NCBI RefSeq assembly: GCF_964251405.1
Contig: NZ_CAXUJR010000006.1
Coordinates: forward strand, 5,324 to 63,861
Source: an uncultured Methylobacterium sp.
GTDB taxonomy: Bacteria; Pseudomonadota; Alphaproteobacteria; Rhizobiales; Beijerinckiaceae
Direction of reading: 5' to 3'
Length of the DNA stretch: 58,538 nt
Shown one piece after another: positions 1 through 58,538 of the stretch. Each line of letters starts with the position of its first letter. The stretch's first letter is position 1. The notes beneath the pieces were generated by a model. That model was not told the DNA's origin. It worked only from the letters and a program-made list of their open reading frames with translations, and did not search any database. The translations under genes were made by a program, and so were the position numbers.

Positions 1-238
1 CATGTCGACGGCCGTGCTCTTCGTCCAGCCGAGCAGCCCGGCGTAGAACGCAAAGGCGGCCTGCCAGTCGCGCGCGTGGAGTTCGTGCCAGCCGACATGG
101 CCGGGCGTACCGAGCGCCGGCATCTCGGGCGGGGCGCCCTCGGCCGCGGAAGAGGACGAAGACGGCGCCCTGCGAGTCGGCGGCGACGGCAAAGCGGCCG
201 ATACCAGGGATGTCTGCGGGCGCGCGATGGATCGCACC
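1..238 (-). pseudogene. VOC/glyoxalase family protein, 5'-truncated and frameshifted (runs off window start)
   Basis: Minus strand reads GAIHRAPADIPGIGRFAVAADSQGAVFVLFR (238-146), then after a frame change near 145 AEGAPPEMPALGTPGHVGWHELHARDWQAAFAFYAGLLGWTKSTAVDM; both are typical segments of two-domain VOC proteins. Confidence 0.7.
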
Positions 239-460
239 ACGCTGACGGCCGCCCTCAAGCCTCTCGAACGAGGAGGCCTCGTGGCGATCGCGATCGACGA
301 CAAGGACAGGCGAAGCCGGCGTCTCGTGCTGACGGATCGGGGCCGCAGCACCCTGGTCGAGGCGGTGCCGATCGGGAACCGCGCGCACGATGCGAACGAG
401 GCGAGGCTGGACGGGCTCGACCCGTCGGCGTTGCGAACATCTCTGCGCGCTCAGGAGTGA
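227..460 (+). pseudogene. MarR family regulator, C-terminal remnant
   Basis: MDRTTLTAALKPLER...DDKDRRSRRLVLTDRG is the recognition helix and wing (DxR) of MarR; the N-terminal half is absent. Confidence 0.7.
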
Positions 461-476
461 GGCCCGGAGACGACGG

Positions 477-502
477 CGGGGTCGGCGATGACGCCGACCC
501 CG
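477..502. terminator. GC-rich hairpin between convergent marR remnant and pntB
   Basis: CGGGGTCGGCG-atga-CGCCGACCCCG, perfect 11-bp stem; no clear U-tract. Confidence 0.45.
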
Positions 503-542
503 GTTCAGTCTGGATGAGTGGAGCGGATGTTCCGCCCGCGTC

Positions 543-1940
543 TCAGAGGTTCTTGAGGATCGAGTCGACGACCTTCTTGGCGTCGCCGAACAGCATCATG
601 GTGTTGTCGCGGAAGAACACCTCGTTCTCGACGCCCGCATACCCTGAGCCCATGCCGCGCTTGATGAAAAGCACGGTCTTGGCCCGCTCCACGTCGAGGA
701 TCGGCATGCCGTAGATCGGCGAGGCCTTGTCGGTCTTCGCGGCGGGGTTGGTGACGTCGTTGGCGCCGATCACGAAGGCAACGTCGGCCTGCGGGAACTC
801 GCCGTTGATGTCTTCCAACTCGTAGACCTCGTCGTAGGGGACGTTGGCTTCGGCGAGCAGCACGTTCATGTGGCCGGGCATGCGACCTGCCACCGGGTGG
901 ATGGCGTACTTCACGTCCACGCCCTCCTTCTTGAGCAGGTCCGCCATCTCGCGCAAGCTATGCTGGGCCTGGGCCACCGCCATGCCGTAGCCAGGCACGA
1001 TGATCACGCGCTCGGCGTTCTTCATGATGTAGGCGGCATCGTCCGCAGAGCCCTGCTTCACCGGCCTGGTCTCGACAGCGCCCGCCGGGCCAGCTGCGGC
1101 GTCACCGCCGAAGCCGCCGAGGATGACCGAGATGAACGACCGGTTCATCGCCTTGCACATGATGTAGGACAGGATCGCACCCGACGAGCCGACGAGCGCA
1201 CCCGTGATGATCAGCGCGAGATTGCCCAGCGTGAAGCCGATGCCGGCCGCAGCCCATCCCGAGTAGGAGTTCAGCATCGAGACGACGACGGGCATGTCGG
1301 CGCCACCGATCGGGACGATGAGAAGCCCACCGAGCACGAAGGACAGGATCACGATCAGCCAGAAGAGCAGCTTGCTCTCGGTGCCGATGAACATGGCGAT
1401 GAGGCCGACCAGCGCGATGGCCAGCGCGATGTTGATGGCATGGCGCTGGGGCAGGATGATCGGCTTGCCCGACATCCGCCCGGAGAGCTTGGCGAAGGCG
1501 ATGACCGAGCCCGTGAAGGTGATGGCGCCGATGGCGACGCCGAGTGCCATCTCGAACAGGGACTCCTTGTGGATGTGGCCGTTCTCGAGGATCCCGACCG
1601 CCTGGGGCGCATAGAGGGTACCCGCTGCGCCGGCCACGGCCGCGAGGCCGACCAGGGAGTGGAAGGCCGCCACGAGCTCAGGCATCGCCGTCATCGGCAC
1701 GCGCTTGGCGATCACCGCACCGGCGCCGCCACCGATAACGAGGCCGAGGATCACGATCGCCCAGGCGCCCGCCCCTGCCGGCGGATGGCCGACCAGGGTC
1801 GTGACGACGGCCAGCCCCATGCCGATCATGCCATAGAGGTTGCCCTGGCGCGACGTGGTCGGGTGCGAGAGCCCCCGCAGCGCCATGATGAACAGGACGC
1901 CGGCAACGATATAGAGGAGACTCGAGACGTTCTGGGACAT
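543..1940 (-). CDS. pntB: NAD(P) transhydrogenase subunit beta
   Basis: Hydrophobic N-half; GGADMPVVVSMLNSYSG, IHPVAGRMPGHMNVLLAEA and GANDVTNPAA motifs. Confidence 0.97.
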   Translation of the reverse strand: MSQNVSSLLYIVAGVLFIMALRGLSHPTTSRQGNLYGMIGMGLAVVTTLVGHPPAGAGAWAIVILGLVIGGGAGAVIAKRVPMTAMPELVAAFHSLVGLAAVAGAAGTLYAPQAVGILENGHIHKESLFEMALGVAIGAITFTGSVIAFAKLSGRMSGKPIILPQRHAINIALAIALVGLIAMFIGTESKLLFWLIVILSFVLGGLLIVPIGGADMPVVVSMLNSYSGWAAAGIGFTLGNLALIITGALVGSSGAILSYIMCKAMNRSFISVILGGFGGDAAAGPAGAVETRPVKQGSADDAAYIMKNAERVIIVPGYGMAVAQAQHSLREMADLLKKEGVDVKYAIHPVAGRMPGHMNVLLAEANVPYDEVYELEDINGEFPQADVAFVIGANDVTNPAAKTDKASPIYGMPILDVERAKTVLFIKRGMGSGYAGVENEVFFRDNTMMLFGDAKKVVDSILKNL

Positions 1941-1944
1941 CGTC

Positions 1945-2394
1945 TCAAGCCTTCTTCTTATACATGCCGAGCATGCGTTGGGTGACGAGGAACCCGCCGA
2001 AGATGTTCACGCTGGCAAAGACGATGCCGAGGAACCCGAAAAAGCGGGCCCAACCGGTGCCGTGCTCGATGAGCGGCACGCCGGCGGCGAGGATGGCGCC
2101 GACGATGATCACCGAGGAGATCGCGTTGGTCACCGACATCAGGGGCGTGTGCAGGGCCGGAGTCACGGACCAGACGACGTAGTAGCCGACGAGGATCGCC
2201 AGCACGAAGATCGCGAGCTGGAAGACGACCGGGTCGACAGCGCCGTGGGTCACGGCGGAGAGGCCTTGGCCGAGGCTGTCGGCGATGGTCTGCGCCTGGT
2301 CGGCATTCGCTTTCGCGATGTCGGCCGCGGTACGGGCGGCGGCGGCGGCGGCGCGTGCCTGCTCGGCCGCCAGTTCGGGTGGAAGCGTGGCCAT
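1945..2394 (-). CDS. pntAB: NAD(P) transhydrogenase subunit alpha part 2 (membrane)
   Basis: [18 protein letters not shown] and [13 protein letters not shown] motifs; lies between pntAA and pntB. Confidence 0.93.
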
Positions 2395-2412
2395 CTTGGT
2401 CCTCCGGCGGGA

Positions 2413-3552
2413 TCAGGCTTTGGGCTGGAAGGCGGCGTGGACCACCTGGCCGTCACGGGTCAGGTTCGTGGCCTTGACGAGCTCGTCGTCCCACTTGATC
2501 GCCAGTGTCTTGGCCTCCTTGTCGACCAGCGTCTCGACGAAGGCGTAGAGGTTGCGTGCGTAGAGGTTCGACGCTGTGGCGGCGAGCCGGCCTGGCACGT
2601 TGAGGTGGCCGACGATCTTGGCACCGTTGCCCGTCACGACGATCTCGCCGGGCTTGGCGCCCTCGACGTTGCCGCCGCGCTCCACCGCGAGATCGACCAG
2701 CACCGAGCCCGGTTTCATCGAGGCGACCATCGCCTCGGAAATCAGCTTGGGTGCGGGCCGGCCGGGGATCAGCGCCGTGGTGATGACGATGTCCTGCTTG
2801 GCGATGTGGGTCGCCACGAGCTCGGCCTGCTTCTTCTGGTACTCGGCCGACATCTCCTTGGCGTAGCCGCCCGAGGTTTCGGCCTGCTTGAACTCGTCGT
2901 CCTCGACAGCGACGAACTTGGCCCCGAGCGACTCCACCTGTTCCTTGGTGGCGGGCCGCACGTCGGTGGCGGTGACGACAGCGCCCATGCGGCGCGCGGT
3001 TGCGATGGCCTGCAGGCCGGCGACGCCGACGCCCATCACGAAGACGCGGGCGGCGGGCACGGTGCCGGCGGCCGTCATCATCATCGGCATGGCGCGGCCG
3101 TACTCGGAGGCACCGTCGATCACGGCCCGGTAGCCGGCGAGGTTGGCCTGGCTCGAGAGCACATCCATGACCTGAGCGCGGGTGATGCGGGGCATCAACT
3201 CCATGGCGAAGGAGGTGACGCCGGCTTCGGCCATGGCCTTGAGCGCGTCCTCGTTGCCGTAGGGGTCCATGATCGCCACGACGGTCGCACCGCTCTTGTA
3301 GACGCCGAGTTCGTCGGCGGCGGGGCGGCGCACCTTCAAGATCAGGTCGGCGTCGCGGGCCGCCTCCTCTGCGGAGGCCGCCATGGTGGCGCCGGCCGCC
3401 TCGTACTCGCCGTCCGGCACGCCGGCCTTGGTGCCGGCACCGGACTGGACGACGACGTCGGCGCCGAGCGCCTTGAACTTCTTCACCGTCTCGGGGACCG
3501 CCGCGACTCGCGGCTCCGCAGAATCCGTCTCAGACAGGACAGCGACGCGCAT
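2413..3552 (-). CDS. pntAA: NAD(P) transhydrogenase subunit alpha part 1 (dI, NAD-binding)
   Basis: PRITRAQVMDVLSSQANLAGYRAV, GVGVAGLQAIATA Rossmann motif, TTALIPGRPAP. Confidence 0.96.
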   Translation of the reverse strand: MRVAVLSETDSAEPRVAAVPETVKKFKALGADVVVQSGAGTKAGVPDGEYEAAGATMAASAEEAARDADLILKVRRPAADELGVYKSGATVVAIMDPYGNEDALKAMAEAGVTSFAMELMPRITRAQVMDVLSSQANLAGYRAVIDGASEYGRAMPMMMTAAGTVPAARVFVMGVGVAGLQAIATARRMGAVVTATDVRPATKEQVESLGAKFVAVEDDEFKQAETSGGYAKEMSAEYQKKQAELVATHIAKQDIVITTALIPGRPAPKLISEAMVASMKPGSVLVDLAVERGGNVEGAKPGEIVVTGNGAKIVGHLNVPGRLAATASNLYARNLYAFVETLVDKEAKTLAIKWDDELVKATNLTRDGQVVHAAFQPKA

Positions 3553-3604
3553 TCAACGATTCCCCACGGAACGGACCGATGTGATGGCCGGCAAGAAGGC
3601 GGCT

Positions 3605-3898
3605 TCAGGCGAAGGCGAGGTACAGGGCAAGGAGGATGCCCACGACGAGGGGGCCCTTCCAGCCGATCGCCGGAGAGAGGGCGCCGACCGCACCCGCGGC
3701 GCCCGAAAGGAACACGCCGAAGATCGCCATCAGCCATGCTTCACGAATGCCGCCAACCGCCAGAGCAAGAACCCAGCAGAGCACCACGACGGTGCCGATT
3801 TCCACGAAACGGACGAAGCCACGATAGGTCTGTTCGTGCGTTTTGTCGTCCATCGCCGGGCTGTAGCCATAACCGGGCGTGGTCTTCGTATCGGCCAT
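3605..3898 (-). CDS. aa3-type cytochrome c oxidase subunit IV family protein
   Basis: PAMDDKTHEQTYRGFVRF (MDxxxHExTYxGF) followed by TM helices; start moved to ATG 3898. Confidence 0.75.
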   Translation of the reverse strand: MADTKTTPGYGYSPAMDDKTHEQTYRGFVRFVEIGTVVVLCWVLALAVGGIREAWLMAIFGVFLSGAAGAVGALSPAIGWKGPLVVGILLALYLAFA

Positions 3899-4038
3899 CG
3901 TGTGGTCGTCCCCGTGACGTCGTCTTGATTGGTTCCAAGGGGATCTAGCGCAAGCCAAAGCGGCCCGCAATCGAGTTGCGGGCCGATGGAATCCATTCAA
4001 CGGTTTTCGCAGGGGACGCGATGGAGGCCGCTGATCCG

Positions 4039-5412
4039 TCAGACGGGTTCCGGCAACCCCGCGACGGCGAGGGCCTGACTCTGACGGGCCGACAGTTCGT
4101 CCAGTGAGAACCGCTCGATCTCTGCCTCGAACAGCCGGTGATAATTCAGCTCCGACCGGAGGTGCAGGAAGACGGCGCCCAGCCCAACGGCGGCCCGGTC
4201 CATGAAGACGAATTCCTGGGGCACGGTGACCGGCCCCCGTGCTTTGAGCGCCTGGTGGACCTCGAAGGCCTGGCGGCGGCCGTAATCCCCCGGCTTGACG
4301 CCGTCGGCGACCGTACGGGTGCGGTCTTCGAGGAGCGGCCCATAGATGAAGCCGGCCCAGATGTTCAGGATGTCGATCAGCTCCCGGTTGAGATTCTTGA
4401 AGCCCCAGGTCTCGTAGGCGTGGACGATGCGTGCCTGATCGTTGGTGAGGAGCCCGCGATAGAGGTCGACCACGCCACCGACGAAGCGCGGGTGGAAGAT
4501 GCGGACGCAGCCGTAGTCGAGAAGATTGATGCCGCTCGGCTCACCCCCCTCCGAGAAGACGGTGTAGTTGCCCAAATGCGGGTCGCCATGGATGACGGCG
4601 GCGCGGCTGAACGGGTGCCACCACGCCTTGAACATCGACTGCGCGAGGTGGTTTCGGATCTCGATCGAGGATTCCGAGAAACTCAGGATCCTCTCGCCTT
4701 CGAGCCAGCCCAGGGTGAGCAGGCGCTTCGTCGAGAGGTCCTGATGGATCGCCGGCACCCGCACGACGTCGATGTCGCGCAGGACGTTCCCGTAGAGGAC
4801 GGCGTGCTTGGCCTCGCGCTCGTAGTCGAGCTCCTCGCGCACCCTCGCGCCGATCTCCTTGGCGATCTCGCGGGTGTCGAGCCAGGAACTGATGCGCCGA
4901 TGCAGGGCGAAGGCGACCTCGAGCTGGGTCAAGTCGGCCTCCACGGCCGACTGCATGTCCGGATACTGGAGCTTGCAGGCGTAGGGCGTCCCGTCGAGAC
5001 CCACGGCCTTGTGGACCTGCCCCAGAGAGGCTGCGGCCGCGGGCTTGAGGTCGAAGCTCGTAAAGCGCGACTGCCAGTCCGGACCGAGCTCCGCCATCAT
5101 GCGACGCTTGACGAAGGCCGCCCCCATCGGCGGTGCATCGGCCTGGAGCTTCTGCAGCTCGGCGGCGTATTCGGGCGGCAGCAGGTCCGGCACCGTGGCC
5201 AGAAGCTGCGCCACCTTCATGATCGGCCCCTTGAGGCCGCCGAGCGCCTGGGCCAACGCCGCCGCGTTGGTCGGCGTCTCGCCGCCCTTGGCACCGAACA
5301 GCTTGGCGCCGGCCATGCGCGCCGCCACCCCGCCGACATTGGCGCCGACGCGGGCGTAGCGGCTGGCGCGTGCGGAGAAGCGATTGGCTTCGCTGTCGTG
5401 GTCGGCCATCAA
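4039..5412 (-). CDS. AarF/ABC1/UbiB family atypical kinase
   Basis: MKVAQ, AAASLGQVHKA, KLQYP, EELDY, HGDPHLGN and LLDYG motifs. Confidence 0.92.
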   Translation of the reverse strand: MMADHDSEANRFSARASRYARVGANVGGVAARMAGAKLFGAKGGETPTNAAALAQALGGLKGPIMKVAQLLATVPDLLPPEYAAELQKLQADAPPMGAAFVKRRMMAELGPDWQSRFTSFDLKPAAAASLGQVHKAVGLDGTPYACKLQYPDMQSAVEADLTQLEVAFALHRRISSWLDTREIAKEIGARVREELDYEREAKHAVLYGNVLRDIDVVRVPAIHQDLSTKRLLTLGWLEGERILSFSESSIEIRNHLAQSMFKAWWHPFSRAAVIHGDPHLGNYTVFSEGGEPSGINLLDYGCVRIFHPRFVGGVVDLYRGLLTNDQARIVHAYETWGFKNLNRELIDILNIWAGFIYGPLLEDRTRTVADGVKPGDYGRRQAFEVHQALKARGPVTVPQEFVFMDRAAVGLGAVFLHLRSELNYHRLFEAEIERFSLDELSARQSQALAVAGLPEPV

Positions 5413-5499
5413 GGGGAGATCCGCTGAGCAGTGTGGGTGACCTCGACATAAGCCGAGATCGACCCGATGCCAGGGCGATGAGGCCGCGGGTCGCGGGCT

Positions 5500-5898
5500 T
5501 CAGGCGGCCGGCCAGTTGTCGCGAATCCAGCGGGCAAGGCCGGTTTCGTCGACCTCGCCGGCGGCGAGGCCTCGGATCATCACTACGGCTTCGGCTTCTT
5601 CGACCACGAGATCGACCTCGTTGAGACCGAGGAATGTAATCAATGCCAGAAGAGCCGCACGCTTGTTGCCATCAATGGACGGATGGTTCTTCGCGATCCC
5701 GAAGGCGTAGGCGGCAGCCAATTCGGCCAGATCGACGTCTCCATGAGCCGCCCGGTTCATCGGGCGGCCGAGAGCGGATTCAAGCGCGCCCTCGTCGCGA
5801 ACGCCCGTTGGGCCGCCGAAGAGCTTGAGCTGGTGCGCGTGAATGGCTTGGACGAGGTCGCTCGTCAGCCAAACGACCTCGCCCTGTTGTTCGCTCAC
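5500..5898 (-). CDS. Type II TA toxin, death-on-curing (Doc/Fic) family
   Basis: GVRDEGALESALGRP and NHPSIDGNKR; GTG start at 5898 overlaps antitoxin stop (GTGA). Confidence 0.88.
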   Translation of the reverse strand: MSEQQGEVVWLTSDLVQAIHAHQLKLFGGPTGVRDEGALESALGRPMNRAAHGDVDLAELAAAYAFGIAKNHPSIDGNKRAALLALITFLGLNEVDLVVEEAEAVVMIRGLAAGEVDETGLARWIRDNWPAA

Positions 5899-6119
5899 TT
5901 GGCGAGTTCGGACAGGGCGTTGCGATACGTCTTCATCGCCTTCTCGGCGATCTTCATGCCTTTCTCGAAGGTCGGATCGTAGGGCGATAATCGGACCGAG
6001 CCATCGGTACTCTCGGTCACGTAGAGCCAATCCCCTTGGGCGAGATTGAGTTTGCTCATCAACTCCCGAGGCAGGATGAGCCCGGTGGAGTTTCCGATCT
6101 TCTTCACTTCGAGCTTCAT
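5895..6119 (-). CDS. AbrB/MazE/SpoVT family antitoxin
   Basis: KIGNSTGLILPRELMSKLNLAQGD; C-terminal YRNALSELAK typical of Doc-partner antitoxins; 74 aa directly upstream of doc. Confidence 0.9.
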   Translation of the reverse strand: MKLEVKKIGNSTGLILPRELMSKLNLAQGDWLYVTESTDGSVRLSPYDPTFEKGMKIAEKAMKTYRNALSELAK

Positions 6120-6124
6120 GGTAG

Positions 6125-6161
6125 CGGCCTTGCGTTGTACGTTCCGTACAACGCAAGGCCG
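6125..6161. promoter_or_regulatory. Perfect 17-bp inverted repeat, probable TA operator
   Basis: CGGCCTTGCGTTGTACG-ttc-CGTACAACGCAAGGCCG, 5 nt from the antitoxin ATG. Confidence 0.65.
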
Positions 6162-6179
6162 TTCGGCGCAAAGGGCGCG

Positions 6180-8054
6180 TCAGCCCTCCATGGTCTCGAG
6201 TTCCTCGATCATCCCCTCGATCATGGTGAGCCCGATCTGCCAGAAAGCCGGGTCGCGGGCGTCGAGGCCGAAGGGGGCCAACAACTCGCCGTAGGGCTTC
6301 GAGCCGCCGGCCGAGAGCAGGGTGAAGTAGCGCTCGACGAACCCGGTCTCGGCCGTGGCGTAGACCCCGTAGAGGGAGTTCACGAGGCAGTCGCCGAAGG
6401 CGTAGGCGTAGACGTAGAACGGCGAGTGGATGAAGTGCGGGATGTAGGCCCAGAACGGCTCGTAGCTCGGGTCGAGGGCGATGGCGGGCCCTAAGCTCTC
6501 CGCCTGCACGGAGATCCAGAGCGCGTTGATCTGCTCCGCGGTGAGCTCGCCCTCCGCCCGGGCGAGGTGAACCTTGCGCTCGAACGAGTAGAACGCGATC
6601 TGGCGCACCACCGTGTTGATCATGTCCTCGACCTTGGCCGCCAGCATCGCGCGCTTCTGGCTCGGGTCTGTGATGCCGGCGAGCAGGCGGCGGAAGGTCA
6701 GCATCTCGCCGAACACGCTCGCGGTCTCGGCCAGCGTCAGGGGTGTCGGGGCCATCAGGGCGCCGTTCGGGCCGGCCAGGACCTGGTGCACGCCGTGGCC
6801 GAGTTCGTGCGCCAGGGTCATCACATCCCGCGGCTTGCCCTGGTAGTTCACGAGGACATAGGGGTGCGCCGAGGGCACCGTCGGGTGCGCGAAGGCGCCC
6901 GGCGCCTTGCCGGGCCGGGTCGGGGCATCAATCCAGCGCCCATCGAAGAAGCTCCTGGCGATGTCGGCCATCCGTGGCGAGAAGGCCCCGTAGGCGTCGA
7001 GCACGGTGTCGCGGGCCTCCGCCCAGGAGATGGTGCGCTGCTCGACGCGGGGCAGCGGTGCGTTGCGGTCCCAGTAGGGCATCGCCTCGACGCCGAACCA
7101 GCGTGCCTTGAGCCGGTAGTAGCGGTGCGAGAGGCGCGGATAGGCCGCCTGAACGGCCTCCACCATCGCGGCCACGACTTCGGGCTCGACCCGGTTGGCG
7201 AGATGGCGCGCGTCGGCCACGTCGGAGAACCCGCGCCAGCGGTCGGAGATCTCCTTGTCCTTGGCCAGCGTATTGGTGATCAGCGTGAAGGTCCGCAGGT
7301 TTGCGCGGAACACCTCGCTGAGCGCGCCCGCCGCCGCCTTCCGGATTTCTCCGTCGGAATCCTGGAGCCGGTTGAGCGTCGGTTCGAGGGTCAGCTGCTC
7401 ACCCTGGACGGGAAAGCGCAAGCTCGCGATGGTGCCGTCGAAGAGCCGGTTCCAGGCGGCCCGCCCGGTGACGGACTTCTCCAGGAACAGCTTCTCGGTG
7501 CGGTCGTCGAGCTGGAACGCCTTCTCCCGGCGCAGGTCCTCGATCCAGGGCTGGTAATGGCTCAGGGGGCCATCGGTCATGGCCCGGTCCATCACCGCGT
7601 CCTCGACCCGGTTGAGTTCGAGGGTGAAGAACAGGAGGTCGCCCGAGGCCTTGGTCAGGCGCTCCTGGGTGTCGCCGTAGAACTTCTCCCGCCGCTCGTC
7701 GGTGGTGTCGCCGGAATAGACGAGGCCGGCAAAGGACATCAGCCGGCCGAGGAGATCCTCGATTCCCTCGTAGGCCCTCACGGCCTCCCCGAGCCGAGCG
7801 GAGGCATCGCCGGAGGCGGCGATCGCCGCGACCTCGCCCGCATAGCGGGCCGAGAAGTCCCGGCATTCCGCCTCGGCGCGGGCGAGGTCGGCGCGGAAGT
7901 CCGACGAGTCGATGCCGGAATACAGGTCCGAGAGATCCCATTCCGGCAGGGCGCCCAGATCCACCGCCAGGGCCGCCGCCCGGGCCGCACTTCCGCCTTC
8001 GGTCTGTCGCGTCGGGCTCGAGAGGACGGTCTTCGCGACGGATCGGATCGACAT
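6180..8054 (-). CDS. M3 family oligoendopeptidase F
   Basis: WDLSDLY N-terminus, GKAPGAF, TLAHELGH zinc motif, AETASVFGE, HFIHSPFYVYAYAFG. Confidence 0.93.
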   Translation of the reverse strand: MSIRSVAKTVLSSPTRQTEGGSAARAAALAVDLGALPEWDLSDLYSGIDSSDFRADLARAEAECRDFSARYAGEVAAIAASGDASARLGEAVRAYEGIEDLLGRLMSFAGLVYSGDTTDERREKFYGDTQERLTKASGDLLFFTLELNRVEDAVMDRAMTDGPLSHYQPWIEDLRREKAFQLDDRTEKLFLEKSVTGRAAWNRLFDGTIASLRFPVQGEQLTLEPTLNRLQDSDGEIRKAAAGALSEVFRANLRTFTLITNTLAKDKEISDRWRGFSDVADARHLANRVEPEVVAAMVEAVQAAYPRLSHRYYRLKARWFGVEAMPYWDRNAPLPRVEQRTISWAEARDTVLDAYGAFSPRMADIARSFFDGRWIDAPTRPGKAPGAFAHPTVPSAHPYVLVNYQGKPRDVMTLAHELGHGVHQVLAGPNGALMAPTPLTLAETASVFGEMLTFRRLLAGITDPSQKRAMLAAKVEDMINTVVRQIAFYSFERKVHLARAEGELTAEQINALWISVQAESLGPAIALDPSYEPFWAYIPHFIHSPFYVYAYAFGDCLVNSLYGVYATAETGFVERYFTLLSAGGSKPYGELLAPFGLDARDPAFWQIGLTMIEGMIEELETMEG

Positions 8055-8246
8055 GATGTTTCAACATCCCCATGCGGCGCGGAGCGCCGCCGCTTCGTTC
8101 GGTGACGTGCCACCGTTCCTGCGCTGATATCGAGCGCGACGGCCCCGCGATCAACCGAGCAATCGTCATCCATCGCCAGGGGCAACCCGTCGCAGCGAGG
8201 CCGATGGAGGATCGCCGGGGCCGAGCACGGATAACCGCCATCGTCG

Positions 8247-8262
8247 TTAAGCGCAGCTTTAC
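8247..8262 (+). promoter_or_regulatory. CtrA-box-like site upstream of tacA-like gene
   Basis: TTAA-GCGCAGC-TTTAC, one mismatch to TTAA-N7-TTAAC. Confidence 0.5.
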
Positions 8263-8385
8263 GCTCTTGCTGCACGCTACGGCTCGAAACGAAACAACGG
8301 CCGGTCGGCGTCGCAGGTACATCCCGCAAGGGTCGTCCGGGGATGCGGCCGCCTTCCTCGCCTCACGGACCCGGGGTCTCATCGT

Positions 8386-9879
8386 ATGTCGACAACCGTC
8401 CTCATCGTCGACGACGATCCCGTGCAGCGTCGCCTCGCGGAGGCCATGGTGCGCCGTCTCGGATTCGACGCGAAAGTGGCCGAGGGCGGCGAGCAGGCGC
8501 TCGAGATGCTCCGCGCAGGTGATTCGATCGACGTCCTCCTCCTCGACCTCGTCATGCCCGGCGGCCTCGACGGCCTCGGCGTCATGGCCGAGCTGCGCAA
8601 GGCCGGGATCGATACGCCGGTCATCGTGCAGACCGCCAACGGCTCGATCGATGCCGTCGTCACCGCCATGCGGGCGGGGGCCACCGATTTCGTCGTCAAG
8701 CCGGCCGGCGCCGAACGGCTCCAGGTCTCGATCAAGAACGCTCTGAAGGTCGACCAGCTCGAGGAGGAGGTGCGGCGCATGCGCCGGCGAGCCTCCGGCT
8801 CGTTGAGCTTCAAGGACCTCGCCTCGAAGAGCCCCGACATGGACCGGGTGACGCGGCTGGCCGAGCGCGCCGCGAAATCCAACATCCCCGTCCTCATCGA
8901 GGGCGAATCGGGAGTGGGCAAGGAGGTCCTCGCCCGCGCGATCCAGGGCTCCGGCGAGCGGCGCGGCAAGTCGTTCGTCACCGTCAATTGCGGGGCGATC
9001 CCCGACAACCTGGTCGAGTCGACTCTGTTCGGCCATGAGAAGGGCGCCTTCACGGGCGCCACCGAGCGCCATACCGGCAAGTTCGTCGAGGCCTCGGGCG
9101 GGACGCTGTTCCTCGACGAGATCGGCGAATTGCCCCTCGACGCCCAGGTGAAGCTTCTGCGCGCCCTGCAGGAGGGTGAGGTCGACCCCGTCGGTGCCAA
9201 GCGCAGCGTGCGTGTCGACATCCGCCTCATCTCGGCGACGAACCGCTCGCTCCTCGACCTCGTCAAGCAGGGGCGTTTTCGCGAGGACCTCTACTACCGG
9301 CTCAACGTCTTCCCGATGACCCTGCCTCCCCTGCGGGCGCGCCGCGAGGACATCCCGGATCTGGTGCGCTCGTTCTGCGCGCGCTTCGCCGCGGAAGAGG
9401 GCAAGCGGATCCGGTCCGTGACCCCGGAGGCGCTGGCGCTGCTGAGCCGCTATGGATGGCCCGGCAACGTCCGCCAGCTCGAGAACGCCCTGTTCCGCGC
9501 GGTCGTGCTCGCCGACAGCGATGAGCTCACCGTGGCCGAGTTCCCCCAGATCGCCGCGCAGGTCGAGGGTTTCGACGTCCGCATCCCGGCCGCTCCCCAT
9601 CAGCCGATGGTCCGTCCTGGGATGCCCGAGCCGGTGCGCGAGATCGTCCGGGTCGAGGTGCGCGATCCGCACGCCATGTCTCTCGTGCTCGACGAGACCG
9701 GCGAGATGAAGACCATGGACGTGATCGAGAGCGAGGCGATCCGCTTTGCGTTGCAATTCTATCGCGGTCGCATGTCGGAGGTGTCGCGCCGGCTCGGCAT
9801 CGGGCGTTCGACCCTGTATCGCAAGCTCAAGGACCTCGGCCTCGATGCCGAGGACAAGCAGGACGAGGCCGCGGCCTGA
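8386..9879 (+). CDS. Sigma-54-dependent response regulator (REC-AAA+-HTH), TacA-like
   Basis: Receiver (IVDDD, LLDLVMP), Walker A GESGVGKE, GAFTGA, FLDEIGE, C-terminal LGIGRSTLYRKL. Confidence 0.93.
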   Translation: MSTTVLIVDDDPVQRRLAEAMVRRLGFDAKVAEGGEQALEMLRAGDSIDVLLLDLVMPGGLDGLGVMAELRKAGIDTPVIVQTANGSIDAVVTAMRAGATDFVVKPAGAERLQVSIKNALKVDQLEEEVRRMRRRASGSLSFKDLASKSPDMDRVTRLAERAAKSNIPVLIEGESGVGKEVLARAIQGSGERRGKSFVTVNCGAIPDNLVESTLFGHEKGAFTGATERHTGKFVEASGGTLFLDEIGELPLDAQVKLLRALQEGEVDPVGAKRSVRVDIRLISATNRSLLDLVKQGRFREDLYYRLNVFPMTLPPLRARREDIPDLVRSFCARFAAEEGKRIRSVTPEALALLSRYGWPGNVRQLENALFRAVVLADSDELTVAEFPQIAAQVEGFDVRIPAAPHQPMVRPGMPEPVREIVRVEVRDPHAMSLVLDETGEMKTMDVIESEAIRFALQFYRGRMSEVSRRLGIGRSTLYRKLKDLGLDAEDKQDEAAA

Positions 9880-10003
9880 GCCGCGACCGAGCGCGCTTGG
9901 GACACCATCGATTGAGGTCCGTGCCGTTGCGCACGGCCGCGCTTGGTACGATGATCTTTAACCTGGGACGGGCCGGACGGCTCGTTGCCGAGGAGTTGCA
10001 ACC

Positions 10004-11986
10004 ATGAGCGCTGCCAATGGCGCTTCGCGCTCCGCCTCCGTCGCCCTGGCCACCGCTCTGGCGGCCTACGTCGGACATGCGGCCTTCACGGTGCCCGCCG
10101 CCTACGCACAGGCCGCGATCCCGGGCGAGGCGTCGAGCGCTGCGATCCAGCTAGCGGACCCTGTCCCGGCCGAGATCGACGAAGAGGCGGCGGGCATGCA
10201 GTCCAAGTCGGACGTTGCCAAGCCGAACGTTGCCAAGCCGGACGTTGCCAGCGAGACGGCGGGCGCGGCTCAGGCGACCGCGCCCCTTGCTCCGCCATCC
10301 GATCCGCTCGGCGCGGCCGTCGCCGCGCGGCTGACCGATCCGGCCCCGCTTCTCGCGAGGCTGACCACGAAGGATCGCGAGGCGATGCAGGCCTTCTACG
10401 CGCTCGGCGCGTTCAAGCCCGTCTGGATCGTCGAGGGCGCGTTCACCCCTGCGGCGAAGGCCGTGATCGCGCGCCTGGCGCAGGCCGGCGAGGACGGGCT
10501 CGATCCCTCGGCCTATCCGGTCCCCGTCCTGGGCACTGCCAAGCTGACCGACGCCGAGGTCGCCCAGGCCGACCTGAAGCTCTCCTCGGCCGTGGCCCTC
10601 TATGCGCGCGACGCCCGCGGCGGTCGCATCAATCTCGCGGGGCTGTCGCGCCTCGTCACCCCGACCCTCGATCTGCCCGGGGCGGACGCCGTACTCGGGC
10701 GCCTCGCGTCCGGTGGTCCGGAAGCCGGGGGTCTCCTGCAGCGCTTCAATCCCGACCAACCCGGCTACCGCGCCCTCAAGGCCCGCCTCGCCACGATCCG
10801 CGACCGCAGCCAGCCGGCTTCCGCGACCCTGAACCTGCCGGCCGGTCCGGTGCTGAAGCTCGGCATGCGCGATCCTCGGGTGCCGCTGATCCGGAACCAT
10901 TTCGACCTCGAGACCCGTTCCGCCGGAACGCTTGATGCGTCGCCCGGCGAGCCCGAGGCCTACGACCAGGGCGTCGCCGCCGCAGTCATCGCATTCCAGA
11001 AGAAGCGCGGCCTGGCGCCGACCGGCACGCTCACCGCGCAGACGGTCGTGGCACTGGCCATGCCCGCGGTCGCGCCCCGCGGCAGTGCCGACGAGGCCGC
11101 GCTGATCGTGAACATGGAGCGCTGGCGCTGGCTGCCCTCGGAGCTCGGGCCGGACTACGTCATGGTCAACATCCCCGAGTTCCGGCTGCGGGTGGTCCGG
11201 GACGGGCGCTCGCGCGACGAGGCGCGAGTGATCGTGGGCAAGACCGAGTCGCCGACCCCGATCTTCTCCGGCCTGATGGAATACGCGGTCGTCAATCCGT
11301 CGTGGAACGTCCCGCCCTCGATCCTGAAGAACGAGTTCCTACCCGCGCTCGCCCGCGATCCGGGCTACGCCGCCAGGCGGGGCTATCAGGTCTCGTACAA
11401 CGGCAAGACCGTTTCGGTCCGCCAGCCGCCGGGCGAGCGCAATGCGCTCGGCTTCATCAAGTTCATGTTTCCTAACAACCATGCGGTCTACCTGCACGAC
11501 ACGCCGAACCGGTCGTTGTTCTCGGCGTCCCACCGCGCGTTGAGCCATGGCTGCGTGCGGGTCGACGACCCCTTCCGCTTCGCCGATTCCGTCCTGCCGA
11601 CCGAATGGTCGAGCGAGCGTCTGAAGAAGCTCATCGGGAAAGGTGAGCGCACGGTCCGCTTGTCCCAGAAGCTCCCGGTCCACCTCGCCTATTTCACGGC
11701 CGTCCTGGACGAAGGCGGAGCCTACCGGACGTTCCCCGACCTGTATGGATACGACGCCCGGATGAGGACCGCCCTTGGTCTCGGCTCCACCGGGGGAGCG
11801 ATGGTGAGCGTCTCCGCGGAACCTCAGAGACGTGCGAGCCAGGTCGTCAGGCCGCCGGCCGGTCCTCCTGCGGCCCGGCGTCCGAACGCGGCGTCCGTAA
11901 GGGTCGATGCCGATCGGGCACCCTCGGATTTCGGCGAGCCAGGCCTCTGGACGCCCTCCCCGTCCCGACCTCGTGCTTGGTGGTGA
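10004..11986 (+). CDS. Murein L,D-transpeptidase (YcbB/LdtD-like; scaffold + PG-binding + YkuD)
   Basis: NMERWRW, VNIPEF, NPSWNVP, NALGFIKFMFPN, YLHDTP...SHGCVRV catalytic motif; signal-like N-terminus. Confidence 0.92.
   Translation: MSAANGASRSASVALATALAAYVGHAAFTVPAAYAQAAIPGEASSAAIQLADPVPAEIDEEAAGMQSKSDVAKPNVAKPDVASETAGAAQATAPLAPPSDPLGAAVAARLTDPAPLLARLTTKDREAMQAFYALGAFKPVWIVEGAFTPAAKAVIARLAQAGEDGLDPSAYPVPVLGTAKLTDAEVAQADLKLSSAVALYARDARGGRINLAGLSRLVTPTLDLPGADAVLGRLASGGPEAGGLLQRFNPDQPGYRALKARLATIRDRSQPASATLNLPAGPVLKLGMRDPRVPLIRNHFDLETRSAGTLDASPGEPEAYDQGVAAAVIAFQKKRGLAPTGTLTAQTVVALAMPAVAPRGSADEAALIVNMERWRWLPSELGPDYVMVNIPEFRLRVVRDGRSRDEARVIVGKTESPTPIFSGLMEYAVVNPSWNVPPSILKNEFLPALARDPGYAARRGYQVSYNGKTVSVRQPPGERNALGFIKFMFPNNHAVYLHDTPNRSLFSASHRALSHGCVRVDDPFRFADSVLPTEWSSERLKKLIGKGERTVRLSQKLPVHLAYFTAVLDEGGAYRTFPDLYGYDARMRTALGLGSTGGAMVSVSAEPQRRASQVVRPPAGPPAARRPNAASVRVDADRAPSDFGEPGLWTPSPSRPRAWW
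10203..10250 (+). repeat. In-frame 15-nt tandem repeat (about 3 units, K[S/P][D/N]VA)
   Basis: ccaagtcggacgttg ccaagccgaacgttg ccaagccggacgttg cca. Confidence 0.75.
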
Positions 11987-12651
11987 GCGTTCGCGCCGGG
12001 GAGGCGTCCTTCGCACCGCGACGATAACCGCCGTGCGAACGCTCCCGCGTCGCGATCCTTCCTGGGGCGTGTCCGGAGTCTGAGACCTCGCGCGGGTTCG
12101 ATGCAGGCCGCTCTGGGCGTCGTCCCGCCGTGCGAAATGCCGTTGCGGTTGGCCTTGGCCGACGATTCACTCGGCTCCCGGATCACTTGGCTCCGGGACA
12201 AGAGATGGACCGGCCGGTCGGGTGGCGACCCAGCATCGCGCGTCAAATCACCATTAAGGGGTGTGTGCCTACGCACTGCGAACACTTGTCGGGACTGCAA
12301 GAACGAATAAGTCGTAAAGACCAAAAAAGATTCTGGAACTTATCGCCGCCGTCCCCATTATTCACCACAGTCGTGTTTGCGTCCCTCTCCGCACAGTTTT
12401 TCGTGGCCCCTGGCCCGGTGACCGTCATGCCCGTTTTCGACGCAAAAAATCTCGGCTCCGACAAGAGCGGCTTCGCACTCCTTGCGGCCATTCTCCATCC
12501 GACGCGCGAGGCTCAGACCCGCGCCTTGACTCATGGCCGTTGCAGGGCCGAGCGCTCGGCCACCATGGCAGATCCCCTCACGATGGAAAGCCGGTTTCCT
12601 CAACGGCCAGCCGAGATCGAGTCCGCCGTTCCGAACCAGTGATCGTCGGCG

Positions 12652-13524
12652 CTACCAGTCCTGAGGCGTGATGAGTCCGTCCTTGGTGACGACGACCCAC
12701 ATCCGGCCGCGGCGTTCGATCGATTCCGCCCGGCCTACGCCTGGGACCAGGTCCCCCCGGGCGACCTCCACGAGGCGTCGCTTGCGATCCTCCAGCACCG
12801 CGATTCCGTCATAGACCTCACGGACTGCCCAGTTCGCGATGGCGGCTGGTTTTTGTTTCACGTCCGCCGCTGCTTTCGCCTCGGCGATGGAGCCAGTCTG
12901 GACGGGATCCGGAAGGGCCGGTTTCGCGGCCTGCGGCGCGGACGCCGGTGGGACGATGGCTTGCGGCGCGGTCCGCTTCTCGATCAGTGTCGCCAGGGAC
13001 GATAGGCGGGCCACCTGCTCGCGATCCGCTACGTCCTGCTTTTCTGCGAATGCGACGAGCTTCGTGGCCAGCGTCTGCTCCATCCGCGTCACGCGCTGGG
13101 TAAGTTCGGTGCGGGTGGCCTTGGCGTCCTCGGCGATCCTTTCGCCCGATTTGACGATGGTCCCGGTCAAGCGCCCGATCTCTCCCGAGATACGCGCCGT
13201 CTCGGCCCGCCCGGCATCCACATCGGCTTTGAGCTGCGAGAGCGTGGACGTGGCCATGTCGCTGCCCGACATGATCAGACCGGCGCTCCCGGCTCCGATG
13301 ACCAGACCGAGGCTGAGTGCGGCGCCCCCGACGATCGCCGCGCGGGCATCGACGGCGCCGAGCAGCTTGCGCCGCAGGGCGCTCACCGGTTTCGCGTCCG
13401 AAGGCGCTTTCTCCGATCCGGAATTGGAGGACCCGGAGACCGCCTGCTTCAGCAAGTCGGCCGCCGAAAGGGCGGCATCCTTGGAGCCGGACGGGGGCCG
13501 TGCCGCAGCGATGATGTCCGTCAT
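12652..13524 (-). CDS. Hypothetical membrane-anchored coiled-coil protein
   Basis: One TM, helical stalk, Pro/Ala linker, C-terminal WAVREVYDGIAVLE...GDLVPGVGRAESIERRG..WVVVTKDGLI beta domain; normal codon bias. Confidence 0.75.
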   Translation of the reverse strand: MTDIIAAARPPSGSKDAALSAADLLKQAVSGSSNSGSEKAPSDAKPVSALRRKLLGAVDARAAIVGGAALSLGLVIGAGSAGLIMSGSDMATSTLSQLKADVDAGRAETARISGEIGRLTGTIVKSGERIAEDAKATRTELTQRVTRMEQTLATKLVAFAEKQDVADREQVARLSSLATLIEKRTAPQAIVPPASAPQAAKPALPDPVQTGSIAEAKAAADVKQKPAAIANWAVREVYDGIAVLEDRKRRLVEVARGDLVPGVGRAESIERRGRMWVVVTKDGLITPQDW

Positions 13525-13591
13525 GACCGTTGGTCCCGATAATCCAGGCCACGATCGTTAAGGACGTTTCTTTACCGAAGGGTTACCATGA

Positions 13592-15661
13592 TCAGGCTGC
13601 GAGCCCCCGCTTGCGGAGCAGCGGGTCGATGCTCGGAAGCCGTCCTCGGAACGCTGTGTAGGCCTCCTTCGGGTCGCGCAGATTACCGGCCCCGTAGACG
13701 TAGGTGCGCAGCCGCGACGCGGTCTCGGGATGGAAGATGTCGCCGGCCTCGCGGAAGGCATCGAAGGCATCGGCGTCGAGCACCTCCGACCACAGGTAGC
13801 TGTAATAGCCGGCCGCATAGCCGTCCCCGGAGAAGATGTGCGCGAAATGCGGGCTCCGGTGCCGCATCGAGATCTCCGCCGGCATGGCGATGCGCTCCAG
13901 GGCGTCCGCCTCGAAAGCGAGCACGTCGAGCCCGTCCTCGCCCGCGCTCGACAGGTGCAGCGTCATGTCGACGATCGCCGAGGCCGTGTACTCCACGGTG
14001 GAGAAGCCCTGGTTGAACGTACGGGCTGCGAGCAGGCGCTTGAGCAGATCCTCGGGCATCGGCTCGCCCGTGAGGTAGTGCCGGGCGTGCTCGCGCAGGA
14101 CCTGCGGTTGCTCGAACCAGTGCTCGTAGAGCTGCGAGGGCAGTTCCACGAAATCGCCGGGTACGGCAGTGCCGGCGAGCATCGGGTAGGTCACGTCGGA
14201 GAGGAGCCCGTGCAGGGCATGGCCGAACTCGTGGAACAGTGTGCGGGCATCGTCGAAGGACAGGAGCGTCGGCTCACCGACGGGTGCCTTGGCGAAATTC
14301 ATCACGTTGACGATGATCGGCTTCACGTCGGCGGTGAGGCGTTCCTGCGAGCGGAAGGCGCTCATCCAGGCGCCGCTGCGCTTCGAGGCGCGTGCGAAGT
14401 AATCGCCGATGAAGACGCCGACCTGCGATCCGTCGGCGTTCTGCACGCTCCAGGCGCGGATGTCGGGATGGTAGCGCGGAAAATCCTCCAACTCCTCGAA
14501 CCTCAGCCCGAACAGCTTTGAGGCGGTGTCGAAGGCGGCGGCGATGACACCGTCGAGCGACAGGTACGGCTTGATCTCGCCCTCGTCGAGGTCGTGCTCG
14601 GCCCGTCGCAGCTTCTCCGCGTAGTGGCGCCAATCGTGCCGGGCCAGTGCGAAGTTTCCGCCTTCCGCCTGGACCAGGGCTTGGAGCCGGTCGCGCTCGG
14701 CGGCGGCGCGGCGGTGGGCGGGCGTCCAGACGTTGCGCAGCAGATCCATCGCCGCGTCGGGCGTCGCCGCCATGGTGTCGGCGAGCTTGAAATGCGCGAA
14801 GCTCTCGAAGCCGAGGAGCCGCGCCCGTTCGGCCCGCAGGGCGACGATTTCGGCGATGACCGTGCGGTTGTCGTGATCGCCCCCATTCTCGCCGCGGCGG
14901 ATCCAGGCTTCGTAGGCCCGTTCGCGCAGATCGCGGCGGGTCGAGAAGACGAGGAACGGCTCGATCAGCGAGCGCGACAGGGTAATGACGTGGCCGTGCT
15001 CGCCGCCGCGCTCCTTGGCGGCACTGGCGGCGGCCGAGCGCAGGAAGTCCGGCAGACCGGCGAGGTCGTCCTCGCCGTCGAGCGGGAGGGCAAAGCCGCT
15101 CTCGTCGGCGAGCAGGTTCTGGCTGAAGCGCGTGCCGAGTTCGGCCATGCGCACGCTGATCTCCGCCATCCTGGCCTTGGCCTCCGGTGCAAGGTCGGCG
15201 CCGGCCCGGCGGAAGCGGATGCGGTAGCGGTCGAGCACGCGACGCTCTTCGCCGCCCAGGCCCTCGGCCTCGGCGTCCACGGCCGAGATCCGAGCCCAAA
15301 GGTCGGGGTTGAGGTAGATCGCGCTGCCGTGACGGGCGAGCCGGGGCGTGATCGCGCGCTCGACCGCCTGCAGATCCGGATTGGTGTGGCTGCCGCTGAG
15401 ATTGAAGAACACGGACGCGACGCGGTCGAGGTCCTGGCCGGCCCGCTCCATCGCCGCCACCGTGTTGGCGAAGCAAGGCGCCTCCGTGTCGCCCGCAATG
15501 GCCGCGATCTCGCCGTCATGCGTGTCGAGCGCCTGCTCGAAGGCCGGGAGGAAATGCGCGGGCGCGATCCGCTCAAAGGGAGGCAGGCCGTAGGGCGTAT
15601 CCCAAGTGGTCTCCGCAAAGGGGCCGGTCGCCGTTTCGGAACGGGTGGTGCTCGTGGTCAT
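13592..15661 (-). CDS. dcp: M3 family metallopeptidase (peptidyl-dipeptidase Dcp-like)
   Basis: TPYGLPPF, KRSGAWM, TLFHEFGHALHGLLS, DFVELPSQLYEHW, GYAAGYYSYLWSEVLDAD; start moved to ATG 15661. Confidence 0.88.
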   Translation of the reverse strand: MTTSTTRSETATGPFAETTWDTPYGLPPFERIAPAHFLPAFEQALDTHDGEIAAIAGDTEAPCFANTVAAMERAGQDLDRVASVFFNLSGSHTNPDLQAVERAITPRLARHGSAIYLNPDLWARISAVDAEAEGLGGEERRVLDRYRIRFRRAGADLAPEAKARMAEISVRMAELGTRFSQNLLADESGFALPLDGEDDLAGLPDFLRSAAASAAKERGGEHGHVITLSRSLIEPFLVFSTRRDLRERAYEAWIRRGENGGDHDNRTVIAEIVALRAERARLLGFESFAHFKLADTMAATPDAAMDLLRNVWTPAHRRAAAERDRLQALVQAEGGNFALARHDWRHYAEKLRRAEHDLDEGEIKPYLSLDGVIAAAFDTASKLFGLRFEELEDFPRYHPDIRAWSVQNADGSQVGVFIGDYFARASKRSGAWMSAFRSQERLTADVKPIIVNVMNFAKAPVGEPTLLSFDDARTLFHEFGHALHGLLSDVTYPMLAGTAVPGDFVELPSQLYEHWFEQPQVLREHARHYLTGEPMPEDLLKRLLAARTFNQGFSTVEYTASAIVDMTLHLSSAGEDGLDVLAFEADALERIAMPAEISMRHRSPHFAHIFSGDGYAAGYYSYLWSEVLDADAFDAFREAGDIFHPETASRLRTYVYGAGNLRDPKEAYTAFRGRLPSIDPLLRKRGLAA

Positions 15662-15793
15662 TGTCGTCCTTGCTGGGTCGTTCGTTGCGCGGATGGTAGA
15701 GGGCACCGGAGGCCTAAGCAAAGCGATCCTCACGACGCAGGCCGTTCGACGCCGGCGCTTCAAGACCAGTGATGCCGGGAGCACCAGGGCGCC

Positions 15794-16687
15794 ATGTCTT
15801 CCCAACGACCGCCCGTCGCCGCCCGGCGTCCCGACCGCCTTCCCGAACGACTTGCCCAGCTGCTGATGGCCGTCCTGCCGGCGCTCGCCCTGCTTTCGCC
15901 GTCGCTGCTCCTGGCGCAGGACAAGCCCTCCCTTCCGCCCGCCGGCCTGCCGACGCCTCCGGCCCGGCCGGTGGAACTGACGCCGGCTCAGGGGCCGTCA
16001 CCTGCTGTCGCTGCGCCTGCTCCGACTCCTCCTGAACGACCGACGGAGCTTGCGCCATCGCCCTCTCCTCCCCCGGCCGCCGAGATGCCGTCGCCGCCGC
16101 AACGTCCCCCGGAACTCAGCGGTGAGGCAATCCTCGCCCTCAAGGTGCAACCGCCCGACGACACAGCGTGCCGGGGGCGGCTCACGAGCCTCGGTGCGAC
16201 GTTCGAGGCGCTGCCACCCATCGTCCTCGGCCAGTGCGGAGCCGAGAGACCCCTGAAGCTCTCCAGCCTCAAGGGCGTCGCCATCGAGCCAGCGGCGACG
16301 GTCGTGTGCGGCGCAGCCGAGGCCTTGGCCCGCTGGACGACGGAGGTTCAGTTCGCGTCCGAGCGGGACCTCGGGCAACCGCTCACCAGCCTGTCGGTGG
16401 GAAGCTACGAGTGCCGCGGCCAGAACCACAGCACCGATGCCAAGCTCAGCGAGCATGCACTCGCCAATGCCATTGACGTGATGGGCTATGGCTTTTCCAA
16501 CCGCGCGCCGATCCGCGTCGGCGCCTCTGCGGCGGGAACGCCGGAGGCGTCGTTCCAGGCAGTGGTGCAGGCCAAGGCCTGCGGCTTCTTCCGAACGGTC
16601 CTCGGCCCCGGCTCGGACGCCGCCCATGCGAACCATCTCCATCTCGACGAGCGCGAGCGGAATGCCGGGCATCGCCTCTGCCAATAG
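15794..16687 (+). CDS. Extensin-like family protein
   Basis: Signal peptide, Pro-rich segment, SYECR...LSEHALANAIDV...VLGPGSDAAHANHLHLD; start may be 15866. Confidence 0.85.
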   Translation: MSSQRPPVAARRPDRLPERLAQLLMAVLPALALLSPSLLLAQDKPSLPPAGLPTPPARPVELTPAQGPSPAVAAPAPTPPERPTELAPSPSPPPAAEMPSPPQRPPELSGEAILALKVQPPDDTACRGRLTSLGATFEALPPIVLGQCGAERPLKLSSLKGVAIEPAATVVCGAAEALARWTTEVQFASERDLGQPLTSLSVGSYECRGQNHSTDAKLSEHALANAIDVMGYGFSNRAPIRVGASAAGTPEASFQAVVQAKACGFFRTVLGPGSDAAHANHLHLDERERNAGHRLCQ

Positions 16688-16808
16688 GGACCGAACCTCG
16701 CAGGGATATTGACCGTGGCCGGACATGGAACACCGGACGGCGTCGCGCCTTGATGGCTCGGGCGCCGCGATGATCTTTGCGGTTGCATTCCGTGGGAGCG
16801 AATCGGTG

Positions 16809-18050
16809 ATGGGCAGGTCTGGGGTACGTGCGTTGGTGGTCCTTCTGGCCTTGGCCGCCGCATGCGGACCCGGCCTGGCCGAGGGACGCAAGGCGAAGGC
16901 CGGCAAGGAGGAGGCGAAGGAGAGCGTGGCGGCGAAGGCGCCCCTGACTCGGGACGCGGTCAACGCCGCGACCTTCGGGCCTTCGGCGGCCGGCGAGACC
17001 AAGCAATCCGCGAAATCCAAATCCGCGCAATCCAAGACGTCCAAGGCCAATGGGAAAAGGCCGGATGCTCTCCTGCTCAAAGCCCAGGTGCTGCTCGGCC
17101 GGATGCATTTCTCGCCCGGTGCGATCGACGGGCGCGACGGCGAAAATTTTCGCGGTGCGCTCTCGGCCTTCGCGGTGGCGCAGGGGCTGCCGGCGACCAC
17201 GGCCCTGAACCAGGAGGTTTTCGACAGGCTCCAGGCCTCCGGCATCGATCCGGTCATCGTCGACTACACCATCACGAAGGCCGATACCGCGGGGCCGTTC
17301 GTCGAGAAGATCCCGGCCAAGATGGAGGAACAGGCCTCGCTCGAAGCGATGGGCTACACCGATGTGCGCGAGATGCTCGCCGAGCGCTTCCACATGTCCC
17401 GCGACCTGCTCGGCGCCCTCAATCCCGACGCCGCCTTCGACAAGCCGGGCACCGTGATCGCAGTCGCGGCGGTGCCGGCAATGGAGCGCGGCAAGCCCAA
17501 GGCCGAGGCGAAGGCTCGGGCCAAGGGGAAGGCCAAGGACGGTGACAAGGAAGAGGCCAGGAAGGACGACGCCAAGAAGGACGAGAACAAAGGCGACGGC
17601 AAGGTCGAGACCAAGAGCGACGATACCCCAAAGAAGGTGACCCGCATCGAGGTCGACAAATCCTCGCGGCAGGTCCGCGCCTTCGATAGCGAAGGCAAAC
17701 TGCGCGCCTTCTATCCGGCCTCGATCGGAAGCGAGGAGAAGCCCGCTCCCTCCGGCAGTGCCAAGGTCGAAGCCGTGGCCTACGAGCCGACCTACACCTA
17801 CGACCCGAAATATGCCTTCAAAGGCGTGAAGGCGAAAGAGAAGTTCACGCTCAAGCCCGGCCCCAACAACCCGGTCGGCCTCGTCTGGATCGACCTCTCG
17901 ATCCCCTCCTACGGGATCCACGGCACGCCCGAGCCCGAGAAGGTCGGCAAGACCGAATCGCATGGCTGTATCCGGCTCACCAACTGGGATGCCCGCGAAC
18001 TGGCAGGATCCCTCGAGCGTGGCGCGACGGTCGAGTTCAAGGATGAATGA
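16809..18050 (+). CDS. L,D-transpeptidase family protein with PG-binding domain
   Basis: FSPGAIDG, GPNNPVGLVWIDL, YGIHGTPEP...SHGCIRLTNWD; Lys-rich linker. Confidence 0.9.
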   Translation: MGRSGVRALVVLLALAAACGPGLAEGRKAKAGKEEAKESVAAKAPLTRDAVNAATFGPSAAGETKQSAKSKSAQSKTSKANGKRPDALLLKAQVLLGRMHFSPGAIDGRDGENFRGALSAFAVAQGLPATTALNQEVFDRLQASGIDPVIVDYTITKADTAGPFVEKIPAKMEEQASLEAMGYTDVREMLAERFHMSRDLLGALNPDAAFDKPGTVIAVAAVPAMERGKPKAEAKARAKGKAKDGDKEEARKDDAKKDENKGDGKVETKSDDTPKKVTRIEVDKSSRQVRAFDSEGKLRAFYPASIGSEEKPAPSGSAKVEAVAYEPTYTYDPKYAFKGVKAKEKFTLKPGPNNPVGLVWIDLSIPSYGIHGTPEPEKVGKTESHGCIRLTNWDARELAGSLERGATVEFKDE

Positions 18051-18065
18051 CGGACCCAGCGCGCC

Positions 18066-18794
18066 TCATCGCCGCCAGAGCCCAGCGACCGTCAGCATCG
18101 CGGCGTCGCACAGGAAGGCCAGTGCCGCCGTGGCGCAGGCCCCCTGCATGAGGGGAAGGATATTCTGGTTCTGCAGGCCGGAGATGATCGGGGTGCCGAG
18201 GGTCGAGGCTCCGGCGAGGGCCCCGACGGCGCCGGTGGCGACCGCCAGGACGAGACCGGTGCGAAGGGCGTCGAGAATGCCGGGCGCCGCAAGCGGCAGC
18301 TCGACCTGGCGAAGGACCTGGGACGCGCTGAGCCCGATCGCCTTGCCGGCCTCGCGGGCATCGCGGGAGACGCCCTCGATCGCAGCGACGGTGCCGCGCA
18401 GCACGGGCATGATGCCGTAGGCGACGAGCGCCAGCAGCGTCGGCGGGCCGCCGAAGCCGAGCACCGGCATCGACAGGGCCACCACCACCACCGGCGGTAT
18501 GCCCTGCGCGACCGCCGCCAGCGTATCGATGCCGTGCCGGAGGGGAGCCATACCCTCCCGCGTCGCCAGGATGCCGAAGCCGATCCCGAGCACGGCCATG
18601 ATGGCGAGACCTGTCAGGGCGATCGCGAGGTGGTCGCCGGCCAGCGCGAGGAGCCGATCCGTGCCAACGGGGCGAAGCGGCGCCTCCCCGATGGCGACCA
18701 CCACGTGCGCGGCAACGTCCGGATGGCTGAGGACGGCCAAGACTATCCCGGCGAGCGCGAAGCCGATGGCGGATCGCAGGCGTCGGGGCATCAT
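18066..18794 (-). CDS. Osmoprotectant ABC transporter permease (YehW/OsmW-like)
   Basis: EAA loop REAGKAIGLSASQVLRQVELPLA; TM helices. Confidence 0.85.
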   Translation of the reverse strand: MMPRRLRSAIGFALAGIVLAVLSHPDVAAHVVVAIGEAPLRPVGTDRLLALAGDHLAIALTGLAIMAVLGIGFGILATREGMAPLRHGIDTLAAVAQGIPPVVVVALSMPVLGFGGPPTLLALVAYGIMPVLRGTVAAIEGVSRDAREAGKAIGLSASQVLRQVELPLAAPGILDALRTGLVLAVATGAVGALAGASTLGTPIISGLQNQNILPLMQGACATAALAFLCDAAMLTVAGLWRR

Positions 18795-18810
18795 CGGCGA
18801 CGCTTCGGGC

Positions 18811-19977
18811 TCATGCGCTCCACCATGTGCGGGCCTTCGCTTCGAGGGCGCTCAAGGCGGTCTCGGCGACGAGCGATAGGGCCACGATGGGCAGGGCGCC
18901 GAGCAGGATCAGATCGGGCGCGAACTGTGCCATGCCGTCGAAGACGATGCGGCCGAGACCGCCGGCGCCGACCAGGGCTCCCAGGGTCGCCAATCCGAGG
19001 CTCTGCACCGCCGCTACCCGCAGAGCGCCGATCAGGACGGGGGCGCCCAGCGGTAGACGCACGCGCATCAGCACCTGGGTCCGACTCAGGCCCATGGCCT
19101 TGGCCGCGTCGAGGATCGCGGCGTCGGTGCCACCGAGACCGGCGGCGAGGCCACGCCAGAGCGGCAGCAGCAGGTAGGCCGCGATCCCGATCAGCGCCGG
19201 CCCCGGTCCGAGGGCGCTGAACCCGGCCTCGCGCATTGCCGGAACCGCCTTCAGCAGTGCCGAGGCCATCGCGACCAGCGCTCCGAACAGGGCCACTGCC
19301 GGCACGACCTGAATGCCGCTGACCGCGATCTCGACGATGCCCTGGCCTCGTCGCCAGAGCGAGGCCGCGACAGCGAGGAGGATGGCGAGGGCGAGCGCGC
19401 CGCCCGCGAGGATGAGGTGTTGGAGAACGGCCTCGGCAACCAGTGCCCGCCGGGCTTGAAACTCGACCGCGAGGGACAGATGGTCGAAGAATCCGGTGCG
19501 GCCGGCGAAGAGCAAGGCCACGCCCAGAACGATCGCGACAGCGATCCCGAGGCCGCCGACACGGCAGTCCCGGATCGCCCACACCGTCCCGGTGCCGAGC
19601 ACCACAAGGGTGATCCAGGCGCCTGAGGCGAGGCTGGCCCGCATGGCCCCCAGCCCGGCGGCCAAGAGGTCCTCCGCACCCTCGCCAAGCCCGACCAGCA
19701 GGAAAAGCAATCCCGAGCCGATCAGGACGAGTGCCGCCACTGCCGTCGCGCGCCGTCTGCCGATCAGCAGGAGGAGCCCGGTCGACCCGCTCCCGGCGAC
19801 GAGGTGAACGGTCTTGCCGATCGCTCCCGCGCCATGGGCCGGCACGCCGATGGCGAGCCGGTTGGCGGCGACCGCCAGCAGAGGGAAGCCATACAGTCCC
19901 ATCAGCAGCAGGAGCACGAGCGCCAAGGAGGCAGCAGCCTGCCACGCGAGTCGCGAGACAACCGTCGTCCGCTTCAC
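18811..19977 (-). CDS. Osmoprotectant ABC transporter permease (YehY-like)
   Basis: DAAKAMGLSRTQVLMRVRLPL and LGALVGAGGLG; long hydrophobic N-terminus. Confidence 0.85.
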   Translation of the reverse strand: MKRTTVVSRLAWQAAASLALVLLLLMGLYGFPLLAVAANRLAIGVPAHGAGAIGKTVHLVAGSGSTGLLLLIGRRRATAVAALVLIGSGLLFLLVGLGEGAEDLLAAGLGAMRASLASGAWITLVVLGTGTVWAIRDCRVGGLGIAVAIVLGVALLFAGRTGFFDHLSLAVEFQARRALVAEAVLQHLILAGGALALAILLAVAASLWRRGQGIVEIAVSGIQVVPAVALFGALVAMASALLKAVPAMREAGFSALGPGPALIGIAAYLLLPLWRGLAAGLGGTDAAILDAAKAMGLSRTQVLMRVRLPLGAPVLIGALRVAAVQSLGLATLGALVGAGGLGRIVFDGMAQFAPDLILLGALPIVALSLVAETALSALEAKARTWWSA

Positions 19978-20948
19978 CCGATGAGCCCGCGAAGGCGCAG
20001 GTAGCGCTCGGCCACCGCCTCCGGCGGCTCTCCCTCCACGGAAACGCCGGCGTTCAGCCCACGCAGCGTCGCGGCGTCGAGGCCCTTGAACAAGGCGGCC
20101 AGCGTCGGGCGGATGCGTGGATCTCGTTCGAGGCTGGCTGCCCGGATGACGGGAGCGACCTCGTAGACGATCTGCGCACCCTTCGGATCGCCCATCACAA
20201 CCAGATCCAGGGCCGAGAGGGCGCCATCGGTGCCGTAGACCATGCCGGCATTGACCCCGCTGATTCCCTGGGCGGCCGCCCTCGCCGTCATGGCCGTGTC
20301 GCCGCCAGGCAGGCTGATGATGCGATCGTGCGGCATGTGGAAATCATAGGCCGCCTCGAAGGCCGGAAGGGCGGCCGGACTCTCCACGAATTCCGTGGAC
20401 GCGGCGAGCCGGATCAGCCCGCGCCGGACCGCGCCCGCGAAGTCGGCCATGGTGGCTAGACCCTCGCGCCGGGCGAGATCGCCCTGCACCGCGATCAGCC
20501 AGGTGTTGTTGGCCGGTGCCCGATCGAGCCACACGAGGCCGCGCCCCGCGTCGGTCCGGGCGATGGTATCGAATGCACTCTGCGAGGTCCGCCAGATCGG
20601 ATCCGCCTCGGTGCCGGTGAAATAGGCGCCGTTGCCGGTATATTCGGGATAGACGTCGACATCTCCCGAGAGCAGCGCGGAGCGCACGATCAGTGTCGGG
20701 CCGAGGCCGAGCCGGCGCACCACCGGGAGGCCGAGATGTTCCAGCATGAGCGCGATCATGGCGCCGGTCAGCGCGCCTTCCGTATCGGACTTCGAGGCGA
20801 CGACGAGGGCACGCGCGGCCAGCGCGGGCCGGCTCGACGTCACCGCAAAGAACGCGAGACCCCCCTTGGACCTGAGACCCGCCATAGACCCAAGACCTGC
20901 GAGGCAGGCGCGCCGGTCCAGGGATCGTCCAAACCGTTTCGACTCCAC
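19974..20948 (-). CDS. Osmoprotectant/glycine betaine ABC substrate-binding protein (OsmF/YehZ-like)
   Basis: VASKSDTEG, YPEYTGNG, PANNTW, VYGTDG; Tat-like DRRACL leader; start uncertain. Confidence 0.85.
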   Translation of the reverse strand: MESKRFGRSLDRRACLAGLGSMAGLRSKGGLAFFAVTSSRPALAARALVVASKSDTEGALTGAMIALMLEHLGLPVVRRLGLGPTLIVRSALLSGDVDVYPEYTGNGAYFTGTEADPIWRTSQSAFDTIARTDAGRGLVWLDRAPANNTWLIAVQGDLARREGLATMADFAGAVRRGLIRLAASTEFVESPAALPAFEAAYDFHMPHDRIISLPGGDTAMTARAAAQGISGVNAGMVYGTDGALSALDLVVMGDPKGAQIVYEVAPVIRAASLERDPRIRPTLAALFKGLDAATLRGLNAGVSVEGEPPEAVAERYLRLRGLIG

Positions 20949-21226
20949 GCTCCTGTCAGACCTCGCTCGGACGATGACTGTATGGTTTCATACACTGTGT
21001 CGCGTGGATGTATCACTTCGTTACATCACTTCGTATCCACCCATTCCAAGGATGGGGAAAAGCTTGACACCGTGCGTCGATCGGGCGACGGCTCCAGTCC
21101 GTCCTGCCGGCAACATACGTCGCGAGTACGGACAGCGGCATGGGTTTGCCGCCGGTCGGCTCGCGGCTCGGTGATCCGCAGGAATACGTTCCGACGAGGA
21201 ACGGATCGAAGGGAAGACACCGCGGC

Positions 21227-21616
21227 GTGAATGCTGAAGCGAACGACGACCTGCTGAACGGAGCCCGGGTGCTGGTCGTCGAGGACGAGGCAGCGATCTC
21301 GATGCTTCTGGAGGACATGCTGCTCGACTTCGGCTGCATCGTGGTCGGCCCGGCGGCACGCCTGGCCACGGCCCTTGAGATGGCCGAGGCCGAGGCCTTC
21401 GATGTCGCCATCCTCGACGTCAACGTCGCCGGCGAGCCGATCTATCCTGTCGCCGAGGCGATCGTGCGGCGCGCGATGCCGCTGGTGTTCTCCACGGGCT
21501 ACGGCGGAGCCGGCATCCGCGAGCCGTTCCGGGAGTGCCCGGTCGTGCAGAAGCCTTTCAGTCAGGCCGATCTCAAGCGTACCCTGATCGCCGCCATGGC
21601 GGCCGCCCGCAAGTAG
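21227..21616 (+). CDS. Single-domain response regulator, FAT-GUY (SdrG/MrrA-like) type
   Basis: VVEDE, ILDVN, PLVFSTGY, QKPF; GTG start 21227. Confidence 0.85.
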   Translation: MNAEANDDLLNGARVLVVEDEAAISMLLEDMLLDFGCIVVGPAARLATALEMAEAEAFDVAILDVNVAGEPIYPVAEAIVRRAMPLVFSTGYGGAGIREPFRECPVVQKPFSQADLKRTLIAAMAAARK

Positions 21617-21642
21617 CGCCCGGTCCGTCACGCTCCTCCGCA

Positions 21643-22035
21643 TCACAGACCTTCGATCGTGAAGGCGTCGGGTACGTGGACCGGCCAGGTCGCAGGCGCC
21701 AGGAACACGGCATCCGCCCGTAAGGTGAGCCCGCCGTAGCGGGGATGGCGGCCGAGCCAAGCCCGCACGGCCCGCGAGAACCTCGCGCGCTTCCTCGCAT
21801 CGATCGCCTCGCGGGCATCGTCGAGTCTGGCCCGCGCCTTCACCTCGACGAAGGCGATGGTGTCGCCGCGACGCAGGACGAGATCGATCTCGCCGCCCGC
21901 CGCGCTGAAGCGACGGGAGAGCGGCCGATAGCCCTTCAGCATCAGCGCGACAAGTGCCAGCGTCTCTCCGGAACGCCCGCGTTCGTGCGTGGCGCGTCGA
22001 CGGCCCTGCGGATCACCGAGGTCAGGCCTCGTCAT
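21643..22035 (-). CDS. yraN: YraN family protein (UPF0102)
   Basis: GEIDLV...FVEVKAR...RADAV; directly downstream of rsmI. Confidence 0.9.
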
Positions 22036-23014
22036 CGGTCTCGCTTTCCGGGCCGCGCCTGGCGAGGGCGAGTGCGCGGGCATACACGGCCCGCCGCGGC
22101 TGTCCGGTCTCATCGGCGACGAGGGCCGCCGCGTCCTTGATCGAGTGCCGCTCGAGCGCCACCAGGATGGCGGCATCCATCCCGGCCTCGACGGCCTCGG
22201 GCTCCGGCTCCTCCGGGCTGGTGCCGATCACCACGACGACCTCCCCCTTGGGCGCCCCCTCCTCCGCGAAGGTTTCGGCGAGCTCGCCGAGGGTGCCGCG
22301 CCGGATCGTCTCGTAGAGCTTGGTCAATTCGCGAGCCACCGCGGCGGGCCGGGCGGCGCCGAGAACGGCAGCGGCGTCGGCCAGCATCTCGGGCAGGCGA
22401 TGCGGGGATTCGAACAGCACAAGAGTGCCGGGCACCTGGGCCAGGGCGCCGAGGCGGTTGCGGCGCGCCCCCGATTTATGAGGCAGGAAGCCCTCGAAGA
22501 AGAAACGGTCCGTCGGCAAGCCGGCGGCGACGATGGCGGTCATCACCGCCGACGGCCCCGGGATCGGCGTGATCGCGATGCCGGCCGCGATCGCCGCCTG
22601 GACGAGCTTGAAGCCGGGGTCGGAGACCAGCGGCGTGCCGGCATCCGAGACCAGCGCCAGCGCCTCGCCCGCGAGCATCCGGGCGATCATCCGCTCGCGG
22701 ACGGCCTCGTTGGAATGCTCGTGATAGGCGACCAGCGGCGTCGTGATGCCGTAATGCATCAGCAGCGTGCGGGTGACGCGGGTGTCCTCGGCCAGCACCG
22801 TGTCGGCCGCCGCCAGGGTCGCGAGCGCGCGGAAGGACACGTCCTTGAGGTTGCCGATCGGAGTCGCGACCACGTGCAGGCCGGGCTCCAGCGGCTCGGC
22901 CTCCGCGGCGAGGCCGAAGGCCGTGAAGGTGGCCGGCGCCTTGCCCTCCGCCAGGGCCGGGCGGCGCCGGCTGCGATTGTCGATACGGGGCGTCATGGTC
23001 GGGACCTTCGTCAT
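22022..23014 (-). CDS. rsmI: 16S rRNA C1402 2'-O-methyltransferase
   Basis: [41 protein letters not shown]; start could be 22996. Confidence 0.95.
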
Positions 23015-23152
23015 GACTCCACCTTGCCATGCCATCGCGGTGCCTTGGAGTGCCGGCGGGGTTGAGCCGTGCATTTACTTTTCCGGTCCAGACTTTATCC
23101 CCGATCGAAGGATCGGGGACGACCGGCCTCGTCCAGGCCTTGAGGGGGTGAC

Positions 23153-24379
23153 ATGCGCGTTCGAGACCGTTTCGGCCGGTTGCGCAGCCTCGTCGTCCTC
23201 GGTGCGCTGGCCGGGTTCCTCTCGGCCTGTATGGGCGGTCCCGATGGCGGACCGCGGGTCGGGTCGCGCAATGCTCCTCCGGTCGAGCCCGAGATTGCGG
23301 CCGCGCCCGCGCCGGGTGCTTCGACGGCGACGCGGATCGGCACCGGAACGGTGAAGCTTGCGCTGATCGTGCCGCTGACCGGCCAGGGCGCTGCCATCGG
23401 CACCGCCCTGCGCAACGCGGCCGAGCTCGCCGTGGAGGACTTCCAGAAGCCGGACCTCCAGATCCTGGTCAAGGACGATCGCGGCAGCCCCGACGGCGCA
23501 CGCGAGGCCGCCCAAGCGGCACTCGCGGATGGCGCGGACCTGGTGCTCGGTCCGCTCTTCGCCGCCAACGTCCAGGCTGTGGCCGGCGTCGTGCGGCCGG
23601 CGGGGAAGCCGGTGATCGCCTTCTCCACCGACGCGGCGGTGGCGGCGCGCGGCGTCTACCTCATGAGTTTCCTGCCGCAGACCGAGGTCGACCGCATCGT
23701 CGACGCGGCGGTCTCAGGCGGGCGCAGCTCGTTCGCTGCACTCATCCCCGAATCGAGCTACGGTAACGCCGTCGAGGCGCAGTTCCGCGAGGCGGTGGCC
23801 CGCAAAGGCGCGCGCCTGGTGGGAATCGAGCGCTATCCCCCAGGGAACCCGGCTGCCGCGATCGGCCGCGTCGCCGGCCTGATCGCCGGGCCGGGCGCGG
23901 GGGCCGACGCCCTGTTCCTGCCCGACACGCCGGAGGGCCTCACCACCCTCGCCCCGGCCTTGACCCGGGCGGGGTTCTCGCCGGCGCGGGTCAAGCCGCT
24001 CGGCACCGCCGTCTGGAACGATCCGCGCGTCTTCGCCCTGCCGGCCCTCCAGGGCGGCTGGTTCGCGGCGGCCGATCCGGCCGGATTCGCCACCTTCTCG
24101 CAGCGCTACCAGGCGCGGTTCGGTGCCGCGCCGCCACGCGTCGCGACCCTGGCCTACGACGCCGTCTCGCTGAGCGCGGCGCTGACCCGCCAGTACGGCT
24201 CGCAGCGCTTCGCGGATGCCACGCTCACCAATCCGGCGGGCTTCGCCGGCACCGACGGCACCTTCCGGTTCCGGCCCGACGGCCCGAGCGAGCGGGCGCT
24301 CGCGGTCAACGAGATCCGCAACGGCGCCGCCACCATCGTCGCGCCGGCCCCGCGGGCCCTGGGACCTTCGGGGACGTGA
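23153..24379 (+). CDS. Penicillin-binding protein activator (LpoA/LppC-like lipoprotein)
   Basis: Lipobox LSAC, LIVPLTG, VLGPLFA, LAYDAV, GFAGTDGTFRF; divergent from rsmI. Confidence 0.85.
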   Translation: MRVRDRFGRLRSLVVLGALAGFLSACMGGPDGGPRVGSRNAPPVEPEIAAAPAPGASTATRIGTGTVKLALIVPLTGQGAAIGTALRNAAELAVEDFQKPDLQILVKDDRGSPDGAREAAQAALADGADLVLGPLFAANVQAVAGVVRPAGKPVIAFSTDAAVAARGVYLMSFLPQTEVDRIVDAAVSGGRSSFAALIPESSYGNAVEAQFREAVARKGARLVGIERYPPGNPAAAIGRVAGLIAGPGAGADALFLPDTPEGLTTLAPALTRAGFSPARVKPLGTAVWNDPRVFALPALQGGWFAAADPAGFATFSQRYQARFGAAPPRVATLAYDAVSLSAALTRQYGSQRFADATLTNPAGFAGTDGTFRFRPDGPSERALAVNEIRNGAATIVAPAPRALGPSGT

Positions 24380-24487
24380 CGATCGCTTGCTCGCGACGAG
24401 GGTTTCGGCTGTCGCTGATCACGCGTTGCGGACCGCGCATCCTTCGGGGGCGGTTCGAGGTCGGCTGCGAGATTCTTCAGCGGTCTT

Positions 24488-25999
24488 TCAGTAGGAACCG
24501 TAGGAGATGAAGCGGCCTCCGGTCCCAATCCACCCGTCTCCGCTCGTGGCACCATTCTCGTCTATACCGACGAAGACTTCCGGGTTGAAATTCCAATTCT
24601 CGACCCAGTAATCGGCCGGATCGTTCGAGAGCGGCGAGTCCGTTCCCGTCCGCTTCTTGTACTCTGCCTTGATCGTCGCGATCACATTCTGAAGCTGAGC
24701 GGCGTTCACCGTGTACTCGTAGGGCGCCGTATCGGCGAACGTCGTGTAGCGAGTCTCGCCGGATGCCGGCGACAGGGACATGAACGGGTTGGAAACCCCT
24801 TTGGTCAGGCGGCGCATGGGGATGTTCAGGATGTCGTGGCCGGAGCAGCCGGCCCCGCAAGCGTCACGGGTATAGGCGTACTGGGCGTCCAATGTGCCCC
24901 GACGGGTCTCGAAAATAGCAGCGCCCATGTAGAAGCCACGCCGTTCGCCGCCCGAGGTCCGGTCGATCAGGTGATAATAGGTGTTGACCTGGGATCCCCC
25001 ATAGGACCCCGCCTGAGCCGAACCGCCGGCGAAGGGGATGCGCAGCTCGAGGGCGGTGCGGACACCCTGTCCGGTCGCCCAGGGGCGAAGGGCGTCGGGC
25101 TCATACCGGCTTGCGGCGACGACCGGGATGAGGGCGCCGGTCTGCTCCGGGTGAGCCGCCTTGTTCTCACGGTGGAATGCGTCGAGGGAGGCCTTCACGG
25201 TCCGGCTGTCGATTCCGATGCCGAACTGACCGGCATATCGCTGAACCCCCGTGAAACCCCACTCGCTATCGATCAGGTTCTGCGGCAGGCCGATGATGTT
25301 GCCGCCGTTCACCGCCCAGGTGTTCGGGATGCCCGTGATGTTCGACGTGTCCAGGCGGGTTTCGAGCTTCCGGTTCATGGGTCCGACGCCGTGTCGGGTG
25401 ACGATGTATGTCAGTGAACCGTCGCGTGGCGAGGGCGGGTCGAAGGGTGGGTTGTAGAGGTAGACGTTCGCACCCGTATCGGCGGCCGGCGGCAGCCGCG
25501 TCGCGCGACCCTCGTAGATGCCGTTCGTGGCGTAATGCCTGATCGCGGCCGACCAATCCGTCCCGAACGCCGCCGCGAGATCGGCGTTCGTCGGAGCACC
25601 CAGATATTCGCGCACATTGAAGCCGAAGCTCGTCGCACGGCCCTCGACCTTCCCTCTCGTCTTCCAGTGGGTCAGGCGGTCGATGCCGGCCGTCGCGACA
25701 TCGCTGTTCAGGACGCCATATTGGGTGGCATCGAAGACCGGGCTCTTGTCGGAGAAGGCTGCACACGAGCCTTTCACCGTGCGGGCAAAGCAGCCGTTTG
25801 CCTGTTTCACCCACGATCCATCGAGACCGGTGCCTGGGCTGCAGACATAGCTGACGACCTGCTGGGAGCCCGCATCGCAATAGATGCCGGTCGATGCCTC
25901 GGCGAGGGCCGCGAGCGGTGTCAGCACACAGGCACTGACGAGAATGAGCCTCTTCACGGCGTGATCAGCCTCCATCAGCGCCCCGTTGAAATCCGTCAC
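24488..25999 (-). CDS. Hypothetical secreted protein with two F-x4-Y...H...G..EGR repeats
   Basis: 503-aa ORF with protein-like composition; signal peptide (V)KRLILVSACVLTPLAALA suggests a GTG start at 25957. Confidence 0.75.
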   Translation of the reverse strand: MTDFNGALMEADHAVKRLILVSACVLTPLAALAEASTGIYCDAGSQQVVSYVCSPGTGLDGSWVKQANGCFARTVKGSCAAFSDKSPVFDATQYGVLNSDVATAGIDRLTHWKTRGKVEGRATSFGFNVREYLGAPTNADLAAAFGTDWSAAIRHYATNGIYEGRATRLPPAADTGANVYLYNPPFDPPSPRDGSLTYIVTRHGVGPMNRKLETRLDTSNITGIPNTWAVNGGNIIGLPQNLIDSEWGFTGVQRYAGQFGIGIDSRTVKASLDAFHRENKAAHPEQTGALIPVVAASRYEPDALRPWATGQGVRTALELRIPFAGGSAQAGSYGGSQVNTYYHLIDRTSGGERRGFYMGAAIFETRRGTLDAQYAYTRDACGAGCSGHDILNIPMRRLTKGVSNPFMSLSPASGETRYTTFADTAPYEYTVNAAQLQNVIATIKAEYKKRTGTDSPLSNDPADYWVENWNFNPEVFVGIDENGATSGDGWIGTGGRFISYGSY

Positions 26000-27175
26000 T
26001 CAGCCGGCCAGTTCCCGCACCACGGCGTTCAACACCGGCGCCCCCCGCGCCGTGGTGGCGATCCGCCCGCTCCCCAGGCGCGCCACCAGCCCGTCGCCCA
26101 CGAGGGCGTCGAGGCGGGCGGCGTCGAGGGGCCGTCCTTTGAGGGCCGCGTAGCGGGCCGGGTCGATGCCTTCCGTCAGGCGCAGGCCCATCATCAGGAA
26201 TTCGTCGCCCTGGTCGGCGGCGCTAAGCACCTCGGTGGCGGTAAGGCCGTGACCGTCGCGCTCGACGCGGGCGAGCCAAGCCTCCGGGGCGCGCTCCGTC
26301 ACCGTGCCGATCCGGCCGTCAGGCGTCACGAGGCGGCCATGGGCGCCCGGTCCGATGCCGGCATACTCGCCGTAGCGCCAATAGAGCAGGTTGTGCCGCG
26401 ATTGGGCGCCGGGCCGGGCGTGGTTCGAGATCTCGTAGGACGACAGGCCGGCGCGGTCGCAGACCTCCTGGGTCACGTCGTAGAGGATGCGGGCGGCCTC
26501 GTCGTCCGGCGGCACGAGCTTGCCGGCAGCGGCCAGGCCGAAGAACGGCGTGCCCGGCTCGATCGTCAGCTGGTAGAGCGAGAGGTGTTCGGCCGAGCGC
26601 GCGATGGCGCCTTCCAATTCGGCGCGCCAATCGGCGGGGGTCTGGTCGGGCCGCGCGTAGATGAGGTCGAAGGAATAGCGCTCGAAATGGCTCGCCGCCA
26701 CGGCCACGGCGGCCAGCGCCTCCTCGGCGCTGTGGAGCCGGCCGAGGCGCTTGAGCGACGCATCGTCCAGCGCCTGGACCCCGAGCGAGACCCGGTTCAC
26801 GCCGGCCGCACGGTAGCCGCGGAAGCGTGCGGCCTCGACGCTGGTGGGGTTGGCTTCCAGCGTGACCTCGACGTCGCGCGTGGTGCCCCAGGCCACCGCG
26901 ACCGCGTCGAGAAGGCCCGCCACCGTGGCGGGCTGCATCAGCGAGGGGGTTCCGCCGCCGAGGAAGATGCTGGAGACGATGCGTCCGGGCGTGCGCGCGG
27001 CCACATGGGCGATCTCGGCCTGGAACGCCCGGAGAAAACGGGCCTCATCCACCGGCGCCAGCCGGACGTGGCTGTTGAAGTCGCAATAGGGGCATTTGGC
27101 GGCGCAGAACGGCCAGTGGAGATAAACGCCGAAGCCCGCGTCGCGGGTGGGGTGGTCGGGAGCTTGGATCATCAA
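26000..27175 (-). CDS. hemW: Radical SAM heme chaperone HemW
   Basis: YLHWPFCAAKCPYCDFNSH, GGGTPS, YEISN, HNLLYW; next to rdgB. Confidence 0.93.
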   Translation of the reverse strand: MMIQAPDHPTRDAGFGVYLHWPFCAAKCPYCDFNSHVRLAPVDEARFLRAFQAEIAHVAARTPGRIVSSIFLGGGTPSLMQPATVAGLLDAVAVAWGTTRDVEVTLEANPTSVEAARFRGYRAAGVNRVSLGVQALDDASLKRLGRLHSAEEALAAVAVAASHFERYSFDLIYARPDQTPADWRAELEGAIARSAEHLSLYQLTIEPGTPFFGLAAAGKLVPPDDEAARILYDVTQEVCDRAGLSSYEISNHARPGAQSRHNLLYWRYGEYAGIGPGAHGRLVTPDGRIGTVTERAPEAWLARVERDGHGLTATEVLSAADQGDEFLMMGLRLTEGIDPARYAALKGRPLDAARLDALVGDGLVARLGSGRIATTARGAPVLNAVVRELAG

Positions 27176-27243
27176 TGATGCCGCATGGAGAGCTTTGTTC
27201 GCGACGCTCTCCCCTCACCACAAGGGGGAGGAGAGGGCTTCGA

Positions 27244-27876
27244 TCACGCCCGTCGTAGGCACGCCTCCGCCAGCAGCACGAAGGCGCGCGCCCGGTGGGA
27301 GAGCGCCGCCCCTGTCAGCCAATCGACGCCGTGCTTCTCGTGCGACGACATCTCGCCGAAGGTCCGCGCATGCCCGTCGGGCAGGAAGAGCGGGTCGTAG
27401 CCGAAGCCCAGAGTCCCGCGGGGCGGCACGACCTCGCCGAAGACACGGCCCTCGAAGGTCTCGGCATGGCCGTCCGGCCAGGCGATGACGAGGGCCGAGA
27501 CGAAATGCGCCCGGCGCTCGATGACGCCGCGGCGGTCGAGTTCGTGCGCGATCCGGGCCATCGCCGCCGAGAAGTCTTTCGACGGTCCGGCCCAGCGGGC
27601 TGAGAACAGGCCCGGCGCACCGTCGAGCGCATTGACGCAGAGCCCGGAATCGTCGGCGAAGGCCGGCAGGCCCGAGGCTCTTGCAGCAGCCTCGGCCTTG
27701 ATCGCCGCGTTCTCCGAGAACATCGTGCCGGTCTCGTCGGGCTCCGGGAGACCGAGTTCACCGGCCGAGACAGCTTCGACCCCGAACGGTGCCAGCAGCT
27801 CGCGCATCTCCACGAGCTTGCCGGGATTATGGGTCGCGATGACGACCTTGCCGGTGAGGAGACGGTGCGCGCTCAC
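27244..27876 (-). CDS. rdgB: RdgB/HAM1 dITP/XTP pyrophosphatase
   Basis: [27 protein letters not shown]. Confidence 0.95.
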
Positions 27877-28586
27877 GCGATCGCCTGCTTCTGAAGGGCA
27901 ACGAGTTCGGCGATTCCGCCCTTGGCGAGGCGCAGCAATTCGAGGAGCTCGTCCTCCGAGAAGGGCTTGCCCTCGGCGGTACCCTGTACCTCCACGAGCC
28001 CGCCGGTACCCGTCATGACGAAGTTGGCATCAGTCTCGGCCGCCGAATCCTCGGCGTAGTCGAGATCGAGCACGGCAGCGCCCTTATAGATCCCGCAGGA
28101 GATCGCGGCGACGTGCTCGCGCAGGGGGTCGACCGAGATGATCGAGCGACCGCGCATCCAGGCGAAGCAGTCGTGCAGGGCCACCCAGGCGCCGGTGATC
28201 GCGGCGGTGCGGGTGCCGCCATCGGCCTGGAGCACGTCGCAATCGACCGTGATCTGCCGCTCGCCGATGGCCGGCAGGTTGGTGACGGCACGCAGGGAGC
28301 GGCCGATCAGGCGCTGAATCTCCTGGGTGCGGCCCGAGGGCTTCCCCGAGGTGACCTCGCGACGGTTGCGCTCGTGGGTGGCGCGCGGAAGCATCGCGTA
28401 TTCGGCGGTGACCCAACCCTTGCCCGAACCGCGCAGCCAGGGCGGGCCGCGCTCCTCGAGGGAGGCTGTGCACAGCACCTTGGTGTCGCCGAAGGTGACG
28501 AGGCAGGAACCCTCGGCATAGCGGGCGACCGCGCGTTCGAGGGTGACGTTGCGCAGGGCGTCGTTGGCGCGCTTCGAAGGCCGCAT
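27873..28586 (-). CDS. rph: Ribonuclease PH
   Basis: [46 protein letters not shown]. Confidence 0.97.
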
Positions 28587-28695
28587 CGGCGCTCTCCCTC
28601 ACGGTTTTCGGTTTTGTGAGATCGCGCTCTTAGGCGTCAGAATCGTCGGCAGCAAGCGGGGCGCCCGGTGGAGGGCGCCCCGCAGTCTCGCCCGA

Positions 28696-28980
28696 TCAGT
28701 AGCGGTAGCGGCGGCCGTGGAAGTGGCGGCGGCCATGATGGTGGCCGAAGTGACGGCCGCGGTGATGGCCGAAATGACGGCGGTGGTGACGGCCATGGTG
28801 GCGCCAATGGCCGCCGCCATAGCGCACCTCGGCAAGATCGGAGGCCGGCGCGACGACATCGATGGGGGCCATGGCAGGCGCGGCTTCGGCGGATGAGGGG
28901 GCGCCAAGCATCATGCCGCCGACGATCGCGACGACGAGGGCGGACGACTTGACCAGTGCGGACGGGGACGGAAACTTCAT
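28696..28980 (-). CDS. Small secreted His/Arg/Gly-rich protein
   Basis: AGGAG RBS before ATG 28980; signal peptide ending AEA; tail [40 protein letters not shown]. Confidence 0.75.
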
Positions 28981-29195
28981 CAGCGGGACTCCTTGAGGAA
29001 CCATGCATTCGACCGAGCCAGCCCTATTCCGGCTCGCTCGATCAGCGCTGTCAAACGCGCGACGCCGCCAAATCGCCCCCGTCTGCACGACGATTTTTTC
29101 GTGTCCTGTTCAGATCCGTCGGCATGACCACGCGACGCCGTCGCGGCTTGTGCCGCGCGTTCAACGCGGACACAGTGAGGGACTGGACAGGACCC

Positions 29196-30284
29196 GTGAC
29201 AGAGCACCCCCGACCCTTCTCGCCAAACCCAGCGCTCGCCGGCCTCGATGCGCGGGCACGGGAGATCTTCAGGCAGATCGTCGAGAGCTACCTCTCCACC
29301 GGCGAGCCCGTGGGTTCCCGCAACCTCGCGCGCATCCTGCCGATGCCGCTTTCGCCCGCCTCGATCCGCAACGTGATGGCGGACCTCGAACATTCCGGTC
29401 TGATCTTCGCACCCCACACCTCGGCCGGGCGCCTCCCCACCGAACAGGGTCTGCGCTTCTTCGTCGATGCCATGCTGGAGCTCGGCGATGTCGGACGCGA
29501 GGAGCAGGAGCGTATCGAGGCGCAGATGCGCGCGGCCGCTTCCGGCCACACCTTCGAGAGCGCCCTCGCCGAAGCCTCGACACTGCTCTCCGGGATCTCG
29601 CGCGGCGCAGGCGTCGTCGTCACCACCAAGACCAACGTGCAGCTCAAACACATCGAGTTCGTGCGCCTCGATCCCCAGCGGGCCCTCGTCGTCCTCGTCT
29701 CGGACGACGGCTCGGTGGAGAACCGTCTCCTCGACCTGCCACCCGGCTTGCCCGCAGGTGCCCTACAGGAGGCCTCGAACTACCTGAACGCGCGCCTGCA
29801 CGGCCGGACCCTCGGCGGCTTGCGTGCCGAGATCGAGGCCGGGCGCCAAGAGATGAAGCACGAACTCGACGCCATCACGGAGCGGCTGGTCGATGCCGGA
29901 CTCGCCGTGAGCGTCGGACCTACGGATGCGCGACAGCTCATCGTGCGGGGCCAAGCCAACCTTCTCGACGATTTGCGCGCGGCGGAGGATCTCGAGCGCA
30001 TCCGCCTCCTGTTCTCAGACCTTGAGACGCAGAAGGAGGTCATCGACCTCCTGTCGCGGGCCGAGGGCGGCGAGGGCGTGCGCATCTTCATCGGCTCGGA
30101 GAACAAGCTGTTCTCGCTCTCCGGCTCGTCGATGATCGCCGCACCCTTCCGGGACGGCGCACAGAAGATCGTCGGCGTAGTCGGCGTCATCGGCCCGACC
30201 CGGCTGAACTACGCGCGGATCGTCCCGATGGTCGATTACACGGCCCGGGTGGTCTCGCGGATGCTCGACCGCGGGCCGCGATAG
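29196..30284 (+). CDS. hrcA: Heat-inducible transcriptional repressor HrcA
   Basis: [36 protein letters not shown]; divergent from rph; GTG start 29196. Confidence 0.96.
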
Positions 30285-30311
30285 CTGGCACAGCCGCAAG
30301 GCTGTGCCAGC
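30284..30311. terminator. Hairpin between convergent hrcA and Gly-rich gene
   Basis: GCTGGCACAGCC-gcaa-GGCTGTGCCAGC, perfect 12-bp stem with GNRA loop. Confidence 0.65.
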
Positions 30312-30320
30312 GTTCTCTCG

Positions 30321-31187
30321 TCAGCCGCGGATGACGTCCACGATCTCGTAGGTGTCAGGATCGACGATGACGATGTCGTCGTCGACCAGCACGTAGCGGT
30401 AATCCTCGTATTCCGGCGCGATCCGGACGATGTCCGGCGGCAGGTCATACAAGGTGTAGCTGCGGGCGATCGAAGCGCCGACCGTCAGGGCGAAAGCGCC
30501 GGCGGCGAGCCGCGGCACGGAGCGGCGGAACAGGCTCTGTCGGAACTCGGTGCGCTGAGGAGCGCCGAGACGCCCGAAGGCGCCCCGTGCGGAACCACCG
30601 TCGCCGCGGGCTCCACGACCACCGCGGTCGCCCCGCTCTCCCCGGCCGTCGCGATCTGCCCGACCATCGCGATCGCCACGATCGCCGCGCTCGTTGCGCT
30701 CGCCACGCTCGCCGCGGCCATCCCGCTCCGTCCTGCCGTCGCGATCGCCGCCGCGCTGGCCCGCGCCACCACCTTCGTGGCCACCGCGGGCGCCATCCTC
30801 ACCGCCCCGGCCGGGAGCACCGCGCTCGCCGGCGCCGCCGGCCCGACCGGGCGTGCCGGCCTCGCCCGCACCGCCTGCACCGCCGCGCATTCCGCCACCG
30901 GCCTCGCCGGCACCACCGCCGCGCATGCCGCCGGCTCCGCCCGCTTCACCGGCACCGCCGGCTCCACCGCCGCGCGGGCCAGCACCGCCACCTGCACCAC
31001 CCCCTGCACCACCACCTGCGCCCATGCCGCCGCCGGCCCCACCGCCAGCGGCTCCACCAGCACCGCCGCCTGCCCCGCCGCCGGCTGCACCGCCGCCACC
31101 GCCGCCAGGGCCACCCTGGGCGACCGCCGTCGCCACGCCGGCGACCATGAGGGCCGCCGCCATCGTGCTTCGCAAGAGCTTGTTCAT
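30321..31187 (-). CDS. Secreted Gly-rich protein with C-terminal DUF1236-like domain
   Basis: Signal peptide MNKLLRSTMAAALMVAGVATAVA, Gly-rich linker, C-terminal LPPDIVRIAPEYEDYRYVLVDDDIVIVDPDTYEIVDVI. Confidence 0.82.
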   Translation of the reverse strand: MNKLLRSTMAAALMVAGVATAVAQGGPGGGGGGAAGGGAGGGAGGAAGGGAGGGMGAGGGAGGGAGGGAGPRGGGAGGAGEAGGAGGMRGGGAGEAGGGMRGGAGGAGEAGTPGRAGGAGERGAPGRGGEDGARGGHEGGGAGQRGGDRDGRTERDGRGERGERNERGDRGDRDGRADRDGRGERGDRGGRGARGDGGSARGAFGRLGAPQRTEFRQSLFRRSVPRLAAGAFALTVGASIARSYTLYDLPPDIVRIAPEYEDYRYVLVDDDIVIVDPDTYEIVDVIRG

Positions 31188-31245
31188 GAGGTCAAATCCG
31201 TTCGCAGTTGAGTGACGACGCCTCGCGACGTCGATGCGAACCCCA

Positions 31246-31271
31246 AACGACGGCGCCGACAAAAGCGTTCC
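31246..31271 (-). promoter_or_regulatory. Sigma-EcfG-type promoter
   Basis: GGAAC-N17-CGTT on minus strand, about 60 nt upstream of ATG 31187. Confidence 0.7.
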
Positions 31272-31575
31272 GCCAACATCAGATCTGGTCTTGAAGAGCT
31301 GGGCGTTCCGATCGTACGTCTTCGTGGCCAAGCTTGTCGGACGTCACCTTCATGCAGTCCTTGCTGGCCCGACGACTTTGCCGGACCAAACGAATAGCCA
31401 AGCTTTCCTGGAATATCCGTGAGGGCGGCGGGAATTGAAACGGCCGCTCGGCCCTTGAGCCAGGATCCCTTGCCGTCGCTGACGAGGAACCCTGGCGCCT
31501 CGCCGCAATCGCGACGCGCGTCGCGTCAGCGTCATGGGAAGAACGACTCGCCTGCCCTGACGAGTCGATCGCCGC

Positions 31576-32655
31576 TCACCCCACGGCGTCGGCCACCGCC
31601 CGGCCGCAGGTGGCCGTGTCGGCGGTGCCTTTCAGGTCCCCGGTCCGTGTGGCCTCGTTCGACAGCACCCGCTCGATGGCCGAGACGATCCCGGCGGCCG
31701 CCTCCGCTTCGCCGAGATGCTCCAGCATCATCGCGCCGGACCAGATTTGGCCGATCGGGTTGGCGATGCCTTTCCCGGCGATGTCCGGCGCCGAGCCGTG
31801 GACGGGCTCGAACAGTGAAGGAAATGTCCGCTCCGGGTTGATGTTGCCCGAGGGCGCGATGCCGATCGTGCCGGTGCAGGCGGGTCCGAGGTCGGACAGG
31901 ATGTCGCCGAAGAGATTCGAGGCTACCACCACGTCGAAGCGGTCCGGGTTTAGCACGAACTGCGCCGTCAGGATGTCGATGTGGTACTGATCCCATCGGA
32001 TCCCGGGGTAGCCCTCCGCCACCGCCTTCACCCGCTCGTCCCAGTACGGCATGGTGATCGAGATGCCGTTGGATTTCGTCGCCGAGGTGAGGTGGCGCTT
32101 GGGTCGCGTCTTCGCGAGGTCGAAGGCGAAGCGCAGCACGCGGTCGGTGCCGAAGCGCGTGAAGATCGATTCCTGCATCGCGAATTCGCGGTCTGTGCCC
32201 GGGAACATGCGGCCGCCGGCATTGGAATACTCGCCCTCGGTGTTCTCGCGGACCACCCAGAAGTCGATGTCGCCGGGCTCGCGACCGACGAGCGGGCACG
32301 GCACCCCCGGCATCAGCCGCACCGGGCGCAGGTTGACGTACTGGTCGAACTCCCGCCTGAACAGGATCAGGGAGCCCCACAGGGAGATGTGGTCGGGGAC
32401 CTGGTCGGGCATGCCGACGGCACCGAAATAGATCGCGTCGTGCGAGCCGATCTGCGCCTTCCAGTCCTCCGGCATCATCCGGCCATGGGCGGCGTAGTAG
32501 TCGCAGCTTGCGAAGTCGAACACGTCGAGATCGAGGGTGAAGCCGTAGCGTGAGGCGGCCCGTTCGAGGACGCGCACTCCCTCGGGCATCACCTCCTTGC
32601 CGATCCCGTCCCCGGCGATGACGGCGATGCGATGGTGGCGTCCGGCCTTCGTCAT
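31576..32655 (-). CDS. Tartrate dehydrogenase/D-malate dehydrogenase (decarboxylating)
   Basis: GDGIGKEVMPEG, FDQYVNLRP, RENTEGEY, SATKSNGISITMPYWDE, NLFGDILSD, FEPVHGSAPDI. Confidence 0.92.
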   Translation of the reverse strand: MTKAGRHHRIAVIAGDGIGKEVMPEGVRVLERAASRYGFTLDLDVFDFASCDYYAAHGRMMPEDWKAQIGSHDAIYFGAVGMPDQVPDHISLWGSLILFRREFDQYVNLRPVRLMPGVPCPLVGREPGDIDFWVVRENTEGEYSNAGGRMFPGTDREFAMQESIFTRFGTDRVLRFAFDLAKTRPKRHLTSATKSNGISITMPYWDERVKAVAEGYPGIRWDQYHIDILTAQFVLNPDRFDVVVASNLFGDILSDLGPACTGTIGIAPSGNINPERTFPSLFEPVHGSAPDIAGKGIANPIGQIWSGAMMLEHLGEAEAAAGIVSAIERVLSNEATRTGDLKGTADTATCGRAVADAVG

Positions 32656-32749
32656 GGCTCTTTCTCCCGATTGAACTTTTCGCGCCGGGTCTGGATCGCG
32701 GGGCTGCCGTCGTCAATCGTCGGGTGGGTCCGAAGGGTCCTTGGACCCG

Positions 32750-34597
32750 CTACACCGCCTCGCCGACCATGGCCTGCCTCTGCCGGTCGAGCTCCTCGCT
32801 GTAGCGCTTGAGCGTATGGCTCTCGGTGAGGAGGCCGATGACCCGGCGGGTGTCGCGGGATTCCAGCACGGCCAGCGCCTCGCTCTCGCTGCGGTCGAAG
32901 GCGGCCGCCGCCGCCTTGGCGTTCATCTCAGGGAGGAGGAAGGCGTCGGGATAGCGCACGAGGTCGGTGAGGCGCGGAGGGTCGTCCGCTCGGGCTGCGG
33001 CCTGGCGGGCCGCCTCGTGAGCCTCGGGGACCAGCACGATCCCGGCATACCGGTCGGCGTCGTCGACCACGATGACCCGCGAGGACGAGCCGAGGGGATG
33101 CTCGGCGAGGAACGCCGGGAGTGACGTCGTCAGGTCCACCGTGGTGGCGTCCCGGCGCATCAGGGCGGCCACGGTGAGGCTGCGGATCCAGCCGACGTCG
33201 TGGGCGCTGCGGATGCTCTCGCCGCGCAGGTGAAAGCGCCAGGTCGCGAAGGAATACCCGAAGGTCTTTCTAACCGTGAGCGACGAGGCGATCACCGCAA
33301 CCAGCACGAGCCCGGTGATCGGGAAGCTGCCGGTGAGCTCGAGTGCCAGGAACGTCATGGTGAGTGGGCCGCCGACGACCGCTACGGCGAGCGCGCTCAT
33401 TCCGACCACGCCGTAGGCGAGCGGGGTAAGGCCGAAGGCGACGAGGCCCGGCAGCACCTCCGGCATCAGCGCGGCGAAGCATTTGCCCGCCAGCCCTCCG
33501 AGGAAGAGGGAGGCGAAGAACAGGCCCCCGCGAAATCCACAGCCGATCGAGATTGCCGAGGCGGCGGCCTTGGCCAGGAACAGGACGGCCAGTGCGAGGG
33601 CGCCGATGGCCGGTCCATCCGCCTCGAACTGCAAGTGCAGGGCGCCGTGCCCGCCTGAGAGGATCTGCGGCGAGACCGCCAGAGCGAGGCCTCCGACGCA
33701 GAAGCCCCCGAGCATCGGCGCTACGGCGGCCGGAACGCGGCTCGCCCGGATGCCCGACTCCACCAGGGTGACGGCGCGCATGATCCCGACCCCGAGAGCG
33801 GCGCAGATCAAACCCAGCATCAGGCTCGGCAGCGTATCGATGGCCGTGATGGCGCCGGTCACGAAGCTCCCCGGCTGGACCCCGGCCACCAGTGCGGGCT
33901 GCGCAACCAGTGCCTTGGCGACGAGGCTGCCGCACAGGGCGGACACCACCACCGGGGTCAGGATCGCGATGGAGTAGGTGCCGATGATCAACTCGAAGGC
34001 GTAGAACGCCCCCGTCAGCGGCGCCTCGAAGGCCGCCGCGATGGCGGCGGCAGAACCGCAGCCCACCAGGGTGCGCAGGTCCGAGCGGCGGAGCTCGAAG
34101 GCGATGCCGAGCCGCGACGCGAAGCCCGCGCAGAGCTGCGTGTACCCCGCCTCCAGCCCCACCGAGGCGCCGCTCCCGTTCGAGACGACGTTCTGGACCG
34201 CGACGAGACCGGAATCGCGTACCGACATCCGCCCGCCATGGAGGGCATTGGCCTCGATCGGGTCGATCATCGCCCGCCGCGGCCGTTCCGGTCGCGACAG
34301 GACGAACAGCAGGAGGCCCAGGAGCGCCCCGCCGATCGCCGGCCCGATCACGACGAGAACCGGTTCGAGATCGGTGGCCGCACTGAGGCGCGTGCCCGGC
34401 GCGATCTGGTAGAGGAGTTCGCGAAGGCCCTGCGCGGCGACGCCCATCGCCGCCACGGCGACACCGGCGCCGCAGCCGACAAGGCCGGCAAGCCCCACGA
34501 GCCCGATCTCCCCGCCGCGGACCAGCGCCCGAAGCCGCGCCGGGACCGTGATGAAACGGACGAGCCCGGGCCGCATGGGCGGGGTATGGATCGTCAC
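32750..34597 (-). CDS. ClC family chloride channel/transporter with CBS domains
   Basis: GASVGLEAG, AFEAPLTGAFYAFE, GFRGGLFFASL, C-terminal CBS pair; start 34597 or 34576. Confidence 0.88.
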   Translation of the reverse strand: MTIHTPPMRPGLVRFITVPARLRALVRGGEIGLVGLAGLVGCGAGVAVAAMGVAAQGLRELLYQIAPGTRLSAATDLEPVLVVIGPAIGGALLGLLLFVLSRPERPRRAMIDPIEANALHGGRMSVRDSGLVAVQNVVSNGSGASVGLEAGYTQLCAGFASRLGIAFELRRSDLRTLVGCGSAAAIAAAFEAPLTGAFYAFELIIGTYSIAILTPVVVSALCGSLVAKALVAQPALVAGVQPGSFVTGAITAIDTLPSLMLGLICAALGVGIMRAVTLVESGIRASRVPAAVAPMLGGFCVGGLALAVSPQILSGGHGALHLQFEADGPAIGALALAVLFLAKAAASAISIGCGFRGGLFFASLFLGGLAGKCFAALMPEVLPGLVAFGLTPLAYGVVGMSALAVAVVGGPLTMTFLALELTGSFPITGLVLVAVIASSLTVRKTFGYSFATWRFHLRGESIRSAHDVGWIRSLTVAALMRRDATTVDLTTSLPAFLAEHPLGSSSRVIVVDDADRYAGIVLVPEAHEAARQAAARADDPPRLTDLVRYPDAFLLPEMNAKAAAAAFDRSESEALAVLESRDTRRVIGLLTESHTLKRYSEELDRQRQAMVGEAV

Positions 34598-34770
34598 CGT
34601 GGAACCGGACCTGCCGCGCCAAGCCCGCGGCCGCCCATCTCGCACTGTCTTCCGACCATCGCCATCCGGCCATGGAGGCGCCGAGGCCGATCCTCGTCAA
34701 GGCGAATTCGGCCTAGGATGCTTCGCCCGCTTGAAAAGGCGGCAAGGCCAGGATACATCGCCCGCTCAGT

Positions 34771-34847
34771 GCCGCCGTAGCTCAGTTGGTTAGAGCACCA
34801 GATTGTGGATCTGGGGGTCCCCCGTTCGAGCCGGGGCGGTGGTACCA
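34771..34847 (+). tRNA. tRNA-His (GTG)
   Basis: Cloverleaf: acceptor GCCGCCG/CGGTGGT, D-arm, anticodon arm CCAGA-TTGTGGA-TCTGG, GTTCGAG T-loop, encoded ACCA end. Confidence 0.96.
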
Positions 34848-35116
34848 AAGTTCGAATCCGCGATCGGGCGTCGGCTTTCCCCTCTCCGCTTTTAGCGCGA
34901 TCCTCCTACGTTCGCCCGGCAAGACGTATGCGCCGGCAAGTTGCGCACGGCGTCTACCGGCAACCGGACGCGAGAGAGCCGGCGCGACCGTCGCCTCCCC
35001 GTCTTCGGCTTAGGCGGCGGGTTAGGAGGAAACTGCCCCGGTTCGCCAGGGCCGCCCGCTGCCCGCTGCCATCCTCGTCTTCAAGCCTGGAAAACTGCGA
35101 TATCGCGGCGCGGCCT

Positions 35117-35141
35117 GCAACCTATGGCCAAGCCTGCCGTT
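35117..35141 (+). promoter_or_regulatory. Sigma-EcfG-type promoter candidate
   Basis: GCAAC-N16-CGTT (one mismatch to GGAAC), 100 nt upstream of the LOV kinase. Confidence 0.5.
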
Positions 35142-35240
35142 ATCGCGCCACATTCGTTCATGCGCGCAGTGGCGCAGTCACCCCGCCGCAACCAGAGCGA
35201 GCGCCGAAGGTGATCGAGACCATGCGGAGAGACAGGCACG

Positions 35241-36350
35241 ATGGAACCGGCTGAAGCATGGCGCCTCACCGACAGGCTCATCAACGAACACGGCAAGGGC
35301 GACCCTTTTGCCGCCGCGGTGCGCGCGACCCGCATGGCGATGATCATCACCGACCCGCGTCAGGACGACAACCCGATCGCGTTCGTTAACGACGCGTTCT
35401 GCAGCCTGACGGGATACGACCGTGACGAGATCATGGGGCGCAACTGCCGTTTTCTTCAGGGGGCCGAGACCGACCGGGGCGCAGTGAAACTCCTGAGCGA
35501 GGCGATTCAGGCGCGCCGCGATATCGGCATCGACCTCTTGAACTATCGTAAGGACGGCACGGCCTTCTGGAACGCCCTCTATGTCAGCCCGGTCACCAAC
35601 GAAGCGGGCGAGCTGCTGTATTTCTTCGCCTCGCAGCTCGACATCACTGACCGGGTCGACGCGCTGCAGCGGACGCAGAGCGAGAAGGACCGCTTCGAAC
35701 GTGAAGTTGCGGCGCGAACCCGCGATCTTACCGACGCGCTGGCCGCCAAGACGATGCTGGTCCACGAGGTCGATCACAGGGTCAAGAACAACCTGCAGAT
35801 GATCTCCTCGCTGCTGACGATGCAGACCCGCAACATCACCGATCCGGATGCCAAGGCGTCGATGGAGCAGATGCTTCTCCGCGTCGAAGCCCTGGGGACG
35901 GTCCACCGGCGCCTCTACCAGTCGAACAACGTCGAGCGGTTCGACGTGGCCGAGTTCGCCCGTGACCTCGCCACCGACCTCATCCGCGGCTCCGGCCGGT
36001 CCGACATCCACCTGCATCTCGATCTGGAGGCGGTCGAGATCCCGGTGGAGAAGGCGCCGCCCGTCGCGCTGATGATGAACGAGCTGCTGACCAACGCGCT
36101 CAAGCACGCCTTCGCCGACGAGCGGCCGGGCAGGCTCTCCGTTACGGTCCGCCCGGATGCGACCCATTTCGGGATCAAGATCGTGGACGACGGTGTCGGG
36201 ATGCCGGGCCAGCCGCTCGGTAAGAATTCCTTCGGCAAGCGCCTCATCGAAACGCTGGCCCGCCAGCTCAACGCCAGTATCGGCTGGCAGCCCGCCGATC
36301 CCGGAACCCGGATCGACATCCGTCTGCCGCGCGAGTTGGCCGACACCTAG
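35241..36350 (+). CDS. LOV-domain blue-light histidine kinase (HisKA_2/HWE-related)
   Basis: [17 protein letters not shown] with photoactive Cys, [11 protein letters not shown]; [28 protein letters not shown]. Confidence 0.93.
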
Positions 36351-36358
36351 GAGCAACC

Positions 36359-36844
36359 GTGAATGACGAGCCACTCAGAGTCCTGATCGTCGAAGACGAA
36401 GCCGTGCTCGTCATGCAGCTCGAAATGCTGGTGGAAGACAGGGGGCACGTCGTCGTCGGTACGGCCTATTCGGCATCCGAAGCGATCGCCCTGGCGCGCG
36501 CGACGCGGCCCGACCTCGCCTTCGTGGACCTGCAGCTCCAGGGCCGTTCCTCCGGGATCGATGTCGCCCGCGCCATCCGCGACATGGAGGGTGTCACGAT
36601 CGTGTTCGTGACCGCCAATGCCGCGGCGCTCGCGGATGACTTCGAGGGCGGCGCAGCCGTGATCGCCAAGCCGTTTTCCGTAGCGCTCATGAGGAACAGC
36701 CTGCCGTATATCGAACAATGCGTTCGGCAGCCGCCACCGAAGTTGGATCTGCCGCTCGGGATGCGTCTGGCTCCGGCCTACCTCGCGCACTTGGAGAGCC
36801 TACGGGCCGGAACCACCATCAGCGCCGTGACGAAGGCCCTTTGA
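36359..36844 (+). CDS. Response regulator receiver protein, partner of the LOV kinase
   Basis: IVEDE, FVDLQL, FVTAN, AKPF; 8 nt after the kinase stop. Confidence 0.88.
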   Translation: MNDEPLRVLIVEDEAVLVMQLEMLVEDRGHVVVGTAYSASEAIALARATRPDLAFVDLQLQGRSSGIDVARAIRDMEGVTIVFVTANAAALADDFEGGAAVIAKPFSVALMRNSLPYIEQCVRQPPPKLDLPLGMRLAPAYLAHLESLRAGTTISAVTKAL

Positions 36845-37153
36845 GGTCCATCGCCGAGGTATTCTGCTATCTCCCAAATCCTCGCCGTGATGTCCGGGTC
36901 GAAACGGGCGTGCGAGGCTTCAAACCTCGTCCTGTCACGGCGTCTGCGGTCTGAAGGTGCCGGACGCGGCCAGCGGGCGATCCCCGGTCCAAGCCAAAAG
37001 GCGTCGCAGTTGCGCCTTCCACCCGCGTCCCATGGTGCCACGGCTTTGCCACAAGCGCAGCCGTGTTGTCGCCACAACTGTCAACGCATGTGTTGCCGAG
37101 GCAGCGCGGGTCGCGCGGAATCAGGGAGCGTCGTGTCGCAGATGCAAGGTCGC

Positions 37154-38293
37154 ATGATTGGATCGTCGCGGACTCCTCTCGGCCCTCGTTACGTGGCTCC
37201 TCCGGGAGCTGCCGTTCCATCTCACGACGTCATCAGCTTCGGGACACGCGTCGGCCGTGACCACGGCAGCAGGCCCGCACTGGTCCGGTCGCTCGTCGCG
37301 ATGTCGATCCTGGCCGCCGGCCTCGGCGCGCTGGTCGCCCGCGGTGGCGACCTGAGTGCCGTCGGTATCGGCGCGGCCGTGGCGTCCTCGTCGGCAGCGA
37401 TGCCCCTGCCAATGCCCAAACCCCGCATCCAGCTCGTCGCTTCGGCGATCCTGCCCGCAGCGCCCACCGTCCTGACTTCGTCCTCGGCCTTCGCGCCGAT
37501 CCACGATCTCGACACCGAGATCGGCTCGAACGCCGTCGATCGGGTCTCCTACGACTACCTGCTGACCGAGAGCGCGATCGGCGACCCCAACGACATCCTC
37601 GAGTTCGGGCCGATGAAGATCCGTCGCCACCTCGTGCAGAAGATCGTCCGCGCCGCGCAGGCCGTGCAGACCGATCCGGTGCTGCTAATGGCCGTGGCCG
37701 ACAAGGAGTCGAGCTTCATCACCGAGGTTCAGGCCAAGACCTCCTCGGCCACCGGGCTCTACCAGTTCATCGAGCGGACCTGGCTCGGTGTGATTCGCGA
37801 TTTCGGCCCAAAATACGGCCTGACCCAGGATGCTGCCCTCGTTGTGTCGGGCGAGAACGGCCGCCCGAACGTCGCCGACCCGGCCGAGCGCAGCCGTATC
37901 CTCGAGCTGCGCCGCGACCCCTACCTGTCGGCCTTGATGGCCGGCGAGATGCTCAAGCGGGACGCCTCGCGGATCGCCCTGAGGATCGGACGCGACCTCA
38001 CCCTCGGCGAAGTCTACCTCGCGCACTTCCTCGGCGTCGACGACGCGGAGGATTTCCTGGCCAAGGTCGCCGACAAGCCCAAGGCCGCCGCGGCGCAGAT
38101 GCTGCCCGGACCGGCGCGGGCCAACCGTTCGATCTTCTTCGCCGCCCAGCGGGGTCGCAAGAAGGCGGCGAGCCTCTCGGTGGCCGAGGTCCACGGGAAA
38201 TTCGAGTCCATGATGAGCACCCGCGGCGCCCGCTACCGCGACGTCCGTTCCATGGCGGGCATCCTCGCCTACGCCGACGCCACCGTGGAGTGA
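37154..38293 (+). CDS. Lytic transglycosylase SLT-like protein
   Basis: KESSF, SSATGLYQFIERTWL, YLAHFLG; N-terminal TM; start uncertain. Confidence 0.82.
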   Translation: MIGSSRTPLGPRYVAPPGAAVPSHDVISFGTRVGRDHGSRPALVRSLVAMSILAAGLGALVARGGDLSAVGIGAAVASSSAAMPLPMPKPRIQLVASAILPAAPTVLTSSSAFAPIHDLDTEIGSNAVDRVSYDYLLTESAIGDPNDILEFGPMKIRRHLVQKIVRAAQAVQTDPVLLMAVADKESSFITEVQAKTSSATGLYQFIERTWLGVIRDFGPKYGLTQDAALVVSGENGRPNVADPAERSRILELRRDPYLSALMAGEMLKRDASRIALRIGRDLTLGEVYLAHFLGVDDAEDFLAKVADKPKAAAAQMLPGPARANRSIFFAAQRGRKKAASLSVAEVHGKFESMMSTRGARYRDVRSMAGILAYADATVE

Positions 38294-38433
38294 CTCCGAA
38301 AGCTCCCCGTTCGACCTCGCCCCGGACGGCCACCTTTGCAAATTTTCGCAACCGATGACCGGCTGCGGGCTTTAACATAGGTGTCGCCGCATCCGCGCGG
38401 ATCGCGATACGGACAGCTTTGAGGAGATCCGAC

Positions 38434-39120
38434 TTGGTCGATCCGAAAGACGAGTCGTCAGGTCCGACGTCGCGCGGGGCCAATCTTCTGTCATTTCCGC
38501 GGGCCAAGTCTTCCCACGACGCGTCCTCTGCGGCCCAGCCGGCCTGCGCAACGGACAATAGCCTCAACCCCGGTCTTTCGCTCGACAGGATCGGTCAGGC
38601 GCTGGCCGCCTTCTACGATGACCTGGTCGCCGAGGGCGTACCCGAGCATCTCGCCGGTTTGGTTCGCCAAGTGAAGCCGGCCGAGGTCGAGCCGGTCACT
38701 CAGCCAGATGAGGGCATCGTCGTAACCGCGCCCGGCAAGTCGGGCCGGCTCGCCATCATCGTCGAAGACGAAGCGGCGACGCGGACCCTGGCGGAATCGC
38801 TTTTCGAGGCCACCGAACTTGAGGCGATCGGCTGCGATAGCGCGGAGGGCGCCCTCGACATCCTGAGGGAACGGGGCACCGACGTTGCCCTCGTCTTCGC
38901 CGATATCCGCCTCGCCGGGGAGATGGACGGCCTGCAACTCGCCAACGCCGTGGCGACCCTGTGGCCGCGCACCCGGATGGTCGTCACCTCGGGCCAGTCG
39001 CCCGTCAAACCCTCGGACCTGCCCAATCAGGTCGTGTTCATTCCCAAGCCCTGGCGGCCGGCGGCGGTTCTTGTCGAAGCTGGTTTGGCGACAAGCGAAA
39101 CGCCACCCATCGTTCCCTAG
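38434..39120 (+). CDS. Response regulator with N-terminal NepR-like anti-sigma segment
   Basis: RIGQALAAFYDDLVAEGVPEHLAGLVRQV then receiver (IVEDE, FADIRL, VVTSG, PKPW); GAGGAG RBS 7 nt before TTG 38434. Confidence 0.78.
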   Translation: MVDPKDESSGPTSRGANLLSFPRAKSSHDASSAAQPACATDNSLNPGLSLDRIGQALAAFYDDLVAEGVPEHLAGLVRQVKPAEVEPVTQPDEGIVVTAPGKSGRLAIIVEDEAATRTLAESLFEATELEAIGCDSAEGALDILRERGTDVALVFADIRLAGEMDGLQLANAVATLWPRTRMVVTSGQSPVKPSDLPNQVVFIPKPWRPAAVLVEAGLATSETPPIVP

Positions 39121-39197
39121 ACCTTGAGTGGTGCCGCGACCACGGCCCGCCTTCGGCTCCCGGTGCACCTGCCGATTCAATCCTTGCGCGAATGCGC

Positions 39198-39223
39198 GGA
39201 ACGGGGGAGCGACGAGCGTCGTT
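39198..39223 (+). promoter_or_regulatory. Sigma-EcfG-type promoter
   Basis: GGAAC-N17-CGTT about 105 nt upstream of the transglutaminase pair. Confidence 0.68.
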
Positions 39224-39329
39224 TGCAGCGCACGATCTCTGAGGGTTGGCCGATTCGCGGCCATCGTGGGCTCACCTTTTGCATCACCCCGACGAAGAGG
39301 CCGCGCATGGGCGCGGCGGAGCCGTTTCT

Positions 39330-40250
39330 GTGCCGATTCTGTCCGTCCGTCACGTCACCACCTACCGTTACCGGCAGCCCGTGGGATTCGGCGAGCACCG
39401 CATCATGTTCCGCCCGCGCGACAGCTACGACCAGCGCCTGATCGCCGCGACCCTGGCAATCACACCCGAGCCGCAGGGCCTGCGCTGGCTGCACGATGTC
39501 TTCGGAAATTGCGTCGCCGTGGCGAGCTTCACGGGTCGTGCCTCGGTCCTGCGCTTCGAATGCGCGATCACCCTCGACCACACCCCGGAATCCGTTCCCG
39601 ACTTTGCCCTCGCCCCGAACGCCGCCTTCTATCCGTTCGGCTACGGCGTCGACGACATGCCCGACCTCGGCCGGTCGATCGAGCGCCAGCACCCCGATCC
39701 GCGCAACGAGGTCGATGCCTGGGCACGCAGTTTCGTGCCTCCGGAGGGGCGGATCGCGACGCAAGACCTGCTCGCCGACATGACCCGCAGCGTGCGCCGG
39801 AACTTCGCCTACCTCGCCCGGTCCGAGAAAGGCGTGCAGGACCCGGTGACGACTCTGAGATTGAAGCGTGGAAGCTGCCGCGACTTCGCCGTCCTGATGA
39901 TCGAGGCGGTGAGGGCTCTGGGCATGGCCGCCCGTTTCGTGTCGGGCTACCTCTACAACCCGCGCGGCGACCGCGACCGCCATGTCGGAGGCGGCTCCAC
40001 CCATGCCTGGGTCCAGGTCTATCTCCCCGGCGCCGGTTGGGTCGAATTCGATCCGACCAACGGCATCGTCGGCAACCGCGACCTGATCCGAGTGGCCGTG
40101 GCCCGCGATCCGCGCCAGGCGGTGCCGCTGCACGGCTCGTTCTTCGGTTTTCCCGCCGACGATCTCGGAATGACCGTGGAGGTCGACGTGGTCGAGGTCG
40201 AGGCGCCCGCGCAGGAGACGCGGGTGCCGGATCCGATGGTGTCGCGTTGA
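39330..40250 (+). CDS. Transglutaminase-like protein (N-terminal domain + core)
   Basis: VRHVTTYRY, DVFGN, triad GSCRDFA / THAW / FDPTN, VAVARD; GTG start 39330. Confidence 0.9.
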   Translation: MPILSVRHVTTYRYRQPVGFGEHRIMFRPRDSYDQRLIAATLAITPEPQGLRWLHDVFGNCVAVASFTGRASVLRFECAITLDHTPESVPDFALAPNAAFYPFGYGVDDMPDLGRSIERQHPDPRNEVDAWARSFVPPEGRIATQDLLADMTRSVRRNFAYLARSEKGVQDPVTTLRLKRGSCRDFAVLMIEAVRALGMAARFVSGYLYNPRGDRDRHVGGGSTHAWVQVYLPGAGWVEFDPTNGIVGNRDLIRVAVARDPRQAVPLHGSFFGFPADDLGMTVEVDVVEVEAPAQETRVPDPMVSR

Positions 40251-40310
40251 CGGGGCGCTCCCGCCTTCGTCGTCGCGAATAGCTTTGTCTTTCAGCTACA
40301 GGTGAGCGCG

Positions 40311-41117
40311 ATGAAGATCAGGACTGGGTTCGACATTGCCTTCGAATCGGTTCAGCCGACCCCGATGATCCTCGAGCTCAGCGTGCATCCCACGCGGATG
40401 CCCGATCTCCTCACCCCGCACGAGATCCGGTTCGATCCGCCGATCCCCTGGCAGGAATATCGCGACGTCTACGACAACGTCTGCACCCGCATCGTCACTC
40501 CGCCGGGCCTGCTCACGATGTCCGCCGACTTCACCATCCAGGATTCGGGGCTGCCCGATGTCTATGCTCCGAGCGCCCAGCAGATCGCCGTACAGGACCT
40601 GCCCCAGGACGTGCTCATCTACCTCCTCGGTAGCCGCTACTGCGATACCGACAAGCTTTCCGAGACCGCCTGGTCCCTGTTCGGCGGTACGCCGATGGGC
40701 TGGGCCAGGGTGCAGGCGATCGTCGATTACGTCCACGACCGCATCCGCTTCGACTACCTCTGCGCAGACGCGACCCGTACGGCCTGGGACGGTTTCATGC
40801 AGCGCCAGGGCGTCTGCCGCGACTTCGCCCATCTCGCGGTTGCCTTCTGCCGGTGCATGAACATTCCGGCGCGCTACTGCACAGGCTATCTCGGCGATAT
40901 CGGCGTCCCGCGCGTCCCCGATCCCATGGATTTCTCGGCCTGGTTCGAGGTCTATCTCGATGGCGGCTGGTACACCTTCGACGCCCGTCACAACATGCCC
41001 AGGATCGGGCGCATCCTGATGGCCCGGGGACGCGATGCCACGGACGTCGCGATCACCACGAATTTCGGCTACGCCCACCTCGCGCGCTTCGAGGTCCATA
41101 CCGACGAGGTGTTCTGA
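40311..41117 (+). CDS. Transglutaminase-like protein
   Basis: GSRYCDTD, GVCRDFAHL, IPARYCTGYLGD, DFSAWFEVY, FDARHN, GRDATDV. Confidence 0.9.
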   Translation: MKIRTGFDIAFESVQPTPMILELSVHPTRMPDLLTPHEIRFDPPIPWQEYRDVYDNVCTRIVTPPGLLTMSADFTIQDSGLPDVYAPSAQQIAVQDLPQDVLIYLLGSRYCDTDKLSETAWSLFGGTPMGWARVQAIVDYVHDRIRFDYLCADATRTAWDGFMQRQGVCRDFAHLAVAFCRCMNIPARYCTGYLGDIGVPRVPDPMDFSAWFEVYLDGGWYTFDARHNMPRIGRILMARGRDATDVAITTNFGYAHLARFEVHTDEVF

Positions 41118-41264
41118 GGGTCGGAGCCGTGCTGCCAAGACGACGTGATCACCGTGGGGGATCAGCGTCTTGCGAGGTCAAGGGGAAAACACGATAGAGC
41201 ATGGAACCGATGCGCAATGCCCACGCTTGTATGGCAAAGGTTATCGCACAGGTAGGGTTCCATC

Positions 41265-41930
41265 ATGAAGACCTTAGCTACTGCCCTGGCGGGCGTTCTC
41301 GGTGTCTGTGTTCTTGCATGCGGTCCGGTCGCCGCCGCTCCCTACGATCCTTTCGAGGTCAATTCAGGTGAGGAGTATTACTCCGATCCGGCCTACGACC
41401 CCTACGGCTCCCCCCGTGGCGCCGATCTCGGATATCGGAACTACACGCAGGGAACTGGGCCTCAGGCGGCACCTCAGGCCCAGGTCGCACCGATCCCCCG
41501 CGAGATCGTTTCGTTTAACGCTGGCTACAAGCCCGGCACCATGGTTGTCTCCACGGCCGAACGGCGCCTCTACCTGGTGCTGCCGGGCGGTGAGGCGATC
41601 CGCTACGGTGTCGGCGTCGGCCGTCCCGGCTTTACCTGGTCCGGAACCAAGAGCGTGACCGCCAAGCGTGAATGGCCGTCATGGACTCCCCCGGCGGCGA
41701 TGCTCGCCCGACGTCCCGATCTGCCGCGCTACATGGCCGGCGGTGTCGAGAATCCGCTCGGCGCCCGTGCCCTCTACATCGGCAATACCGAGTACCGCAT
41801 CCACGGCTCGAACGAGCCGGACACGATCGGTCAGGCTGTGTCCTCAGGCTGCATCCGCATGACCAACGAGGACGTCACCGACCTCTATGATCGCGTCAAG
41901 GTCGGCGCCAAGGTCGTCGTCCTGAACTGA
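41265..41930 (+). CDS. L,D-transpeptidase (ErfK/YkuD family)
   Basis: Signal peptide; RYGVGVGR, WPSWTPP, NPLGARALY, IHGSN...SSGCIRM. Confidence 0.93.
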   Translation: MKTLATALAGVLGVCVLACGPVAAAPYDPFEVNSGEEYYSDPAYDPYGSPRGADLGYRNYTQGTGPQAAPQAQVAPIPREIVSFNAGYKPGTMVVSTAERRLYLVLPGGEAIRYGVGVGRPGFTWSGTKSVTAKREWPSWTPPAAMLARRPDLPRYMAGGVENPLGARALYIGNTEYRIHGSNEPDTIGQAVSSGCIRMTNEDVTDLYDRVKVGAKVVVLN

Positions 41931-41950
41931 AGTCTGCACCGCCCTCATGG

Positions 41951-41984
41951 AAAGGCCGCGTCATCCTGGGATGGCGCGGCCTTT
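41951..41984 (+). terminator. Rho-independent terminator
   Basis: AAAGGCCGCGTCATC...GATGGCGCGGCCTTT stem after the LDT gene. Confidence 0.7.
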
Positions 41985-42093
41985 GTCGTGAGAGACTCAC
42001 GATCCGCGAGCTAATCGATCCCGCGAACACCGTGCCGTCATCCTCCACCCGGCGAAGGACGGGATTGGCCCGCCCGGAACGGCGACCTAAGCC

Positions 42094-42456
42094 TTACCGG
42101 ACGACCCGCCCGACCGCGGTCTGCGGGTTGCTGAACGCGGCAACCGGCATGTCGCAGAAGCAACGGGCACCGAGCGGCCGCGGGCCCGGCAGCGGGCAGG
42201 AGAATGGCTGGAATCCCGCGATCCCGGACTGGACGGCGTCGCAGTTAAGACCGATCTCGCGACCGGGCGGCGGACCACGTCGGCCCCGCTCGTCACCGTA
42301 AGGACCGCGACGGGGCGGCGGCTGGTCGTAGCCGTCATCCTCGTAACCCGGCGGTGGTCGGTCGTAGCCCCCACGATACTGTGCGCTGGCGCCATGCGCT
42401 CCGATCGCGCTGGCGAGGATGACGGCGCTGAGGCCAATTCGGTAGGCAAGGCGCAT
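42094..42456 (-). CDS. Small secreted Pro/Gly-rich protein with 4-Cys C-terminal domain
   Basis: Signal peptide ending ASA, PPP-rich linker, C-x14-C-x11-CxC. Confidence 0.72.
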   Translation of the reverse strand: MRLAYRIGLSAVILASAIGAHGASAQYRGGYDRPPPGYEDDGYDQPPPRRGPYGDERGRRGPPPGREIGLNCDAVQSGIAGFQPFSCPLPGPRPLGARCFCDMPVAAFSNPQTAVGRVVR

Positions 42457-42586
42457 GGATCTGTCCGCCCTTGGCAAGTTCCGGTCGTCCGCACACCACG
42501 CGCGGCGCCGAAGGCAGGCGTTATGGTGCCGCCGTGCCGGAAACAAGGCGGGCGCGGAGGTGGGGAGCGGAGAGCGGCCAAAAACG

Positions 42587-42619
42587 AAAAGACCCACCCC
42601 GTAGCTTACGGGGCGGGTC
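42587..42619 (-). terminator. Rho-independent terminator of the phasin gene
   Basis: Minus strand GACCCGCCCCGTA-agc-TACGGGGTGGGTC followed by TTTT. Confidence 0.75.
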
Positions 42620-42651
42620 GGCATCGACGTCAAAAGGCGACGTGAGGGGCT

Positions 42652-43140
42652 TCAGTTGCTGGCGTTGCGTGCGGCGTTCTGAGCATCCTCGCCGGCCTGA
42701 CGGGCCGCCTCGGTACCCTTCTCCATCGCCTGGCGGGCCTGGTCGGCGCCCTGCTGCATGGCGGTTTTGGCCTTTTCGGCGCTTTGCTGCATCACCGACT
42801 GGGCAAGGCCACCGAACTCCTTGGCCTGGGCCTGAATCGCGGCGAACTGATTGCGCACGAACTCGGCCTGATGCTGCATCGCCTCCTGGACGTCGCGCGA
42901 ACGCACGAGTTTCTGGGCTAGGTCGAATGCGGCGTTCACGTTCTGCTCGGCGAACTCGAAGCCGCGGGCCGACATGTCCTGAGCGCTGGTCCGGGCGGTC
43001 TCGGAAGAGCCGTGAACGGTCTCGGCGGTCTTGCGCGCGGCGCCGATGAACGAATCGAAGGCCTTACGAGCCTGATCGACGCTCTTCTCGGCGAAATCGC
43101 GCATCTCGGCGGGGACTTCATAGGATGGCATGTTGCTCAT
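42652..43140 (-). CDS. phaP: Phasin (PHB granule protein)
   Basis: YEVPAEMRDFAEKSVDQARKAFD, FAEQNVNAAFDLAQKL; GAGGAG RBS before ATG 43140. Confidence 0.9.
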   Translation of the reverse strand: MSNMPSYEVPAEMRDFAEKSVDQARKAFDSFIGAARKTAETVHGSSETARTSAQDMSARGFEFAEQNVNAAFDLAQKLVRSRDVQEAMQHQAEFVRNQFAAIQAQAKEFGGLAQSVMQQSAEKAKTAMQQGADQARQAMEKGTEAARQAGEDAQNAARNASN

Positions 43141-43174
43141 GATCGTCTCCTCAGACTTGCTTGTTGAAGGCTTG

Positions 43175-43189
43175 TTGTGCGCTGCACAA
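43175..43189. promoter_or_regulatory. PhaR-type operator
   Basis: TTGTGC-gct-GCACAA palindrome (TGC-N3-GCA core) 35 nt upstream of phasin. Confidence 0.65.
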
Positions 43190-43341
43190 TAACACACCTT
43201 TTCGCCTATGACAGCGGGGTGGCGCACATTAAGGTTGATATCGTGTCAACGCGTGTCGATGCCGTTTGGTGTCCACATCCCGCCGGGCGATGCCCTAGTA
43301 AAGACTGCAGACCGCTTTGGTGTGACGTGAAACAGGTTTGA

Positions 43342-45981
43342 ATGTCCAATCCGGGGATCGATCAAGGGTCTGACGACCAGGCCGATGCACTCGCGGCGGT
43401 CACGACGCGGTGGAACGGCGACAGCCGGATCGGTCCTCTGCTGTCCACCGTCGATCGCGCATTCCTGATTTTCGATCCGTCCGCCGAGTTCGTCCTCCAT
43501 GCCTCGCCGGCGGCGCTGCAACTCCGCGACGGCATCGCGGCGGCGGATGGGCGGCTCGATGCCGCTCTGGGGCTCAGCGCCCAGATCCACCGCGCCGGCC
43601 TCGACGTCGAGCGGCCCGTCCTCGCCCGTCTTCAGCTCGACCGCCGTCGGCTGAAGCCCCAGGTGACCTGCCTCGTCGTCCAAGCTCCCGGCCGGGCCGG
43701 CATGGTGATCGCCCTCTTCCCCGTCGGTCAGATCCCGCGCCTGCGTCCGTTCGCGGAAACGAAGCCAACTGCCCGGTCGGTCCTTCGGCTCCCTTCGCAT
43801 GAGCCCCGGCGCATCGCCGAGCCGGAACCTTCAGTCGGGCCGGATATCGAGCTCGCACCCGGCTCCGGCAGCCCGCCGCGCTTCACTTGGCGCAGCGATG
43901 GCAACGGTTGCATCCGGGCCGTGTCGGGTCCGGCCGGTCCCGTCGTCCGCGCGGTGATGGCCGGCCGTTCCTGGCACGACCTCGCGCAATCGCGGGTCCT
44001 AGCGGATGCGGAAGGGCTGCTCGCGGCCCTTGCAGAGCGACGGACCTTCCGGGCGATTCCCCTTGTGCTGCGGCGCCCCGGGTCGTCTCAGCCCATGGAA
44101 GTCGAGGTCTCCGGGGCGCCCCTGGCGCGGGCCGACCAGCCTTTCGCCGGCTATGGCGGCTTCGGTCTCCTGCGGCCGCTGGCCGTGGAGGAGCTTCCGA
44201 CCGAGGATCCATTGCCGGTGGAAGAGGGTTCAGACGTCCATCCGGAACCGGGGGCGGTCGTCCTGGTATCAGATGAGAACTCCGCTCCGCAGTTTGCTCG
44301 CGGCCACACCGACGACGAAGCTCCGGCCTTGGCGGATTCGCTTCTGTCGGGTGACGAGCACGACGCGTTCCGTGAGATCGCAAGGGCCCTGGGAGCCCGC
44401 TTCTCGGGAGACGCGCTGCCGGACGTGCACAGACCCGAGGGTCCGGGCGCCGCCGTGATGCCGTTTCCGCGATCCGCCATGCGGGCGGCCGAGGCGCCAT
44501 CGAGGTCCGATGCGGCCGATGGCGGGACCGCGGCGATCCTCGACAGGCTGCCTGCTGCGGTCCTGATCTGCCGCGACGGAGTTCCGCTCTTCGCGAACCG
44601 CAGCCTCCTCGACCTGACCGGCTTCGAGTCCCTCGCGGAGATCGATGCGTCCGGCGGCCTCACGCGCCTGTTCCATGGACTCTCGCCCGAGGATTTGACC
44701 CGCTCCGACACGCCCGTTCCCCTCGCGAGGCGCGAGGGCGGCAGCATCGAGGTCTCCGTCAAGCGCTCGACGATCGTATGGGAGGAAGCGGCGGCGGAGT
44801 TGGTGATGATGCGCGAGGCCGGAGCGAGCGCGGGCGATCCCGCCACCGCAGCGCTTCAGGTCGCTCGGGCGATGGCCCAGGACATCGCCGTGCGCCGTTC
44901 GGGCGAGGCCTCAGCGGTACTCGACAGCCTCGAAGACGGCATCCTGGCCGTCGATCCGGGGGGACGCATCCTGAGCCTGAACCGTCGCGCGGCGGCCATG
45001 TTCGGCCTCGACCCACGCGAGGTCGTCGGCGGCGGAATCGCGAGCCTGTTCGCTCCCGAAAGCGCCGCCGAGATCCTGATGGCACTCCGGGAGCCCGACG
45101 CGGCGGAAGCGAAGCCGAGACGGGTCTTCGCCAAGGGCGGTGCCGGCCTTCTCCCCGTCAGCCTGCGGCTGCTCGCCCTGCGTCAGGGACCGGAGCGCAG
45201 AGTGGTCCTGGTTCTACGCGAGGCGCCGCGACCGGCCGAGGACCAGGCCGAAGCGGGACGCCGCGCCGCCGAAGCGACCAGCGCCTTGCGATCGGAGGTT
45301 CTGGCCAAGATCAGCCACGAGATCCGCACGCCGATGACCGGCATCCTCGGCTTCGCCGACGTGATGCTCGCGGAGCAGTTCGGGCCGTTCGAGAACGAGC
45401 GCTACCGCGAGTGTCTGCGCGACATCCGCGCCTCGGGCGAGCACGTCCTCAACGTCGTCACCGACCTCCTCGATCTGGCCAGCATAGAGGCCGGACGCCG
45501 GGATCTCGCCTTCACCGACGTGCCCCTGAACGAGATCGTATCCAACTGCGTCACCGAGATGCAGCCCCAGGCCGCCCGGGACCGGATCGTGATCCGCACC
45601 AGCTTTTCACAGAACCTGACGCGATTGGTCGCCGACGAGCGATCGGTGAGGCAGGCGGCGCTCTACGTGATCTCCAATGCCCTCCGCTTCACGGAAGCTG
45701 GCGGGCAGGTGATCGTCTCCACCACCATGGCCGATCGCGGCGAGATCGCCCTGCGTGTGCGCGATACCGGGATCGGCATGACCCCCGACGAGATCGCGGC
45801 AGCGCTCGAACCCTACCGGGATTCAGGGGCCACTTTCCCGAAATCCGGCACCGGTCTCGGCCTCACCATCACCAAGGCCCTCGTCGAGGCCAATCACGGC
45901 CGCTTCCGTATTACCAGCCGCAAGGACGAGGGCACCCTCGTTGAGATGCTGTTCCCGACCGAGCAGGCACTCAGCGCCTGA
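43342..45981 (+). CDS. Cytoplasmic PAS-domain histidine kinase, PdhS/CbrA (PleC-DivJ) like
   Basis: PAS segments, LAKISHEIRTP H-box, SNALRFT, DTGIGM, GTGLGL; no TM; divergent from phasin. Confidence 0.85.
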   Translation: MSNPGIDQGSDDQADALAAVTTRWNGDSRIGPLLSTVDRAFLIFDPSAEFVLHASPAALQLRDGIAAADGRLDAALGLSAQIHRAGLDVERPVLARLQLDRRRLKPQVTCLVVQAPGRAGMVIALFPVGQIPRLRPFAETKPTARSVLRLPSHEPRRIAEPEPSVGPDIELAPGSGSPPRFTWRSDGNGCIRAVSGPAGPVVRAVMAGRSWHDLAQSRVLADAEGLLAALAERRTFRAIPLVLRRPGSSQPMEVEVSGAPLARADQPFAGYGGFGLLRPLAVEELPTEDPLPVEEGSDVHPEPGAVVLVSDENSAPQFARGHTDDEAPALADSLLSGDEHDAFREIARALGARFSGDALPDVHRPEGPGAAVMPFPRSAMRAAEAPSRSDAADGGTAAILDRLPAAVLICRDGVPLFANRSLLDLTGFESLAEIDASGGLTRLFHGLSPEDLTRSDTPVPLARREGGSIEVSVKRSTIVWEEAAAELVMMREAGASAGDPATAALQVARAMAQDIAVRRSGEASAVLDSLEDGILAVDPGGRILSLNRRAAAMFGLDPREVVGGGIASLFAPESAAEILMALREPDAAEAKPRRVFAKGGAGLLPVSLRLLALRQGPERRVVLVLREAPRPAEDQAEAGRRAAEATSALRSEVLAKISHEIRTPMTGILGFADVMLAEQFGPFENERYRECLRDIRASGEHVLNVVTDLLDLASIEAGRRDLAFTDVPLNEIVSNCVTEMQPQAARDRIVIRTSFSQNLTRLVADERSVRQAALYVISNALRFTEAGGQVIVSTTMADRGEIALRVRDTGIGMTPDEIAAALEPYRDSGATFPKSGTGLGLTITKALVEANHGRFRITSRKDEGTLVEMLFPTEQALSA

Positions 45982-46105
45982 GTCACGGCGGCTGGCGGCC
46001 GACGACGCGGCCGGCCAGATGCGAATGCAGCCTCGGTCTCGGCGCCACTCGTGTGCGCCTCCCGGATCTGCCATCCTGTTGGGCAATGCAAACCGGGAGG
46101 TCGCG

Positions 46106-47413
46106 ATGGCGAGACGTCCGGCACGTGTCGCGGGCCTCGGGTTCCTGTTCCTGGCCACCACGGCTTCCGCCGATTCCATCGTCGTGTCCTTGCTCACGAC
46201 CCGTGCCGGACCCGCCGCTGCGGTCGGCGAACGCGTCGCCAACGGCCTGCGCGACTACGTCGAGATGCTGAACCAACGCGACGGCGGCATCGCCGGGCAG
46301 CGGCTCGACGTGATGGAATGCGAGACCGGGTCGGAGGTGGACCGTGCCCTGGCCTGCATGGAAGCCGCGAAGGCGGCGGGCGCGGTCGTCGTCGGCGTTC
46401 CCGACAGGGCGATGACGCAGGCCCTCGTCGATCCTTCGGCGCGGCACGGTATCCCGCTCCTGTCCTTTGCCGACGGCTATCCCATCGCGACCCGAGGCGA
46501 CGTGATGCCGTGGGTGTTCAACCCCTCGGCCTCGGTCCTCGGCGGCATCACGGTCGCCTTGCGCGCGGTCGCCGAATCCTCTGGCCGCGAGACCGGCGTC
46601 CGAGGCTTGGCGATCGGCCTCGCCTACAGCACAGCCGGCGCGGACCCCGCCGCTCTCGACCTGATGCGGGACCTCGCAACGAGGGATGGATTTTCCGCGT
46701 CCTTCCACGCGCTCGCCGACGAGGCGAAGGCCAACCGGGAGACCCTCGAGGCCACTGGTACGCGTCGTCCCGATTACCTGATCCTTCTCGGGCAGGGCAT
46801 ACAGTCCGGCACGGCAGCCGAGGAGGCCCTGGAGGCCGGCTTCCCACCCGAACGGCTCCTGGCCTTGCGCTGGCCCGACGATTCCGACCTGCGCCGGGCC
46901 GGCACCGCGGCCCGCGGATTCCGCGAGGTCGGTCGTCACGCCTTCGGCGACAACTTCCCGGCCTTCGACGAGATCGACGTTCACGTGATCGACCGCGGCC
47001 TCTCGCGGACGCCAAAGGACGGCTCCGGAGAGACCCACTACAACAGGGGCGTCTACAACGGCGTGCTCCTGGCCGAGGCGATCCGCGCCCGGCGCAAGCG
47101 CCGGCCCGACGGAGCCCTCACGGGAGACGATGTCCGGCGCGCCCTGGAATCTCTTTCCATCGATAAGGCACGCTGGAAGGAGCTCGGGCTTGCGGGCTTT
47201 GCCCGGGCGGTCTCACTCGATTGTACCGATCATGGCGGTACTCCCGATCTCTACGTGCTGGCCTGGGACGGCGCGAAGTGGCGTCCGGCCATGCCTCCGG
47301 TCCCTCAGGATCTCGGCGCGCTTCAGGGCCGGATCGATAGGCTCGTGGCCGAGTTCAGGGCGGCCCACCCGGACTGGCCGGCGCGGACCGAGCCCTGCGA
47401 GCACCCGAAATGA
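46106..47413 (+). CDS. ABC substrate-binding protein (branched-chain amino acid/PBP1 type), orphan
   Basis: DYVEMLNQRDGGIAG...ECET, YNRGVYNG, CTDHGG; signal peptide; GGAGG RBS. Confidence 0.75.
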   Translation: MARRPARVAGLGFLFLATTASADSIVVSLLTTRAGPAAAVGERVANGLRDYVEMLNQRDGGIAGQRLDVMECETGSEVDRALACMEAAKAAGAVVVGVPDRAMTQALVDPSARHGIPLLSFADGYPIATRGDVMPWVFNPSASVLGGITVALRAVAESSGRETGVRGLAIGLAYSTAGADPAALDLMRDLATRDGFSASFHALADEAKANRETLEATGTRRPDYLILLGQGIQSGTAAEEALEAGFPPERLLALRWPDDSDLRRAGTAARGFREVGRHAFGDNFPAFDEIDVHVIDRGLSRTPKDGSGETHYNRGVYNGVLLAEAIRARRKRRPDGALTGDDVRRALESLSIDKARWKELGLAGFARAVSLDCTDHGGTPDLYVLAWDGAKWRPAMPPVPQDLGALQGRIDRLVAEFRAAHPDWPARTEPCEHPK

Positions 47414-47581
47414 CACCACCTGCCGGCGCGGCATTTCGATGTGGGAGACAAAGCTCGGCTTTTGTCTTTGTTGATGTTTTTCCCTTGCCGCCGCCCTGTC
47501 GCAGTGCCTAGAACCGGTCTGGAAGCACCGGCTGCGCGGGATCTCGCGATACGATCGGGCACCAGGAACAGGAAACGCGCG

Positions 47582-49531
47582 ATGGACGAGAAGGTCGTGG
47601 ACGTCAGCCCGGCATGGCGCGAAGGCGCTCATGTCGACGACGCCAAGTATCTGGCGATGTACGACGCGTCAGTGAAGGATCCCGAAGCGTTCTGGGCCGA
47701 GCATGGCCGGCGCATCGACTGGTCGACGCCCTACTCCACCGTCAAGAACACCAGCTTCGCTCCCGGCAACGTCTCGATCAGATGGTTCGAGGACGGACGC
47801 ACCAACGTCGCCCTGAACTGCATCGATCGTCACCTCGCGACCCGCGGCGATCAGGTCGCGATCATCTGGGAAGGCGACGATCCGGGGGAGTCCAAGCACA
47901 TCACCTACCGACAGCTTCATGCCGAAGTCTGCCGGATGGCGAACGTCCTGCGCAACCGCGGCGTTTCGAAGGGCGACCGCGTCACGCTCTACATGCCGAT
48001 GATTCCCGAAGCCGCCTACGCGATGCTGGCCTGCGCCAGGCTCGGCGCCATCCACTCCATCGTATTCGGAGGCTTCTCGCCAGATTCGCTCGCCGGCCGC
48101 ATCGAGGGCTGCGCCTCGAAGCTCGTGATCACCGCCGACGAGGGGCTGCGCGGCGGCCGCAAGGTCCCGCTCAAGACCAATGTCGATGCCGCGCTTGCCC
48201 GTCTCGGTCCGGACGCTGTCGACCACGTGGTGGTCGTGCGCCGCACCGGCTCGAGCGTGCCGATGGAGCCCGGCCGCGACGTCTATTACGATGAGGCTGC
48301 CGCCCAGGTGACAGACGATTGCCCGGCCGAGCCCGTGGAGGCCGAGCACCCGCTCTTCATCCTCTACACCTCCGGCTCGACGGGCCAGCCCAAGGGCGTC
48401 GTCCACACCACCGGCGGCTACCTCGTCTACGCGGCGATGACGCATCAATACGTCTTCGATTATCGCGAGGGCGAGGTCTATTGGTGCACGGCCGATGTCG
48501 GCTGGGTCACGGGCCACAGCTACATCGTCTACGGGCCCCTCGCCAACGGCGCCACCACCCTGATGTTCGAGGGCATCCCGACCTACCCGACGAACTCGCG
48601 CTTCTGGGACGTAGTCGACAAGCACAAGGTCAACATCTTCTACACCGCGCCCACCGCGATCCGCTCGCTGATGGGCGGTGGCGAAGGCCCGGTGAAGAAG
48701 TCCTCCCGTTCCTCTCTGAGGGTCCTTGGCTCGGTCGGCGAGCCGATCAACCCGGAAGCCTGGGACTGGTACTACCGGGTGGTCGGCGACAGCCGCTGCC
48801 CCATCGTCGACACCTGGTGGCAGACCGAGACGGGCGGCATCCTGATCACGCCGCTGCCCGGCGCGACGCGGCTCAAGCCCGGCTCGGCCACGCGCCCGTT
48901 CTTTGGGGTAAAGCCCATTATCGTCGATGCCGAGGGCAAGACGCTCGAGGGTCCCTGCGAGGGCAACCTCTGCATCGCGGATAGCTGGCCCGGCCAAATG
49001 CGCACGGTCTATGGCGACCACGAGCGCTTCGAGCAGACCTACTTCTCGACCTATCCGAACCTCTACTTCACCGGCGACGGCTGCCGGCGTGACGCCGACG
49101 GCTATTACTGGATCACCGGCCGGGTCGACGACGTCATCAACGTGTCGGGCCACCGCATGGGCACGGCCGAGGTCGAATCCTCGCTCGTCGCCCATCCGAA
49201 GGTCTCCGAAGCCGCGGTCGTGGGCTATCCCCACAGCCTCAAGGGCCAGGGCATCTACGCCTACGTCACCCTGATGGAGGGCGAGGAGGGCTCGGACGCC
49301 CTGCGCAAGGAACTCGTGACCTGGGTCCGCAAGGACATCGGGCCGATCGCCTCGCCCGACCTGATCCAGTTCGCGCCGGGCCTGCCCAAGACCCGGTCGG
49401 GCAAGATCATGCGCCGCATCCTGCGCAAGATTGCCGAGGACGAGTTCTCTTCGCTCGGCGACACCTCGACCCTGGCAGAGCCGGCGGTGGTCGACGACCT
49501 CATCGAGAACCGCCAGAACCGGGCTCAGTAA
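47582..49531 (+). CDS. acs: Acetyl-CoA synthetase
   Basis: [44 protein letters not shown]; start moved to ATG 47582. Confidence 0.96.
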
Positions 49532-49809
49532 GCCCGAGCTACGGCGGGACGGCCTTCGACAAGCCTCCGCCCGTCGCTTCCGCGCAAAGCTGTTACAAAT
49601 TGCTTTGTGACGACTGCAAATTTCCTTTTACCTGTTGGGCCAAATCAAGGCCTACGGTATCTTGGCTGTGCCGGCTTCGCAGTTGCGAACGGAATGTGGG
49701 TCCAGCCGCATTCCGTATCAGCAACGCGCGGAAGGGATAAACGACGCCGATTGCGCCGCACACGGCGCATCGCGACAACGACAACAAACGACTTGGGAGG
49801 GACGGGACC

Positions 49810-51597
49810 ATGGCAAGTACAACTGCGGCACCACTGCCGGAGGAGGCGGCGCGACCGATGAGCGCCGGGGAGAGGAAGGTCATCCTGGCATCGTCGCTGG
49901 GCACCGTGTTCGAATGGTATGACTTCTATCTCTACGGATCGCTCGCCGCGATCATCGGCGCGCAGTTCTTCTCCGCCTATCCCGAAGCCACCCGCAACGT
50001 CTTCGCATTGCTTGCCTTCGCCGCCGGCTTCCTCGTCCGCCCCTTCGGCGCGCTGGTGTTCGGCCGCCTCGGCGACATGGTCGGCCGCAAGTACACCTTC
50101 CTCGTCACGATCCTGATCATGGGCATCTCGACCTTCGTCGTCGGCCTTCTGCCCTCGTATGCGACGATGAACGAGTACGGCGTCGGCTGGGTCGCACCGG
50201 TCGCGTTGCTGGCGCTCCGCATGCTCCAGGGCTTGGCGCTCGGCGGTGAATACGGCGGTGCCGCGGTCTACGTGGCCGAGCACGCTCCCCGCGGCCGGCG
50301 CGGTTTCTACACCGCCTTCATCCAGACCACGGCGACCCTCGGCCTGCTGCTGTCGCTGATGGTGATCCTGTTCACCCAGATCTACGTCAACGCGAACTAC
50401 GCGCCCGTCGCCACGACCCTGGCGGATGGCTCCGCCGGCACGATCACGCCGTTCGCCGCCTGGGGCTGGCGCATTCCGTTCCTCGTCTCGATCGTGCTGC
50501 TCGGCGTCTCGGTCTGGATCCGGCTGCAGATGCAAGAGAGCCCGGCCTTCAAGAAGATGAAGGAAGAAGGCACCGGCTCGAAGGCGCCGCTCTCGGAGGC
50601 CTTCGGCCAGTGGCGCAACGCCAAATGGGCCCTCCTCGCCCTGCTCGGCCTCACCGCCGGCCAGGCCGTCGTCTGGTACACCGGCCAGTTCTACGCGCTG
50701 TTCTTCCTCCAGACGATCCTGAAGGTCGACCAGTTCACGGCAAACGTGCTCATCGCGTGGTCGCTCATCCTCGGCACCGGCGGATTCCTGTTCTTCGGCG
50801 CACTCTCCGACAAGATCGGCCGCAAGCCGATCATCCTCGGAGGCTGCCTGATCGCGGCGCTGACCTTCTTCCCGCTGTTCAAAGCGCTGACCGCCGCGGC
50901 CAACCCGGCCCTCCATGCGGCCCAGCAGAACACGCAGGTGGTGGTCAAGGCCGACCCGGCGGATTGCTCCTTCCAGTTCAATCCGGTCGGAACGGCCAAG
51001 TTCACCAATTCCTGCGACATCGCCAAGGCGCTGCTCGCACGGAGTGCCGTGAACTACAGCACCGAGAATGCGCCGGCCGGTACCAAGGCGACGGTGAACG
51101 TGGCGGGCAAGGAGTTCGCTGCGGCTGACCCCGCCTTCGCCAAGGATATCGGCGCGGCGCTGACCGCGGCGGGCTACCCGACCGCGACGAACCCGAGCAT
51201 TGTCAAGATCGTCATCGATCCGAAGGACGGTCTCTCCAACTTCGCCAAGATGATCGACATCTTTTCGGTCCAGAAGCTGACGATCATCGGCATCCTGACG
51301 ATCCTCGTCCTCTACGTGACGATGGTCTACGGGCCGATCGCGGCGGCCCTCGTCGAGCTCTTCCCGACGCGTATCCGTTACACCTCGATGTCGCTGCCCT
51401 ACCACATCGGTAACGGCTGGTTCGGCGGCCTCCTGCCGGCGACCGCCTTCGCGATGGTGGCCCAGACCGGCGACATCTATTTCGGCCTCTGGTACCCGAT
51501 CGTCATCGCCGTCGCGACCGTGATCATCGGCGCTCTGTTCATCCCGGAAACCAAGGATCGCGATATCCTCACCTACGACGAGGCGCCCGCGCGCTAA
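49810..51597 (+). CDS. MFS transporter (metabolite:H+ symporter family) with periplasmic insert
   Basis: GTVFEWYDFY, GDMVGRK, GGEYGGA, WGWRIPF, ELFPTRIRY, PETK. Confidence 0.92.
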   Translation: MASTTAAPLPEEAARPMSAGERKVILASSLGTVFEWYDFYLYGSLAAIIGAQFFSAYPEATRNVFALLAFAAGFLVRPFGALVFGRLGDMVGRKYTFLVTILIMGISTFVVGLLPSYATMNEYGVGWVAPVALLALRMLQGLALGGEYGGAAVYVAEHAPRGRRGFYTAFIQTTATLGLLLSLMVILFTQIYVNANYAPVATTLADGSAGTITPFAAWGWRIPFLVSIVLLGVSVWIRLQMQESPAFKKMKEEGTGSKAPLSEAFGQWRNAKWALLALLGLTAGQAVVWYTGQFYALFFLQTILKVDQFTANVLIAWSLILGTGGFLFFGALSDKIGRKPIILGGCLIAALTFFPLFKALTAAANPALHAAQQNTQVVVKADPADCSFQFNPVGTAKFTNSCDIAKALLARSAVNYSTENAPAGTKATVNVAGKEFAAADPAFAKDIGAALTAAGYPTATNPSIVKIVIDPKDGLSNFAKMIDIFSVQKLTIIGILTILVLYVTMVYGPIAAALVELFPTRIRYTSMSLPYHIGNGWFGGLLPATAFAMVAQTGDIYFGLWYPIVIAVATVIIGALFIPETKDRDILTYDEAPAR

Positions 51598-51624
51598 GTC
51601 GGCGAGGCATCGTCGAGAACAACG

Positions 51625-51653
51625 AAGGCCCCGTCGCGAGACGGGGCCTTTTT
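51625..51653 (+). terminator. Rho-independent terminator
   Basis: AAGGCCCCGTC-gcga-GACGGGGCC-TTTTT. Confidence 0.85.
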
Positions 51654-51740
51654 GGTATCCGGCTGCCATCCGATCGATCGACCCGATCTATTCTACCCTC
51701 GCCAATCGTCCCGCCCCATCAGCATGGCGAAAGTCACGCC

Positions 51741-53105
51741 TCAAGCTTCCCGGTCCAGCAACGCCGCGTGATCGTCCAGCGTCTGTTCCGCGTAGGTCAT
51801 GGCGAAGGCCGCCATAGCGTCGTCGAATGACGTCGACCGTCCCATGTAGCCGGCGATCGCCGCGGCATCGCCGGATCGGGCGTGCGCGCGGGCCAGCGTG
51901 CGTCCGCACAGGGCGGCATAGCGCCTTGGCTCGTCGTCCGACATCAGGTCGGGCACGTTCGAGAGCTTGTGGTTCTTCAACTGGCGCACGTAATACGAGC
52001 GGCCGCTCGCCGGTGAATGCGCGGTCCCGAGGAAGATGTCGCTCGCCGCCTGCATGATGCGCTGACCGTCGATCACGCGTCGGCCTTCCGACCCCGCCGC
52101 CCCAATCGGTGACAGCACCAGGGGCGCCATCACCGAGGCCTGCGCCTCCTTGACCTGCAGGAAGAGCGGAGCACCGTCGGCATCCGTGTAGAGTCCGACG
52201 GTGCAGACCCGGCCCACGGAGCCGATGCCCACCACCTTGAAGGCGACGTCTCGCAGGGCGTAGCGGGCGACGAGAGCCTGACGCTCGGGAGCAAGGCTGT
52301 CGGGGTAGAGTTCCAGTGCCGCCCGCGCATCGCATATCGGCTCGTCGCTGCCGTCCGGCAGCCGGTGGAAGACCTTCCTGCCCTCGTCGGCGATGCGCCA
52401 TGTCGCCGGTGCCCCGTCGCGCGTCGCGGGATCGAGGTCGGGGATGTCGGCCTCGACGGTCTCGTGACGAAGACCGGCATCGAGATCGCGCCTGAGGTCG
52501 TCGCGCGACCGGTGGTCGTCGATGCGAGACACCTCATGGTCGAGATCGATGCTGCTCCGCCAGCAGGCGAGCGGTTCCATCTCGCCGAGCGTGTCCATGT
52601 GCTCCCGGTACGCCGCGACGCTGGCGCATGCCAGTTCGCGCGCCCTGTCCTCACCGAAATCCGCCTCGGCCACGGCTTCGACCGCCACGCTCGCCGCAAG
52701 CCGCTTCAGATCGACGGTGAAATCGATCCCCGGCAGGGTCTCGTCGAAATCGTTGATGTCGAACATCACCCGGCCTTCCGGGCTCACAAACACGCCGAAA
52801 TTGCCGATATGACAATCGCCGCAGGCCTGGACCGGAATGCCGGCCATCGCTGATCCGACGAGATCGGCCGCCATGATCGCGGCGGCCCCGCGCAGGAAGG
52901 TGAACGCATTCTTGCGCATCTTCCTGTAGCGCCGCGGGATCAGGTCCGGCAGGCGCGCGGCATCGCTTTCGGCGAGGATCGCCAGGGGATCTCTCGTTCG
53001 TCCCGTGCGCCACTCCGCGTGGGCCGCATGAGGGGTCGCATCCCGAAGGGCCTCGCCCTCGGCGTAGCGCTCGCGGCGGGTCCGGCGGGCCGATGCATCG
53101 CTCAT
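51741..53105 (-). CDS. DUF2252 family protein (kinase-like)
   Basis: FLRGAAAIMAADL, CGDCHIGNFG, FDINDFDE, KVVGIGSVG, LQVKEA, LARAHARSGD. Confidence 0.88.
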   Translation of the reverse strand: MSDASARRTRRERYAEGEALRDATPHAAHAEWRTGRTRDPLAILAESDAARLPDLIPRRYRKMRKNAFTFLRGAAAIMAADLVGSAMAGIPVQACGDCHIGNFGVFVSPEGRVMFDINDFDETLPGIDFTVDLKRLAASVAVEAVAEADFGEDRARELACASVAAYREHMDTLGEMEPLACWRSSIDLDHEVSRIDDHRSRDDLRRDLDAGLRHETVEADIPDLDPATRDGAPATWRIADEGRKVFHRLPDGSDEPICDARAALELYPDSLAPERQALVARYALRDVAFKVVGIGSVGRVCTVGLYTDADGAPLFLQVKEAQASVMAPLVLSPIGAAGSEGRRVIDGQRIMQAASDIFLGTAHSPASGRSYYVRQLKNHKLSNVPDLMSDDEPRRYAALCGRTLARAHARSGDAAAIAGYMGRSTSFDDAMAAFAMTYAEQTLDDHAALLDREA

Positions 53106-53128
53106 GAAGGCTCCAGCGGATGAGGGTG

Positions 53129-54727
53129 TCAGTGCCGGAAGTGGCGTTGCCCCGTGAACATCATCGCGAGCCCGGCCTCGTCGGCGGCACGGATCACCTC
53201 GTCGTCGCGCATCGAGCCGCCGGGCTGGATCACCGCCGTGGCGCCGGCTTCCGCCGCCGCGATCAACCCGTCCGCGAAGGGGAAGAAAGCGTCGGAGGCG
53301 ACCACCGCGCCCTTGGCGAGGCTCTCCGACGCGCCGATCCGGATCACCGCCTCGGCCGCCTTCCAGGCGGCGATGCGCGAGGAATCCACCCGCGACATCT
53401 GCCCGGCACCGATGCCGACGGTGGCGCCGTCGCGGGCGTACACGATGGCGTTCGACTTCACGTGCTTGGCGACCCGGAAGGCGAAGAGGAGGTCGGCGAG
53501 CTCGCGCTCGGTCGGCCCGCGCTTCGTCACGACCCTGAGCGCCATGTCGTCGACCGTCGCGTTGTCACGTGCCTGGACCAGCAATCCGCCGGAGAGGGTG
53601 CGGACCGTCTCGCCGGGCGCCTTCGGGTCCGGCAGCGCGCCGGCCAGCAGAAGGCGCAGGTTCTTCTTGGCCGCCACGATCGCGATCGCTTCCGGCGAGG
53701 CGTCCGGTGCAATGATGACTTCGGTGAAGATCTCGACGATCCGTCGCGCCGCGTCGCCATCAAGGGGACCGTTCAGCGCGACGATACCGCCGAAGGCCGA
53801 GGTCGGGTCGCAGGCGAGCGCGCGCTCGTAGGCTTGCAGAAGACTCGTCCCCGTCGCGACGCCGCAGGGGTTGGCATGCTTGATGATCGCCACCGCAGAA
53901 CCGCGCGCCGGCTCGAACTCGGCGACGCATTCGTAGGCGGCATCGGTGTCGTTGAGATTGTTGTAGGACAGCTCCTTGCCCTGGAGCTGGCGCGCCGTGG
54001 AGATGCCCGCCCTCGGGCGGCCGGGGGAACGGTAGAAGGCGGCCGGCTGGTGCGGGTTCTCGCCGTAGCGCAAACCCTGCGCGAGGGTCCCGCCGAACGC
54101 CCTGAACGGGGCAGTGCCCGCCACCTCCAAGCGGTCCGCCAACCAGTTGGCGATCGCCGCGTCATAGGCGGCGGTGCGGGCGAAGGCCCGGGCGGCGAGG
54201 CGCCGGCGGGTCGCGCCGCAGAGCATCCCGGACCCGGCCGCGAGTTCGTCGAGGAGGATGGCGTAGTCGGCGACATCCGTCACCACCGCCACGTCGGCGT
54301 GGTTCTTGGCGGCGGCACGGATCATGGCGGGGCCGCCCACATCGATGTTCTCGATCGCCTCCGCGTCCGTGCAGTCCGTCGCGATCGTCGCCTCGAACGG
54401 ATACAGGTTGACGACGAGGAGATCGATCGGCCGGATGCCGTGCGCGGCCAGCGCCGCCTGATGCTCGGGATTCGCCCGCACGGCCAGCAATCCGCCATGG
54501 ATCGCCGGATGCAGGGTCTTGACCCGGCCGTCCATCATCTCGGGGAATCCGGTGACGTCCGCGACCTCGATCACGGTTAGGCCTGCCTCGACGAGGGTCC
54601 GGTGGGTTCCGCCCGTGGACAGAAGCTCGATGCCGTGGTCGGCGAGCGCCCGCGCGAAATCCACGAGGCCGGTCTTGTCGGAGACGGAGAGGAGCGCGCG
54701 GGTCACCCGCACAGGATCGGAGGGCAT
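53129..54727 (-). CDS. purH: Bifunctional AICAR transformylase/IMP cyclohydrolase
   Basis: [49 protein letters not shown]; start moved to ATG 54727. Confidence 0.97.
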
Positions 54728-54804
54728 CGAAAACCCGTTCTGGTCAGGGATCAATTTGCCGGCGGGTAGCACGAATCGAACCGTGCGGGCCAGTCAGGCC
54801 GGCG

Positions 54805-56571
54805 TCAGGACGCCGTCGCGTCGACCCGGGCGAAGCGCCAGCGCAGCCGTGCCTCGGTGACCACGCGCAGATACACGATGATCTGGTCGGTGCGCCGGGC
54901 TCCCGTGAGGCCGGCGAAATAGACGCTCTCCTCGATCGCGACGTCGACTGCGTCGTCGTCCGACGCCGCACCGAAATGCCAGACCTCGCCCTGCGGTGTG
55001 GCGAGTTCCAGTCCGTCGCCGGCCCGGCCGCGCACGGCGATGCCAGGATGGAGATGGAATCTCACCGCGACCTCGTGCGAGCGCAGCTTTCCCGCGTTCC
55101 TGCCCTTGTTCCTGCCCTTCTCCCCGCTGCCTTCGCGCAGAAAGGCATCCTCCCCCTCCAACGCCTGACCATCGGCGAGGAGGCGCCAGCGCCGCTCGTG
55201 GACGAGGCCGAAGGAGGCCGCGTAGCCGTCGTGGCGCGCGGCCAGCACGTGTGCGTCCGCCTCCCGTGTCCGCTCCGAGCGGACGTCGGTCGGACCCGAC
55301 AGCACCACCGGCCCGATCCGGCGCGACAGCCAGTCGATCGCTCTCGCCTCGCCCCACCAGGCCCCGCCCGCGAGGAAGCGGCAGGACGAGGTATCGGCCA
55401 CGCTCGCGGTGGAATGGGCAGCGGTGGTGCGCGCGAGCCGTCGCAGCTCCGGCCCGCTCGCGGGGAGCCCGCAATTGATGACGATGCGCTGAGGGCCGCT
55501 CGACATCTCGAACGAAAGGCAGCCCGCACAGGAATTGCGCGAGTACAGCATCGGAGGCGGCGGGCCGACATCGGCGACCACCGCGATCCTTCCCGCCTCC
55601 AAGCGCTCGTAGCCGGAATGCGGCGCATGCATCATCGGCTGGGCGAGCGCCCCGTCATAGACCAGCAGCGTCGCGAGATGGTCGGCGGCCGTGGCGCCCA
55701 TCCCGTTGAAGTGGCTGAGCGAGGCATCCCCATGACGCAGCAGGCGCAGGAGCGGCAGCATCCGGTCGATGGCGCGCAGCAGCGCTTCCGGCGGATCGAC
55801 GCCGCGCCCGAGGAAGCTCTGGCGCAGGGGCAGCAGGTCGAGGAGCAACTCCATAGCGAAGCGCGGATCGCGGCTGCGATGGCCGCCATCGGCCATGATC
55901 TGGCGGTCGAGTTCGCGCGCGAGGACCCGCGTTGCCCGACGCAGAACCGGCTGGATGCCCTCGCAGCACAGGCCGGCATAGCTGAGTGCCACCGCGGCGA
56001 GGAGGCGCGTCTGCGGGACGCTGGTCCGGCGTAGGTCGCGTTCGAGGTCGCGGGCCGCCCGGCCCAAGGTCTTGAGGAAAGCTTGGTAGAAGTCGTGGTC
56101 TGCCCCTTCGAGCATCAGCGGGGACTGGCACAGGAAGGCGATCAGCCGCCGCGCCGCCACCGGCGTCGGCCGGGCCAGGACGGCCTCACCCCGCCCCGCG
56201 ATGAAATCGGAGACGAAGGCGCGGGCATTGGCTCGGGCCAGGGCAGTATCGGCCGCGCGCAGGTGGCGCAGCCAGCCGAAGCCGTAGAGCGCATCGGCCC
56301 ATTCCGGCGAGGGCGGCGCGTAATCGAACGGCGAGCGCCCGTTCACGGAGAGCGAGCGGCCGGCGAAGACGAACAGCCCGGCATAGATGTCGTCGGCGAA
56401 GGTGGCGTCGCTGGTGCGCAGGTCGTGCGGAGCGATCACCACCCCGGTGACGCGGGCGCCAGCCAGAATGTCCGGACGGGCACCGAGCCTCGCGACGCCG
56501 CCGCGCACCGAGCGCAGGACTTCGCCCCCGATGAGCCGATACAGGCGCCAGCGTTCAGCCCCCCAACGCAC
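54805..56571 (-). CDS. Heparinase II/III family protein
   Basis: FGWLRHL, DGGHRSR, RHGDASLSHFNG, LSFEMSSG..RIVINCG, TAAHST, HDGY, RFHLHP; upstream of purH. Confidence 0.85.
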   Translation of the reverse strand: MRWGAERWRLYRLIGGEVLRSVRGGVARLGARPDILAGARVTGVVIAPHDLRTSDATFADDIYAGLFVFAGRSLSVNGRSPFDYAPPSPEWADALYGFGWLRHLRAADTALARANARAFVSDFIAGRGEAVLARPTPVAARRLIAFLCQSPLMLEGADHDFYQAFLKTLGRAARDLERDLRRTSVPQTRLLAAVALSYAGLCCEGIQPVLRRATRVLARELDRQIMADGGHRSRDPRFAMELLLDLLPLRQSFLGRGVDPPEALLRAIDRMLPLLRLLRHGDASLSHFNGMGATAADHLATLLVYDGALAQPMMHAPHSGYERLEAGRIAVVADVGPPPPMLYSRNSCAGCLSFEMSSGPQRIVINCGLPASGPELRRLARTTAAHSTASVADTSSCRFLAGGAWWGEARAIDWLSRRIGPVVLSGPTDVRSERTREADAHVLAARHDGYAASFGLVHERRWRLLADGQALEGEDAFLREGSGEKGRNKGRNAGKLRSHEVAVRFHLHPGIAVRGRAGDGLELATPQGEVWHFGAASDDDAVDVAIEESVYFAGLTGARRTDQIIVYLRVVTEARLRWRFARVDATAS

Positions 56572-56649
56572 GTGGTCTCCTCTTTCGGCGACGCGCCGCC
56601 GATCCGAGCGCTGCAGGATAGTCTCGTGGTCAGGATAGTGGCAGCCGGC

Positions 56650-56664
56650 TTAACCAGCGGTTAA
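56650..56664. promoter_or_regulatory. CtrA binding box
   Basis: TTAA-CCAGCGG-TTAA, exact TTAA-N7-TTAA about 80 nt upstream of the heparinase-like gene. Confidence 0.65.
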
Positions 56665-56706
56665 GCGTAATCGAGGCTAAGCCTCTGAAATCGTTGGAAG
56701 CTGTTC

Positions 56707-57180
56707 TCAGGCGTTCCCGGTGCCGTTTCCGAGACGTTTCACGGCACGCGCCCATGCGAAACGCTGGTGAGCGTCAAGATTGGCGCGATCATAGGCGGAG
56801 ACGGTGATCGTCGACCTTGGATGACCCGTAACCTTCGCCCCGTCATCTTTGGTGGCGCGCCCTCCCCTCGCTTCCGAAATGGCACTCGAGCGTTGGCCTC
56901 GGCAACACACGCCTTCCGGTGTCTCGGCATCCTTGCGGACCTTCTTTCAATGATCGGTGCTTTCCTGGCGTCCGTACGGCCGGCAGCAGCGATCGTAAAT
57001 CGCCATCGGGCCGACCCGCGCCCTTAGGTGGGATGCGCGTGATTTCCCTCAGGACCGTCGGGCATAGCGACAGGTCGATAACGATATCCGGACCGCTTGT
57101 CTCGCCCGTCCTGCTGGGCCGATCGCGCAAGACCACCTCGCGATATGCTCCACTCCGATCCGGCCCACTTTCTTGTACGC
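56707..57180 (-). pseudogene. Degenerate tyrosine recombinase/phage integrase C-terminus
   Basis: Fragments across frames: RKWAGSEW / RPSRTGETSGPDIVIDLSLCPTV / RVGPM...H*KKVRKDA...QRSSAISEAR...AKVTGH...SAYDRA; frameshifts and an internal stop. Confidence 0.6.
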
Positions 57181-58083
57181 CGCCCCGACATCCTCCTCGG
57201 CGATGGCGATGGGCCTCACCGCCGCCACCGCAATCACGTGCGTGGCCGGTTGACCCCCGCGGGCGAGCGGCAGGCGGATGATCTCGACGCCGGCCGCGGC
57301 GCGGATCGGCGGCGTCTGGTGTATGTCGGCCGGCGTATGGGCAGATTGCATCAACCTGCGCGGACCACCGGGCGCTGCCGGATCCGGTTCGGGCAATGTC
57401 ACTCGACCGGTTCGATCATCGCTGGCAGGCCTGCGGTCCACGCGGACACCACCGCAACTTGCGCACCGCCCTCGCCAAGCGCGGATCGTACAGGCACCGG
57501 GTCCAAACGTCCCTCGATCCCGAGCACGCCTGCGGCCATCGGCGCTGGGCATCTGAACGATCGGATTTGGCCGCGTCCCCTACCTCACGAGCGTCTCTCC
57601 AGACCTGGAATGGATCGCAGAGTTAATCTGCCTCACCCTGCGACGCCTGCTCGCTGCCGCTATCCATCTCGACTTCATGCCCGATCGATTTGCTGCGGCG
57701 GGGCCTCCTTGTGAGCTGACACCCGATCTTTCACGCTTTTACCAGCCACTTTCCGCAGTACCTGCTTCACATGAGCGCGGAGCTTTTCTCTACGCTCGGC
57801 GACGCTGTCATCGCGCGGAAACAATGCACCTTCCTTATGAGATGACATCGCCTAGCCACCTTCGACCGCTCCAAGATGCGACATCAGATAATCACATTCG
57901 TGCTTTTCCGCAACGCACAATAATGCTCGTCGAGAAATCGTATGTTGAGTTAACATAATCCATACTACCAAATATTGGTAGATCTATTTAGTACTATGCG
58001 TACTCCCACATCGCCTCAACGGAAGCAACCGTTTCAGAGTAAAATACAGGCAATCCCTCTATGATGAGTTCAGGGAGAAAATT

Positions 58084-58311
58084 GTGGTTCAGCGGTTTCA
58101 TTTCGATCTAACGAACGGCGAAGAGCTCATTCGCGATACCGAAGGTATTGAAGCAAGCGGTCCCGACGAAGCGATCGAGGAAGCCCGGGCCGCCCTGGCA
58201 GACGTGCGCGGCAATGAGGATGCCGCCGTTCCGACGGAGGGCTGGCAACTGATCATCCGAGACGCGAGCGGCGTGACACTGAAGGCCATCTCACTCGACG
58301 ACGTCCATTAG
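58084..58311 (+). CDS. Small hypothetical protein, DUF6894-like
   Basis: RFHFDL...RDTEGIE...AIEEAR...WQLIIRDASG; GGAGA RBS. Confidence 0.75.
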   Translation: MVQRFHFDLTNGEELIRDTEGIEASGPDEAIEEARAALADVRGNEDAAVPTEGWQLIIRDASGVTLKAISLDDVH

Positions 58312-58538
58312 CTCACCCCTTCAGCCTGCTCTCTTCACGCTGCGGCAGGGTTTTTTCGGGCGAGGGCTGACAGACTAGAATCCCTCTGGCTGACGGTGTG
58401 TGGAAGGAGTCGAATCTCCGTGCCGCACTGCCGACGTCAGCGGGTCGGCGACCGGTCTCTACAGCCTTGCGGTTGTTTCTCCCAAGGTGCCGGGCGGTCC
58501 CTGTCAGTGGGCCATCCGAATGCACGGCAGGCTCGTCC

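Follow-up and report, generated by a model that had tools for sequence, protein, structure and literature searches.

A NepR-like segment fused to a receiver domain, conserved across Methylobacterium and probably part of the EcfG regulon

The window, by which we mean the whole stretch of 58,538 nucleotides analysed here, comes from an uncultured Methylobacterium sp. and carries an ORF that opens with a TTG codon at 38434 and ends with its last stop base at 39120 (Table 1). The encoded protein has a NepR-like segment ahead of a receiver domain, as the earlier note had claimed; the peptide quoted there corresponds to residues 52–80. A contig from an independent run covers positions 38200–39300 with 50 substitutions and zero indels, and, because it spans the region without an indel, the fusion is not an artefact of assembly. 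Indeed, both an assembly artefact and a chance extension of the ORF are ruled out by this contig together with the conservation, the pN/pS ratios and the GTDB loci described below. The ORF sits between an SLT-domain gene and the transglutaminase-like and YkuD genes, and this site is constant over the 80 loci compared. The canonical nepR of this genome lies next to phyR on a different contig (C31), and the fusion gene is, therefore, an extra component.

Table 1. Coordinates of the features of the locus, numbered from the first position of the window
Feature	Coordinates	Strand	Description
Fusion ORF	38434..39120	+	228 aa; NepR-like segment, linker and receiver; inferred ortholog of M. extorquens AM1 META1_2524
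Shine-Dalgarno-like GAGGAG	38422..38427	+	7 nt ahead of the TTG start; from sequence
Variable N-terminal arm, residues 1–49	38434..38580	+	Conservation 0.19 (residues 1–43); pLDDT 39–51
NepR-like segment, predicted helix-linker-helix, residues 50–80	38581..38673	+	Pfam PF18557, conservation, pN/pS, model
Variable linker, residues 81–103	38674..38742	+	Conservation 0.32; pLDDT <50 over 81–98
Receiver domain, residues 104–221	38743..39096	+	Pfam PF00072; fold search
Putative EcfG-type promoter	38348..38373	+	-35 GCAAC, 17 nt, -10 CTTT; position, conservation across loci
SLT-domain gene (synteny marker)	36887..38293	+	Pfam SLT; upstream in 80/80 loci
YkuD L,D-transpeptidase-family gene (synteny marker)	41265..41930	+	Pfam YkuD; downstream in 62/80 loci

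The N-terminal arm is likely, on the predicted structure, to be disordered, as is the N-terminal flank of NepR. In 42 of the 80 loci (L006–L085), a TTG or GTG start codon accompanied by a ribosome-binding motif is found 22–53 codons ahead of the segment. Several database entries begin at the segment itself (176 aa for protein P0008 and 173 aa for the AM1 entry), and the arm may be missing from annotations.

The protein search returned 250 homologues from 1789 candidates, and among the 120 listed, every named organism is a Methylobacterium. A scan of GTDB, seeded by receiver-only patterns, confirmed 170 loci, the best 80 of which are used for the counts given here: 77 are titled Methylobacterium or Methylorubrum, and the NepR-like motif is in frame with the receiver in all of them. 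Surveyed in this way, the combination of a NepR-like segment with a receiver, noted originally for a single gene, is genus-wide in Methylobacterium. Moreover, 19 of 23 other genomes sampled from the genus contain a full-length match (E<1e-84); of the remaining four, three have a degenerate form with a pseudo-receiver (one of them cut by a contig end), and in one there is a fused paralogue (L089). Among 301 genomes sampled from the whole order, full-length matches occurred only in the genus, and the fusion was, therefore, not found outside the family in the genomes searched. In the 80-protein alignment (A1), column conservation reaches 0.84 in the segment and 0.80 in the receiver, as against the low values of the arm and linker that flank the segment (Table 1). 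A crude pairwise estimate of pN/pS gives 0.22 in the segment and 0.30 in the receiver at comparable pS, which indicates that the constraint acts on the protein and that the segment is under purifying selection.

The Pfam NepR model (PF18557) matches residues 51–79 with E=6e-4 and 19.8 bits, under its gathering cut-off of 25.7 bits. The match is not due to chance, since 79 of the 80 homologues in the alignment also match at E<=0.01, and precomputed assignments to both PF18557 and PF00072 exist for 26 of the 120 listed homologues. Some relatives exceed the cut-off (28.9 bits for locus L092, 31.5 bits for protein P0179 and 35.7–39.4 bits for the split forms described below), and an hhalign comparison of a profile of 11 fused and split segments with the genome's own NepR gives a probability of 96.6 and E=6.9e-10. 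Judged by sequence, then, the segment is homologous to NepR, and the kinship first read from its motif holds at the level of the family. The fusion protein itself lies outside NepR proper: it scores below the Pfam cut-off and is not a stand-alone protein.

The segment retains I53, G54, L57, Y61, E67, V69, P70 and L76. In comparison with the canonical NepR proteins of 21 phyR loci, the hydrophobic face is kept, while the replacements R>A58, P>G68 and F>L73, plus A74, are fixed family-wide and could, on sequence, signal a different partner. L57 and Y61, which are invariant across the alignment, correspond to L32 and Y36 of Sphingomonas melonis NepR (2LFW chain-B numbering), and A58 to its R33; the substitutions L32A and Y36A lowered function in that protein and R33A did not (PMC6599016). 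Thus, both residues needed for function are retained, and the lost arginine is one that is dispensable in S. melonis. Three of the four residues of the Caulobacter crescentus NepR linker E48–P51, which is needed for both partners (PMC4551977), are also retained. The AlphaFold2 model has a helix at residues 50–66, a linker and a second helix at 74–78, with pLDDT of about 55–67. The best 60 of 118 PDB sequence matches to the full alignment include receivers and PhyR and no NepR chain, and a fold search with the model gave receivers, with no NepR chain among the matches listed.

The receiver matches Pfam Response_reg (PF00072) over residues 108–189 with E=5.5e-9, above the cut-off. The earlier note had described it as intact, and E111, D112, the phospho-acceptor D157, T185 and K205–P206 are all present; across the 80 loci, the acidic pocket, phospho-Asp, Thr/Ser and Lys are found without exception. 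AlphaFold2 predicts a receiver fold at residues 106–221, mostly with pLDDT >90, and its fold matches are receivers. The domain is without the FATGUY motif, the family consensus for β4 being VVTSG. The NCBIfam PhyR model aligns with the receiver only (residues 107–212; E=0.0018, 18 bits against a cut-off of 240), and no Pfam sigma-domain match was obtained for the fusion protein.

It is established that the opening of PhyR is controlled by its receiver. The fusion protein resembles PhyR in having an interaction module of the stress switch N-terminal to a receiver; unlike PhyR, which carries a sigma mimic, it carries an anti-sigma-like part. The proposed architecture, a counterpart of PhyR, is therefore borne out. 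With NepR itself (3T0Y chain B and 2LFW chain B), the protein shares a core, predicted to be helix-linker-helix, with the positions I/G/L/Y/E/V/P/L, the variable N-terminal arm and an EcfG-type promoter motif; it differs in its attached receiver, its sub-cut-off score and the fixed changes noted above. Moreover, NepR is a small stand-alone protein encoded at the phyR/ecfG locus, whereas the fusion protein has 228 residues and is encoded away from phyR. A further parallel is provided by the Methylobacterium EcfG proteins, whose NepR-like N-terminal extension (found here on contig C159) is the same module joined to a component of the stress switch in the same genus, although the partner is a sigma factor rather than a receiver; in PMC4814048, the function of this extension is stated to be unknown.

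The GCAAC-N17-CTTT motif ahead of the ORF had been described as weak. Within the window alone, it is indeed not above chance (2 found versus 0.88 expected), and it differs at two positions from the M. extorquens EcfG consensus, GAAC-N16,17-C/GGTT, as given in PMC4814048; it is, however, conserved in place, as G[GC]AAC-N17-C[GT]TT occurs upstream of the segment in 66 of 81 loci (GCAAC in every case), compared with 0.4% in a Markov control, and the other 15 have GCAAC-N16/17-nnTT. We also looked for a sigma-70 promoter and found none.

The microarray supplement of PMC4814048 gives the AM1 gene order as pantothenate kinase, an opposite-strand chemoreceptor, a hypothetical gene and META1_2524, followed by an ErfK/YkuD gene, an opposite-strand exported protein and a PAS kinase. 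There, META1_2524 is a receiver gene of 522 bp, and the hypothetical gene upstream ends 192 nt before it. The ATG-started ORF is likewise 522 bp in 13 of 14 Methylorubrum-type loci, the 14th having an equal span without the ATG, and in locus L049, the stop codon of the SLT gene lies at -192, and genes for a chemoreceptor and for a PRK-family kinase are found further upstream. From this synteny and the exact agreement in length, rather than from the AM1 sequence, we infer that META1_2524 is the ortholog. In the data of PMC4814048, its transcript is changed -12.7-fold in the sextuple ecfG mutant (p=0.0029) and is entered in the authors' regulon sheet, whereas in the ecfG1 mutant (-5.0, p=0.0088) and the double mutant (-5.9, p=0.0077) the change misses the authors' threshold of p<0.005; the value for the ecfG2 mutant is +1.1, and the gene upstream changes by only -1.6-fold in the sextuple mutant. 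Taken together, the conserved motif and the microarray response of the inferred ortholog make it likely that the fusion gene belongs to the EcfG regulon and is transcribed by σEcfG under stress, although the dependence of META1_2524 could be indirect. EcfG control, thus, stands on firmer ground than the earlier note had held.

Variants of the architecture were surveyed at 18 loci chosen for long or strong matches, of which six are fused, seven encode only the receiver and five are split, a NepR-like ORF being followed directly by a receiver gene from the same subfamily. Three of the five split-form peptides exceed the Pfam NepR cut-off (39.4, 35.7 and 35.9 bits) and retain the canonical Arg and Pro, and two are weak. 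Among 40 further receiver loci, scanned with a profile that included relatives of one of the positives, an upstream NepR-like ORF was found in five, all of them among the 19 loci from other genera of the family; none of the 9 loci from Methylobacterium and none of the 12 from other families has one. When 50%-identity representatives were searched exhaustively, the best 150 hits included 16 full-length fused clusters, and Pfam NepR matches 10 of these at E<=0.5. A second type of departure concerns the receiver: 20 of 37 long hits examined retain the segment without the Lys-Pro-Trp motif, and 14 that were aligned have Gly in place of the phospho-Asp. These pseudo-receiver proteins are named M. 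aquaticum, M. tarhaniae, M. currus, M. variabile and others, and the one such locus checked (L092) is syntenic. Since this phospho-dead clade keeps the segment, and NepR-like and receiver genes also exist as split pairs, the segment appears to have a role of its own. By the same token, phosphorylation is dispensable in some lineages, and, as the M. aquaticum group has the segment without phospho-Asp and Lys, phosphorylation gating is not universal.

Single cases add to this diversity: a metagenomic protein (P0137) is a split-form read-through on a single contig, P0174 combines the N-terminal motif found in one type of split peptide with a Methylobacterium-like segment, P0160, named Enterovirga, is fused with an altered acidic pocket, and P0142, named Microvirga, is a split-type peptide. 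Loci L089, L093 and L094 and proteins P0172, P0173 and P0176 represent a second fused family, paralogous to the first, in which the NepR-like segment has diverged further; GAAAC-N16-CATT occurs upstream of L089 and L093. A receiver tree of 35 rows, from which L094 and the pseudo-receivers were left out, supports the orthologue clade (99/99) and does not resolve the links between fused, split and stand-alone forms, and hence the number of fusion events.

The reading that we tentatively prefer, with confidence a little short of even, is that the fusion protein acts as a feedback brake that is induced by stress, binds PhyR and takes an input through its receiver. During stress, σEcfG would transcribe the fusion gene; the segment would then bind not EcfG but the sigma-like domain of activated PhyR; PhyR captured in this way would leave true NepR free to re-capture EcfG, and the general stress response would be damped; the receiver would add a kinase input, in that phosphorylation may control access to the segment and/or drain phosphoryl groups from the stress kinases. 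We infer the binding to PhyR, the negative sign and the role of the receiver; the likely EcfG control is what such feedback would be expected to show, and supports the scheme.

The best functional analogues are META2p0735 and META1p1275 of M. extorquens, which bind PhyR and not EcfG, the former being stress-induced and inhibitory (PMC4814048), and NepR2 of S. melonis, which behaves like them (PMC6599016). Like the fusion protein, they have a NepR-like core and stand apart from the main nepR role, and META2p0735 and NepR2 are EcfG-induced, as we suppose the fusion gene to be; the fusion family differs in being conserved and syntenic across a genus. In the relevant passages of the same two papers, wherever a secondary NepR-like protein of Methylobacterium or S. 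melonis had any binding partner, that partner was PhyR, and EcfG binding is shown for none of these proteins. The earlier note had put forward two mechanisms, a PhyR-titrating decoy and a phosphorylation-gated anti-sigma factor; this precedent favours the decoy, and, by analogy, the fusion protein most likely works like the secondary NepR-type PhyR antagonists. The precedent is not uniform, as META1p2700, which is EcfG-regulated, bound neither PhyR nor EcfG, and overproduction of META1p1275 was without effect despite its binding to PhyR (PMC4814048).

A complex was also predicted for the sigma-like domain of this genome's PhyR with residues 40–86 of the fusion protein, alongside three controls. 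The model scores 0.43, as against 0.10 for the best control, with at least 86% of the contacts agreeing between runs and a partner pLDDT of at least 62. The mark that it passes was also passed by 116 out of 157 solved pairs and by 2 out of 215 mismatched ones; the passes at scores of 0.60 or less, however, comprise only 18 of the 157 solved pairs, along with both mismatches. Moreover, the pass may reflect memory of solved complexes, as PhyR–NepR structures exist (3T0Y and 2LFW). The predicted complex, thus, lends weak support to PhyR binding and moves its probability little. In the monomer model, the segment is not packed confidently on the receiver, so that a structural basis for gating is absent so far.

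In its fullest form, which we regard as rather doubtful, the protein would be a mirror image of PhyR, that is, a kinase-controlled anti-sigma mimic. If so, stress kinases would have two points of action, one on either side of the partner switch: they would open PhyR, the sigma mimic, and would independently arm or disarm the NepR mimic by which PhyR is reset; a nepR-like gene would have fused with an adjacent receiver gene, and the split, fused and phospho-dead stages would persist in the Beijerinckiaceae.

The working part might instead be the receiver, acting as a phosphate shuttle or sink for HWE/HisKA2 stress kinases, with the segment bringing it to PhyR or promoting PhyR phosphorylation; the net effect might then be positive or kinetic rather than one of titration. 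The receiver is, as described, intact at all 80 loci, its subfamily consists mostly of stand-alone single-domain receivers, many with EcfG-like motifs upstream, and NepR enhances PhyR phosphorylation in vitro (PMC4551977). We nevertheless consider this unlikely, since the segment is kept in the pseudo-receiver proteins, the split forms are separate polypeptides that need no covalent tether, and the FATGUY motif of known shuttles is missing. The single-domain proteins MrrA, SdrG, Mext_0407, LovR and CstR are similar in being receivers that are linked to the stress response and have no DNA-binding output; the first three differ in being of the FATGUY type with no extra domain (PMC5964349), and no NepR-like segment is described for any of the five in the literature passages searched. 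CstR (Mext_1965) is encoded by 381 nt, compared with the 522 bp of the ortholog, and identity with Mext_0407 or CstR is ruled out by motif and length.

Of similarly low probability, in our view, is a reading in which the partner of the segment is neither PhyR nor EcfG and the segment has drifted to something else: its own receiver, a second copy of itself in an oligomer or an unrelated target. The protein would then be a response regulator of the EcfG regulon whose output is a pair of helices derived from NepR. The small residues A58, G68 and A74, unlike those of canonical NepR, would fit such drift, META1p2700 provides a precedent for a stress-regulated NepR-like protein with neither PhyR nor EcfG binding detected (PMC4814048), and the recurrence of NepR-like ORFs beside one receiver subfamily could reflect direct mutual binding. 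Against it stand the retained hydrophobic face and function-needed residues, the monomer model, which does not dock the segment on the receiver, and the split-form peptides that pass the Pfam cut-off with canonical Arg and Pro.

NepR serves both of its partners through one surface, and a gated anti-sigma factor for an EcfG paralogue, such as one with no anti-sigma factor found so far, would release or engage its target on receiver phosphorylation; the window's genome has at least two EcfG-like genes. We judge this quite improbable: while, in PMC4814048, neither NepR nor any of its three homologues was seen to interact with four of the six AM1 EcfG proteins, the authors invoke an unidentified PhyR-dependent control of EcfG2 and the fusion protein was not among the proteins tested, EcfG binding is shown there for none of the three homologues, nor for S. 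melonis NepR2 in PMC6599016, Methylobacterium EcfG proteins carry a NepR-like extension of their own, with only truncated EcfG1 binding NepR (in vitro and by two-hybrid), and no ecfG adjoins the fusion gene in the window, its conserved neighbours being SLT and YkuD.

The PhyR–NepR–EcfG switch was discovered in M. extorquens and, to our knowledge, little is known of its damping and shut-off. The fusion is real and conserved, and its architecture is apparently undescribed: full-text literature searches returned no NepR–receiver fusion in titles and abstract openings (a passing mention in print is possible), and the tag META1_2524 is absent from the main texts that they covered. The list of NepR paralogues in PMC4814048, whose main text does not contain the word 'receiver', comprises stand-alone proteins only; at 65–96 codons (198, 291 and 201 bp), their genes have no room for a receiver, and identity of the fusion protein with one of them is ruled out. 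Some members already bear automatic database labels, either 'response regulator' or 'NepR family anti-sigma factor'. Two loose ends in M. extorquens, the four EcfG proteins with no known anti-sigma factor and the unexplained control of EcfG2 by PhyR (PMC4814048), have in the fusion protein a specific candidate that was missing from the list in the AM1 study of NepR homologues. Additionally, the split, fused and pseudo-receiver forms offer a natural series for the origin of a new response-regulator output domain.

Other NepR-like ORFs were encountered elsewhere. In the window's genome, one at locus L002 (G000:C11:35631-36667) passes the Pfam cut-off and lies directly upstream of, and in a different frame from, an EcfG-like gene with no NepR-like extension, as a split counterpart of the fused EcfG on C159; a weak small ORF at L005 (G000:C19:45751-45999; Pfam E=0.72) was missed by our custom profile. 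In another genome of the genus, a NepR-like ORF (L101:2975-3544, + strand; E=2.7e-4) lies downstream of a different single-domain receiver; the matching receiver in the window's genome (C1) is followed by an N gap.

Upstream of the SLT gene in the window, a PAS/HisKA2 kinase gene (35241–36350, + strand), with an HRVKN box and a GRNCRFLQG stretch that we take to be of LOV type, precedes a single-domain receiver gene (the pair spans 35241–36844). A tRNA-His gene (34771–34847) lies nearby, and GCAAC-N16-CGTT is found at 35117–35141. The kinase is present in 0 of the 80 orthologous loci; its candidacy as the cognate kinase is, therefore, unsupported, and it is likely to be a recent insertion beside the tRNA. 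Downstream of the fusion gene, a consensus EcfG-type motif, GGAAC-N17-CGTT (39198–39223, + strand), lies just ahead of two tandem transglutaminase-like genes (39246–40250 and 40302–41117), which are present in 54 and 61 of the 80 loci, respectively. The likely AM1 counterpart of the YkuD gene that follows them is META1_2527, which changes -77-fold in the sextuple ecfG mutant (PMC4814048), and the locus, therefore, has the appearance of a stress-regulon gene cluster.
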